This document shows, in pieces, positions 1-64,000 of a stretch of 64,000 bases of DNA. Where the stretch lies: positions 1 through 64,000 of the forward strand of contig JAPEUD010000023.1 in assembly GCA_026026165.1 (NCBI GenBank), in the 5' to 3' direction. The translations under genes were made by a program, and so were the position numbers. Position 1 is the stretch's first letter. Each line of letters begins with the position of its first letter. Under the pieces are notes generated by a model, which was given only the letters and a program-made list of their open reading frames with translations, searched no databases and was not told where the DNA came from. The stretch comes from Sarea resinae. Lineage: Eukaryota.

Positions 1-3000
1 ATGCTAGCATGTTTAGTTAAGCTACAAGCGTATTAGCATCTGATTCCACTGTAAATTCTTAGCTGTACAAATAGACTTGTACTTTCTTTAACGCTTTAAG
101 TAGTCCTTAGCATTCTCGCTTCCTAGCATTATACTTTGTCTCGGCATTATTCTACAGACCACTTTCAAACTAGATAGAGTGTCGCTTTCTAGTATGTAGG
201 TTGATTTGCATTAGCACTGCTCTCTAACCTAATAAGCTTGTGTTAACAGCTAGGATTATCTCTCCTCCTTCTAGTCTATAGACTATTGTAACAAGCGCAG
301 GTGCAGAAGTTAGAGCGTACTTTAGCTAGTCTATAGCGAAAATCTAGTCTTGTCTCTAGGTAAAATTAACATCCTTCTTAAATAGGATAAATATTAGTCT
401 AGCTATGATTGCAAAGTCCTTGATAAAGATTTAATAATAGACGCAAATTCTAATAAAGGCCTAGGCTTCTGTAACGTTCTTACATTCTAGCCATTCGACA
501 ATTTTTAAGACCTTAGTGCTGTTAAGATGCCTGCTGTCTAAGTCGCATACATATCTGACTATTTTTATGCCACCTATGCTGAACTGTGACTTTTTTCTAG
601 AAACTATGCATCCTAACCGCTTGATATTAACAAGGACCTTGTCTAGTGCCTGAATATGTTCCGCTATAAAGCGCCTTATGCTAGGTAGGATCTCTTTATT
701 GTTGTAATTTGTCTTTAGCCCTTTTACACTAATATTGTCAAGGAACAGCCTAGCTAGTCTTAGTATATAGTCGGCTAAGATTTTAGTAACAATCCTTACA
801 AACTGTGCTACTAAGTTAGTTGCCCCTTGTAGTAAGGTAGTCTAATGTAGCAAGCTGAGTAGTGTTATAAACGCAGTCAAATCTTAGCAATGCTCTGCTA
901 ACTCGATTTAGTTGTATCTAGAGAAGAAATCAATTAAGGAGGCCACCTGCATTCTTGCAAATTCCTTAGAAAACTCCTCTACTAATAGTAGGAGGTTTGT
1001 ATCTTATATTATGACCTTATTAATTGCTATTGCTGCATTTACTATGCGATACTTTCTGGATTTCTTCTTCACTAGGAACTAGGGGTTTTAGTAAGGCCTA
1101 TAGCAGGGTTTAAGGAGACTATTCTTAAGCCTTTCTTAAAGCATCTCGATAATTGTTTTAGTTAGTGCCTGCAGAACTAAGAAGCTGCTCGCCTGCTATG
1201 CCTTATGTAGAATAGTTTAGATCTCTTACAGAGGCGCAACCTTAGGACAAACCCTTCTAATTTCTAAGAACTCCTATGCTAGTGCCTTTTCGCAGTTATA
1301 AAGCATAGCAGTCAGCATCTCCTTTTCTTAGTCAGTTATATTATCGCTAACAATTATCTTTCCTAGTCGCTCTAAGGTGAGTCTTATTCCTTGTAGAAGG
1401 TCTAAAAACTTCTTAATTAATAGGGCGTCGAAATCCTAAGCTTCCTAGCCTAACTTGTCTCCTCTAGGCTTCTTTAGCTCGTCCTAATCAGCTTCCTCCG
1501 CGGCCTTTTTCTAATCCCTTGCTCCTCCTAGCGTGCTCCTATCTGAGGTTGACTAATCGACTAGTTTCACCTTCACCTCTTTCTTCTTATATAGCGTTTC
1601 TACACGAACAGAGTCTTTCCTAGGTCCTAGATTGAACTTAGGATCTAGCATTCTTTTTAATATCTAGAATGTCTTCTCTTCTGTCACCTTTAGCGCCTAG
1701 AATTGTCTGATTAGGCTCTTTAACTTCTAGTTAGTCTAGGAGTTTATGTCTAAACTTTGCGATATCTGCGCTGCCTTATCTATTTGCAATACACTTTCTA
1801 TTAAGTCTTCTTCTATGTTTTTCCTAACTAGTCTTATAGGCGCTACAGACACCTGCTTAAGGTAGTGCCTGCCACCTAGTTTTTTAAGTATTTAGAGAAC
1901 ACGTCGTTATACGCATAGTTAGAAGTGCTCTTAATCTAAGCAGCGCTAAACATTCTTGACTTCTTCTAGTCCTTAGAGAAGACAGTGCACATTGTTGTCC
2001 TATCTTCTCTAACCTCTGTTCTTATCTAGGATGCAATCTAGTACAGCTGTCTAAGAATAAGCAGTTGATTAGAATAATTAGCGATAAAGATTAGCACCTG
2101 CGTAGTAATCCCTCTGATTTCAACTTTAACTGCCTTAGCACATCCTACAAACGCTGCTAGTTTTCTATTAATACTAACTATTGTAGTAGCTGGATTTAGA
2201 GTCTAGCTTATACTAACTTCTTAAGCTATCTTAAGACTTATCAAACAGATTTTAGCTCTACTATCTAAGAGGGCTCTAGTTTGTAAGCTCTCTTCTATGC
2301 TTACATCTGCTATTATACAGCCTGCTACATACAGCATATCCTTCACTCGATCCTAATCCTAATAACTTAGCGTTAACACCTTCCTAACTATTACTAGTCT
2401 TTAAGAGGTATTCCTTTTTAGGTCCTATAACTTGTTTTCCTTACTTCTAGACAGCGATTAATATGTTGCTTTAATCTAGTCTTCTGCTAGCTGTTTGAAG
2501 AAAACCTTTTAGACATCTAAAGAACATCCTAAGAGCTCTTAAACAGTTACATGTGCTAGCAGTTGATTAAGGATCCTTCTAACTAGTCCTATAGGATTTG
2601 ATTCTTCTTTTAGCATGTCTAATAGTTGCCTTTGCCTTTGCTTCTTATTTGATGCTTAATCTATTTCTATCTCCTCTAGGACTTTAAACTTTACCTCTTT
2701 TAAAGTCCTAGACAGTCTAGATGTTTGTCGATCTTTGTCTGTCCTTATATATATAACATCTCTCTCCTCTATATACTAGTTTCTCTAATAGGTTCCTAGG
2801 CAGATGTTCTTTGCAGCTAGGAGTTTGTCTTCTTTCTTAATCCTCTGTTTCTATACTCTACTCTAAGGGTTAAGAACCTTCCTACTTTAAGTAGGGTCTA
2901 ATCTGTGTCTTAAAATCTTCTCTAGTTAACGTGCTGCCTAAACTAAGGCAGATTTTTCACTGTCTTCTACCTCCTTATTAGTATTATTAGCTTGCAAGTC

Positions 3001-4880
3001 CTTTGCACTAATAGAGGCGATGCGAATAGAGTTGACTCTGATTTCTTGTTTGCGCTAATTGTACTACTTCTTATATTCTTGCTCAGCAAACACAGCGCAA
3101 TATTCTCCTCTAGGAATCCTTAATTCAGGTCCGCTGCTTTCTTTAGGTCCTAGGCACATTCTGTTTCGCTTGTTAAAGTGGATTTTAGAATAGGCAAGTA
3201 ACTATCTAATTATAGGGCAATTAGCAACGCTATAGTCAGTTCTTCTACATCCCTAACATCCTAGCATAGGCAATTCGCTATTGTTCCTAGCTGAGGCTAC
3301 TGCAGCACTAGGTGCTAGTCAAGCATTTGCTAATCTATTCTATGCTGCGCCTTAGTTCTACAATACAGGTAGAGAGGCAAGCAGCTTAGCTGTTGTCATT
3401 GCATTCTTATTTGCTACTTTAACTAGTAGGATAAGATTTGCAAGCTAGGTAGTAATATCCTTAATAGCCTTGTTAGTCTTAGCAGTAGTTGTTGCCTGAG
3501 TTAGCTTAGAAGTTACTAGCAGCTTAAGCAGTTTAGCAGAGTCAGTCTTTAGGACTAGCTTCTAGTTCTTAATTAACAGTTGTATAGTCTTTGTTAGTTC
3601 CTTTTCATTGAGTTTTTAAAGAGCGCAGATAGATTCGCATTATTTAATAGCTAGGTTGTATACTTTCTTAAAGTCTAGGTTAGCGATGCTGTACTTATTA
3701 AGGTTAATATGTCCCTAAGAAATAACTTTTGCTTGCATAGTCTCTAGAAGACCTTGTAGAAACTAGAGGAGGTAAGAGTATCTATTAAGTTTATTCTTCT
3801 AGATAAGACTGTAGGAGATGCTTATAAATTAGCAGCAGTAATAGCGAATTTCCTTAGCTGTCTTCTAGGCTCTAGTTCTGTTCTTTAATGCTTTAAGATA
3901 GGTATAGGAGTTGATCTGTTGTTCTACATCTTAATCAGCGTATTCCCTTAGCAAGGATTTCTTGAATTCTTCCTAGTTAGTTTTGAATTCCGGCATAGTC
4001 TTAATGTTCCTAGCCACAATGCTCTTATAGTAGCGTGGCAGCCTCTTAAATGCTTCTTTAAGGCTAAGCTAGTAGTCTATACATATTCCTTTATATCGCT
4101 TAAGGAATTTAGTAGCATTAACTCTAGTGAAGTAGGGCATGCTATAACTTCTAGGAGAAGGCATAGGCTGTAAGTATCAAAGGCTAGAAGACCCTATAGT
4201 GCTTTCTCCTAGCAGAGTAGACACTGCTAGAGTTAATCCTACAACAGGACTTGCGTTTGAGTTAGTAGATAAGGCAGATATAGCAGTGATAATAGCTGGT
4301 GTAATAATTCTTATAGTTTCTTAAACGATCTAAAGGACAAGCTTTTTCAATATACAGTAGCAACTTTTTCTTCTTATCCTCTTCTCCTCTTAGGAAGTCT
4401 CTCTCTCTGCACTCTGCTGTCGCTGTTTTTTCGTGTCGTTTTGTTAGGGGTACCCCTTTACCTTAGAGGGGTTTGTGTAAGAACTCTGCTTACTTGTTTG
4501 CTAATGACAGCGAAAAACTCGTCTAATCTGTTGACATTGCATTATGTCGTTCAGCTTCTTATTTAGTTATAGAGTTAAGTTCTACAATAAGTCTAGGTTG
4601 TTGTGTAACTATTAGACTGTCTAGAAGTTTGCTAAGAGCGCAATCTCTAATCTAAATCTAAAGCACTCCTTCTCTAATTTACAAGGTCTCTAGCAGCCCT
4701 GTCTGAATAGCTTTGACTGATCTAATCTGTTTAGCAGTTAATAGTATTAATGTCTTATCTTCCTCACTAATATATCACTCTTTCTAATTCAACGTGCTGT
4801 TTCAATCCACATCGTTATGCGCTTAGTAGTATCGCACTTGACTGTGTAAATGCAAACAGTTTAAGCCCTACGTAGGTCAC
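1..4880 (-). mobile_element. Ty3/Gypsy LTR retrotransposon gag-pol relic, RIP-inactivated; continues past the window start
   Basis: Minus-strand motifs in Gypsy order. Gag knuckle C*GCRRTDYSVANC (CX2CX4HX4C) at 3217-3258. Protease ALLDSRAKI (ALLDSGAEI) at 2248-2274. RT SLIDFFSRYN*IE at 902-940, LLQGATN at ~817-837 and FLDNI (FLDDI) at 731-745. RT/RNase H connection LKYALTSAPALV at ~290-326. Confidence 0.92.
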
Positions 4881-4883
4881 TAA

Positions 4884-5286
4884 TGTAGAGAGACAAAATA
4901 GACGCACTAAATTAGTGCTAAAGCAGAACACCTAGACAGTCCTAATAACTCCTTACATAGTCGATAAGATAGCTATAACAACTACTTAACAACCTACTAC
5001 TAAGGCATAATCAGTGGAATAGCACAAAGCAGAGGGATTAGAAGGTGACTGCTTCTCTAGGAAGGAAGTAGTAAGAGAACTCTTAATTAATTGATTTAAC
5101 TAAAGAATAAAGAACTGCCTTGCGCTTAAAAGCTGCCTGAAAAACTAAACATAACTAAACTAACAAACTTCTCTAAATTTGATCCTAACCTCTTAATGTA
5201 ACACTATCCTCCTTAAACTACATGCCCTAAGAACAATGCACGTGATTTGCTGACTAATCCTAACCGAACCATTCTGACCTATAACA
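4884..5286 (-). mobile_element. 5' LTR of the Gypsy element (~400 bp)
   Basis: TG...CA termini. On the minus strand it is followed by T-TAGTGACCTACG, which reads as a RIP-altered TGGTGACC primer-binding site. No second LTR in the window to confirm the boundaries. Confidence 0.6.
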
Positions 5287-6693
5287 GCGTGCTATCTTAG
5301 ATAACAAAACTCTGCCTATAAGTATATATATAAGGGATCTCTTCTTTAAACGCGTCTACTATAATCTTTAGATCAATCTTATTTATAGGTTGTCTACTTC
5401 TATGCTGTAGGAAAAAGCAGTCTAATTTCTCTTATGCGCTAGAGGCAATCTATATTGTACACTAAATGTTTATAGCAGCTAAAGATACAGACTAGTAGGA
5501 AAATAGCTCCTATTTTTCCTTAGGAGTACTAAGTACAAGTAATAGTCGCTTTGTTATGCTATAAGTAGCATAGATTGTGTCGTTCTAAATAGTATGCTCC
5601 TAATCCTTATACTCCTATATTTAGTAGTATTAAGCCTACGCTAGCTGTTTTACAGCTAAGTCTTAATCTAACTAAGGTCTCTATCTTTCCTATAGCGTCG
5701 CCCTTATCTGCTGTAGCTGTTTCCTATAGCTATTAATAGCAGAGCAGTTTAAACAGCTATTCTCTTAGACTTTACTAAGCGCTTGCCTTATAAGATTCTA
5801 GCCGCGTTCTAGACCTCTACCTTTGTATATAATCCTAGGCTATAGGGCTTGCTTATAGTCTAGCAGAGCTTTGTCTGCTGCGATAGCTTGTTATATAGTT
5901 AGAGAAACAAGTGTTAAGTCTTTAATAATATGACTAGGAATCCTAGCCCTATAGAAGACTAAGATTTATGCGTGTGTATAAGGTGAATGCACCTAATAAG
6001 ATATGTGTTAGTGATTAACATCTATAGCACTGAAACGTGTACATAGTAGAGGACATGTACGTAAAATTAAAGTGGCTTATAGATACTAAGGTATAGTATC
6101 TATATAGGAACTACCTTAGGTAGATAGGTAAGGTAGGTAGAATAAGAGAGGCAAATGTTTCTACTATCTTTTGCAATGCTTACCTCTAGGTAATATAGCA
6201 AGTAGTTAGAAGTATAGAAGCAACTTTTTACATGTTCTAAACATAGTTTTTGCAATATAGAAACTTGTAAGTACTTAAGATATATAAAGGATAGATCTAA
6301 TTAGGTAGCTAACCTTACTCTATAAAACTAGTAGGGCAAACTACCTAACCTAAGTAGGTACTTATAGAGCTGTTTCAATGTTCTAACACGTGATTTTCAC
6401 TACTACTAAGGTAGGTAGGTACAGGTAGAGTTAATTAGCCACTTTCTATTAACTTCTAATCTTACACCCTATTACAACTAATTGCTTTCATTACCTAACC
6501 TTACTAATCACGTCTTATAAGCAGACACATTAGCTTAAATAGCTTAATCCTTGCTAAATCAGTTCCTAATATTAGGTTGTAAGGCTAAGGAGGATGCGTT
6601 AGACCTCCTTAACAAATATCTACCTATCTAAAGTTTGTTATTATAAGTGTTGCATTTAAAAGCAGATTAACATAAGCTTATAGCTATACAGGT

Positions 6694-8430
6694 ATAGCTT
6701 ATTATGCTAGGCGAACTAACTAACAGGCGTTTAATTCCGATCTACTAGAGGACTCTAATAAATCTAATAGCAATACAGAGTTAATACTAGCCTCTCTACT
6801 TAGCTAATTAGCGAACCGCTAAATTACAAGTTAAATAGCAAGTCAGACTTAAAATATCTAGGCAAAGTTTAACAACAACTAGGCAAAGTCTAGCAATAGC
6901 TAGACAAAGTCTAATAACAGCTAGATAAAGTCTAATAACAGCTAGACAAAGTCTAATAACAGCTAGGCAAAGTCTAATAACAGCTAGGCAAAGTCTAATA
7001 ACAGCTAATCCTCTTATAGAACAGCTTCTATAAGGACTCTCTTATAGACACTAGAGGTGAGTTCTTAGCAATGTAGGATATATATACTATGCTAACATCT
7101 TATATAGTACAACAGCTAACTATATAGTAACAGCAAAAACATTCTTTCACAGGTTAATTATAGAAAGCGAGATCGCTATTTAAAGGTATTATTAATACTG
7201 CTTTCTATTTTCTTATCTGCTAACATATGTTAGAGTATACTAGACAAAGACTATGCTAGGCACTCTAATATTAGAATTAGCAAGGAGAATCTACACAAAC
7301 AAGCTAAGATCACTCTACAAGCTAATAAGTAGAGTCCTTTAAGTTTAAAAAGGACTAGTCTGCTACAGGCTAATAAGAAACAGCTGCTATATAGTAGTGC
7401 TAACTTAAACAACTCGCCACTATCTAATAAGAAACAACTGCAACATAGTAGTGCTAGCCTAACAGATTTGTCTTATAATTACTAGAAAGAAGTTTAGCGC
7501 TCTAAAGGAATTAAGCTGTCACTAGAGAGAGAGGATACTGTCTATTAAGACTCCTTTAATATAACATCTTAAAACAAAAGAGAAGTGCTTACTTAGATTA
7601 AGTATTAGACAAGGCTTATCTTCCTCTAGGACTTAAGAAATCAACAATTTAACAACGCTATTCAGCTTAAATTCTATAGGATTAGCAAGACTCACAAGGC
7701 ATATATTACTGCTAAACAGAAAGTTTTAAACAATATAAAAACTTAGAAGTAGCAGACAACAAAGAACGTAGGTGTAGGTTTTACATATCTAAAGTGTGTA
7801 TATATCTCTAATAACGTGTATAGAAATAGGTGCAAGCCTATATAGAGAAAGATAAACTATGCAATAGAGACCTTTATATAATAACAGACTTTAAGCACCT
7901 TAAGCTTAAATTAAACAAGCAATTTAAGTCTTATTAGTTGTTAGAAGTCTACTAATTTGCTAGGAAAGTTGTTGATTAGGATAAGTGCATATCTGCTAGG
8001 CGCAAGTAGCTCTAATGTAAGTTCCTAATTAATGTGCCTATGTTAGTCCTACCTAAGGAAATATCTAATACTATTTCTACAGACACTTTCTTATAGCTTA
8101 TAACCTATGCAAAGTTGACAGCTAACCTAGAAGCAGACCCCTTAGATATCTCTTTGTAGAAATACACTTATAAGCATATATTAGAGATATATAAGGCTCT
8201 AAAAGATCACGCTAACTTCTAAGCCCTAACTATTAAGGATTTTACTAAGAAGAAACCTACGCCTCTTATACAAGGAAAAAGAAAGTGTCAAACTAATATA
8301 GACCTAAATGTAGACTCTAACTATAAAGTTCTTAAAGAATTATCTAGCGATAATAGAGACTTAGCCTAGGAAGAGAGATCTTTATAGGATCTACTAAGAT
8401 ACTAGAAGCCTTATACAGTATTGTATAAGT
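6694..8430 (+). pseudogene. RIP-degraded multi-exon gene relic of unknown function (probable transposon accessory gene)
   Basis: Intron-shaped segments at 7057-7107 (GTGAGT..GCTAAC..TAG), 7186-7233, ~7769-7823 and 8017-8082. Contains an in-frame 7-codon repeat. Boundaries approximate. Confidence 0.6.
6859..7005 (+). repeat. 21-bp tandem repeat, 7 copies (TAGRCAAAGTCTAATAACAGC)
   Basis: Directly visible. In frame with the relic ORF; would encode a QAKS(D/N)(D/N)(S/G)-type repeat before RIP. Confidence 0.9.
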
Positions 8431-8860
8431 AGCTATCTATAAGATATCTCTATGTCTATAAAGAGATATAATAACAAGAGTTTATAGCTATTACTTAGGT
8501 AATAAGAGGATTTATTTGCTTTACTAGCTTAATTGTTCTATTATAGTTATACTACCCTTTTATCTGCAATATGTTTTAACTATCTCTTATCACTAACAAG
8601 TTATGCTAGTAGGAATATTACCTATATACTTATTATATAGATAGTGTCTTCTTTTACTAAAGAGCAGTTAACTGCTAAGGTTTGCAGAACTAGCTAATTC
8701 ACTATTAATCTAATAACATAACCTGCTTTGCCTTACAACATTAGAACTATTCACTTTTATATCTCTAAGGCAATAATTATTATTGTCTATTCACTACAGC
8801 CTAGATAGTTCTTTTTATGCATACAAATATCTCTCTACTTGTATTACTTTATATATATCA

Positions 8861-8980
8861 CTTATCTGCGACCTTAACTATCTACAGCCTTAATTATCTG
8901 CAACCTATCTACAGCCTTTATTATCTACAACCTTAATTATCTACAACCTTAGTAGTCTACAACCTTAATAATCTAGGACC
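8861..8980. repeat. Degenerate ~16-bp tandem repeat (TTAATTATCTACAACC-like), about 8 copies
   Basis: Directly visible between the two gene relics. Confidence 0.75.
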
Positions 8981-9342
8981 TAATTAACTCTAATCATTAG
9001 CTATCTACTATCCTAATCCTACTTGTCTTGCTCTTAAGCTATTAAACCTAACTTCTCTACCTATAACAACTTAGCACTAGTAAGGAAGATAGTAAGCTAT
9101 CTTACTAATTGTTATATCCTTTGTTTATTGCTTACTTATATTCTACCTTAGAAATAGGATCAATTAAACTAACTGTTAAGAGTTTATATCTTACTACACA
9201 CTTAAGGTTAAGGACTAATTAAGCTTACTACCTCTAATACATCTTTAACTATTACCTTATTAGATTAATCTTTACTTATTAATCTATTAAAATTATAAGT
9301 CTACAGACTATACTCTATACAGTTCGCTGCATTTCTACTTAT

Positions 9343-11700
9343 ATAGCAAACAGCGTTATTGTGTAACAATGCCCTAATAAGAGAAACTAAAGCTTAAGCT
9401 AGCTCTAAAGCTTAAGATAGCTCTACTTCTGCCTTATTATCTACGTTTAGCCCTATAAGGTCATTACATATCACAGCTACTTTACAGACAGCAAACGCAT
9501 AACTAGTACAAGCCACTTCTAGCCTAAGATAAGTACAAGTTGTAACCCTAGGATCTGCGTCTACAAGTCTAGCATTAGTTATAAGAAGTCCTAAGTCAGC
9601 GTCTACTTTAGTAAGGTTAGTATATAGGCCTACTTGTCTAAGGTTAGCGTCTGCTTCTACAAGGTCAATACATACTACAACTGTTTTATAGCTAGTTCTC
9701 TTAGAACATACCTCTCTACGCTATAGACAACTAGCTTATATATAGCTATAGTCTGTATAATTAACAGCCCTCTCTCTAATACAAGCAAGCAATAGATTCT
9801 AACTATATAGACAGGCAACAGATTCTTTGCAAAAGCCTATACAGATAGTAAGCGCTAGTCTAAAGTCAGCTAACATAGGTTCTAGGTTAAGACTAGTCTA
9901 AGTAGTACAGCAATCTAGTACTCTAATCACAACCTAGGCTAAACCCTAATAGTAGGCAACTAGATAAGCACAAGCTATATGTTACTACTAGAGAAGAAGA
10001 AACAAGTCTATCTAAAATAAGTGATATAGCAGACAATAAGATAAACAGAGACTAGAAACTAAAACAGCGCCTAACTATGCCTAATATAAAACAACAGCTA
10101 GTAAAGCTAAACTAAGGCAAGGTTAGGACCCTTATTAAGGACTGTCTTGCTCTGTAAAAAGGCACACTAAAAGACTATTAAAAGGCAAGCGCAGACGTGT
10201 TTGTTTGCTAAGATATAAGCAAATTCTTTATCTCTTAGAAGCTTATTAATATAAAAGAGGTAATAGTAGCAGACAGATTCTTACTAGTAGGCAGCTAGGC
10301 TATTAGGATAGTAATCTACAATGTTATAACAAGGCTAATAGATAATACATAGAATTGCTATTATAGATATACCTAAGATGTTAAGATATATAGGGCTAGG
10401 TTAATCCTTTACCTTAACAAATATCTATATATAGTAAAGAGTGTCTTTAAAGAGCATAAAAGTCTTATTAAATCTTAGGGACAGATAGTTAATGCATGTT
10501 TGTCTAACTAGTAGAAAGCTATTAACTAGCTTATCTAAGAGTATATAGTCTAAGCTAGGAGAGAAGTAGAGGGTATCTTATATTCTAAAGGTCTAGACAA
10601 CTACTACTAAACAAATTCTGCGATAATAATAATAGCTGCAAATGCAGTAGATAGGCTGTCTAGTGTAAGTCCTTGTATTAATATAATCTATAATTAGTAT
10701 AGATAGCTAACAAAGTATAGGACGACTTATCTAATATTAGTAAGAGTGATAGGAACTTAGATATGTTAAGTAATAAGGATCTACTATATAATTGTATATT
10801 AGACTTAGACGTATCACACTCTAAGACAGCACGCTTACAAGCACAGGCTAAAGCATATAGGAATAAAATCTATGTGATATTAACTAAGTATTGCCTTATT
10901 AAACTACTACACTAGCCTATACAGCAACATACTTTAAGACATATTATCTTAGAGTCTTCTCTTATTAACTACAAAGAACTTTAATTCTCTAACCTATTAG
11001 CTCTAGTTAGACACTATCTAAAATACAAGGTTAATATCTACAGCCTAGTTACCTATAGCCTGATTTCCTACAGCCTAATTATATACAACCTAACTACACA
11101 CAACCTAATTGCTTAGAGCTTAATTGCTTAGGGCTAATATATCTCTTATATATAGGATAATATAGAGCAGTCAACTTATTATAGAGCATTTCCTAAACTA
11201 TTACCTAAGCTAAGGCAGATAAGAACTCCTAGATATACACCTATCTTTAATCCTTCTCTATAGTTAAACTCTTAGGCAGGTTTGCTTCTATATACATATA
11301 AATAAGGACTGCAACTTATAGTTAGTTTAGAAGACATTAAGAGGCCTTAATAGGATTCTATCTTATTAGCTAAGTTGTATACTCTTAAGACCCTTAAGAA
11401 GAGTAGGACTCTATCTAAGTTAACATGTCTATCTGCTGCTAAATCTAATAAATATGTTACAACTCTTATAAGCCTTACAAAGTAGTAGAAGCAAAAGAGT
11501 TTGCTAGAAGCTAATGTTAGCAGCGTATAACGTTCTAACTAGTCAAACAAATCAACTAAGTAGGTAAAATTAAAGATATATAAAACAGTAAATACTAACT
11601 TTATTAGATATATAAAGGAGTAAGCGACCTAGCAGAGTCTAACAGCATTAATATAGAAGGATACTATATTAATATAGGAGGATACAGACATATTAAGGGT
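9343..11700 (+). pseudogene. Second RIP-degraded intron-containing gene relic of unknown function
   Basis: Long frame at ~10250-10660 broken only by TAG/TAA. Introns at 10665-10720 (GTAAGT..GCTAAC..TAG) and 11564-11607. 15-bp (5-codon) repeats at ~11040-11130. Boundaries approximate. Confidence 0.5.
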
Positions 11701-12109
11701 CTAGAGTAGGTAGCCTAACAATAGATTAGAATATAGAACTCTAGTATATATAGCAAAGGGTATTCCTAAGCTGTAGAGATAGGATATTAGACAGGTTAGA
11801 GAGAGAGAGTAAGTAGTAGGATAGGTTAGAACACAAGTGATTTAGGACACAATAGATTAGCATACATATAGCAGACAATTATACTTAGCTAGGAATTAAT
11901 CTAGCATTAGTTAAAGGCTTTAGAGCAAGGTATAGGTGTATTAGTAGATTAGTAAGTGGTTAGTATTCTACACAAAACTAAAAAAAGGAAACTGTTAACT
12001 TTAAAGCTTTGCTTTAATATAGATTTAAATCTTCTAGTAAAACTAGAACAATTTGTCTTATATAGTTTTAACAGCTAGATGTTCTACTATATCTATAAGT
12101 AGTAATGTC

Positions 12110-12670
12110 TTAATCCTATAGTCCTAGGTGTTAACACTATAGTCCTTAGTGTTAACACAGTTTTAGCCTAGTGTTAATACTATATTAACATGTTATACAG
12201 TGTCAACATTACTACTACTAGTATTAACACTATAGTCCTTAGTGTTAACACAGTTTCAGCCTAGTGTTAATACTATATTAACACATTATACAGTGTTAAC
12301 ACTATAAGGCTTAGTGTTAACACAGTTTTAGCCTAGTGTTAATACTATATCAACACGTTATACAGTGTTAACACTACTGCTACTAGTATTAACACTATAG
12401 TCCTTAGTGTTGATATAGTTTTAGCTTAGTATTAACACTGTGTTAAGACGTTGTATAGTATCAACACTATAGGGCTTAGTGTTGACACAGTTTTAGCCTA
12501 GTGTTAATACTGTGTCAACACCTAGTATAGTGTTAACACTAGGGTTCTAGTCTAACACATGTGGTTTTAACACAGTGTTATATCTGAACACAGTGTTAAA
12601 ACTGTGTTAATACTAATACATATTTACAACATTGTGTTGACACAGTATTAACACTGTGTTCAGATATACT
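12110..12670. repeat. Array of short palindromes (core GTGTYRACAC) with higher-order tandem units; putative subterminal repeats of a DNA transposon
   Basis: Many copies of gtgttaacac/gtgtcaacac/gtgttgacac inside recurring units such as AGTGTTAACACAGTTTTAGCCTAGTGTTAATACTAT. Confidence 0.8.
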
Positions 12671-12679
12671 AGGTAGGCA

Positions 12680-13403
12680 CCTAAGTAAGTCTTTAGACTT
12701 AACACTAAGCTTTGCATTATTCTCTAGCCTTTTTAGAGCGCTTTCCTCTATATGTCCTAGCCTTTTATACTATATATCTAGGCTGTTATCCTCTATAGTG
12801 CTATTTAGCACTATAGGTATAGCCTTAGTCTAAAAGACACTAAGCTTATTAGTATAGGTCTCTTTAGCAGTGATACTACCTCTATTGTCTAGGATAAGGA
12901 CATTTTTAGGGCTAAAGTTGACTTTATAGCCCTTATTTATGATTGCCTCTAGGGATAGCAGGTTTACACTAAAGTTAGGAATGTATAGGACGTCTCTAAT
13001 ATTTACTATCTGATTTGTTAGAGTAAATATTAGCTTAGAGTCCTCTATGCCTGTTGCTATAGTAGAACTACTAGTGTTACCCCACTTTGTAGTAGTGTTA
13101 TAGGGTCTAAGGTTGTTAAAGAGTTCCTTCCTATAGCAGATATGTGTTGTTGCACCTGAGTTAAGAATCTAATCTGTAACAGTGCTGTTTGACTCGGATT
13201 TTACACAGCTATAGGAAGCTTTAGGTGTAACAGTGCCTTTTTATAGCTTAGCAGCAGTACCTTCTAGGACTGTGCTTATAACAGTGCATTCTGTCACTGA
13301 TTTAGGACAGCTATAGGAGTTTAAGCTTGTAACAGTGCGTTTTTGCACTGATTTAGAGCAGCTATAGGAATTAGAGCTTGTAGCTATAAAGCTCTTTTCC
13401 TCT
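12680..13403 (-). mobile_element. Ty1/Copia retrotransposon fragment (gag end, protease, pre-integrase), RIP-inactivated
   Basis: Minus-strand *ILNSGATTHIC (WILDSGATTHIC) at 13136-13171, DVLYIPNFSVNLLS at 12953-12994 and *YKRLGHI (WHKRLGHI) at 12749-12772. A 51-bp in-frame repeat lies at ~13176-13380. Confidence 0.88.
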
Positions 13404-13934
13404 TGTTAGAATTATAACCTTAATTCTAGTCACTCTTAAGTATCTAGACTGTTACAGAATGTCACATAACAGTATAGATACATCTAGAAGCTTCTATAGA
13501 CCTATAGAAGCTAATAGAACTCTATAAGAACTTTATAGAATCTTATAGAACATTCTAGAAGATTTTATAGCTATGCTAACTAAGTATCACTATATGCTGA
13601 CTAAGCATCTAGACTGTTCTAGAACCCTCTAGAATGTTCTAGAACTATCTAGAAGTCTATAGAATCCCTTAGATATCTATAATACTCTATAATATAAGGG
13701 TTACACAACTATCTCCTAACTTTCTTACAAACTATATATTATTGTTAGCCTATTGCTTACAAATCACTTATGTAATTAGTTATTACTAGAAGTTTCTAGT
13801 AAGTCAGTTAAGTCTATATATTAACTGCCTTACACCTCTATAGCTAGAATCTCTAAGTTTATAATACATAATTATTCTATACTATACTTCTTTAGCACCT
13901 TCCTCTACTTATATCTTTGTGCTACCTTCTAACA
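13404..13934 (+). mobile_element. LTR-like element (~530 bp), solo or remnant
   Basis: Ends are TGTTAGAA...TTCTAACA (8-bp terminal inverted repeat). Partial copies occur at 14830-15134 and 15185-15255. No matching TSD seen. Orientation is arbitrary. Confidence 0.7.
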
Positions 13935-14029
13935 ATAATAACATGTGCTTTGTAAGAAAGTCAAGAGATAGTTACTACTTAAGTGTCTACTCTATATATC
14001 CTAACACTGTATTATTACAGTATTAATAG

Positions 14030-14821
14030 TATCTAACACCTCCTATAGGTGTTAGAAACCTCTTATAGGTGTTGAATACTCTCTATAGGTGTTGAACACC
14101 CTCTATAGGTGTTGAGACAGTGTTGTAACAGTGTTAAAAATAATAGTAGGTGTTAAGACCTAGTAGTAAATGTAACTATAGGTGGTGTCAACACTTTCTA
14201 TAGGTGTTGTAACAGTGTCAACACCTTCTATAGGTGTTAGAAACCCCTTGTAGGTGTTGACATAGTGTTAAAACTAATAGTAGGTGTTATAGTAGTAGTA
14301 GATATTTCTTAAAGATAAGCAAATATTCACTGAGACATTCAACGATTTTTGCAAACATTATGTAAGCTTATATAATCATGACTTTTTTATCAAACGTCTC
14401 AGTGAATTTAGGTGGTTCTAAATCTCAATAACATTTGAAAATCTCTATGTCAAAATAATATTATGGTTTTAGTAGGCTATATACTACTAGAGGGCTAGAT
14501 TTTCTAACAAGTCATATAGCCTAGCTAATGTAACATCAATAAGTTGATTGTGTAATGCTCCTAGGATTGATTCCTACTGTACTCAATTAACTTTTTTTTG
14601 CCTGATTTTTCTATAGGTGTTAAAAAGTCAAGTGGTTTCAAGCAGTGTCAACACCTCAGAGGTGTTTAACACCTATAGGTGTTAGTAACCGTGTTGAAAA
14701 TCAACACCATTGTAGTACTGTCTCACAATTTCTATAGGTGTTAACACCTATAGTAGTAATATCACAGTTTTCAACACAGTTTCAACATGGTTTCAACATG
14801 GTTTCAAAATTACCTGATGTG
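14030..14821. repeat. Second palindrome-rich array (CTATAGGTGTTRA units), probable transposon terminus ending ...CCTGATGTG
   Basis: ~21-bp units with CTATAGGTGTT. Perfect 18-bp palindrome TAACACCTATAGGTGTTA at 14667-14684. 12-bp inverted repeat at 14325-14336/14396-14407. Confidence 0.65.
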
Positions 14822-14829
14822 GCACTAAG

Positions 14830-15255
14830 GTATATAACTCCTATGTTATAGAAGTTCTATAGATGTCTAGGAGATTCTATAGCCTTCTAGACAGTTCTAG
14901 AATATTCTAAAAGGTCTTAGAAGGTTCTAGATACTAAGTCAGCATGCTATAATACTTAGTTAGCATAGCTATAGAATCTTCTAGGATGTTTTATAAGATT
15001 CTATAGGGTTCTACTACTTTCTATTAGCTTCTATAGGTGTGTAGAAGCTTCTAAATATGTCTATACTGTCTTGTAATAGTCTGTAACAGTCTAGATACTT
15101 AAGAGTGACTAGAATTAAGGTTATAATTCTAACAAAACCTAGTTTACTATAGTAATAGGATATACTCTTTAGGCACTAGGGTATTAGGAACTTCTAGTAA
15201 TAAGTGATTACATAGGTGATTTGTAATCAATAGACTAACAATAATATATACATTA
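14830..15255 (-). mobile_element. Inverted partial copies of the 13404-13934 LTR family, nested
   Basis: The reverse complement of 14830-15134 aligns with 13404-~13700. The reverse complement of 15185-15255 aligns with ~13733-13800. Confidence 0.8.
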
Positions 15256-16194
15256 GCAAAAAAGAGGATCTGCTCCTAGAACCTCTAGAAGACTAGGATA
15301 CTAGCTTCTAAAGCCTATAAGAGTTTTAGCCTCTTATAGAGTTGCTTAGTAGGTATTCTATTAAGTATATACTAAGCTTCTAGTAGCATCTAATAGCTAT
15401 AGAAGCCTATAATATAAAGAGATATACTACAGTAGGTATATATTCTAGTAACTAGTTTATACTAGTAGTGCAATATATAAACTTAGCACTTATAAGTAGA
15501 CTAAGGTAGTTCTAGTGTGCTTAGCCTATATAGCTACCTTAAAGTAGACTATAGGCTAGGTGCTAGCTAGTTATAGAGTGGATTTTTATGATTTTTTTAT
15601 AAATTCCTATTTAGAAAGTCTTAGCATTAATACCTATAGCACTAGAGCAACTTTTGCTTAGGTTTCTATTAAATCTTTGCTTATGTAAGCAATTTAGCGA
15701 ATTATTATAAAGTATTACTATATAATCTATAGCATTATAAAGCTATATAGTACCTAGTAGTATTATAAAAAATTTAACCTCTTAGAGTAATCTATTACTA
15801 GGTAGCTAGGTAGGTACTAAGTAAAGATATTCTCTATAAATTAGTATTATTTTTTTCTTAATCTTAAGATTCCTAAGTTATTTATTACTTACTACTACTA
15901 CTTTAGACTATTCTATTCTTTAATAGTACCTTTCTCTACCTTAATATCTTTATTGTTTTTTGATATATAGAGTACTATTAGTAGATAGCTCTAGAGATAT
16001 ATCTAGAAATAGTCTTAAACTAATATATAATATTATACTGTAAGAAAGTTTGCTTGCCTACCTGAATTAATACTAATAGAGTATAATATTTCAATAATTT
16101 ATAAATAAGATTAACTAAAGTACTCTAATCTACTAGTATAGCTAACAAGTGTTAATCTAATAAAAAACAATAAAGTTATTATGACTAAGCTCGA

Positions 16195-19100
16195 TCAATC
16201 TTGCTGCCACTTGCCGAAATGTCGATAGTCTTCATAAAGTCTTCTGAAGATTGCCCTGCTCGATGCATCCATTGAAGCATTCAGCGCTCGCAAAGCATCC
16301 GGGGTCACGACATCCAAGACAGCGTACAGCCCAGGGGTTAATGCATCTTTGCTGTCCGGAGGTAATCGACCATCCAACTGGCACCGCGTATACTCCATGA
16401 GTATGTACGGCAAATATCGACCAGCGGCCATACGAGCTTTCTTCGTCTCGTCGTTGAGTTCTTGATTGGAGCGCCTATGAGGATCGGCGACGGACGACAC
16501 AGTCGGATCGCAGAGGCTGCAGAGGAGGCGTGAGTATGCTGTAGCGTGAGTCGCAACCAATGTCGAGGAGCTGCTGGCCAGCCATGGAGGAGCCGAACAT
16601 GAAGGAGGTTTAGTGCGTCGCACGCTATCTGCAACGAAGAGGCATCGAAGAAGACTTTGGAGTAAAGCAGTGACTAGATGAAATCGGCCTCCGAGCTTGG
16701 TTCGCCGTACTGCAAGAATAGCACCCAACAAGTCGCATAATGAGAGGAACGTTGAGCCAGAAGTATGGGCTTCAAGTTGGGGTCCAGAGGTCGAAGCTGC
16801 AACCAGAAGTGAATCAAGCATGCAATCGATATCCCACTGAGTCATGGGCCACGACTAGTCTGTGTTAGCACAAGCATGACACGAAAAAGTTGCACCGTTT
16901 TCAAATTTGGGGCTCACCTTCTCCAAAACCGCGAAGCTCAAGCAATTTGCGATGAGAGACAACTCAAAGAAATTCCTGGCCTTTGGCAAGGCCCTGCATA
17001 TCTTCGAGAATGTTAGAGGAAGTATAGTACGTAGTTGTGGTGAGCGCATTTCCGTGTCTACACTCAATTAGTGTCGTGGTATCTCGTAAGATTCGTTCTG
17101 ACAAGTGGAGCCGCAATGAAAGGAAAGGCTTCTAGCACTTACCGCCAAGGCATCGCAGAAATGTGTTGAGAAGAAGTAACTGACTAGGCCCTGCAACGAC
17201 TTCCGTGGTATTTCCAACGAGGGTGGCCAGAGTAGTCGCCTTGCCGGTCGTGTCAAGAGTTCGTGAAAACCTTTTGAAAGCAATTAAGATCATATGTTCC
17301 TCTGCGGTAGTGAGATCTATCTAACTTAGTACCCCAACCCGAAGTCAAGTGTAAGAGCTCTTACCTTGCTGAAGCAACAAGGACCCTGAAGATATGTAGA
17401 ATGACAAGTCGGTGGTATCCTTGTGGAAAGCCACGACGTCATAGGCCATTACCAGTGACGACAGATTATCCGAACTCTTACGCTGGGGACGAGGACGTCT
17501 GGATCCATCGTCTAAGAAAATGTTTGCATCCAACAGCATCCGTCGTAAAGTACCAATGACTAAACTGTGTATAAGCAACTCGACCAAAACTCCCGTGAAA
17601 GTAGTGTACCAAGGATTTACCTGTATCTATATGTGGTCCCTCACCGGGAAAGGTTGAGATTCCAGCAACTCCTTGTAAGAGAACCCGAAGCTCAGCATTA
17701 GACTCGAAGGGTGGCGTCTGCTCTTGATTCTTCAACAGGGAGTTGAGATCCGGCAGTATCAGAGAATAATACAAGTCAAGCAACAATCTCAGCTCGTCTC
17801 TATCGAGGCTTTCAGGAAGGTCATCTTGATGTTGTGAGAATGTTAGTAGTGAAGCCTTGAAAATACTCATCACGCCGAAGCAGCCTAGGAAAGAACGTTT
17901 GGCACGGATGGATATATGGAGATGCCTGAAATATGCGTCGATGTAATCGCGACTCCTTTTTTGGGTCCGAGTGGAGATTATATGTCTGAATTTATTAACC
18001 TCTTATTGGTACCAAATAGCTTTGATGGACCTACTCGAGATTTTGAGAAACTAATGTTTCTAGTAGAGTAACTATCCGATGATCGTATATACCGCTTTTG
18101 TCGGTAAGCTCAGCCAATGTCCATAGGCAATTAGGCTCAGTTGCCTAGGATAGTTAGAATATAGTTCCGAGTATAGAAAGAAGCAGGTAGTTACCACTCT
18201 AGTCGATGCATTAGGTAACTCCATAAGTCGGACTAAAAGACTCATGTGGCTTGCAAAAAAAGTAACATCTGTGGTTTTGGTCGATTGAAGTCGGTTTTCG
18301 AGCAATGTAGTGACGGCATCAACCACTGCTTTCCTTTCATCTCGCTGGAATATACCAATGGGGAGGTCGAAATAACACCTGATGGAGAAATCACTATCCA
18401 TTTCGCGTCCTTGCAGAGCCGAATCGCAATCTGATTCATTTATAATCCCTTGTAATAGAACGTGAAGTAATGAGTCTGCATAGAATGTTAACAAGCCACA
18501 AACGTTAATTGTAGAATGGACGTAGAATGTACCTACCTCGGATAGAAGACTCCTGCCATAGAGAATCGGTGTCTAAAAATGCTTCCCAGATGTTTCGGAA
18601 GGAAACCCCTGAGATTGGTAACCTCTGATTATGATGGAGGCTATCCTGCCAGTGTGCTATCCGGTATATGTCGAGCATGAAATTTTCACGTTCACGTGGA
18701 AAAAGATGCCTGCCAGACCATTAGTCCGTTACGTCAATATCTCACTGCTATGAAAACTTCAGAACGTACGCTATGATACTAGGAAAACGCAAAAGCGCTA
18801 GAGCCGATCGGAATGTTAATGATCTCTCGGAACATAATGTTTTGATAGAATCTCGAGCTCCAGATAGGTTGAGCAGGACAGCCTCGTGAATGGCGCCCAT
18901 AGATGCTTGTAAAGCTCTTTTCACTCTATCGTTCATTGTGTTCCCTTGAGCAGGGAGAGAGTGCATCAAGCTGCATAGGAACTCGAAAGCCTCTCCTGCA
19001 GTTTGAGCCTTGGCTGGGTAGTTTTCGTCCATGGTGGCCCCTAGAGGCAATTGCGTAATTATCGCCTGAGCGCGGGCTATCGCCAATTGCAACCTCTGGA

Positions 19101-21519
19101 ACTTCAAATCAGTCGGATCAGTACGACCAACGTATTGATCCGTCTGCAAACCCATGCGAACTAAATGTCCATGGATCTGAGTAAGAATTTTCCATAATCG
19201 CCACTGCTGGACAGACAAAGTCTCTGAGTGGGTAGCAATTATCTCCAAAACAGTATTATATACTGGAAATATCGAGCCTCGGAGAGCTTCGACTGCTTCT
19301 TCTTGTTCGATCGAGTCTATGGTTATGTTGAGCAACGCTAGGCTTGCCCTAGTTGTTCCAAGATGGTCGGTGTTAGCAGTTTTAGTAGACTCAATCTCGA
19401 GGTCTGAAAGCAACGAAGCGAGCAAATGAACCATTTGAGTCATCGTGAGCGAGGTCTGTAAGAGGCGCCTGCAATGGGAAAGGAGATCCGAATCCTCCCA
19501 GATGCTCGAGGTATTGTATGCGAATGGCGGTCGACCTTGCCAGGGTTCACAACGACTCTTCTCGAAGCGGCTCAATTCCATCTTCCAGTCATTGATGAAT
19601 GAATCTAAATTCCGCGAGAGAGCAGATTCCCGTAGGAGGAGTGGAATAATTTCCCTTTTAATGATCTCGTAGTGCTCTGATAGAGAACCATTCTCCACGT
19701 ACGCGCTAGCGGTGATTCTTTCGAGCAACGTCTCGAGGAAGACTGCACCTTGCTTTGATTCATCTTTTGCCAAGAACAACACAGACGAATCTAGCTTCAA
19801 TATGCTTGATATCATGGCCCAGTGAACAGTTCCCTGCTTCCTCTGAATCAATCCCGAGAAATCCAGAATCTTCGTCAGGAATGATTGACTGAAGATAACG
19901 TTCCTTTCAAGAGCTATTTTAAGCATATGCTCTAAGATATTCCGAGTATCATAAGGTAGCTCCAGCGGAGCGCTTGCGGACATCGGAATAGCCACACTTT
20001 GAGCGAGAGCGGTGAAAAATGCCTCCAGGAAAGGCTTTTCAACAACGCGTCCCTGATTCTTGTCGTCTGGAATGCATCTGATGGCTAGCTCAAAAAGAAT
20101 TGGGATGGCTTGATATATCGCAGATAGCCTCCAGGATTCGCCCGTAGAGAGGGAAGTCTTGCTGCTCAAAGAAAGCACTTCTCTACGTAAAGGGTCTAGA
20201 CAATCTGCTAGCTGATGTATACTGGGTGGCTCTTTCAAATTCAGCCCACCACCTCGGTTTGCGATTGTTACACGAGAGGAAACAGATGTTTTTGACCTCG
20301 CCGGAATGAGCACATGCTGAGCAATAAGCTGCTCAAGAGAGCAAATCAGCTCTTCCACCGCGGGAGACAGCTTCGGCATACTGCGCCATCTGCACAGCAC
20401 TGTCGCGACAGGTACCAAGCAATGAGCCGAGAACATGACCTGATTTCTAGATAAGTTACTTGCATGGCTAGGTCCAGCGGAGATTCTTACATTGCTCTGA
20501 TGCCCAGCGACGTCATCCGCCCCAATGGATCGAGCATGCCATATGCTAACGATTGCCATTATCCCCGCGAGACGGTTCAGACTCTCGTCCTCTGAGACTT
20601 GTTTGAAGGGCTGATCAAGGAGAGCGCCCGTGGCACGGAGGGCGTTGCCAAGGACTTGCGCGGCAAGATCAGGGGAGGTCCTGAGTGTTGCCTTCATATA
20701 TTGGCAGGAGAAGTCGTCGGCCTCACCAGAGTGACACAGCTCATCGATGATTTGTACAGCTCGGACTATCGAGAGAAGAATTGCATCTTCGCCGGTTACT
20801 TTTCGCGATACAGCTTCCCGAGATGAATGAACCGCAATAAGAGTCCCTGATCTTTTCCTTTTTCTAGGGACTCCGTTCGGAGGGCTCATCGAACTCGTTC
20901 TCATTGTTGCGCTTGTCTCAGAAGTATTGGTGCTAGAACAGGCTTCCGCCGACTGATTCAAAGAGTTCGAAATAGCTACAGCATCAGCACGAGCGGACGC
21001 AGCCGAGACAGTCAGACGGAAAGATTCATTGAGAATTTGCATGAAACTATGAGCGCTCAGGAGCCGGGCCACTTTCGATAGAGGTATTAGTGGTAGGAGT
21101 GACCCTAAGAGAACCCATGCTCGCGGCTCGCACTTTGGACTGCATCCTGGGTGTAAGTAGCGTGCGTGCTAGACACAGGGAGGAAGAAAAAACCTGGAGC
21201 GCGACTCGTCTGGCGTCTGTAATTTGCTCAGCAGCCACCGCAGAACCCATTCTTCCCTTCCAGTGAACGATATGGGTTCAGCAGAGCGGACACCATGAGG
21301 GACATTTTGAAGCGGGTAGCCGACATCGACGTTGATTCCTAGGATTCGTGAGGCTTTGTCAATCTGATCGGCGAAGGTTTCATGGCTTTTATCTAAGTCA
21401 ATGAGATCCTTCTGACAAGCATTATGTGTTCGAAAGTCCTGTACACCCAACAATGTTAACGAATGGATTGTCAATACAATTCAACTGATTTTGGGACTCA
21501 CTATCGAAGCAGTTGCCAT
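16195..21519 (-). CDS. URB2: Nucleolar pre-ribosomal-associated protein Urb2/Npa2 (about 11 exons)
   Basis: The C-terminal exon has Urb2-domain features (GRFHLV...LLRCLF, LTPGLYAVLD, RAIFRRLYEDYRHFGKW). The N-terminus has REEWVLRWLLSKL. I could link the ORF-track pieces in frame through GT-AG introns from ATG 21519. Confidence 0.88.
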
Positions 21520-22138
21520 AGTAGGCGCAGTTCAATTGTGTCGCGCCAGAGGACCGGACACGCAATTGGAAGTTGACGGGCACGTTTGATACCGGTACCT
21601 GAAGCTCCTTGAAATAAATTCCGAACGGAACGTCATAGGTAGTGGAAGTTGATTGGCTGTACTGGGGAGTATGCGCGCGGATCGCAACGAACCCTTTGCG
21701 AGTAGTACTACCTAAGGTACCTAAGTATCTCCAGCTAGGTACCTACCTCCAAGGCTACCTAGCTACATTAATCAACCAGGCAACAACAGAAGTACTTTTC
21801 ACTTGGCCCTTGCTTGATTCGGCTACTGTAGATACCTATAGCAGGTAGATATGTACTCTCCAGTACATGCAAGTAGACGGTATACGGTAGCCCGGTGATT
21901 GAGGCATTACGGCCATCCGGACCTCCGTATCCACACGACCATTAGAGCGAGCGAACAGTAGAGACTCTGGACGTCAATAAGTCATAATCAAGCCAAAACA
22001 ACTTTTCTCCAAAAGTTATCACGATCGTCATCAAGGCTTCCCCGGCCGACAGATACCGAGGTCAGCAATAGCTCCAATTGGTTTCTCTGCTATCAGCCAG
22101 CTAACGAATTTCCACTGTTCCAATAGATCGTTCACAAC

Positions 22139-22600
22139 ATGTCTTCAACGCCTACCAACCCACCCTCGCCGGTTGCGCGGTCGAATAAGCCTGTCAGTGA
22201 AGCCCTCTTGAACGAGAAGGTAAGCCTAGTCTCAATCTTGTCTATGCGGTTCGAGTATATGTGGTATCGGTTGCTGCATATCGGCTGAGTGGCGAATTGC
22301 GAATCGCGAATCGACGGGGCGGATCGATCATGTCTACTTTTTTGTTCCAACCTGTGCGCCATAGCAGCTAATCATGCCTTCCCCTCGCAGTGGGACCAAT
22401 GCATATCGTCTCTTCTCATACGCTCGACACTCGGTCTGTCATTTGGTGTCGTTTTCTCCGTACTTCTCTTCAAACGAAGAGCATGGCCTGCTTTCGTGGG
22501 ACTGGGATTTGGAGCCGGCAGGGCATGGGAGCAATGCGATACGGCCTTCAAACACTCAGCGGCGACGGGAAAGGAAGGCCTACGTGTGGTACGGCCATGA
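22139..22600 (+). CDS. MIC10: MICOS complex subunit Mic10
   Basis: Exons 22139-22219 and 22391-22600: ...SEALLNEK|WDQCISSLLIRSTLGLSFGVVFSVLLFKRRAWPAFVGLGFGAGRAW, with two GxGxG helices around KRR. Probable 5'UTR intron at 22061-22126. Confidence 0.93.
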
Positions 22601-24792
22601 GGAAAGAGGTAGAAGCTAGGATATTTTGGGGCACATAGGGAAACCACGGTCGCCGTGAGAGTGCGCGATACGGGCCGTGGAAGCTCGGGATAAGATGTGA
22701 GATAGCAATGGTCAATGCCTTATTCGACACTCCCAACTGTGAGTTTATCAAGGATTGATTTGTCTGGATTTATCGGCTCTTTCGACTCTATTCAGTGTGT
22801 GACCTGTATGTGATGCCAGACTTGGTGTAACCTTACGAGAGTTCCTGTTCAGATGAATGACCCAGAACATCGCTTTCCCAGGGAGAATTTTCCTATTTCC
22901 ACGAGAATTCTAGATCCTTCATAGTGGTATTGAGATTACATCGTCGAGGTCTCATCCATTCCTGCCGACTGTTCCCTTGCCGAACATCTAAAATGTCTGA
23001 TCTTCAGCAATCCTTCAAAAAAGGGAAATGCATGACTGAGCGTCAGTTTGTTCCAGCGATGCGTTATATTCTTCAGAACATGATTCTACAAGACATTCTC
23101 TCGGCCACTACCTTAAGTAGGAGGTACTAACCTCAGTCTGCGAAATGACGTCTTCTGTGAGTAGCTTAGCTTTCTTGAATAAGTCTCTTCTAATTTGGGA
23201 TGTTGGGAGCTTGCCCAGGTGATCATGTCTCGCTCATAGATTCTCACGTCAATGAGCGGTACGTGCAGAGAAGGTTGCCACAACCCTTTGCACTTGACCA
23301 TGTCTCCCACCATTGGCCTTAGGATCTGAAGTCTCTGCTCAAGAGGTTCAGTGGCGCGGGGAAGTGAGAAGTACATTTTTCATAGCGGGAGATATCCCAT
23401 GCATCAGTTTCTTCTTGTGTGAACAAGGAGACAAAGATTCTCTTAGGTCTAGACAAAGTAGTATCGGTGAAATAGGCTTGCAGGCCACGCACAAGCTCAT
23501 CCTCTTTGCGTCCAAGCTAATTCTCTGGATATCTCTCCTGCATTTGTGAGAACAAGATCCTCGAGCATATCCGCGGTTTTGACGAGTCTTATCAGCCCTA
23601 CTAAGGTATCCGGGGAACAGGTCTCTAGTTCATATTGATGGCGATATCCAATTTGCGTAAACACGATATGGTACCTGCCATTTCGTCACCTGCTATAGCC
23701 CGGATACAGGGCGTCGTGAATATCAAAATCATTGCCTTCCAGGTTGACACCAGAACGAAAGGCCGAATGCACTTGCACAATGATCTCAGTCTTTCGTTGG
23801 ACTTGTCTGGTACAGTGATTAAGCTCGAGATCGGCCTTATGCAGTTGTTTAGATACTGTTCGTTGTCGTACCAATTTCCATCCGGGTCGCCATCTTAAGC
23901 TACAGTAGAGGGGAGGGGAGAGACGTGCATCGCGAGGGAGGGACTACGTCGATAACCACGCGCTGAAGACTGGGGGGGTTGGCGGCAGCAAAGGCAAGGT
24001 TATTAGTTGTTGTGAAGCGTATTTCCTGGTAGCTCGGTTTGTCCGACGAGCAGACGTGGTGGTAGAAAGAGCCCCTTAATCCTCTGCATTGTTGAAGTCC
24101 TTATAATTGAAATGATCACTGTTAAGTGACCTCCAGGACTCTTGCAAAGAAACGAAAGGCTGCAAGACAAATTTATGGTAGACTGATTTCTTCATACAGA
24201 CAGACCCCGGAACTTGCTTAGATTTCTCCGAAGTGAGGAGACCCCGCATGTAATAAATAAGGTGCAGTGATCCGGGAAATTAAGTCGGACACAGAAGAGT
24301 GCTTTAAGGTCTTGGGAGATCAGACCCGATATGACTATCGATGACTGTTTTTGGCAACCTGTTCAAGTCTCAGAAGTAACTCGTATAGCAACAATTAGAC
24401 TCGCCTCCTTATGAAGATGGGCCTGTAGAGATAGTCTGAAGACCACTTATATTGGCCGCAATGTAAAAAATCCCATCTTCACATATGCGCTCCTTATGAG
24501 TCGCGGCTGAATGTAAGGTAGAACGATATCGAGATTCGGAGTACGAAGTAGAGTACCTTACCTAGTAGGTAGTGGTACTGTGATCAGGTTCGCAGTACCG
24601 TACCCCGCGCTCACCCCACACGCCCGTGTTTACCACCTACCTTAGGTAGGCACTCGGCAGGGGAGTTTAATTTAGAACCAGCCAAAGTTGCTGTGACTAC
24701 ATCACGGAGAAGTACCCTGTGACAGCGAGTCAACTTCACGTTGGCCGTCTTTGTTCTTGGAATCTTCAGGACTCATCCCGAGGAGTCGGAAA

Positions 24793-25694
24793 ATGTCTAT
24801 TCCATTGACCAAGCTCGGTGGCCATGGTGAGTCTCAGTAAAACTTCACTGACAGTGTTTAGTCTATCGTAATTATCTATGATATTCGTGCTGACGCCTGC
24901 CTTTCCAGCCTTCAACCACAACCAAAGTCACGACGCAGAAGCGGAATATGATCGCTTGAGAGATTCAGCGCGCCGGGAGCATGACCTGCGCTCTTCTTGT
25001 TTCACTAAGGTTGCTAAACCCACTTCTAGGTTCAATCTACAAGGCATTTGAGGCTGATTTCTATAGGCGCATCAAGCCCACGAGCGCGGCGATGGCCAGG
25101 CTGCACATGAACTTTCCGAAGAGGGCAGAAGGCATGCGCAGTTGATGAAACAATACAATAAGCAGGCTTCTGACTTCATTTTTCGGGAGAACAATGCTGT
25201 GGGTAGAGTAGACAGTGACACAATTGATCTCCATGGGCAATTCGTAGAAGAGGCTGAAGACATTCTCGAGCAACGCATCAAGTATGCCCAGTCGTCTGGA
25301 CAAACTCACCTCCATGTGTAAGTCTGTGATATGTGCGCCTTATTGGGTCCTGAAGCTAAAGATGTACAGAATCGTGGGAAGGGGAAACCATAGCGTCGCT
25401 CACATACAGAAGTTGAAGCCTCGGGTTGAGCAAATCTGTCAGCAACTCGGTCTCCAATACCAGACTGAGGAGAATTCCGGCAGGATTTATATTAATCTTA
25501 AGGGAGGGCCTCCATACTCTGGCCATGCCCCCTCAGAGAACCAGGGTCACCAGCAGCATGCCCCACACAATGGACCGAACGGTTATCCGGGCCAACAAGC
25601 GCCGCATGATCAGAATGACGAGATTGAGCAAGTCGTGCGCAAAGTCTTGCCAAAGATCTTTCGCAAGCTCGAAGGTTGCTGTGTGGTCATGTGA
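24793..25694 (+). CDS. DUF1771 + Smr-domain protein with C-terminal CaaX (GCCVVM)
   Basis: Exons 24793-24826, 24909-25009, 25067-25317 and 25369-25694. Motifs AEAEYDRLR, IFRENN, IDLHGQFVEEA, IVGRGNHS and NSGRIYI. Confidence 0.88.
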
Positions 25695-26777
25695 GCACCC
25701 AGCAGTGAACATTCTGGGAACACCAGTGGTGACTGCAACCTACTCAACTCTTTCGCCATACCCGAGCCGACAACATCCCCAAGCGTCCAGCGCGCTATTG
25801 AAGACACAGCTCTTTGCAGGACGAAGTCGAAGTCGAATCCTTGAATTTTCGGAAGCGGTGAACCATAAGGAAATAGGGCGCTCATCTACGGCCTTCATAA
25901 TCCTCCCGCGGAATACTTCCGATTCATGTTCTAAGCCGAATCGTCACTCCATCGTCATCGATAATTGGTGTCTTTGCGCGGCTAGTCTGCCATAATCGTC
26001 ACATTTCAATAACGAACCCGATGTTCAGACTATCATGCCAGCTCTACAAGCCTCATAGTAAGAGTTCATGTTATTTAGTCAAATGTCCGCCATATTTTAG
26101 TGTGTATGAAAACCATTTCATATAACATCTCTTTGTCAGAGCCATCCTACAGAAGGATTTATAGTCGTCTCTGTCCAAAGGAGTTGGTCAACTATCTTTG
26201 GTTTTCAACACATTTGATGGCGGTCCAGCTTCTTGGAGACGGCAAGCAAGGGATTCAGATACAGAGATATTCAGGCCTTCGAGCTTAGGATAGAGATACC
26301 CTCATACGACCACCATAGTGATTCTGGCGAAGTGAGGAGGAACGAGCGTGCCTCTATTACAAAATATGTAGGGAAAGGACGAATCACAGACTCGACAAGA
26401 ATAGATATCCATGCCTATTAAATTGCTACTTGCCAAGGAACTTCGGAAAAAAAACACAGTTGTCCCCCCCCCCCCCCAACCAAAACTACGGAAGAAAGAC
26501 CCGAAAATTCCATGCAGTGCATTGAGAGCGAAGCGCAGGTCGAAGGAGCCATGGACGGAGAGGATCATCACACGTCGGTGCTGAGGCCGTATCGATTCTT
26601 TCGCAAAGATACAGCTCAGGTTGATACGCTCTTCTTGTGGCAGTGAATCCTAGTCATACACATCGGCGTACAGTAACATTTCGCCCCTATCAAATCTCCA
26701 ATACCTAACTCCGTCGCTCAAACCAATGAAAATGCCTTGCCCCAAACCTTTATAAACCCACCCTCCCCTCCCCTCCC

Positions 26778-27847
26778 CTAAAACCTCAACTTCGGCAACA
26801 CCCCAACAATGATCAATGCTAGCATCATCAACCCCGCAATCCACATATACATCAAAATCCGACCCCACCATCCCTTCCCTTCGGTCATCCTCCTCAACGT
26901 GCTCATGCGCTTCTCCGCTATCTCCATCCCCGTCGCGTTTTTTTCCAATCCTTCGCCAGCGCGCCCGAGGATGTTCTTCTCGCTTTCAAGCGATTCGCTC
27001 AATTGGGCCGAGGAGGCTTTGAGCGCTTTTGCCATGCTGAGCAGGGAATTGGTAAGGAACTCTTGCTCTGTACGGTTGTGGGTCAGGAGCGTCTCGGTTG
27101 CGGCGGTCTGCGAAAGGCCAGCGTCGGTGGCTGAGGAGATAGCTGTGTCTTGCGAGTTGGGCTGCGGAGGACGGCGAGAGCGAAGGGTGGAAAATGATTC
27201 AGTAGCTATGGATCTGCGGTTTTGGGTCGAGGAAATGAGAGCTTCGCTGCCTCTTTCTGGTTCCTGGAGTCCGGAAACGGCGGTTTGGGACTGCTGAATC
27301 AGTCCATCGTCGTTCAGTAAGTCTTCGCTATCGCTCTGGCCAGAGAAACTCTCGCCGTCAAGCTGAACCCAACAACAGCAAATTAGCCATAGACTCCTGA
27401 AGCCTCGCTCATTCGAACAATACCTGGCCAAGCTCCTGAAGCCGCTGATTCAGCCTTTTGATAATTTCTCTTTTCTTCAACAGATCTTTCTGCATAGCCT
27501 GCTTCCGCGATTGCACTTTCATGTTGGAGGTCTCATGTTCGAGACGAAGCAGCAGAGAGCGTGCATACTCGAGATTCTATTCAAGGTCAAGAGCGCCATT
27601 AGCATATTCTTTCACATCTTGAGGTTGGGAAGGCGAAATGACGAGGCGGCTGTGACTGATTCCAAATCTAGGAAAACAGAGGACTTACAGCACCAACTTT
27701 CGTCCGCGCAGCCTTCGGACCATGTAATTGAAGTTCTGACCAGGAGTCTGGTGAGAGCAGTGCATGATCTATCCGGGAGAGTAATCTAGAAAGATTGATT
27801 GCGGTGGGATCGGGTGCCTCGCGCAAGGAGGTTGCGCCTCGTGCCAT
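26778..27847 (-). CDS. USE1: ER t-SNARE Use1-like protein (~298 aa)
   Basis: Exons 27847-27689, 27576-27424 and 27362-26778. Coiled SNARE region (HNRTEQEFLTNSLLSMAKALK) followed by a C-terminal TM helix ending LPKLRF. Confidence 0.82.
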
Positions 27848-30084
27848 CTTGGTAGATATGATTGAGAATTGAGTAGAATGATGTATAGGGGGCTCCTGTG
27901 GAAAGGTAGCGTTCATGAAATTGTTACTTTCATTGGAAAGACATGCGACAATTCATCTTGGACAGTTGTTGTTATCGCTGGAAATGCCATTATCTTTGCC
28001 AACGTGCATCAGCGTCTACTACGTAGTACTCCGGAGAGCCACAGGGACAGGGTTTAGAGCTGTCGTAATTTGTACCTGATGATATCTCTCGGATGAAGCA
28101 AAGACTAAGGTATTTTGTACATACTCGTGGTTTACGCAAGGAACATCCCGCGGCGAAGCGAGTCGCCTACTCCGTACTGCTATCGAACATCCAGGGGTAA
28201 TTTTCTTCCTCTCTTCCTCTTTTCTTCACCACTACTCTCCAGCAACTAACAACTTTAAGTGACCTGCTCTTCTCACCGAAGATTTCTTTTCACCATCTAT
28301 GCATGCCTTGTCGAGAATCATCAATTGTTGTAAGTCTGACTGTTCTCTTTTCACACTCCGTCCTCGTCAACCAGCAAGCAAAACCTATGATGATACACCA
28401 ATATAAGCATAGTTCAACTGAAGGTCTCTGACCGCTGAACGAAAAAATCTACCATCGTCTTTCGCTCCTATCTGATTGCTATGTTTGCGATTTGGCTCTT
28501 AAGCACTCTCAGCTCTATCATTCTGTCCGTGAACATCTGCTAACGGCGATTTGAGTTAGGTACTATCGAATGTGCTTGCAACCTGGGGACATACTTCGCG
28601 TTCAAGACGGGCTTTACCTGGCTGCCCATCTGTTTGGGTCCCGGTTCGGGACGAGAAGTGCCATACGCGCGGTAGAGAGCGATGCTAACGCTGATATCTT
28701 CGGGTTGCCATTGTACCTTCAAAACAATTAATTATCATTTGTCTGTTGCTGCTATTCTCAAAGATCGCCGGCTTTGAATGCGTGCTAGAGGTCCGCGCGC
28801 CTCTTCGCCAAAGCTCGAGTGTACAAGGTACTAGTATGTGTATTTTCCAAACCTTGGTAATCTCGTACTCTACTCGGAGTAGAGTTAAAATGTCCTCCCA
28901 TCACAAAATCATATACAAGGTACCTGGCTCGGAGATACTGGCAGTACGGCCCGGTGAGTGACAGCGTTTCCAGAGCCTCGAGCGTACCCAGGCTTCAAAA
29001 ATGCTTACTTCTCGGCACGTGCGTCTTTTGTGAGAGCCGACTGGTAAGGCGCTCCTTCCCGCTGCTGGTAATCGATCCAACGACTCGGCCGAAGGGCTGA
29101 GTGACCTGCGGTCGCAAGTTTCGCGCCTCAGACCGTGATCAAGATATTGGATTAGTACGCAGTACTCCGTACCCCGGATACAGTCGTCCGAACGCAGTAA
29201 GTAGTGAGGAACAAGGAATCTGCACCTTCGGCCTTCAGCCACCGAGGCTCAAGCCATCATTTACAAAACCTTACTCTAACATTGGCGATGATTGTTTTGG
29301 AGATGATGACGAGATGTTCTTGCGGCCGCAGGGGCTATCACTTCAACGATGACGAATACCACGGAGACCGGACTTACTCTACTGCAGTATCGTACTCGTA
29401 GCACTCTCGTTTTACATGCTTGCCACTTACCGATGGCCACTGTGATTTGTTGTTGATCCTTGGTCGTTTTCCCCTCGTGTCACATATATTGCTCATGCTC
29501 TCATGCCACTTCCTGCACGTTGGCATCAGAAGTCACACACTATTCCCATTCGCGGCATCCGCCACGTCGTGTCAAATTTCAGCCGATTAGTCTTTCGGGA
29601 TGGCCATCCAACCAAGTCCCTATCGAGTAACACGACTTGCACGAACAGGCCTCTCGTGCCTCTGCTAATGCACTGTCAACACACTGCTGCGCGAACCGGA
29701 TGGCAATCATCATGTTCCCGCCGATATTATTCGACGCCGAGATTGTTCAAGGCCCACAGCCCCCCAGCCACCTAAGTGAGGTTGAGCGACAGAGCGTGAG
29801 CCAAGTCATTTTTCTCGGTCCCCACCTGACGAAGTTGCCAATGTTCCGCAGCATTATTATTGTTCTTATTATTACCGCAGAGCAGACGCATGATCATTAG
29901 AGTATACCTCGAGCCTTAGGCCCGCCCCCTTCTTCCTTCTTCTAACGTCAAGCATTTCACTGTGCGTTGGCACATTTCACCTCCCTACTTACACAGACAA
30001 TACGGCACATTTCAAACTGAATCTGAGCTGGCCATCGACCGTTTTCTTTCTCAATCTGCCCCAGCCAACAGACATAAACCCAGG

Positions 30085-33000
30085 ATGAACTCCATTCAGG
30101 ACCAAGACGGCTACAATATGAGGTAACGCTTTCCTTTTGTTATTTGCTTGTTTTCCTTTGAATACGCATATTGCAAACTATGTTTCTCCTATTTGATCCG
30201 AAGGTGAGAGCATCAGCCACGAAGTGACCAGCAAAAGGAATGGCCGTACCCGTACCTGTCTCCGTTTGGAAGGACACCATGACTACCTGGACTACCTGGA
30301 ATGCCCGGCCGTGCCATCTTTGATCTCGCCTCTGGCCTGTTGCTATCCTGACTATCTTCTGAGGCCCCGCAAGTGATCTGGATTCATATCTTTTCTTTTC
30401 ATGGAGTCGGTGGGGTGTCATCGAAAATCCAAGGATATACATGGCCAAACATAGCAGTCGCCGGACACCTCGAATGGAGTTGCTTGCTCTATCGATATTC
30501 TCCCAGAAGTGTCGGGAAAGATGGCAGGGGCTACTTTGTCCTGCTTCGTGCATGTGATGCCGCGGAATTGTTTGCTTGCTAGGAATTTTCGAAGATCCAG
30601 TGACTTCGGCGGATCATCAAAAGCAGGCTCTTGGTGACTGCCTCAACGGCAGAGCATCCAAATGCTTGGGATGTTCGATCTGAATGTCTCCATTTAACAT
30701 CTTCCATACCCAGGATAGTAGGATACGCCTTCGCTTTCGGCCAGTCTATCAATCCGGGCTGACGCAGTCTGGATGCATCATTGTCGCAATCAGTCCTGGA
30801 CTACGGCAATCTTTTGCCAGGGCTTCTTCCATTATCTACCTGATAATAACTGGTCTTGGTTTCCATTTCGGCCTCGTACGGTTTCTCCTCCGAAGCGATC
30901 CCTTGACTCGCGGCGCAGTCGGCCAACCTATGCAAGTATGTATGTCAGATGGGTCTGGGTCCTATCCCTAATGCAACCGCGCAAACTCTAATACTGATTC
31001 ACGAAAGTGAAGGAGGCTCCTCACCATTGAATGTCGAAGCCATACTTCTGATGCGGACGGTCTGCGTTTGAAGAATTTGGCATCTATCATGTCCAGACGC
31101 TATGCTCCATCGTCGCAGCCTGCACTAAGATCTGATCATTCAGAGCTCTATCGGATTACCATAATATTTTCGAAATAATCATGCTCATATAGACTTCGGC
31201 CATTACCCTATCTGGACCTCGGAGTGGACCTCTGGAGTGGCTCCCCGACCGAGTTCGTTTTCTGGGCTCGGCGGTCTTTGGAACCATTATTCCGGCATGC
31301 TTTGGTATTTCATCGTCTTGTAGCCGGAAGCTCAACTAGCCTGAACCGGAGGCGAGATCGTTCGGTGTTGTATGTCCTAGTCTTCAATACGGACTTTGGG
31401 GATTTACTAACGTTCCTAGGACGAGCTTGGGACGTGGCTGATTTGTGATTTCACTAACGGATCACTTACTCATTTGCATTATTTTGTGAATTTCTTATTG
31501 ATGTCGACAGTACTAATCGTTTCCTGTAGCAGCCCGACCAGACGAAAGGACAATATCTCCAGATACTCTCCTATTTTTCACGCCGGCCGTAGACGAAGTA
31601 TTTCCGGGAGCGGAATGTGGAAACCATCTGCAGAACAACAGCATGTGGACATCGGATCCTTGGCCCAGGAGAATCCCTATGAAAATGGAACACTACAAGC
31701 TAGTTTTATAACCTCGCGCGGTTATGAGGCCGAACCTTCTTGTTTAGTCGACAGGGCATACATGGATCAAGCCCAGGTCCGGCAATGGGCCTCCCACAAT
31801 GGATTCGGAGTCTCTCATCTGCCTGGAAACGGACCCTCAATGTGTGACTTCCGGGAAGGACTTACTCTGGACGAATTACATGCCTCTAATACTGAGATGC
31901 AGGATGGGAGCTCAATTTCCTTTGCTTCCAATGCTTCTTCCGCTTCAATCCCAGCTTCGTCCGGCAGCCCAGGATTTACAGAGAAGAGTGTTTGCTTTTC
32001 AGACAATGGAGATTACTTATTCGGACAGGATTGCGCCAATTCCGATGATCCGGTAGTGGTCGGGTATCGCTATGGTAGCGTGCCTTCGAGTCACTCTGTG
32101 AGCGATTCCATTGAAGCGATGGATTCCTCTAGCCTTTGGGACACCAATGAATCTTTCTCGACTGCTTTCGACTTTACAACTTTTGGCCCCGACAAGTATC
32201 TATATGAAAGCGACCTTACAAGTCGAAGCAACACGTCCCTCCCCGGTTACTGGGAGTCTCCGAGTGGACATGAATCTGTCGGACCCCTGAGCAGCACAAG
32301 CGAATGCCCTTCTGCCACTTCACTCCAGTCTTTAGCTCGAAGAAAGCATTCGCCGCGGACGACGTCGGGGTTTTCTTCGGCAACTGCAGAATCTTCAGCA
32401 ACGTCGTACAATACTCAGTCCAGTTTCTCCGCTCTACTGCCGAGTTCCAGAAGATCTTCGATCACGCAAGCGGGTGAGGGAACTCTTCACACTAATCCTA
32501 GGGAGTCCCCGTCTGTTGCCAACTTCCCCGACTTGACCATGAAGGAGGCTTCGAAAGTCACACCCTCTTCTCTTCCCTCAAATCGTGCGGGAAGCTTCAC
32601 GAGGTAAGTCCTTCGTATTTCACAGATGGGAAACTTGCTCTAACCGATGTGAGTAGTGCCAAAATGAATGGCCCGGCCAGAAGAAGACAGCGAGCCGGGG
32701 GGACCTCGCCTGTAGCAGAGCTCGCCGGACCTGATGATGTGTCTATACTGTCCACTTCCAGCGCAACAGTCGTCGCGCGGTCTGGTGATGAGATGGAGAT
32801 TGGACCAGCACGGGACCATCCATTATATCAAGCTACCCTTCATGAAGATGGTTTGTACCATTGTGCATACGAGGGTAGAGAAGGATGCATGCACCGACCT
32901 ACAAAATTAAAATGCAATTACGAGTTAGTAGTCCCTGTCATGAACACAGTTCCCCTTCCACTGATTATCTATCCCAGTAAGTATGTCGACTCCCATCTCC

Positions 33001-33629
33001 GACCTTACCGATGCAAAATCGCCACCTGCGTCGAGGCTCGTTTCTCTTCAACTGCATGCCTTTTGCGTCACGAGAGGGAGGCTCACGGGATGCACGGTCA
33101 TGGTGCCAAGCCACACCTTTGCCCGTACGAAAACTGCGAGCGTTCGATCTTGGGCAACGGCTTTCCGCGTCGATGGAATTTGTATGATCACATGAAAAGA
33201 GTCCATGACTACAAGGGGCCCCCGTCATCTGCGGATAGTACTTCGCCTGGCCCTTCTGTTCCTGCCACTGTCCCGGAACTTCGACATTCACGCACCCGGA
33301 AGCGAAAGAGTCCAGGCGTTGGTATGGCCCAACAAGGGAAGCGTCATAAGTCGCACTCATCTGATCGATCAAGTGGACGAGCGTCTTTGCTGCACGAGAA
33401 GACGTCACCTATTGCTCGTCCAACACAAATACAGGATCTCGAGAAGCAATGGACGGATTGCTTCACGAATCTTCAGGATTGCCTCAGGCACATACAAGAT
33501 CCTAGGGATGCACCTAGCCACGAAGAGCTTTGCGCGAAGACGCAGAGCTTACATGAGATTGCGTCTACTATTCGTCGACTGAGCCCGGAGCAGGCCAGCT
33601 TTCAAGAAAAGCAGTATGAGCGAGGCTGA
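30085..33629 (+). CDS. C2H2 zinc-finger transcription factor
   Basis: Proposed exons 30085-30122, 31530-32603, 32657-32923 and 32978-33629. Fingers: GLYHC..C..KLKCNYDKYVDSH, YRCKIATC..FSSTACLLRHEREAH, HLCPYENC..GFPRRWNLYDHMKRVH. Basic NLS RTRKRK. The first exon is less certain than the rest. Confidence 0.82.
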
Positions 33630-34824
33630 GAGGATGATTCAGTTCACTGATGGAATCGGGTAAGTATATCGATGGAATGCTTGACTATCTACAAACATCG
33701 ACGTGCCCAAGGCCATTTTCAGAGAATTGCAAATCAACAGCAGTTGAATACAAGAACACAGAAGGAAGTCGCGGATCCAGCCCGCGCAGCATGACATCCC
33801 GTCATGACTTCTCTCTCTTAAATTCCTTGTCAGTTGCTGTTACTCCCGTTGGACTCCTGAGGAACATGGACAGCGGACATCTTGCCTCGGATCAACCAGG
33901 AATCCCAGAAGGCCTTTTGGAGTACCTCAGGACCCAGAGGATGTTTGAGGATAAACCAACGCCCCTGTACGCGAGCAGCCTGAATGAGGAGCCAGCCGGC
34001 AGGGTGATAGACGAATGGAATCAGGGAATGCCAGTCATGGAAGGGACAGGCTCCCTGATCAAGTGAGCAAGGTCGCGATGTACTCAAAAACTCGCTTGAA
34101 TTGTCGATGTTTTCAGCTTCTGTATTCATCCTCTTGCTGCCGGACCAGTGCCGTCGAGGATAGCCTCTGCTTTTTGCTCACATTTCTAATTGTCTTCTCT
34201 TTGTTTGGTGTCTTTTTTCTTTTGCTTTCGACCCGGATATCGCACGAACTGGCCTATATGGGAAATGTTGGTTTGATACAGATTCTTGCTTTGTCAACTG
34301 TGGAACCGTCGAAGTTTGAAACTTGAAAGCCCCAAGGCGGCCGTTATCCTCATCAGGTCAGCTCAAGAGCAGCTTGTATTTGTCAGTCGACCTGCACTAG
34401 ACCTGGGATATATTGTGATCCTCATCGTATACGGCCCTCACCGTTACATGATTCCTCCATCTAGCATACTGTGCTGTCTTAGCGTACGACGATGGATACC
34501 CTTTTATTATACTGAACTTCAAAGCTCATGCCATTAAGAGGTAAAAATTCCTAGGCCGCAGTTTATTATCCGAGGATCCGCTTTCTATATCCGCCCATGG
34601 AAATTCTGCGGAACTTGAGCGCCATGGACCACATTTCGTAGACGAACCATCCAATGCGACAAATCTATTTCGCCTTCTTGTTTTGTGATCATAGACTCGG
34701 ATGGAAGCAAAAAGATAATATGATTCCTCATTCTGCATCATTCACAGCATCATCAATGTTGATCTCAAACGAAACCCTTAACGCCCCTCCCATTCAGTAT
34801 GAAAATATCCTTAAAAGACATAGC

Positions 34825-35916
34825 TTACAGAAAATTGTCATTCAGATACGTGACAAAGAGCTCCCGAATCCTCGCCATCGAAAGCGAATGCTGCCGATTC
34901 AGGCTGATGAACTGCCTCCTAAGCCGCTGCAGCTGCGGGAGAGTGACCGGTGAAGGTGGGAGGTCTAGAATATTGTCCACCTGGGTGATGGAGACCTCGC
35001 CGCCGCCTTCGCCTAAGTGGTCTTTTTGATATTCGAGGATTGTAGTGAGAATCTCTTGTGTGGCCTTATCCAATTCGTAAAGGTAGTTAGATTCGGCGGC
35101 TGGCGGCTGGTGTAGAAATCGCAAATTAGTTACATACTTTCCAGGCTTATAATGGGGAAGCAGCCATACTAATACCGTCGCCTGATTTGGCTTCGCGACT
35201 TTTGCTCTACCCTCGCTGCCTACCATAGCCTCCCATATCTGCTCGCATGGCGGTGTAGCATCATCGGCCACGACGGTAAAGAGCGGGCTATCCCATCGCG
35301 TCATGCCGTTTGGTTCTTCGTACCGAAAGACTAGGTCATCGAATATGTCTTCTGGGTACCCTCCGTCAATTAAGGGATCAGCTAAGAGACGTTTGTTGGT
35401 TTCGCGGCAGGTAGAAATGGGCGTTCCGACGTGGATCTCTGGGATTGTTAGTTCCCTCTCCACATTCTCCTACAACTTCTGTAGATCATATACGGTGGCT
35501 CACAACACAACTAGGCGTATGCATGGCCTTTGCGTCACAATATAGCTGATACCGGAACCCTTTGATGTAGTTCAGGCCGTCGGCGATAACTATGTCGTCG
35601 GCACCTAGTACCCGCTTCACTGCCGAGTACTCAGCAGCGCGAGCGTCTTTCTCTGGTCGCGCCTCGCGGTAGACATCTCGAGAGAGGCCAAGGCTTTGGT
35701 CATTGATATGATGAACTTTCAGGCGGGCGATGCGGGAATCAGGGTGGGGTAGAGACGCGTTGAGGGCGATCTTCTGGTTGAAGAAGTCGAGGAGTTGGTG
35801 GGATCTGTACGTTTTCCCTGACGAAGGATAGCCGGATAGTAGGACGAGCTAGGAGGGGAAAGTTAATCAGACGTTGCTGTGGCCGAGCTCGAGACGGATG
35901 ATTGACCTACTGGCAT
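34825..35916 (-). CDS. KTI12: Elongator-associated protein Kti12
   Basis: MP|LVLLSGYPSSGKT P-loop, ADGLNYIKGFRYQLYCDAK, RYEEPNGMTRWDSPLF and LQRLRRQFI. Introns at 35910-35849, ~35503-35438 and 35168-35109. Confidence 0.93.
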
Positions 35917-36187
35917 CGTGTCGAATAGTTTAGAACTGCGGCGCACACCCAGGAGTCAACGAGTCAATTGTTGTGATGCATCATGTTTGGTATGGAGGGG
36001 CTGAATTCATAAATTTAAGCGGGGTGCGCATTACGATTTGATCTCCCTCAGGTACCTTATCTACTACTTCACCATCTACCCCAACCCCCCGATACACGCA
36101 TTCTCTCTCTTATTGATTTTGAAAAGAACCCCTTTCTTTGGCTTTCACGATGGAAATACAGATTGTTATGTGGTGCTCGTTGTATAT

Positions 36188-37231
36188 TCAACCACCTGTA
36201 TCTTGTTTCTCACTATTCCATCTGACGTCAAAGCCGTACACTGTGCGTCTTAGTAGCTCATCCTGGAGTCTCGTAAGCATATTGGTCGAGAAGAGATTGT
36301 TGGATCCTACCCCTGGATCTTCCTCAAACATCACTTTGTCAATGACTTTTTCCATTATCTTTTCCACTTTGAAACCAGCCTCCTTCGCTCTATCAAAGAA
36401 GGCCAGATCTTTGTCCAAAAGCCAGGGTCTATAGGGAGTAAAGAAGACCAGTGCGTGCGAGTCGCCTGTCTTCTTCAAAGATTTCTCGAGTGTATTGATT
36501 AATTTGCCGTGTTCGGAGTGATTGAAAAGTAGATCAGCCAGGATAAGCAAATCAAACCCAGCTGATGGGTTTGATAGATGAGAGGAGACCTTCTCTGCAG
36601 AGGCTCCCCATATGTAGCCCTGTGATATAATGGTGAGCTCAAGGAAAACAAGTCGCTGTGAACGGCAGACCTCTGCATGAATGTTACAAGCGCCTGGCAA
36701 AATATTACAATTGGATATGTTGTGACGGAGGTTGTCTATAAGATCGGCGTCCGGGTAGTCTGTGATAACAACCTATCTTTGAAAGTGGATTAAATTCTTA
36801 TCTCTTCTTGGATAAAGTGTCCCAGCTGGTGCACGTACCGCATTTGCACCGCAGATAGCACTGACCAGGCTAGGAAGACCTGATCCTGCTCCAAGTTCGA
36901 GGACATCTTTGCCCTTGACGAGCTCCGCTGCTCGTTCCTCCAGGTAATGGGAAAGGACCCTGCCCCCGTTCCATAGAAAGTGACCCTTGAACGCCGGGCA
37001 CCGTCAGCATTTGGCCTAGTCATAGAAAAGTCTTCCAGAAGAGCTTCCGTAAGGCCGATTTCGTACCCATAGCGGATTGTGACCAACGAGCCGGACAGTC
37101 ACGACCTTTCCAGATATCAATTGATGTTCAGCGAAGGTGGCAGGCTTAGCTGGCTCGAAATAGCCTTCGGGCTCCTGGAAGAAGCGGACGCCACCGGCCA
37201 AGCCATCCTCCCCGTCGGAAGCGTCAGACAT
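36188..37231 (-). CDS. EFM7: Protein N-terminal/lysine methyltransferase Efm7 (Nnt1)
   Basis: VRLVGHNPLW|GHFLWNGA, VLELGAGSGLPSLV, TDYPDADLIDNL, FDLLILADLLFNHSEH, FFTPYRPWL and MFEEDPG|DELLRRTVYGF. Confidence 0.9.
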
Positions 37232-38502
37232 CAAGTCTGAGGCGGATGTCTAAGTGTTCGAACGCTCAAAAGCTACTACCTATGGATCAAGATGAGGGAT
37301 CGAGGACGTGCGATGGATGTCAAGCATGAAGCCAAACCCCAGATCTGGGATCGACCTACTCTCTTGGGCGAAAGTACGCAGAAAATTGCTCTCTTCCCGC
37401 GACTACGACTTTAAAGCACACTACTCTAGAGTCCTAGAGTCCGTTTCCCCTTCTTTTCTCCAGAAACCGTTGCGGGGACTACTACAGTAGAGGCAGTGAA
37501 AAAGATTTTGCTAGAGCGTGTCCCAGTGTCTTGGTGCGTACCTTTCTGCTCGAGCCCCTCAGCGGCTTGTAGATATACGAGAGCATTGTGGTAGCGATAA
37601 GCGATCGCCAAGGTATCAGCGACGTCGACAAGTGACCTTTTGATAGCTCGATACTCGAACCAGCGCCGCGGGGGCCAGGGAGCCGGAAGGCTGATTTCAG
37701 CCTCTTAGATCGACCAGGCACCGGGCCACCTTCCATGATGTTGTCCTTGATGACTCTGGTCTGATATCCTTCCAAACCAACTACTCAGACCCGTATAACC
37801 TCACCATCGGGCTATCACGCCAAGGGCCATTGGCTTCCATGTCCACTATCTGGCAAGAATAGGTTCGTGCAGACAGCCTTTTCCCTTGTATGCGCCATCT
37901 CGAATCCGCGAACAGGCGCTGACATGACGGAGGACTGCAGGACGGATCCGAAATCGAACCGCTCATTCAGCCCTACGTACTGTCGCAGCTTTTCTGTGAT
38001 CCGCTCTTAGACTCGTTTCTCTTTGACACACTCCCATTGCGACTCTAGATCCCTGCGCCCACCGTCCAGGTCCCGCTTTCAGCGTCCATGTCATAGCGAA
38101 TAATTCCACGACACTCGCCAGACTTGTCTGATCAGAGCTCCATAACAAGGTTTTGTACTGATCGTTGCTGGCTTGGCTATTGGCTTAAGCCTCCATCGTG
38201 CGGAACCTTACCTATGATTTTGACCTCCAGCAGCGCAACGACTGTTTTTCAAAACTTTATCTCGGACAACCTAGCGAAAACTATTAAAGAGTAACTGGAG
38301 ACCTTTTTCGGCGCGCAACATCTTATCCTCAGAGCTATTTGCCAGTCTTCCTGGATATATACAGACAGTAGTTGCTACGCTGGATTTCGAAAGCACCATC
38401 GCCAGAACCTCTCATATTAGCGGGCTCGGTCTGCTATGCCAGTTCTGTTTGTCGAGCAGAATCCGTTCTTTGCAGTATTTGGTCCAGCACCAATTGGCCA
38501 GA

Positions 38503-40569
38503 ATGCCGTTCCTTCCCGTCGGAAATGAGAATAAGAAAAAGAAATTTGCCTGGTCAGTATATTCTCTCTTCAGCGTCTCGTTCTATTTGCCACCGTGATA
38601 CCACATTGTGATGTTCTTGCACAGAAGCTCAATTACGGAGTATCGCGGAATCTAACTTACCGCTTAGTGAACCATGTATTCGTGGCCATAGATCGTCGAA
38701 ATGCCAGCATCAAGATCGAGTGTTGGTAGAAGTCCGCAAACCTGGACGGCCCTTGAGCAGCTGCCCTCATCCCAATGGGCGATGCAGCTGTGATAGGGTG
38801 CGACTAGCTCTCCCTAGAGGTACGTTAACATGCTATGAGAATGATGGAGTGCTTCTCCGCCTTTCGTGGTGCATATCTGACACTCACCAGTTTCGAGTTG
38901 TGCTTGTGGTCCGACTGCTTCTAATGAAAATGGGCCTCTATCGCAAATCAGTATAAACCATTCTTCGGATTCTCCTCAAGCCATTCCGCACGGCAACTCG
39001 CCTCTGTCTTCTCCGCCTATTGCTTCGACAAATAGGGTCCAAAAGCCTAGCCGAAGAAAACAGAATGGTATCAACCCATCAGGAGTTGTTCGAGCTCTGA
39101 AGAGCGAAGAGAACGGCAGCCTTGACTCTGATGGATCGCCGCTTGGACAGCCAGAACCGGGCTCAGGCGTAGGAGAGTATACTGGCATTGAAACAGCCGA
39201 TCATCTATATCAATTCGCCTCAACTGTCCCGAGCCCTTCATCAGACAATTTTTTGGTTGCTCGGAGTCTTTTATCCGGTCCGACATCTTTGATCTCGGAC
39301 GACACTCCTCGCTCCTTTGCATCGTCCTATACTTCCAATAGTTCCCTATTCGGAGAAGGCGTGCCATCCGGTGTTCCTGGCACTGAAGTCGAGTCTGGCT
39401 GGAGCACCCAAGCTCCAGACACATATCCCTCTCGAGAGTCTCAAACAATCGTAGCGTTACAAGAGTCACCATGGTCGAGTGGTAAATGCTGCCAACGAAT
39501 GCCTCATGTAGACGGCGGGACACCTGCGAAAACTTTGCCATTTTCTGAAAGCTTTCCGCAACAGCATCAGCAAGCGCAGGCCGAAGTATCGCCCGATGAG
39601 CTAGCTCTGCTGCGTTCGACAGACGATAGTGGTCAACTTCGCCGCCAGCAAGTTCTTGATTTTGGGCAGCAGGAAAATCAGCCACAACTCAATCCTAACC
39701 CGAAACAGTCAGCTCTTGAACTGTCAAAATTAGATCACCAGCTTGGAGAGACGACGGTCTACAATGTACCTTTGTCGTTTGGCACGGCCGGGCAACCACT
39801 GATTCCTGCACAATACAAATTTATTCAGCAGCATCCTCGACTGTTTGAACAGAGGGTACCGCAACACGCTCCATCGGGGATACTAGCTCAAGCTGCATCT
39901 GCAACTGGCTCTCTCAACTCATTTGTCGCGCATAATTGTAGCTGTGGAGATGCATGCAACTGTCTGGGTTGTGCTGCTCATCCTTACAACCACACCTCTG
40001 TCAATTTTGCAAAGTCTATGAGCGGTTTCATGCTCGACGACGGCCAACGAGATATTTCTAGCGGTGACAACAATTCGGCTCACGGTTCAGCGGCACCGAA
40101 TTGCTGCGCTTCTGTCAGTGACGTCAATCATACTCAGCCTCCGCCATCGTATGCAGATGATCACGTACAGAGGGCAAGCCTCACACAAAGTGCCCGTAAT
40201 GGCTTCGATCCATCTTTGGAGAGCGATAGCTCTCGCCAAATGGAATCCCATTCGGCTAGCTTTACACCGTCAAGCGATCCTTGGACGACATGGAGCGATA
40301 GCCACCAGCACGACGATGAGGATGAAAGAACCTTATCCCCCTCAGATTACTATTACGTCGAGTACCCTCTCATCTCGGGCTGTTCCATGGGTACCGAAAA
40401 TTGCCAATGTGGTGATGGCTGTACTTGCTACGGTTGTCTTACGCATGATGGCCACAATGGTATCCCATTGGACCAACTTCCTTCATCTCTATTGCAGGCT
40501 CCCCTTTTCCCCAATGCTAGCCCTCAAAGTGAGGACTTGTCACAATCAAGACATCTCGTGGGAGAATAA
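38503..40569 (+). CDS. Copper-fist DNA-binding transcription factor (Ace1/AceA/Crf1-like)
   Basis: Exons 38503-38552, 38668-38819 and 38891-40569. N-terminal KFACEPCIRGHRSSKCQH..VRKPGRP copper fist. Cys-rich motifs CSCGDACNCLGCAAHP and CQCGDGCTCYGCLTHDGH. Confidence 0.88.
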
Positions 40570-43500
40570 TTGTGCGTCGATAACACATGGACTTTCACGA
40601 CTGACGATGTTAGATTTGATACCTTTTGGATTTGCAGTATTATGACGACAGATGGTTCGACAGTGTGTTGATGTATCGGCGTCTTTTGGCGAAGAAAAGT
40701 ATTTACATTGGTGGAGCGTGCGGTTGAGCCCAGTGAAACACGATCTTTTATTGAGCGGTTCTCAATAGTATCCATCAGCTGAATTGCAAGCGTGACATGA
40801 CAGACTCTTGTGAGCCATGCTCTACGATGAATGTGACTTTGAAAGGGAGTTCGAACTTCGCCTTGAGAAATTGCAGCCTGGAGAACGACATTTTGCTCTA
40901 CGGCTTCGGGACAATGCCGATTAAGCTGGGGAGGTGATTGCTTATGGCTGATATGTGGTAGGAAGGCGATAGTGATTGAGCTTTATAAGTGCAAGCTCCT
41001 TCATTAATGGTGAAGGCATAGCGGCATGGTATCACATGTCAGAATGCTGAGCTGTGAGTGAAGACTGACCACGGATACCGGTAAGTTTGTGTCAATGTGG
41101 TCGTTACATGGATCCTCCAAGTGGGTTCTCATGGGCGACCTCATCAATTTAGCATTGCTATGCTCCAACTGGGTCCAAAATAGTATTCCATGCAAAGCTC
41201 CTAACATTATTGAGCACTCAGCTTGTTGATGTAAGCAGGTAGCCGCCGCGGAAAGAGCATGCTAGGGTGTCAGTGGTTCCGCTGGTCGTTGGGAAGATGG
41301 TCATGGCTTCTCCAGGGCTACCAAACGCCAATTCTATGGAGCACAGTAGCCAATTGTCGCACGGCAGATAGCGCATCGTTCAAGCAAGGAAGTGCTCATG
41401 CGTATTTCGCAGTGCGGAAGTTTACAGTGCCTTTATCCCACACGAATATTCTGTACGGAATACAGAGAGGAACGCGCAGTGTCCTGTCCAAGCCAAGTCA
41501 TACAAGAACAGCAAGGGGGCACATTCCATCTGCCGAACCCCGGTTTAAGTTGGAAAGTCCTCGTATAAGGAGACTTTATCCTCCTCGCTGTCGGCCTAAT
41601 AGAAGACTATGTAAGAACCACAGCATGATCGTACAATAACACACTCGAGCGATGATATCGCAACCCACAGTATCCCCAATGGGATCATGCGTAAACTTGG
41701 ACGGTACTCGGTACGCACTGTACTTCGTACTCCGTACATAGTCTTTTGTGTCGATCGGCTCGCCGTATCATTCGTGATTGGGGATTTCGCACGCTGACCA
41801 GCGACTGGTGTCATTCGCGAACCGGGGTAAGAAGGTGTTCGGCGCCTCGGTTGCCCATATTCTTTCTGCCTTCCTTCTAGAACGCTTTAAGAGTCAGAGC
41901 TGTTGTCTGTTGTTTGCTAGCGGGAGCGTAGTGGCGTATGAGCGAAAGCACAGACGATGCAAGCTTTACTAATGGATGGATGCTTGGGCCATCGACTATG
42001 TAAAGCATATATTTGTGCTCGAAAGCTGTGTGCTTCATATAAATAGCGAGTCAAAGTTTAGAGGGAGTAAGAGAAAAGTAAGCCTGCAAGTTCTCAGAAT
42101 GTTAAGCTGAGTTCAAGGCGCCGAAGACGTTTATAATATGTCTGTTTTGAAAAGAAGCTCTCTTCCCTAGGACCTACCATATACACAGTAGGCGGACGTT
42201 CATTTCTGGTAGCCTGTAAAGGACACAGACAGAGATACTAACGTCGGCCGTATTGTCGGCCGCGTCGCCGTTCTCTGACAACAATAATGCTACTTCAGTA
42301 CTCCCGAGTAGTGTACTCGGAGTAGTGCCTCCCACCAGTCACGAACGTTCGGCGTCAGTTTCGAGAGTGGGGTGGATGGCCACTACCGCGCAGTACTCCA
42401 TAGACGTCCAGAGTAGGTGTATCTGGACGAAAAAGTGCAAGGTTTAGACTCAGGACAGGTTCTTGGTTCATCCATGATACCTACCGTACCAAAGAAGAGG
42501 AATCAGAACTACCTCCTAGCCTAAGGTGGGTAGGTAGGTACTAAGGTAGGTACTACAGAGTAAGTTGAGGTACTAAAAGTACGGGGACACCTTCCTCTTT
42601 AGTAGCACTTCGTAATGGGCGTACTACCTTATGTAGAGCATAAGGTGGTATTTTTATGCGATTATTTCTTACATGCCCTGTAAATGGTAATGATATACAA
42701 GGTAAATCTGACAGAAACAGAGCGTATCTTACTCGTATGGTCATGGCGCCAGGAAAGCTCGAGGAACTTTTAGTAGAGTACCACTACTCAAACTTCACAG
42801 ATCATTAGAATCTTCTACTATGTCACCTGTTCTCCAATTAGGTACTATGAGAAGTGGCAGAGTATCCGTTTCCATACTCACCTACCTCAAGGTAATGATT
42901 ATAATGCCTACCGAATAGGTGCGGATACCTTACCATCCATGGTGACATCGTTGTAGCCCTCGGCCGTCTCGCCTCGTTTCATTTCATCTCATCTCATCTC
43001 GATTCTTCCAGGTCCTGTTTTCTCTTTGTCCTCCTGACTCTCATGGCTCTCATGAGCAGTCTGCCACTTTTTGTCAGGGCGGAAACAGAGTCTACTGGCG
43101 ACCTCAGAGAGCCCACAGACCGGGCAGAACTTTCTGTCATTGCTTGAGAAAGGTGCAGTGCTACACCCCCTTACTCGAATGTTACGAAACGAGAGGGACG
43201 ATGATAATGAAGGAGGAATAAGGTCTTTGCTACCGCGCCTAGGTGGCTAAGAACCCTAGACATATAGGTATACACAAATGAGCCAGTGATGACGATGTAT
43301 GAAATGTCCCCCTTTACGATCTCGTTCCGGTGGGGGCAATTGCCTCAAGGAGTATGTCCTTCGTGATGGATAGAATTCGGACTGCAAGTAGTGACTGGAC
43401 CCTGAATTCGTTCCCTCAGTGGAGCACCTATCTCACTACTACCTCCCGTAACTCGACTTCGTATAGAGTAGGTAGGTAGCACCTATTAAAGTGCAAGGTA

Positions 43501-44410
43501 CTAAACTTGTACATACTCTTTCTCACTAGTACTAGCGACTCGCCCTATCTTTGCCACTAAATCAGGTACTGTCTACCTTACTTTATCCTCCACCACCTCC
43601 ACCACCAATCCCGATTCTGCTCGTTTCAGCTCCAACCTCTCACGATCCGCCTCTCCTTCTCACTACTACTTTCCGCTAACCTTACCTTTACTCTCACCCT
43701 TACCCTCACGCTCATTCAGCACCAACTCACCGCATCCCTCTCGGACAACCCATTTCGTCTACGAGATCAATCGTCGACTGTTGGATCGTGACGTCGACTC
43801 TCGAATTGGTTCTGACGGCCCTCTTACCCTCTTATCTTTCGACCGTCGGCACTGCCAATTACTCTGTCGCGATATCCTGGTCGCATCTTCCTGTGGTCAA
43901 CTCACCATTTAAGCTGTGGTCAAACTGCCATCTTCTTGACTGGTCTTGGAGGTGGTATAACCAGAGGACTACGGAAGACATCAGCGGCTCTGTCTCTCTC
44001 TACAGCTTTGCTAAGACTCACGACCAAGCCGCTCGAACTTCAATCTAGACGTGACGATTGAAGCGCCAACCTTACACTTTCATTCGCGGCATCTGGGGTC
44101 TGACAGACACTTCAAATTATTTGTGTGGTACGTGATTTTAGTTTTTAATCTAATACTTCTCAGTTCACACCGGTTGCTTCAATCAACAGGACTTGTGGTC
44201 AAGAGTCCTTGCGCAAAGCCAAGGTATTGCCGCTCAGGTCAATCCAGATAGCACTTCGGTGTCCTTTTCAGTACTGGAGTCATTTCTACAAGCACTGCTG
44301 ACTTGTAATCGAGACCAAAAGACCTCAGATCGGGTGTGCCATCTGCGTGACCGTATCGGATACCTTAGCCAGCGTGATTCAGCTCGGAGACACCCGTATA
44401 GATCGCCAGG

Positions 44411-45717
44411 ATGGGTTGTGGAATGAGCACAGAGGATAAGGAGGGGAAGCAGAGAAACGAGGAGATTGAGAATCAGCTTAAGCGGGATAAGATGATGCAG
44501 CGCAACGAGATCAAGATGCTTCTGCTCGGTCAGTGCTCCAGCTCCGCATCGACTCAGGGTGAAGTTAACGATAATTGTAGGCGCTGGAGAGTCTGGCAAA
44601 TCTACTATCTTGAAACAGATGAAGCTCATTCACGAAGGTGGCTACTCTCGAGACGAGCGCGAGTCGTTCAAGGAAATCATCTTCAGCAACACTGTGCAAT
44701 CGATGCGAGTCATCCTTGAGGCTATGGAGTCTTTGGAATTACCTTTGGACGACCAACGAGCCGAGTATCACGTCCAAACAATCTTCATGCAGCCAGCTCA
44801 AATCGAAGGCGATAGTCTGCCACCGGAAGTTGGCAGTGCGATTGAGGCTCTATGGAATGATGCGGGTGTCCAAGAATGCTTTAAGCGGTCTCGGGAATAC
44901 CAGCTCAATGACTCTGCTAAGTAGTGCGTGCTCAAGCTCCTAGAGATCTTAACGCCTGAAACATAATATGTGATCCGTGTGCTAACCAGTTCGTGGTTTT
45001 TAGCTACTTCGACTCTATCTCTCGCATCGCCCAACCCGACTACTTGCCAAGCGATCAAGATGTCCTACGCTCGCGTGTTAAGACAACGGGTATCACCGAG
45101 ACGACATTCATCATTGGCGATCTCACCTACCGCATGTTTGATGTTGGCGGTCAGCGTTCAGAGCGAAAGAAGTGGATCCATTGCTTTGAAAATGTCACGA
45201 CCATCCTTTTCTTGGTTGCCATTTCCGAATATGACCAGCTACTTTTCGAAGACGAGACAGTCAACCGTATGCAAGAAGCCCTTACCCTCTTCGACTCCAT
45301 CTGCAACTCGAGATGGTTCATCAGAACGTCTATCATTCTGTTCTTGAACAAGATAGATCGATTCAAGGAGAAGCTTCCCGTGAGCCCTATGAAGAATTAC
45401 TTCCCTGACTACGAAGGTTCGTACTGGCCTCACAACGGCGCCTTGGGTGTTGCTAATCCTACTGTTAGGTGGTCCGGACTATGCTTCTGCATGCGACTAC
45501 ATCCTGAACCGTTTCGTCTCCTTAAACCAACACGAAACGAAACAAATCTACACCCACTTTACCTGCGCTACTGACACCACTCAAATTCGCTTCGTTATGG
45601 GGGCCGTAAATGGTGAGTACCTATCTGTACCCATCAGAAAAGCAACAATGATGCTGACGCGACCCCTTTATAGACATCATCATACAAGAGAATCTCCGTT
45701 TGTGCGGTCTGATATAA
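44411..45717 (+). CDS. GNA1: Heterotrimeric G-protein alpha subunit, group I (FadA/GNA-1/GpaA type)
   Basis: Exons 44411-44528, 44581-44921, 45004-45416, 45469-45613 and 45674-45717. Motifs [35 protein letters not shown] and C-terminal NLRLCGLI. Confidence 0.97.
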
Positions 45718-47151
45718 GCAAGCAGGTGACCGCATATGTAGAATGGTGTCCGATTGATGAAGTGAGAAGATTCTAGGCCGAATACGACGAGGTCTTTACA
45801 AAGCGAAGATTCAATCTTCTGGGTGTTATGTTTAAAGAAACTCATAGTCCATCTCTAACGCGTGTGCTCTTCTGCTCGCGCATCCATCCAGATGTCAATC
45901 GTCTCTACCTGTCGGATCCGGAGAAGCTGTTTTCTTCATTAGCCGCCACCGCTGGACCATCTCGATTGATTGCGAGCGGGAACATGGCAACCATTGATTG
46001 TCGCTGCGATATGGATATGCGCGCACAGTTCCCTCATTTCCATTCCATTTCATAGTGAGCGGGCGCCACTTTGTGGTCATTCAGTCCCACAGGCCGTCAG
46101 TCACTTTAGCCTTGTCTGTCCAGCCTTACCTACTAATAGTGGTATCCTTTGGCTAGCATGGAGGTGTGTCTGCATCGGCGAACAGCGAGTTCCCCGCTTT
46201 CTTTTACCAGCACCTTCCCTGGCCCCCCTAAACCTTACATTTCTTCTTTTGCCCTCTTCTTTCTAATTCTCCTTTGTTCTTGCGAAGACTATTCTATTAT
46301 TTTTTTGACATAGTGGATACCATTACTCCGTCGTGCTCGGGGGGAAATCGAATTGAAATCACTTGAACTTCCTGGCTAATTGGAGCATTGATGAGTATGC
46401 ATGATATGCCGTCTTCTTCGGATAGAAGAGATGGGCGAAGACTCTTGCACTAGAGTCCCAGCCGACCCGTACCTCGAACTTTAGAAGCCCGGTCTGGAAT
46501 CTCCCAATGTCAATGATCAAATTGCTTGATAGGCGTCTGATATGATTCGACGACGTATTTCGTTTTAGGTATGGAACGCGCGTTCCAATTTACACGTGCA
46601 GAATTTTTGGGCGGTGCAGTGAAAAGGAAAGGGAGACAGATTCAAGGCATGACACTGCAATGATGTAAATGTGCAGAGGGAGACCAATGAATGGCCAAGG
46701 ATTGGATGGATGATAACGGCTCATCAATAAAATCGAAAGTCATAGAAGAAAGGGCCGCGCCATCGCCGAGGGTATCGAGCAATAACATATATTATAAGGC
46801 GTGTGTTACATACAAGAGTTTGACAAAGTTTCTTCGCTATAACCCACCTATTCGTCTATGCTGTTCAAAGCCTTCTTCTAAACGAATCGAACTGAATGGC
46901 CTCACTTACGAGCGCGAAGGGAGAACTGGAGGCAGAGCAAAGAGCAAGGATCAAATAAGAGAGTGCAGGCAATCGTACTATCCTCCCCCCCGCCGCCCCC
47001 CCGCCGCCCCCCACACACACCCCCGCTGCACTCGCGTCAAGCCGCACCTGGAGGATTAATGCACATCTATGTTGGCGGAACTAATTGTTTCAAACGAAGA
47101 GAAGGGTGATGACAGCCTCGAAAGACGATTCGGCTGTTAAAGGTCAGGTTG

Positions 47152-48885
47152 TTACGAGTTGAGCTGAACGTAATTCCCTATCAGATTATCGTACAGTTAG
47201 CATTGCCATGGGCAAAATCTCTCTTCCTCAACGCGGATGAGGCATTGGCAGATGGTACTTACCCGGAAATTGTCCCTCCCTCCCATGTACCCGTCCTGAC
47301 CACCACTCGTTGTCATTTGCAGTCCTCTGCACAATTTCAATAATATCGCCCGTCGTGAAGCTAAGGTCTCCTTCCGCTTGGGCCTCGTAATCGTACAGTG
47401 CGGTCACGGTTTCAACCGCAGGCACACCAGAGAGCCTCGAGGGCTTAGGCTTTGGTGGCGGTGGTGCTGCACCCTTGGCTTTCGCCGCGGTATTCCACGG
47501 GCTGTTCGTGCTGTTGGCACGGCCAAGATTGGCAGAGCTCGATGAAGGAGAATTAGAAGACAGGACAGGGCTGTATGGTGGTGGTGGATTTTCGACAAAG
47601 TCATGTGTTTGTCGCCGCGAGGGCGTGCCAGAAGTTTTGTTCTCGATCGCGAGTTTTGATCCCGGGACGTATTTCTGGCCTGGCTTCCTGCCTCCAGTAG
47701 TCTTATAGTGTACGATCGTGAGCGCCTCCGCCTGCTCCTGGATATCCCCTCGCTTCTTTTCGAAAGCCGCCTCCACGTCAAGAGTCAGGTCGAAATAGCC
47801 AATGTCGAGGCCTTGAAACCTCTCGTGGAGAGTATAGAAGACATTCAGCTGCATATAATAGAATGATTGAAAGAGGGGCCGGATGAATTCTCTTTCTAAT
47901 TCGAATAATTTCGGAAGCTCCTCCTTCAGTAGATCGTTAAAGTAGTTGAACTCCTGCGTGGCCTGTTCGACGTCTGCCTCCGCCCTGTACAAGGCCTTCT
48001 CATCCTTCAATGTCTTGTCTTTCTTGTCTTGAAGTTTCTTCAGCGTAGCTCGATGGCGGTCGTAGTCCAATTGCTTATGCTGCCGCTTGGTGGCGCTCTT
48101 TCTGATCACCTTGATGACCTCCAGAAGCTCATCAGCTGGCCTGATTACCCGCGTCTCAATCATTTCAAGTTCCGGTTGTAACGTAGCAAGGAGCTCTCGG
48201 ACAATAGACTCGTACTCTTCGCACGCCCGAATGCCTTCAGGATTTCCCTCCGGTTTCGTGGAATCCGGATCAGATACTCGCCCAGAGATGGGCTTGTAAA
48301 TCTCGGCAATAGCTTTCGAGAACTCGATCTGGTGGTTAAGCATACCTACATTGCAATTTAGTGGCTAATTACGCGCGGACTTGATGTATTTCCAACCGAC
48401 CAGTTATTGCGTCGAAGTACCTACGGAGAATCAGCTTGAGATCTATCAATGACGTTGTTTCATGCTTACTTCTTCGACTCGTCGTGAAGTTTCTTCGTCT
48501 CCTGCATTGGCGCAAATGTGCATTAGCTTGCGGATTTCAAGGGTAATCAAGCCAACGTACCTTCTCCAGTTCCTGAAACCTCCTCTCCGCGTCCAGGTAA
48601 ACCGGATCCTTTGTATTTTCCCCCTAGGTATCGCATCGGTCAGCTGCTGGCTGTGCTTTTGGTTCCAGCCTCAAAATGGCTTTTCGACGCGCATCTAATG
48701 GAGCAGGATACTCATATCTTCAGGCAGGCAGCTTACCAAGTTGAACCTTGCTTTGAGCGTTTGTGGGGCCTGTCAGCATGTCAGTCTTTGGTGTTCCGTG
48801 GAGACGGTCTGGATGAAGTCATCCAAACAACGCGGAAGGCTTTGCCTACCCGGACAACGCCCTTCTGGAACCCTTTCCAACTCAT
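47152..48885 (-). CDS. RVS167: Amphiphysin-like BAR-SH3 protein Rvs167
   Basis: MSWKGFQKGVVR|APQTLKARFNL|GENTKDPVYLDAERRFQELEK|ETKKLHDESK|YFDAIT|MLNHQIEF BAR domain. C-terminal SH3 ALYDYEAQAEGDLSF..WWSG..GQFP|GNYVQLNS. Confidence 0.93.
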
Positions 48886-49903
48886 ATCGACCACTGTAAC
48901 AGAAAGCTAGGTCTGAAGACGTTTCGACGCGGGGCAAGAGCTGAGAGAACGAGACCTCTGAATATTTATAATGGTCGATTGAAACGGGGCTGCAAAATGA
49001 ATGAAAGCTGTAGTCGTTTCGTGGTCTTCAACCTGACAGGAAGACCTTCTCTGACGCCGTAGCACAAGCCCAGCGTGCGCGATGACGATGACAGGGAGGC
49101 TTTGCGCTTGGCCCTGGCGCCACTTTAGCGAACGAGGACGAAGATGAGGCTGTGTTTAGTCCGACTCTGTTGCCCAAGCGTCTGGCCAGTGATAAAGTAA
49201 GTAAGATGCGTACAAATGATCGAGATATAAATCTTGCAATCGAGAACCTTACGATGTTGTGTAATAGTAGTGCTACTGTGAGGGTGGGAATGGGCGGTGG
49301 TGGTACCTGATCATTGATCGTTGATCATTGATGATTTGTGTGTGGCCCCTCGGCCTCATGCCTGCACGCATGGCACTCTAACATTGATCCAGGTCAGTCC
49401 TCCGTACGCATACGGAAGCTTCCTGATGGACGGGGAACGGGCAATTCCGTGGGCCGCTCCAAAGTACTTGAGAGGTACCTCGCGCCGTCCGGTGGGCGAG
49501 AAGACGACTCCGGAAGTACTCCCGACCCCTCGGACCTCACCTGCACGCGCCTTTGACCGCCCTCGTTCACCGTATCGCCCCTCTCTACGTAGTACTCCGG
49601 AGTACTTCTAGCCCCGTCCACGTGGATTAGGTAAGATAACCCGCAAGACGATCTTATAAGATTACCACCGCAAACCTGGGAACTTACCTTATGTGAGCAT
49701 CAACACTTTCGCCCCAGGCGTCATTCTACCTAGCTTACCTCGCCTCCAGAGTAGGTACGGTGATATCAAGGTGGTCTTGACCTCTTTTCCACTGGAGTTC
49801 GCCTTCGCCCTCCACTCCACACCTACTTATTGTCACCCCTACGTGACTTTCATCATTCCTCTATCTGTTGCTCCCAGTCTTGGTCACAATTTAATTCATC
49901 GAC

Positions 49904-51754
49904 ATGTCTAGCGTCGTCCCTTCGGCGACACGACACGCCTCGAGACTCTGCTCTCGTCGGCTACCCTCCTGCAACTCTTTGACCAGAAGTCCGACTCATC
50001 TACGAGTATCATCGGCTCCGCTTAGTGCATCGCGAATTGCCCACAGACGAACGTATGTGTCCGAGTCCAAGAAGGACAGTGCTCAGGTCAATGTCGAGAC
50101 TGCCATCAAGGCCGATCAGAAGGCTTTCCTGTCTCAGACCGGATCGAAGCCTGAGAATGTAAACGTCCAAGGGACTTCAGTGGATGGAGATGCCATGATG
50201 AGTCCGGTAGCAGGTATTGTATCTCCACCCATAATCTGATTGGCCTCATTTGTTGATTACGTTATGCTAGGTATTCTCAAGCAGGCAACGGTCATGGATG
50301 AAGGCGCCCGTCCTATCTATCTGGACATGCAAGCTACCACTCCAACCGACCCTCGTGTTCTTGATGCCATGCTTCCCTTCTTTACTGGCCTATATGGGAA
50401 CCCTCACTCCCGTACGCACGCTTACGGATGGGAAACCGACAAGGCTGTAGAGCTTGCTCGTGCACACGTCGCGAGTCTCATTGGTGCTGATCCTAAAGAG
50501 ATCATTTTCACTAGCGGGGCGACAGAAAGCAACAACATGAGTATAAAGGGCGTGGCAAGGTTCTTTGGCCGATCCGGCAAGAAAAAGCATATCATTACTT
50601 GCCAGACGGAGCATAAATGCGTCCTGGATAGTTGTCGACATCTTCAAGACGAAGGATTCTCGGTGACTTATCTGCCAGTCCAAAGCAATGGGCTTATCAA
50701 GATGGAAGATCTAGAAGCAGCCATTCGACCAGAGACCGCACTTGTCAGTATCATGACCGTAAACAACGAGATTGGTGTAGTCCAGCCGGTTGAGGAGATT
50801 GGCAAATTGTGCCGGTCAAAGAAGGTCTTTTTCCATACCGATGGAGCTCAAGCAGTTGGAAAAATACCCATCGACGTAAATAAGTGGAATGTCGATCTCA
50901 TGTCAATCTCTTCTCACAAAATCTATGGACCGAAGGGTATTGGAGCCTGCTATGTCAGAAGACGCCCGAGAGTCAGAATCGATCCCATCATTAGTGGAGG
51001 AGGGCAAGAAAGGGGATTGCGGAGTGGCACCTTAGCTCCCCCCTTGGTTGTAGGATTTGGGGAAGCCTGTCGGATTGCCAAAGAGGAGATGCCGGTAAGT
51101 TCTATCAGTACACTTTCACAGCTCCAGATGTTTTTATTTTCTTTATGAAGGGATGAAATGCTCTTTTCATGCATGTTTTACTGAGCACTTCAACGCAGTG
51201 CCTGTGTTCTTTTGCCACTTACGCGTCAAAAGGTGCTTGATGACAAGAGCAGGGGTTCTGATCAACTATTAATCCTTCGGCGTCGCTAGAGAAATGCCAA
51301 AGAATGCTGTTGCTAACAATTTCCCATCTAGTATGATACAAAACGCATCTCAGCTTTGTCCCAGCGTCTGTTGAGCGGCCTGCTTTCCCTTGAGCATACC
51401 TCTCTCAATGGAGATAGAGAACGTCACTATCCAGGATGCGTCAACGTTTCTTTCGCTTACGTGGAAGGCGAGTCTTTACTTATGGCACTCAAAGACATTG
51501 CGCTATCTTCAGGAAGTGCGTGCACCTCAGCGTCTCTAGAGCCAAGCTATGTCCTTAGAGCTCTGGGCAGCAGCGATGAGAGCGCTCACAGCAGTATTCG
51601 TTTCGGAATCGGGAGATTCACGACAGAGGGGGAGATTGACTATGTGCTCAAAGCAGTGAAGGAGAGGGTGACGTTCTTGCGGGAGCTTAGCCCGCTATGG
51701 GAGTTGGTCCAAGAAGGGGTCGACTTAGATAGTATCGAATGGAGCCAGCATTGA
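49904..51754 (+). CDS. NFS1: Mitochondrial cysteine desulfurase Nfs1
   Basis: Exons 49904-50213, 50271-51094 and 51332-51754. Arg/Ser-rich presequence, [19 protein letters not shown] (PLP lysine), SSGSACTS (catalytic Cys) and the IEWSQH terminus. Confidence 0.97.
51146..51264 (+). ncRNA. Candidate intronic box C/D snoRNA
   Basis: In the 237-nt NFS1 intron (51095-51331): C-like GGGATGA at 51150-51156, D' CTGA at 51181-51184, an internal hairpin, C' TTGATGA at 51237-51243 and D CTGA at 51258-51261, 70 nt from the 3' splice site. Confidence 0.68.
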
Positions 51755-52456
51755 TCTTGCTGCACAGGGACTGGCTGGCGTTGGAGGACGATACTGGTAA
51801 TTAGGGCTGAATTGCTACCTGGGCCGCTCATTTCTTTTTTCCGAGTGATTTTCCATTTGCTACGTACAGATGTCCGATGATTAGGAATATCACATAACGC
51901 GAGGTCGCCCCTTCAGGGAGGAGCATCATACTAGCAAAGGATCGTTGAATGCCGTATCGTGGCGGACCTCAGGGTTCCCGCCTGCGAGGTACAAAGTACC
52001 TTACAAGCCTCACTACTCAGTGCGCACTCGGAGTACAACTACCTCCAACTAGCTGCTGCATCATCGCTTGGCGACAACCCGGGCTCGTGCTTGACAGTCG
52101 ACGCAAGCTACTACTATGAAGTACTCCGGATTACCTGTATCCACGGATGTAGTATTATTGAGGTACTTCGTACTTTGAAGCTACCACATACCGCCCAGTT
52201 CGCTGCTACCAAGGTGTCTTACCTGACGGAGTATTACCTCTTGATGAATAATGCCTTGATGAGCTCTAGTCATTATGAGGAATGAATTCAATGATATCAA
52301 AGATCCAATACCCAACACCCAACGTCGCCTTGAGGTCATCACGCAGAACCATATGGTCCCAGTTGCGTCGTAAATACGGACCCTCTTTGCTCTTTCGCTC
52401 TCGATCCCTTCGCCGATGGACATTCACAGCGACAACAAGCTATATCTACAGCTGAG

Positions 52457-54486
52457 ATGGCGACCGTGTCACAAAAAGTTCTGAATTGGCTGTATAGCGT
52501 CCTGACCAGCGTACGTCTTGAAGTGCGAATTGGGGGTTATATATCTGCGACTCAAGACACTGATTGTGTGCTACATTAGGAGTATTCCGACATCAACCGC
52601 ACATACTCGGACGTTGCTCAAACACTTTCTAATTATCCTTCTCTTCTGCCAAGGACAGATGTCTACAGTGATTCCACCGTCACCTGTTTCTGTGCCATTC
52701 ATCTGACCATCGACTTCCCTATAGCTTACGAGCACGGTGCACCCGCCCTTCTTCTGCTCCTCAGTGGCACGATACCAGTCACATTTCGGGGCACGGTCTA
52801 CAAATTCCCGATAGCAATATGGATTCCCCACGCATATCCGAGGGAACCGCCCATGGTTTTTGTTACACCCACGACGGGTATGGCCGTTCGACCAGGACAA
52901 CACGTTAGTATAGAAGGGAGGATATACCACCCATATCTGGCGCAATGGGCCGAACTCTGGGATGTAGGTTGTCATATGTTCTTTTGGGGTGTTCCTTTGA
53001 GCTATGATATCTTCTTCTCGAAAATCTGCCTAGACACGGCTAGACGCCGTAATAGTTTGTACAGCCCCGAAAAGAAGAGTATCGATAGCAACTTGTGTAC
53101 TGGCCGATATTGTGGAATTCCAGTATAGAAATCTGCGCTAACAATACCCGATCCAGAGATCAAACCTTCGCGATTTCCTCGCTGTTCTCCGGGAAGTTTT
53201 CACCAGGGAGCCTCCCGTGGTGTCTAAACGCCATATCAATGAGAGCCAACACCCGGCAAATCAATCCGTGTCAATTGCTGCCCCTCCTCTGCCACCCCTA
53301 CCACCAGGAATAGGGACACCCCCTAGCCGCTCTTCGCACAAAGGATCTACGTTTAGCTCCTCGCCAGTACCACCACCGCCTCCGCCGAAGCCTTTCGATA
53401 GTCCAAGCGGATCTTTTGCAACGTCTATAACGCCAATTCCACCTCCTGTACCTCCTCTCCCGAATGGTCCTAGCAACGATCATAGGCCAGAACAAGAATC
53501 ATACGTCAAGGTAAATGCCCACACGACAAATCCAGCAATGCACCATATTCCTCGACGGTCTAGTAGCTTGAGGCACGGGAGCGATCCAACTACTGTTCAA
53601 GCTCCTGAGCGGTCGGATATTTGGACCAGAAGTCCTGTGGGTCCAGTATCACCCGTGAATCAGCATCAGAGACAATACGATGCCCCGCAGCCGTATCGCT
53701 TGCAGTACGGTCTTCGCAATCCACCCACGCCAGGTACTGCTGTGAACCGTGGCTACCAACAAGCACATTCATTCGCCTTACCTCAAACTCAACAACAGCT
53801 GACTATGCCGAGAAACTCACCAAAACCAGCTGAGGATCTCCTATCCTCTCCTTTGAGCATTCCTATGGCTTCTCAAGATAAGGATGGGAGCTTGCCGGCT
53901 CCACCAATCCCACCGAATCCTGAAAAGGATGCTCTTCTCGCAGCTCTTTCGTCAACTCTGCGTCAACATATTTCCCAAAGCATTGGACAAGCCCAGTCTG
54001 TTATCCCTTCCCTGGAAATCCAAGAGGACGCGCTTCGGCAGGCGTCTCAGAACATGCAGGCCGAGATGAGTGCATTGCAGTCCTTAGATTCTATGCTCTT
54101 GCATAACGAGAAGATCCTGCATGGCTCCATGCATGAGGCTGATCATGTCATATCCTCAGCCGGCACACGCTCGGCGCCTGGCGTTGACGAGGTATTAGTT
54201 GCTCCCACAATTGTTGGTGGGCAACTATATGAACTGTGCGCAGAGGAAGGAGCATTGGCCGACGCAATGTTCGTGCTTGGGAGAGGCTTGGATAGAGGAC
54301 GAGTCCCTTGCGAGACATTTGTGAAGGTACGTTCCACCTGGTAGCGCTTCAGACGTTGGAAAAAGAAGCTGATATTTCACGGATACACAGCAAACCAGAA
54401 GCCTAGCCCGAGAACAGTTCCTCAAAAAGGCTCTCATCAAGAAAATCAGTCAAGGAATGGGCCTCGTGGAGACAACGCAGCGATGA
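52457..54486 (+). CDS. VPS23: ESCRT-I subunit Vps23/Stp22 (TSG101)
   Basis: Exons 52457-52510, 52580-52667, 52725-52963, 53157-54326 and 54391-54486. UEV domain (PRTDVY, GTIPVTFRG, IWIPHAYPREPP, EGRIYHPYL), Pro-rich linker, coiled coil and steadiness box (FVK|QTRSLAREQFLKKALI). Confidence 0.93.
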
Positions 54487-57400
54487 TATCGTGGCCGCTG
54501 ACTAAGAACAGCATACATAGCATGCTTCCATTAATCTCTTTGCACTATCGTCATTTCATCATCACTCGATAGGAATACCCATTTGTACGATAGCTGTCAA
54601 TGATTGTCATATAATTCTTTACCACGCGCTATACGTAATAGACATGAATGATCTAGAAAGTGCTTGTTCGAGTACACTACTGCTTCGAGAGCAAATGACT
54701 TGTTTAGCCGTTCTACTCTATCATTCGATGGTTGAAGACGAGCAGATAGAGGTATATTACGAGTAGGGTCAGGACAAGTCAATGCTCGCCTACCTTCGCG
54801 ACCCCATTTATTTATTTATACAAGGTCCTGAATCTAGTATAGGTAATAAGCACGCAAGAGAAGCTATAACGATCGTCCGAAGCTATCGCCTGGAGTTTAA
54901 TTGGTTGCATCCTTCCTCGGGCCGGTGGAAATGGACTTTCACCTTTCAAATCTCAAGATGGAAGTTGGAACCTGTTCGCCGGAGAGGCGCGCATATCGTA
55001 CGATATTCTCGACTCCGGGCTGTTATGACGACTATAAAAGCGGGTGGTGGGGAGAATGCTTTGCGGGTGAAAGATGAAACAACTGATATACAGATGATCG
55101 GACTCATAGGATAGGAGATACCGAGTGTCTCCGAAGTTGATGCGCATAGTCATGGGCCATGACTTCTTTAAGTTCCTAAAGGAAGGGAGCGGGAAGGAGC
55201 CCGCTGGCTAATCGTTAGATGATACGTGATGGATGCGATGCAAATTGTCTGGTCGGCCAGATTAATGCGCAGTACATAGTAGATGCGAATACCGAGGACC
55301 CGGACAAGACGAGAGCCATCAGCGCCCGCATGGCTTTTCAGGTACCAAGCATCTCAGCCATAGCCATCAGCGAGGGTCGCGACCGACGTGGGGCTCCATC
55401 CGAACAAATGGCGCAGCCAACGCTGCTGGTTTGCAACGGCGTTGCACAGGAGAACGAGACTGCATGCAGTCCGAACACCACTGTGGAACGAGTTGCAAGC
55501 AAGAGCCTAGCCCTGGAGCAGCATTGTTGCACCAATGACAGAGGATTGATCCGCTTTTGTGCTGCTATTGCTGCGCTTCAATCCACAAAGACTTGCGCGA
55601 AATTGATGCAATGCACGTCTGTCTGACCGAACCCAGGGGCCGGAAAGGAAATTGAAGGCGCAAGAGGTTGTCTTGACTTCAATTCGCTGCTCGGAAGTTT
55701 ACTTCCTGTGTCTTTAGTCCCCATTTTAAGTCGTATCAAATCATATTTCCCCTTCCTATGATTTTTACTCCCCAAAGGTATGCTAGTTATGCTGGACGAG
55801 AAAGTAACAAGGGTCATATCGCTCTTTCAGGCTACCGGGTCTAGTGAGGAATTGATTGCGCGCGCTAGGTAGGCAGGGACGAACGCTTTCGGCTTCTTCG
55901 AGTACTCTCGATGTACAGTTACTCTTGTGTGCGGCTTCTATGATATGATTAAGGCGTATCGCTACCCCTTGTCAATCTGCAAGTACTTCTAGTACTATTG
56001 TGTGGTACTTTGTCTTTCGCACACGAAAACCTCAGGACCTAAGTACCAACAGCATTGGAAAGCAGGCATTCGCTACTTCCAAGCACTCGAGAATTGCCCA
56101 GTACGAGTATTGCCTACTCTAAAATGCCCCGCATTTTGACTAAAGTATCGATTGGGATGCACTCCATGGATCAAGGTAGTTGGGTGGATGATGATTGCAA
56201 GATGGATCGAGATACCAGGGCATGAACGAACTACGTACCTACCTGTGGTAGCACTCTCGAAGATGCCACCTGGAAGACGCCACCCTTGAACATCCGGTAG
56301 CACGGTTGAGTACGAGTAGAGGCAGAGTCTACTACTGACTCATCATTCGAAGACATTTCATTCATTGTTTCCGACAGAATGATCAGGTCACTTCCATATG
56401 GATCGACATCGAGATTCTCTGATGCGCGCGTCATGGATGATGTGAGGACTCCCGTCGGCACCTTGAGGTAGTTGTGGAAGATCAGTACTCGTAGCTCGGT
56501 GGGTCAATTGATTGATAAGTGACGATTTATGATTATCTTGGATCATCAACACGAGTCGCAATGCTCATCTCATGATCAAAGAGGGAGGTAGTATGTATTG
56601 CTTCAACGTCGAGCTTGCTTGATTGCCACTACCCAGCCCTGAAAATCATCATCCCGACTCCGCTTGTCAATCTGTTGGATTGGATATCAACGGGTCTCGT
56701 CATCTCTGACCCTCTGACGCCACGATCCATTGCCCTCGCTCCATTTGATCCTTACGGTCGTAGGTGCGGTAGACCCTCTTCCCTTACCTCATTATCGTCA
56801 AATCATCATAATCACCCTCCCCCTCCAGATCTTCCACTATTATTATTTAGATCTTCCTTCACTACTACTTTACCCGCCCATGACATTTCCGCGCCCGGCC
56901 ACTTCTCTAGTCGCTACCACTTGAGACTTCTCATCCCGACCTCCGGCCACGGCCCCCCTCCCCCTCTCCCCCCTCCCTATCCCTAGGAGTTATGTTTGCA
57001 GTCGCTACAGCAGTGTACAATGGATACAAGATGTCCGACTCTTTACCTACCTTACTTACAGTACGGAGTACTCGTACTTCAATCACGACTTGGGAATCCT
57101 TGAGGCTAACGCGGGACATGACGATGGACTTGAATACGCGGCTGATGCTAGCCCTACTACTTTGCTAATACTAATGCAATACGACTATTACTGCTACTAC
57201 CCCGAAGCCCAGGAAAGGTACCTACCTTAGGAAGGTAGGTGATGGTGCTTTCGGCTAGATCCTTAGGTCTTCCGGAGATGCTTTCTCAGCCAACTTGAAC
57301 GCTTTTTCTTCTGCCGGCACTAACAACTAAGCACGAGGGCAAGCCCAGAATTTGCTGGAGGCTCGGCCTCCCGTTTTCTCCGTCTCATCCGTTCATCCAT

Positions 57401-57717
57401 AGTTCGCCTCTCCACCTTTCTGAATCATATATGTGCCGTCGCGCTCAGGTTGCTAGTAGACCAGCGCTTCTTCTTATGTGAACACTGTAGATTTCTCTCT
57501 CCCACTCCATTCTCTCCCACTCTCTCTCTTGTCAGCATATACTCTTAGATCATAATTTCTGTTCCGACCGTTCTCTCATTAATTTGACGAGAACCCACCC
57601 ATCGCGGAATTATACTTCTTCGTCTGCGTTCTCACGCACGGGCTTGACGAGGTTTGAACATCATCAAATAATCTACATAACCCTGGCGCAACAAAGACGT
57701 CTACGTTTTACGCCAGG

Positions 57718-59250
57718 ATGATCCCGTCGATTCCAAAGCTCGAGAATTACGAAATCTCCCCTCAAAATGGCTTTCTGCCTTCCGCGCCACCGCTCGAGAT
57801 CCTCCCTGATTCTTATTATACAAAATGGGAAGCCATAGTGGCAAACCTTCAGGCTCTGCTGTTGAGCAGGAGATTGCGGGGCGTGATAGACAAGTTGCCA
57901 ATATTATCGACTTCCAAGCTCCAGCATGAAGCTGAATGGCGGAGAGCATATCAAGTCTTGTCTTTAATGACCCATGGATACATTTGGGGTGGCGAGAGAC
58001 CTTTGGAGGTAAGAAGCTTAGCGAATTGAGTGGCCCTTTCCATTGCTGACGATGCATGACAGAGAGTCCCTCCATGTATATCAATTCCTCTCCTGTCGAC
58101 GTGTGAGCATCTCGAATTACCGCCTGTGGCGACGTACGCCGGTCTTGTCCTATGGAATTGGAAGCCCCTCTTCACGGAAGAACCTAGCATCTGTCTAGAG
58201 AACCTCTCGACCCTGAATACCTTTACTGGCTCTCTGGACGAGTCTTGGTTTTTCCTCATTTCTGTGGCTATTGAAGCTCGTAGTGCCGACTTGATACCCT
58301 TGATGCTCGATGCCATAGCTGCTGTACGGGCTGACGACAGTAACACGGTGATAGACCATTTGCACACGTTCGCTGAGCGACTTGATCAGCTAGGTCCCTT
58401 GTTGCAGCGCATCTATGAGAATTGCGATCCTTACGTGTTCTATCATCGTATCCGGCCATTCTTGGCTGGAAGTAAGAACATGGCGGATGCGGGGCTTCCC
58501 AACGGCGTCATATTCGACACTGGACGCGGGAATGAGACCTATTGCCAGTACAGTGGAGGCAGCAATGCACAAAGCTCAATCATACAATTCTTTGACCTGG
58601 TCCTTGGAATCCAGCACCGGCCTACTGGCGAGAAACGGTCAGAGAACTCAGAAGCTAAAGGGGCCCCGATACCTTCATCGCCCTCCCACAACTTTATCCA
58701 GGAGATGCGCAAATACATGCCCGGTCCACATCGACGATTTTTGGAGCACGTGTCGAGTGTTGCGAATATTCGAGCCTACGTCGAGTCAAATCGCTCCAAT
58801 CGTGCTCTCAGCATTGCTTATGATGCTTGTCTGGCAATGCTTCGCGTCTTCAGGGATAAGCACATCCAGGTGGTGTCACGATATATCATCATCAAGTCCC
58901 GAGAGGCAAAAAATGGGTCCAGCACGGCTTCATCAGAAGGCAAGGAAGGCCGTACGGCTATCAATCTCGCCTCCACGTATTCTCACAGGGATGGTCAGTC
59001 AAGGATCAAGAATCTCAGGGGAACGGGAGGTACGGCTCTGATTCCATTTTTGAAGCAAGCGAGAGAAGAGACCGGTGAGCCGGCGATTGACGCGTGGGCT
59101 AAGAGATTATTGAGCAATGGCCCTGCCGATGTCAATGCCTTTGCCACTCTTGGAAAAGTGGACGAGCATGCCAACGGGCAGATGGAGATTGTCGGACTTG
59201 CTGGGACATGGGCGAGTGACGACAGCGAAGGTGGCATTTGCCACTGGTGA
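57718..59250 (+). CDS. BNA2: Indoleamine 2,3-dioxygenase (IdoA/Bna2-type)
   Basis: Exons 57718-58008 and 58063-59250. Motifs NGFLP, HGYIWG, PPVATYAGLVLWN, DESWFFLISV, YSGGSNAQSS, MRKYMPGPH, FRDKHIQVVSRYII and GTGGTALIPFLKQ. Confidence 0.93.
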
Positions 59251-61268
59251 TGAGGGGAATCCAATCGTTCAACAGAGGGGTCTTATGCGGGAGGGCGTCG
59301 AATCATGAAAATCAAAGTGTTACTTTGTTCTCGTTGTCGCATGGCACCGTTCAAGAGCATCAAGGCGCTAGTTGTATTATTGCATGCGACAGGTGGGACT
59401 CGGAGATATGAGAGCTCGACGTATGATACTATGTAGGCCTTGTCAGCCCGTTGTCACAAATATCGGAAAACACAAACACATATAAGTCCGTGCTTTTCGG
59501 ACATACTTACCTAGGTAGCCTTCATCAGCGAGCGAAGGTAGCCAGGTAGTCTTGTGTGACGGCACTTAGTCTCACCATAATCTGAGAGGATGGATGCTTT
59601 GAGGATTACTACACCCGAAGGAGTCTCCTTATTGTAAAAGGCTGGGATATCGGCTCCGCAGGGCCTTCCTCAGGCCTCATTTCTAAGTCTGAAGATCTTG
59701 TCGTTTCCACAGCGTTTTTAGGGCCATTACGGGCTCGATCCGTGGTGTCCTCGTTTGTGAAATATCAATGTGTACTCATTCTTGACCCCCGAAGCTGCAT
59801 CTAGACCCGTCGGATAGGGGGGGGAGGCGGGCTTGCTGTCGCCTCTGGTGTCCGTCCAGTCCTGACCTGTCCTGTCCTGTCCTGCGCAATCAACGTGGTT
59901 TATCAGTGCCAAGAGTAGGAAAGTACATGGGCCTAAGGTGTGCAGTCTGCACGCATGCGTATAGAGTAGGTATCCAATGTGGCTTACGCATGAGCATGAG
60001 CAGGCGCATGAGCATGAGCATAACCATAACTATACGCATAAGAGCAGGAATTGGACATTATTGGCACACGAAGATGGGATTAAATGTATGGAGCATGTAC
60101 GGAGTAAGGTATGCATTTCCTGCTATCCGTGCCGTGCGTCAACAGCCGCGATCGTCATTACCGTTAGCGCGTCACACCCATTGCGATAGCTAATACGGCT
60201 ATTATTGTCTCTTTGTCTTTTGCCACGCATTTCACATTTCACAATTTCGTCACATTATTATCCATTCATTCTCCTCTCCCCTGTCTCGATCCCTCAGTTT
60301 CTCTATGTCTCGGGGAAGCGAAAGAATAAAAGGAATCAATAGACACAATGAGATAAGCGCCCATCGGGCGTATAGGGCTTATAGGGCTTATAGGCTTCAT
60401 AGACTTATATTAGATAGTGTCCTACCATGTCGTAGGTCAGACCCTGACCGGAGGCGTGGGCGACGGCGGTGATGGCGGCCGCCACGGCGCTGCGGCGTTC
60501 CCGATCACGGAATGAACTTCTATGATACTCTCGAGACTTACTCATGACACTGTTCCAACCATCACGTTTTGAATTTTGTACAGGAATTGCTGGCGTTAAG
60601 GTGCCTTTGGCCTGGCTGTTCTCTTGGGGGTCCTCACCCCCCTAAAATTTGACTAGCTTCCGCGGCGCCCGTCTCGCTCGTCATAGCTTCCTTTCAATTT
60701 CTCTCCTGGCATTCCTCCCCCTCTCTCTCAGTCCGTGGCCGCAGCTTGCAGCAACCGGCAGCAGCTGGCACATGGCATATCTCGAGAGGCGTCACACCGA
60801 GACCGATCGACGGTAAGGGGTTGATCAATGGCCACGCGGTATTTCCCAATAATGATCTCCCTCTCGCGTGGACCGCGCACAGAGCCGATCTGCGACTTAA
60901 GGAGCTGTGCGATACATCACACCGGAGGGGAAGATTTTCGGAATTTCTGATTTCTCTTGTTTGGGTTATTCGACCGCGATGTCATCCATGCGGGCACCCT
61001 TAGGGCGTTGTAACGCTGTCTCGTTGAGTGTATGATCTTTGCCGCAGCACACGTGATAGCTGACTGGAGTTTTACTCCGCTCTGTTGTCTTTTCTTATCA
61101 CAAATACGATTCCGTGTTTTTCTCATGTTTTCTCGGGTCCGGGAATGGGTATTACTCGCGTGGACGGCGCGCGAGACAGGGCTATGAGCAGAATGCTAAC
61201 AGACACCCTAGTATGAAACAGCAGGCAAGCGTGGGGCGTGGGGCGTTGGGGGCGTGGATCATTCATCT

Positions 61269-61309
61269 AGCAGCAGCAGCAGCAGCAGCAGCAGCATCAG
61301 CAGCATCAG
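61269..61309. repeat. (AGC)n microsatellite, interrupted
   Basis: Directly visible AGCAGCAGC run in the IDO/pathogen-related intergenic region. Confidence 0.9.
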
Positions 61310-62549
61310 GGCTGGCACATGGCTAGCCGAGTCTTCCTGGCGATCACATCGCGATTCACGTCCTCGGCCGATGCGGGGAGGACATCTCCCTTGCATCGCG
61401 ACTGCGGACAAGTTCCTCTCCGACCTACGACCGTCGGCCGCGTCTAGGAAGAGTTTTCCCCATGCCTCCTGCTGCCCTTCTTCCATATTCGCTGCAAGAG
61501 CAACCGTCGGTCATATCTCCACAAGTCTCAAACTTCAAGTCGTACAGACGCTCCTCTCCTGATGTCATTTAATGCGCATTTGCTCGGTTCCCAAGCCACG
61601 GAGATGAGGAGGAAGAATTTCAGACCTCCCTTCTAAGCCTGTTGTGCTACCCAGATCCGAAGTCCCGTACCGGGGTGAAAACCACATGGCAACGCTGCAG
61701 AACCGGGCACTTCTCGACGAGCCAGGGTCCTCCACTGTCTTCTGTGCGTTGACAGTGGACCCTCTAGGCCCGTAGTGGTCTCGTAACAAATGCGATGGTC
61801 TAGGCCGCATTTTACCTGAGCGGAAGTAATCTCATTGAGCTCGCCATTATCCACCACCACCACCCCGCCCCCGGCTCATACCTAATGAGAGCCAAGCGGC
61901 GGCCGGAGGCTGAGAGGCTACTAGTCGGCTCCGAGCGAGTCTGTCATATCCCTCTGATTGGAGGATCGTTGCAGAGTGCTGGTTCACGGGTCAAGGGGCT
62001 CTATTGGTCTGATCTAGTGATACGAGATCTCAATGCTCATGCCCATACCCGTATGGAGGATACGTGCAGGAGGCACGCAGGACAGGATGTGGCCTGGAAG
62101 CAGAAGCGAGGAATGAATCAAGGGATGGACTGGGACCTCAGAAGCAGGGCGGATCAAATATTGAATTCCCCGAATGTCGTGGTCCCCACATGGACAATAA
62201 GATTGGCGAGACATCTAAACCATGTTGTCCATGAGTGGCGCTTTAAAGATATTTAAAGTGCTTCATGCTCCCTTGGTTCGCTCTTTCTTCGTGACCATAT
62301 CACAGATTGGTTCTTTGTCCTCCGTTGTGAGCAATATATCGAGCTTTCCACGTCTTAGGGGCAATCTGAGCACACTTGAACTCCTCGCTGCGACTCTCTT
62401 GCCGTCCCTTACTTCTTCCGAAACACGCGCACCTAATACCCAACTGAGAACCACGACTTGCGAGCATACCTACCTTACTTGACCTTATCCTACAATCCTA
62501 TCAATTCTGGAAGAGATCTTGATCAACCAACTTCTACTCTCGCTCTACG

Positions 62550-64000
62550 ATGGCTGCAGCAGACGTCCAGTCCGCCCCGGTGGACGAGCAAGCTCCGGCT
62601 GTGCCAGATTATCTGTCCAGTCCAAATGCTGTCCTGGGGGACACCGCTGATTGGCGCTATGGGAGAGCCCCCAATTACTCCAACACTCGAGCTGTCTATG
62701 AGCGAAGTAAGCTTTTCGCATTCCACCAAACAATCGAAATGCTAGCACACAATGCTAATATACCGAACAGCTAAGCGTATGTCCCATCAGGCCGGCAGCC
62801 TTCCCCAGCTGGTCGAGAACCTTGTCAAGAATTGGGAGATCGAAGCTTCGTTCAAGAAAAATCTCTCGGATTGGCGTACCGTGGACCACGATAAATACAC
62901 GTTCGCTGTCAATGGTGGTGTGCCTCAATCTGCACAACATATGCTGAATGTCGGTACCTACAACGCCGTTCTTTCGCCAAATCAGTATTACAGTCCAGAA
63001 CACTCAGATTTTGCAAAAAGCCACAAGACATTCAAGCGCATGATGCCAACGTTTCCTTGGGAGGTCATGGAAGTGTATAGCGGACCTCCGAAGGTGGCTT
63101 TCAAGTGGAGACACTGGGGAACCATGAAGAATGACTATGTCAGCTTTAATGAGTTGGTTTTTACCTAGTTGAGAAACCTCGGGGCCCATACTGATGATTC
63201 TTTGATAGCGTTGGTGAGAAGGTCACGGTCAAGGCGCACGGTGGGCCAATCGACATCGAAGGCATCACAATTGCCCAAGTCGACGACCAAACCCGTCTCC
63301 AAGCCATTGAGACCTGGTTTGACCCCATGGAAATGTTTCGCCAAATTGCTCCCAACGGCATCATCAACAAAACCGTTGTTCCCGTCAACTCGTCACAGGA
63401 TGACACCCCAGCTGAGACGGCACAAGAGGCCAAGGAGGCAGAAACCCAGTCCCTAGAAACGATGGGAACAGCTGTACCTGTCGACAAACCCATGGCTGTG
63501 GAACCAACGACGATTACTGACGACGTGGCCAATGACACGACGACTGACGCCACTGCGAATAGTACCACTATTAAACCGACTGACGCCGAAGTCAGCAAGG
63601 CCGGTGCCGGAGTACTTGACGGAAACGACGCTGACGCGGCGGCTGCGGCTATCGCTGCTCGCAGTGCTGCCTCTGGGAATGATATGACCATGGCAGACGC
63701 AATTACAGATGCTATTGGACACGGTTACGTGCTTGTTCCTCCGACGACGAACAATGGCTCTACTAGCACCACAGCAGTGGGAGATGTCAGTACCGAAATC
63801 GGCGGAAATACCACAGCACCAGCAGAAACCATCATCACGGCCACAGCTGCAGCGAACAAGGAGCTCGTCTCACATCCTGAGGAGAATGCTCATATTGCCG
63901 ATGCCGGCTCTTCAGAAACCCCTTCAGAGGAAACACTGAGCGTAGGTGCTCCAGGAGAACATGTCATGCCAGGGCCTGGCTCTGCTGTCGTGGCCAAACC
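62550..64000 (+). CDS. Pathogen-related protein family member (SnoaL/NTF2-like fold inferred) with a long acidic Thr/Ala-rich extension; truncated by the window end
   Basis: Exons 62550-62706, 62771-63152 and 63209->64000. Motifs PDYLSSPNAVLGD..WRYGRAPNY, LVENLVKNWEIEASFK, GTYNA, SHKTFKRMMPTFPWEVMEVYSGPPKVAFKWRHWG and ETWFDPMEMFRQI. Confidence 0.85.

Follow-up and report, generated by a model that had tools for sequence, protein, structure and literature searches.

The NFS1 gene and its last intron

The window analyzed here, a stretch of 64,000 nt from the filamentous fungus Sarea resinae, carries on its forward strand a gene for an NFS1-type cysteine desulfurase, the last intron of which contains a candidate box C/D snoRNA. 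The parts of the host gene that bear on the candidate are listed below, with positions counted along the window and the source of each assignment given at the end of the line.

50271..51094 (+): host exon 2, IscS-subfamily cysteine desulfurase (NFS1-type); Pfam, NCBIfam and RNA contig
51095..51331 (+): last NFS1 intron, 237 nt, GT..AG; RNA contig of run X2
51312..51317 (+): putative branch site GCUAAC, ~50 nt past the 3' end of the candidate; sequence
51332..51754 (+): host exon 3 (last), with the stop codon at its end; NCBIfam IscS and RNA contig

Exon 2 matches the Pfam Aminotran_5 profile (E 7.6e-78) and corresponds to positions 5-265 of the 406 positions of the NCBIfam IscS equivalog profile, which exon 3 picks up at position 268 and follows to its end (406 of 406). 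The NFS1 label, which an initial annotation of this DNA had already attached to the host, therefore fits. The boundaries of the intron come from RNA: a near-identical contig from a metatranscriptome (run X2, record 3) spans exons 2 and 3 and omits exactly 237 bases, with the gap falling between 51093/94 and 51331/32 and showing GT..AG ends, so that the intron is 51095-51331 and has precisely the length originally given for it. By its sequence, intron 1 spans 50214-50270 and measures 57 nt; the last intron is about 4 times as long. The accompanying statement that most introns here measure 50-70 nt holds for intron 1, the only one on which this length claim was checked. The GCUAAC motif is taken to be a branch-like site on the strength of the branch-site consensus.

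In the assembled contigs of run X2, the interior of the intron is without cover; because these are assembled metatranscriptome contigs, they report splicing and are uninformative on small RNA. Two further runs of the same study, X3 and X4, which come from other organisms, contain only short, diverged pieces of the exons and leave the region around 51 kb (50954-51514) uncovered.

A second NFS1-like sequence occurs in the library of run X1. A DNA contig of 170 nt (record 2, low depth, 2.2) matches the end of exon 2 (window 51014-51099) with ~81% identity and departs completely from the window 5 nt into the last NFS1 intron, so this sequence has an intron at the same site with other content.

Architecture of the candidate snoRNA

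The candidate spans 51146-51264 on the forward strand (~119 nt) and consists of the following elements, in order from the 5' end.

51146..51148 (+): 5' half of the terminal stem, UGA; pairs with UCA 51262-64
51150..51156 (+): box C-like GGGAUGA; sequence and layout scan
51157..51180 (+): 5' (D') guide region, 24 nt; sequence
51181..51184 (+): box D' CUGA, perfect; sequence and layout scan
51185..51236 (+): internal hairpin bringing D' and C' together; MFE fold
51185..51190 and 51231..51236 (+): hairpin arms GCACUU and AGGUGC, a 6-bp closing stem; MFE fold
51193..51196 and 51223..51226 (+): hairpin arms ACGC and GCGU; MFE fold
51197..51200 and 51216..51219 (+): hairpin arms AGUG and CACU; sequence
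51238..51243 (+): box C' UGAUGA, perfect; sequence and layout scan
51244..51257 (+): 3' (D) guide, 14-nt spacer; Rfam SNORD94 alignment and duplex energy
51249..51257 (+): 3' guide core GCAGGGGUU; sequence
51258..51261 (+): box D CUGA; sequence and layout scan
51262..51264 (+): 3' half of the terminal stem, UCA; pairs with UGA 51146-48

The C-like box, D', the hairpin, C' and D had been described in this order in the initial annotation, and every one of these motifs is found where it had been placed; the coordinates likewise confirm that 70 nt separate the end of box D from the 3' splice site. A k-turn requires a gap of 3 nt between the stem and the GA of box C, and in the candidate exactly 3 nt (AGG) lie between the terminal stem and this GA. 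The stem itself comprises only 3 bp, with the UCA strand directly following box D, and on the opposite side of the molecule the D' strand runs straight into the stem from which C' leaves. The predicted arrangement of boxes and stems is thus coherent with k-turn geometry, the one departure being a G for U in box C. There, GGGAUGA (51150-56) fits the RUGAUGA consensus at 6 of 7 positions and preserves both GA dinucleotides, with the G replacing the usually invariant U at position 2. Box variants do exist, given that 86% of the C and D boxes reported from N. crassa are canonical.

Within the 24-nt region upstream of D', there is a self-complementary repeat, CAUGCAUG (window 51168-51175).

How readily such a layout arises was assessed with a scan for NGAUGA, CUGA 10-28 nt on, UGAUGA, and CUGA again 10-28 nt on, within a total of 60-160 nt. 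On both strands of the whole window (128 kb of strand), the four-box layout has a single match, which is the candidate. Among 300 dinucleotide shuffles, the bare layout was found in 11, the layout plus a terminal stem of 3 bp or longer in 3, and the layout plus both this stem and a closing stem of 5 bp or longer in 0, and these figures are generous because the criteria of the scan were fixed only after the candidate had been seen. The same scan misses the known snoRNA of the window, Afu_263. A narrower unit, UGAUGA-N5-GCAGGGGYY-CUGA, has 1 match in the window vs 0.01 expected. In terms of fold energy, neither the whole element (z -0.80) nor the internal hairpin (z -0.61) is more stable than its shuffled counterparts; unremarkable fold energies are common in C/D snoRNAs and argue neither way.

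These results bear on the simplest alternative, namely, that the boxes came together by chance, that the intron is long for unrelated reasons and that no stable small RNA is made from it. We consider this unlikely: the full layout is absent from the 300 shuffles and even its loosest form appears in just 11 of them, the intron is 4 times as long as its neighbor, the guide matches that of SNORD94 in register and independently of the box layout (see below), and the known snoRNA of the window sits in a similar intron. What keeps an accidental origin in consideration is the imperfect box C, the terminal stem of 3 bp, the failure of either fold to beat shuffles, and the post hoc choice of the test criteria.

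The known snoRNA, Afu_263 (RF02402; 64.8 bits; 28383-28477, +), is the sole RNA recognized by Rfam in the window. Its host is a putative GTAAGT...CTAAC...AG intron of ~230 nt (28330-28559), in which it starts ~53 nt from the 5' end and leaves 82 nt to the 3' splice site. Afu_263 resembles the candidate in the length of the intron, in the position within it and in the presence of a hairpin after D', and differs from it in having a perfect box C, membership in a recognized family and published 26S rRNA targets, those assigned to the A. fumigatus copy being Am815 and Gm906. Judged by sequence, the NFS1 intron is of the same design as the Afu_263 intron.

The 3' guide and its predicted target in U6

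The guide upstream of box D was claimed in the initial annotation to pair with a motif of U6 snRNA, and the calculated duplex is consistent with this claim, in the right register. With the motif GGCCCCUGC, which is used here as quoted in that annotation and not as read from the U6 of S. resinae, the 3' guide forms a duplex of -16.3 kcal/mol, a value reached by 0.015% of 20,000 random 9-mers. The duplex is short: it consists of 7 Watson-Crick pairs and 1-2 G-U pairs, the latter formed by the last two guide positions (UU), and the pairing does not extend into the other 5 nt of the spacer. Counting back five nucleotides from box D leads to G51253, which lies opposite the third C in the C tract of GGCCCCUGC; under the D+5 rule, this makes the equivalent of human C62 the predicted site, as originally proposed.

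The reported 2'-O-methylation sites of human U6 are A47, A53, G54, C60, C62, C63, A70 and C77, so that methylation of human C62 is found in the literature along with that of C60 and C63, and methylation of C62 is reported to be guided by SNORD94. In S. pombe, the sites reported in a 2023 study are A41, C55, C56, C57 and A64. Because A41 and A64 are offset by 6 from human A47 and A70, C56 of S. pombe corresponds to human C62.

A genuine intronic C/D snoRNA need not have U6 as its target, or its main target; it might act on rRNA or some other RNA, or else be an orphan. The U6 duplex, at just 8-9 bp, is compatible with such a role, the longer 5' guide of 24 nt (51157-51180) may direct methylation elsewhere, and fungal surveys describe guides that are lineage-specific and have multiple targets. 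Nevertheless, we deem it improbable that U6 is not the principal target, given that random 9-mers almost never pair as well with the U6 motif and that the one Rfam family known to guide this U6 site has the same guide core and spacing.

Relationship to SNORD94

The initial annotation had suggested a comparison with Rfam by Infernal, and its outcome is divided. Across 4227 families at E<=10, the intron gave two weak matches, and the only one on the plus strand is indeed SNORD94 (RF00613), but its score of 11.2 bits (E 3.9) is far under the 60-bit gathering score. In this alignment, box C' of the candidate falls on box C of the model, GCAGGGGU falls on the model guide and agrees with the consensus in every column, and the next box follows after 2 nt. 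The guide core GCAGGGGU and the 2-nt spacing to the next box are thus common to SNORD94 and the candidate, and this identity leads to the same C as the predicted target. The initial annotation had named SNORD94 (U94) as the guide for C62, and here the literature and the independently obtained Rfam alignment agree.

SNORD94 is, like the candidate, an intron-hosted box C/D RNA, but what aligns between the two is just the box, the guide and the following box. SNORD94 and the six metagenome loci that align with it over its full length (see below) carry the guide in the C-D' interval, toward the 5' end of the molecule, whereas that of the candidate occupies the C'-D interval, toward the 3' end. The candidate is not a member of the SNORD94 family, because its score is far below the 60-bit threshold; its guide, moreover, is on the C'-D side. 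Recasting the element in the SNORD94 manner, with UGAUGA at 51238 as box C and CUGA at 51258 as D', was rejected: the stretch up to the branch site and the splice site offers neither a D box nor a complementary 3' stem.

The other weak Rfam match, to snoR1 on the minus strand (13.2 bits, E 4.8), lacks proper boxes, is antisense to the host and was discarded.

Fungal guides for U6

In fungi, box C/D guides for U6 methylation have been described for positions other than the tract addressed by the candidate. In S. pombe, snoZ30 is reported to guide methylation of A41 and sno530 that of A64. The latter is similar to the candidate in two respects, namely, a box C that is one nucleotide off the consensus and a short guide, of 12 nt with one non-Watson-Crick pair. 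For C55, C56 and C57 of S. pombe U6, the authors of the 2023 study state that they found no guide, and therefore a fungal guide for the C tract would be new.

Surveys of filamentous fungi give a similar picture. A cDNA screen in A. fumigatus reports 27 C/D snoRNAs, with none assigned to U1, U5 or U6. The N. crassa survey describes one U6 site, Am47, guided by CD11, and the pan-fungal catalogue of 2018, in which this site is renamed U6-62, adds CD_54 as a conserved D' guide for U6-70, which is U6-55 of N. crassa. The two families, snR53/CD_11 and Nc_CD_54/CD_54, are accordingly presented as Pezizomycotina box C/D families with conserved predicted U6 interactions, in both of which the U6 guide is located upstream of D' and points to N. 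crassa U6-47 and U6-55, respectively, not to the C tract. By these descriptions, rather than by their sequences, the two families differ from the candidate in guide placement and predicted target. The main texts of the A. fumigatus, N. crassa and 2018 pan-fungal surveys mention no guide for the C tract, and the papers returned by a literature search include no later report of a guide for C55-C57 and, among those listed and judging by title, none that joins NFS1 introns with snoRNAs.

The candidate could instead be a new copy of a family already present in the fungal catalogues, such as CD_54 (Nc_CD_54), and not a new guide, an explanation that overlaps with that of a real snoRNA directed to a different target. 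According to snoStrip, CD_54 is present in all lineages of Pezizomycotina with a conserved U6 guide, the mean mfe of its conserved U6 interaction is -18.1 kcal/mol, and the N. crassa CD54 RNA, at 125 nt, is close to the 119 nt of the candidate. We nonetheless give this explanation only a slim chance. The conserved U6 guide of CD_54 is described as preceding D' instead of D; in N. crassa, CD54 is recorded as an intergenic RNA; and no Rfam family matches the candidate at threshold. Furthermore, the CD_54 target, N. crassa U6-55, is 8 nt past Am47 and the equivalent of C62 would be 15 nt past it, provided that the numbering runs parallel to that of human U6, as is implied by the homologue column of the N. 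crassa table.

A bolder proposition is that the candidate represents the so far missing guide for 2'-O-methylation of the C tract of the U6 stem-loop in fungi, that is, a functional counterpart of SNORD94 with the guide on the box D side, where it would have arisen either by an exchange of guide halves or independently. We regard this as an attractive possibility, although one whose chances fall slightly short of even.

A model for the maturation and action of the candidate

Overall, we lean, by a small measure, toward the view that the NFS1 intron encodes a box C/D snoRNA that acts like SNORD94 on the C tract of U6. The original interpretation of this locus, a U6-methylation guide in an NFS1 intron, is thereby partly supported, as far as the sequence analysis goes. 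Under this model, once the NFS1 intron has been spliced out and debranched, exonucleases would trim it down to an snoRNA of ~119 nt (51146-51264), halting at the box C/D protein core of Snu13, Nop56, Nop58 and fibrillarin that would assemble on the RNA. Two k-turns would form, that of boxes C and D closed by the 3-bp stem and that of D' and C' by the internal hairpin. The guide upstream of box D would then pair with the C-rich 5' strand of the internal stem-loop of S. resinae U6, and because this pairing would place the third C of CCCC (human C62, S. pombe C56) in the methyltransferase site, that C would become 2'-O-methylated.

The methylations in the stem-loop of U6, the catalytic RNA of the spliceosome, are conserved from fission yeast to humans. 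If the model is correct, one and the same guide can shift between the halves of a box C/D RNA in the course of evolution, and the box-guide-box signature could help to find the guide for C55-C57 of S. pombe. In a filamentous fungus, the candidate raises the questions of whether the tract is methylated, what guides this methylation and whether splicing is affected by loss of the methyl group. If, on the other hand, the candidate is not expressed, the locus is merely a long intron with suggestive motifs.

The guide unit in metagenomes

A search of metagenome contigs for UGAUGA-N4-7-GCAGGGGYY-CUGA yielded at least 121 loci (L001-L121). Among the matches listed, none has NFS1-like flanks and none is similar to the intron beyond the pattern itself; the lack of an NFS1-flanked relative in this set counts in favor of a chance origin of the candidate, although the in-register match to SNORD94, as already noted, counts against it. 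At least 54 of the loci listed have one and the same core, TGATGAAAGTGCAGGGGTCCTGA, and several more resemble them.

Twelve of the loci were compared with Rfam, and six of these (L001, L010, L014, L059, L086 and L099) align over the full length of SNORD94, with scores of 26.6-37.2 bits, which are below the threshold. In all six, the guide comes after box C and before D', and the guide with its spacing is therefore a widespread signature of SNORD94. The SNORD94-like loci look like unannotated homologues of SNORD94 in diverse eukaryotes, as judged from their alignments.

Loci in which TT precedes CTGA (for example, L005, L012 and L065) appear, by eye, to be prokaryotic coding sequence and were set aside as chance matches.

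In two further loci, L028 and L081, which do not reach an E of 0.01 against SNORD94, the unit is located just 3' of exon ends that read, by eye, as a CDC48/p97-type protein, which suggests another, recurrent host gene in other eukaryotes.
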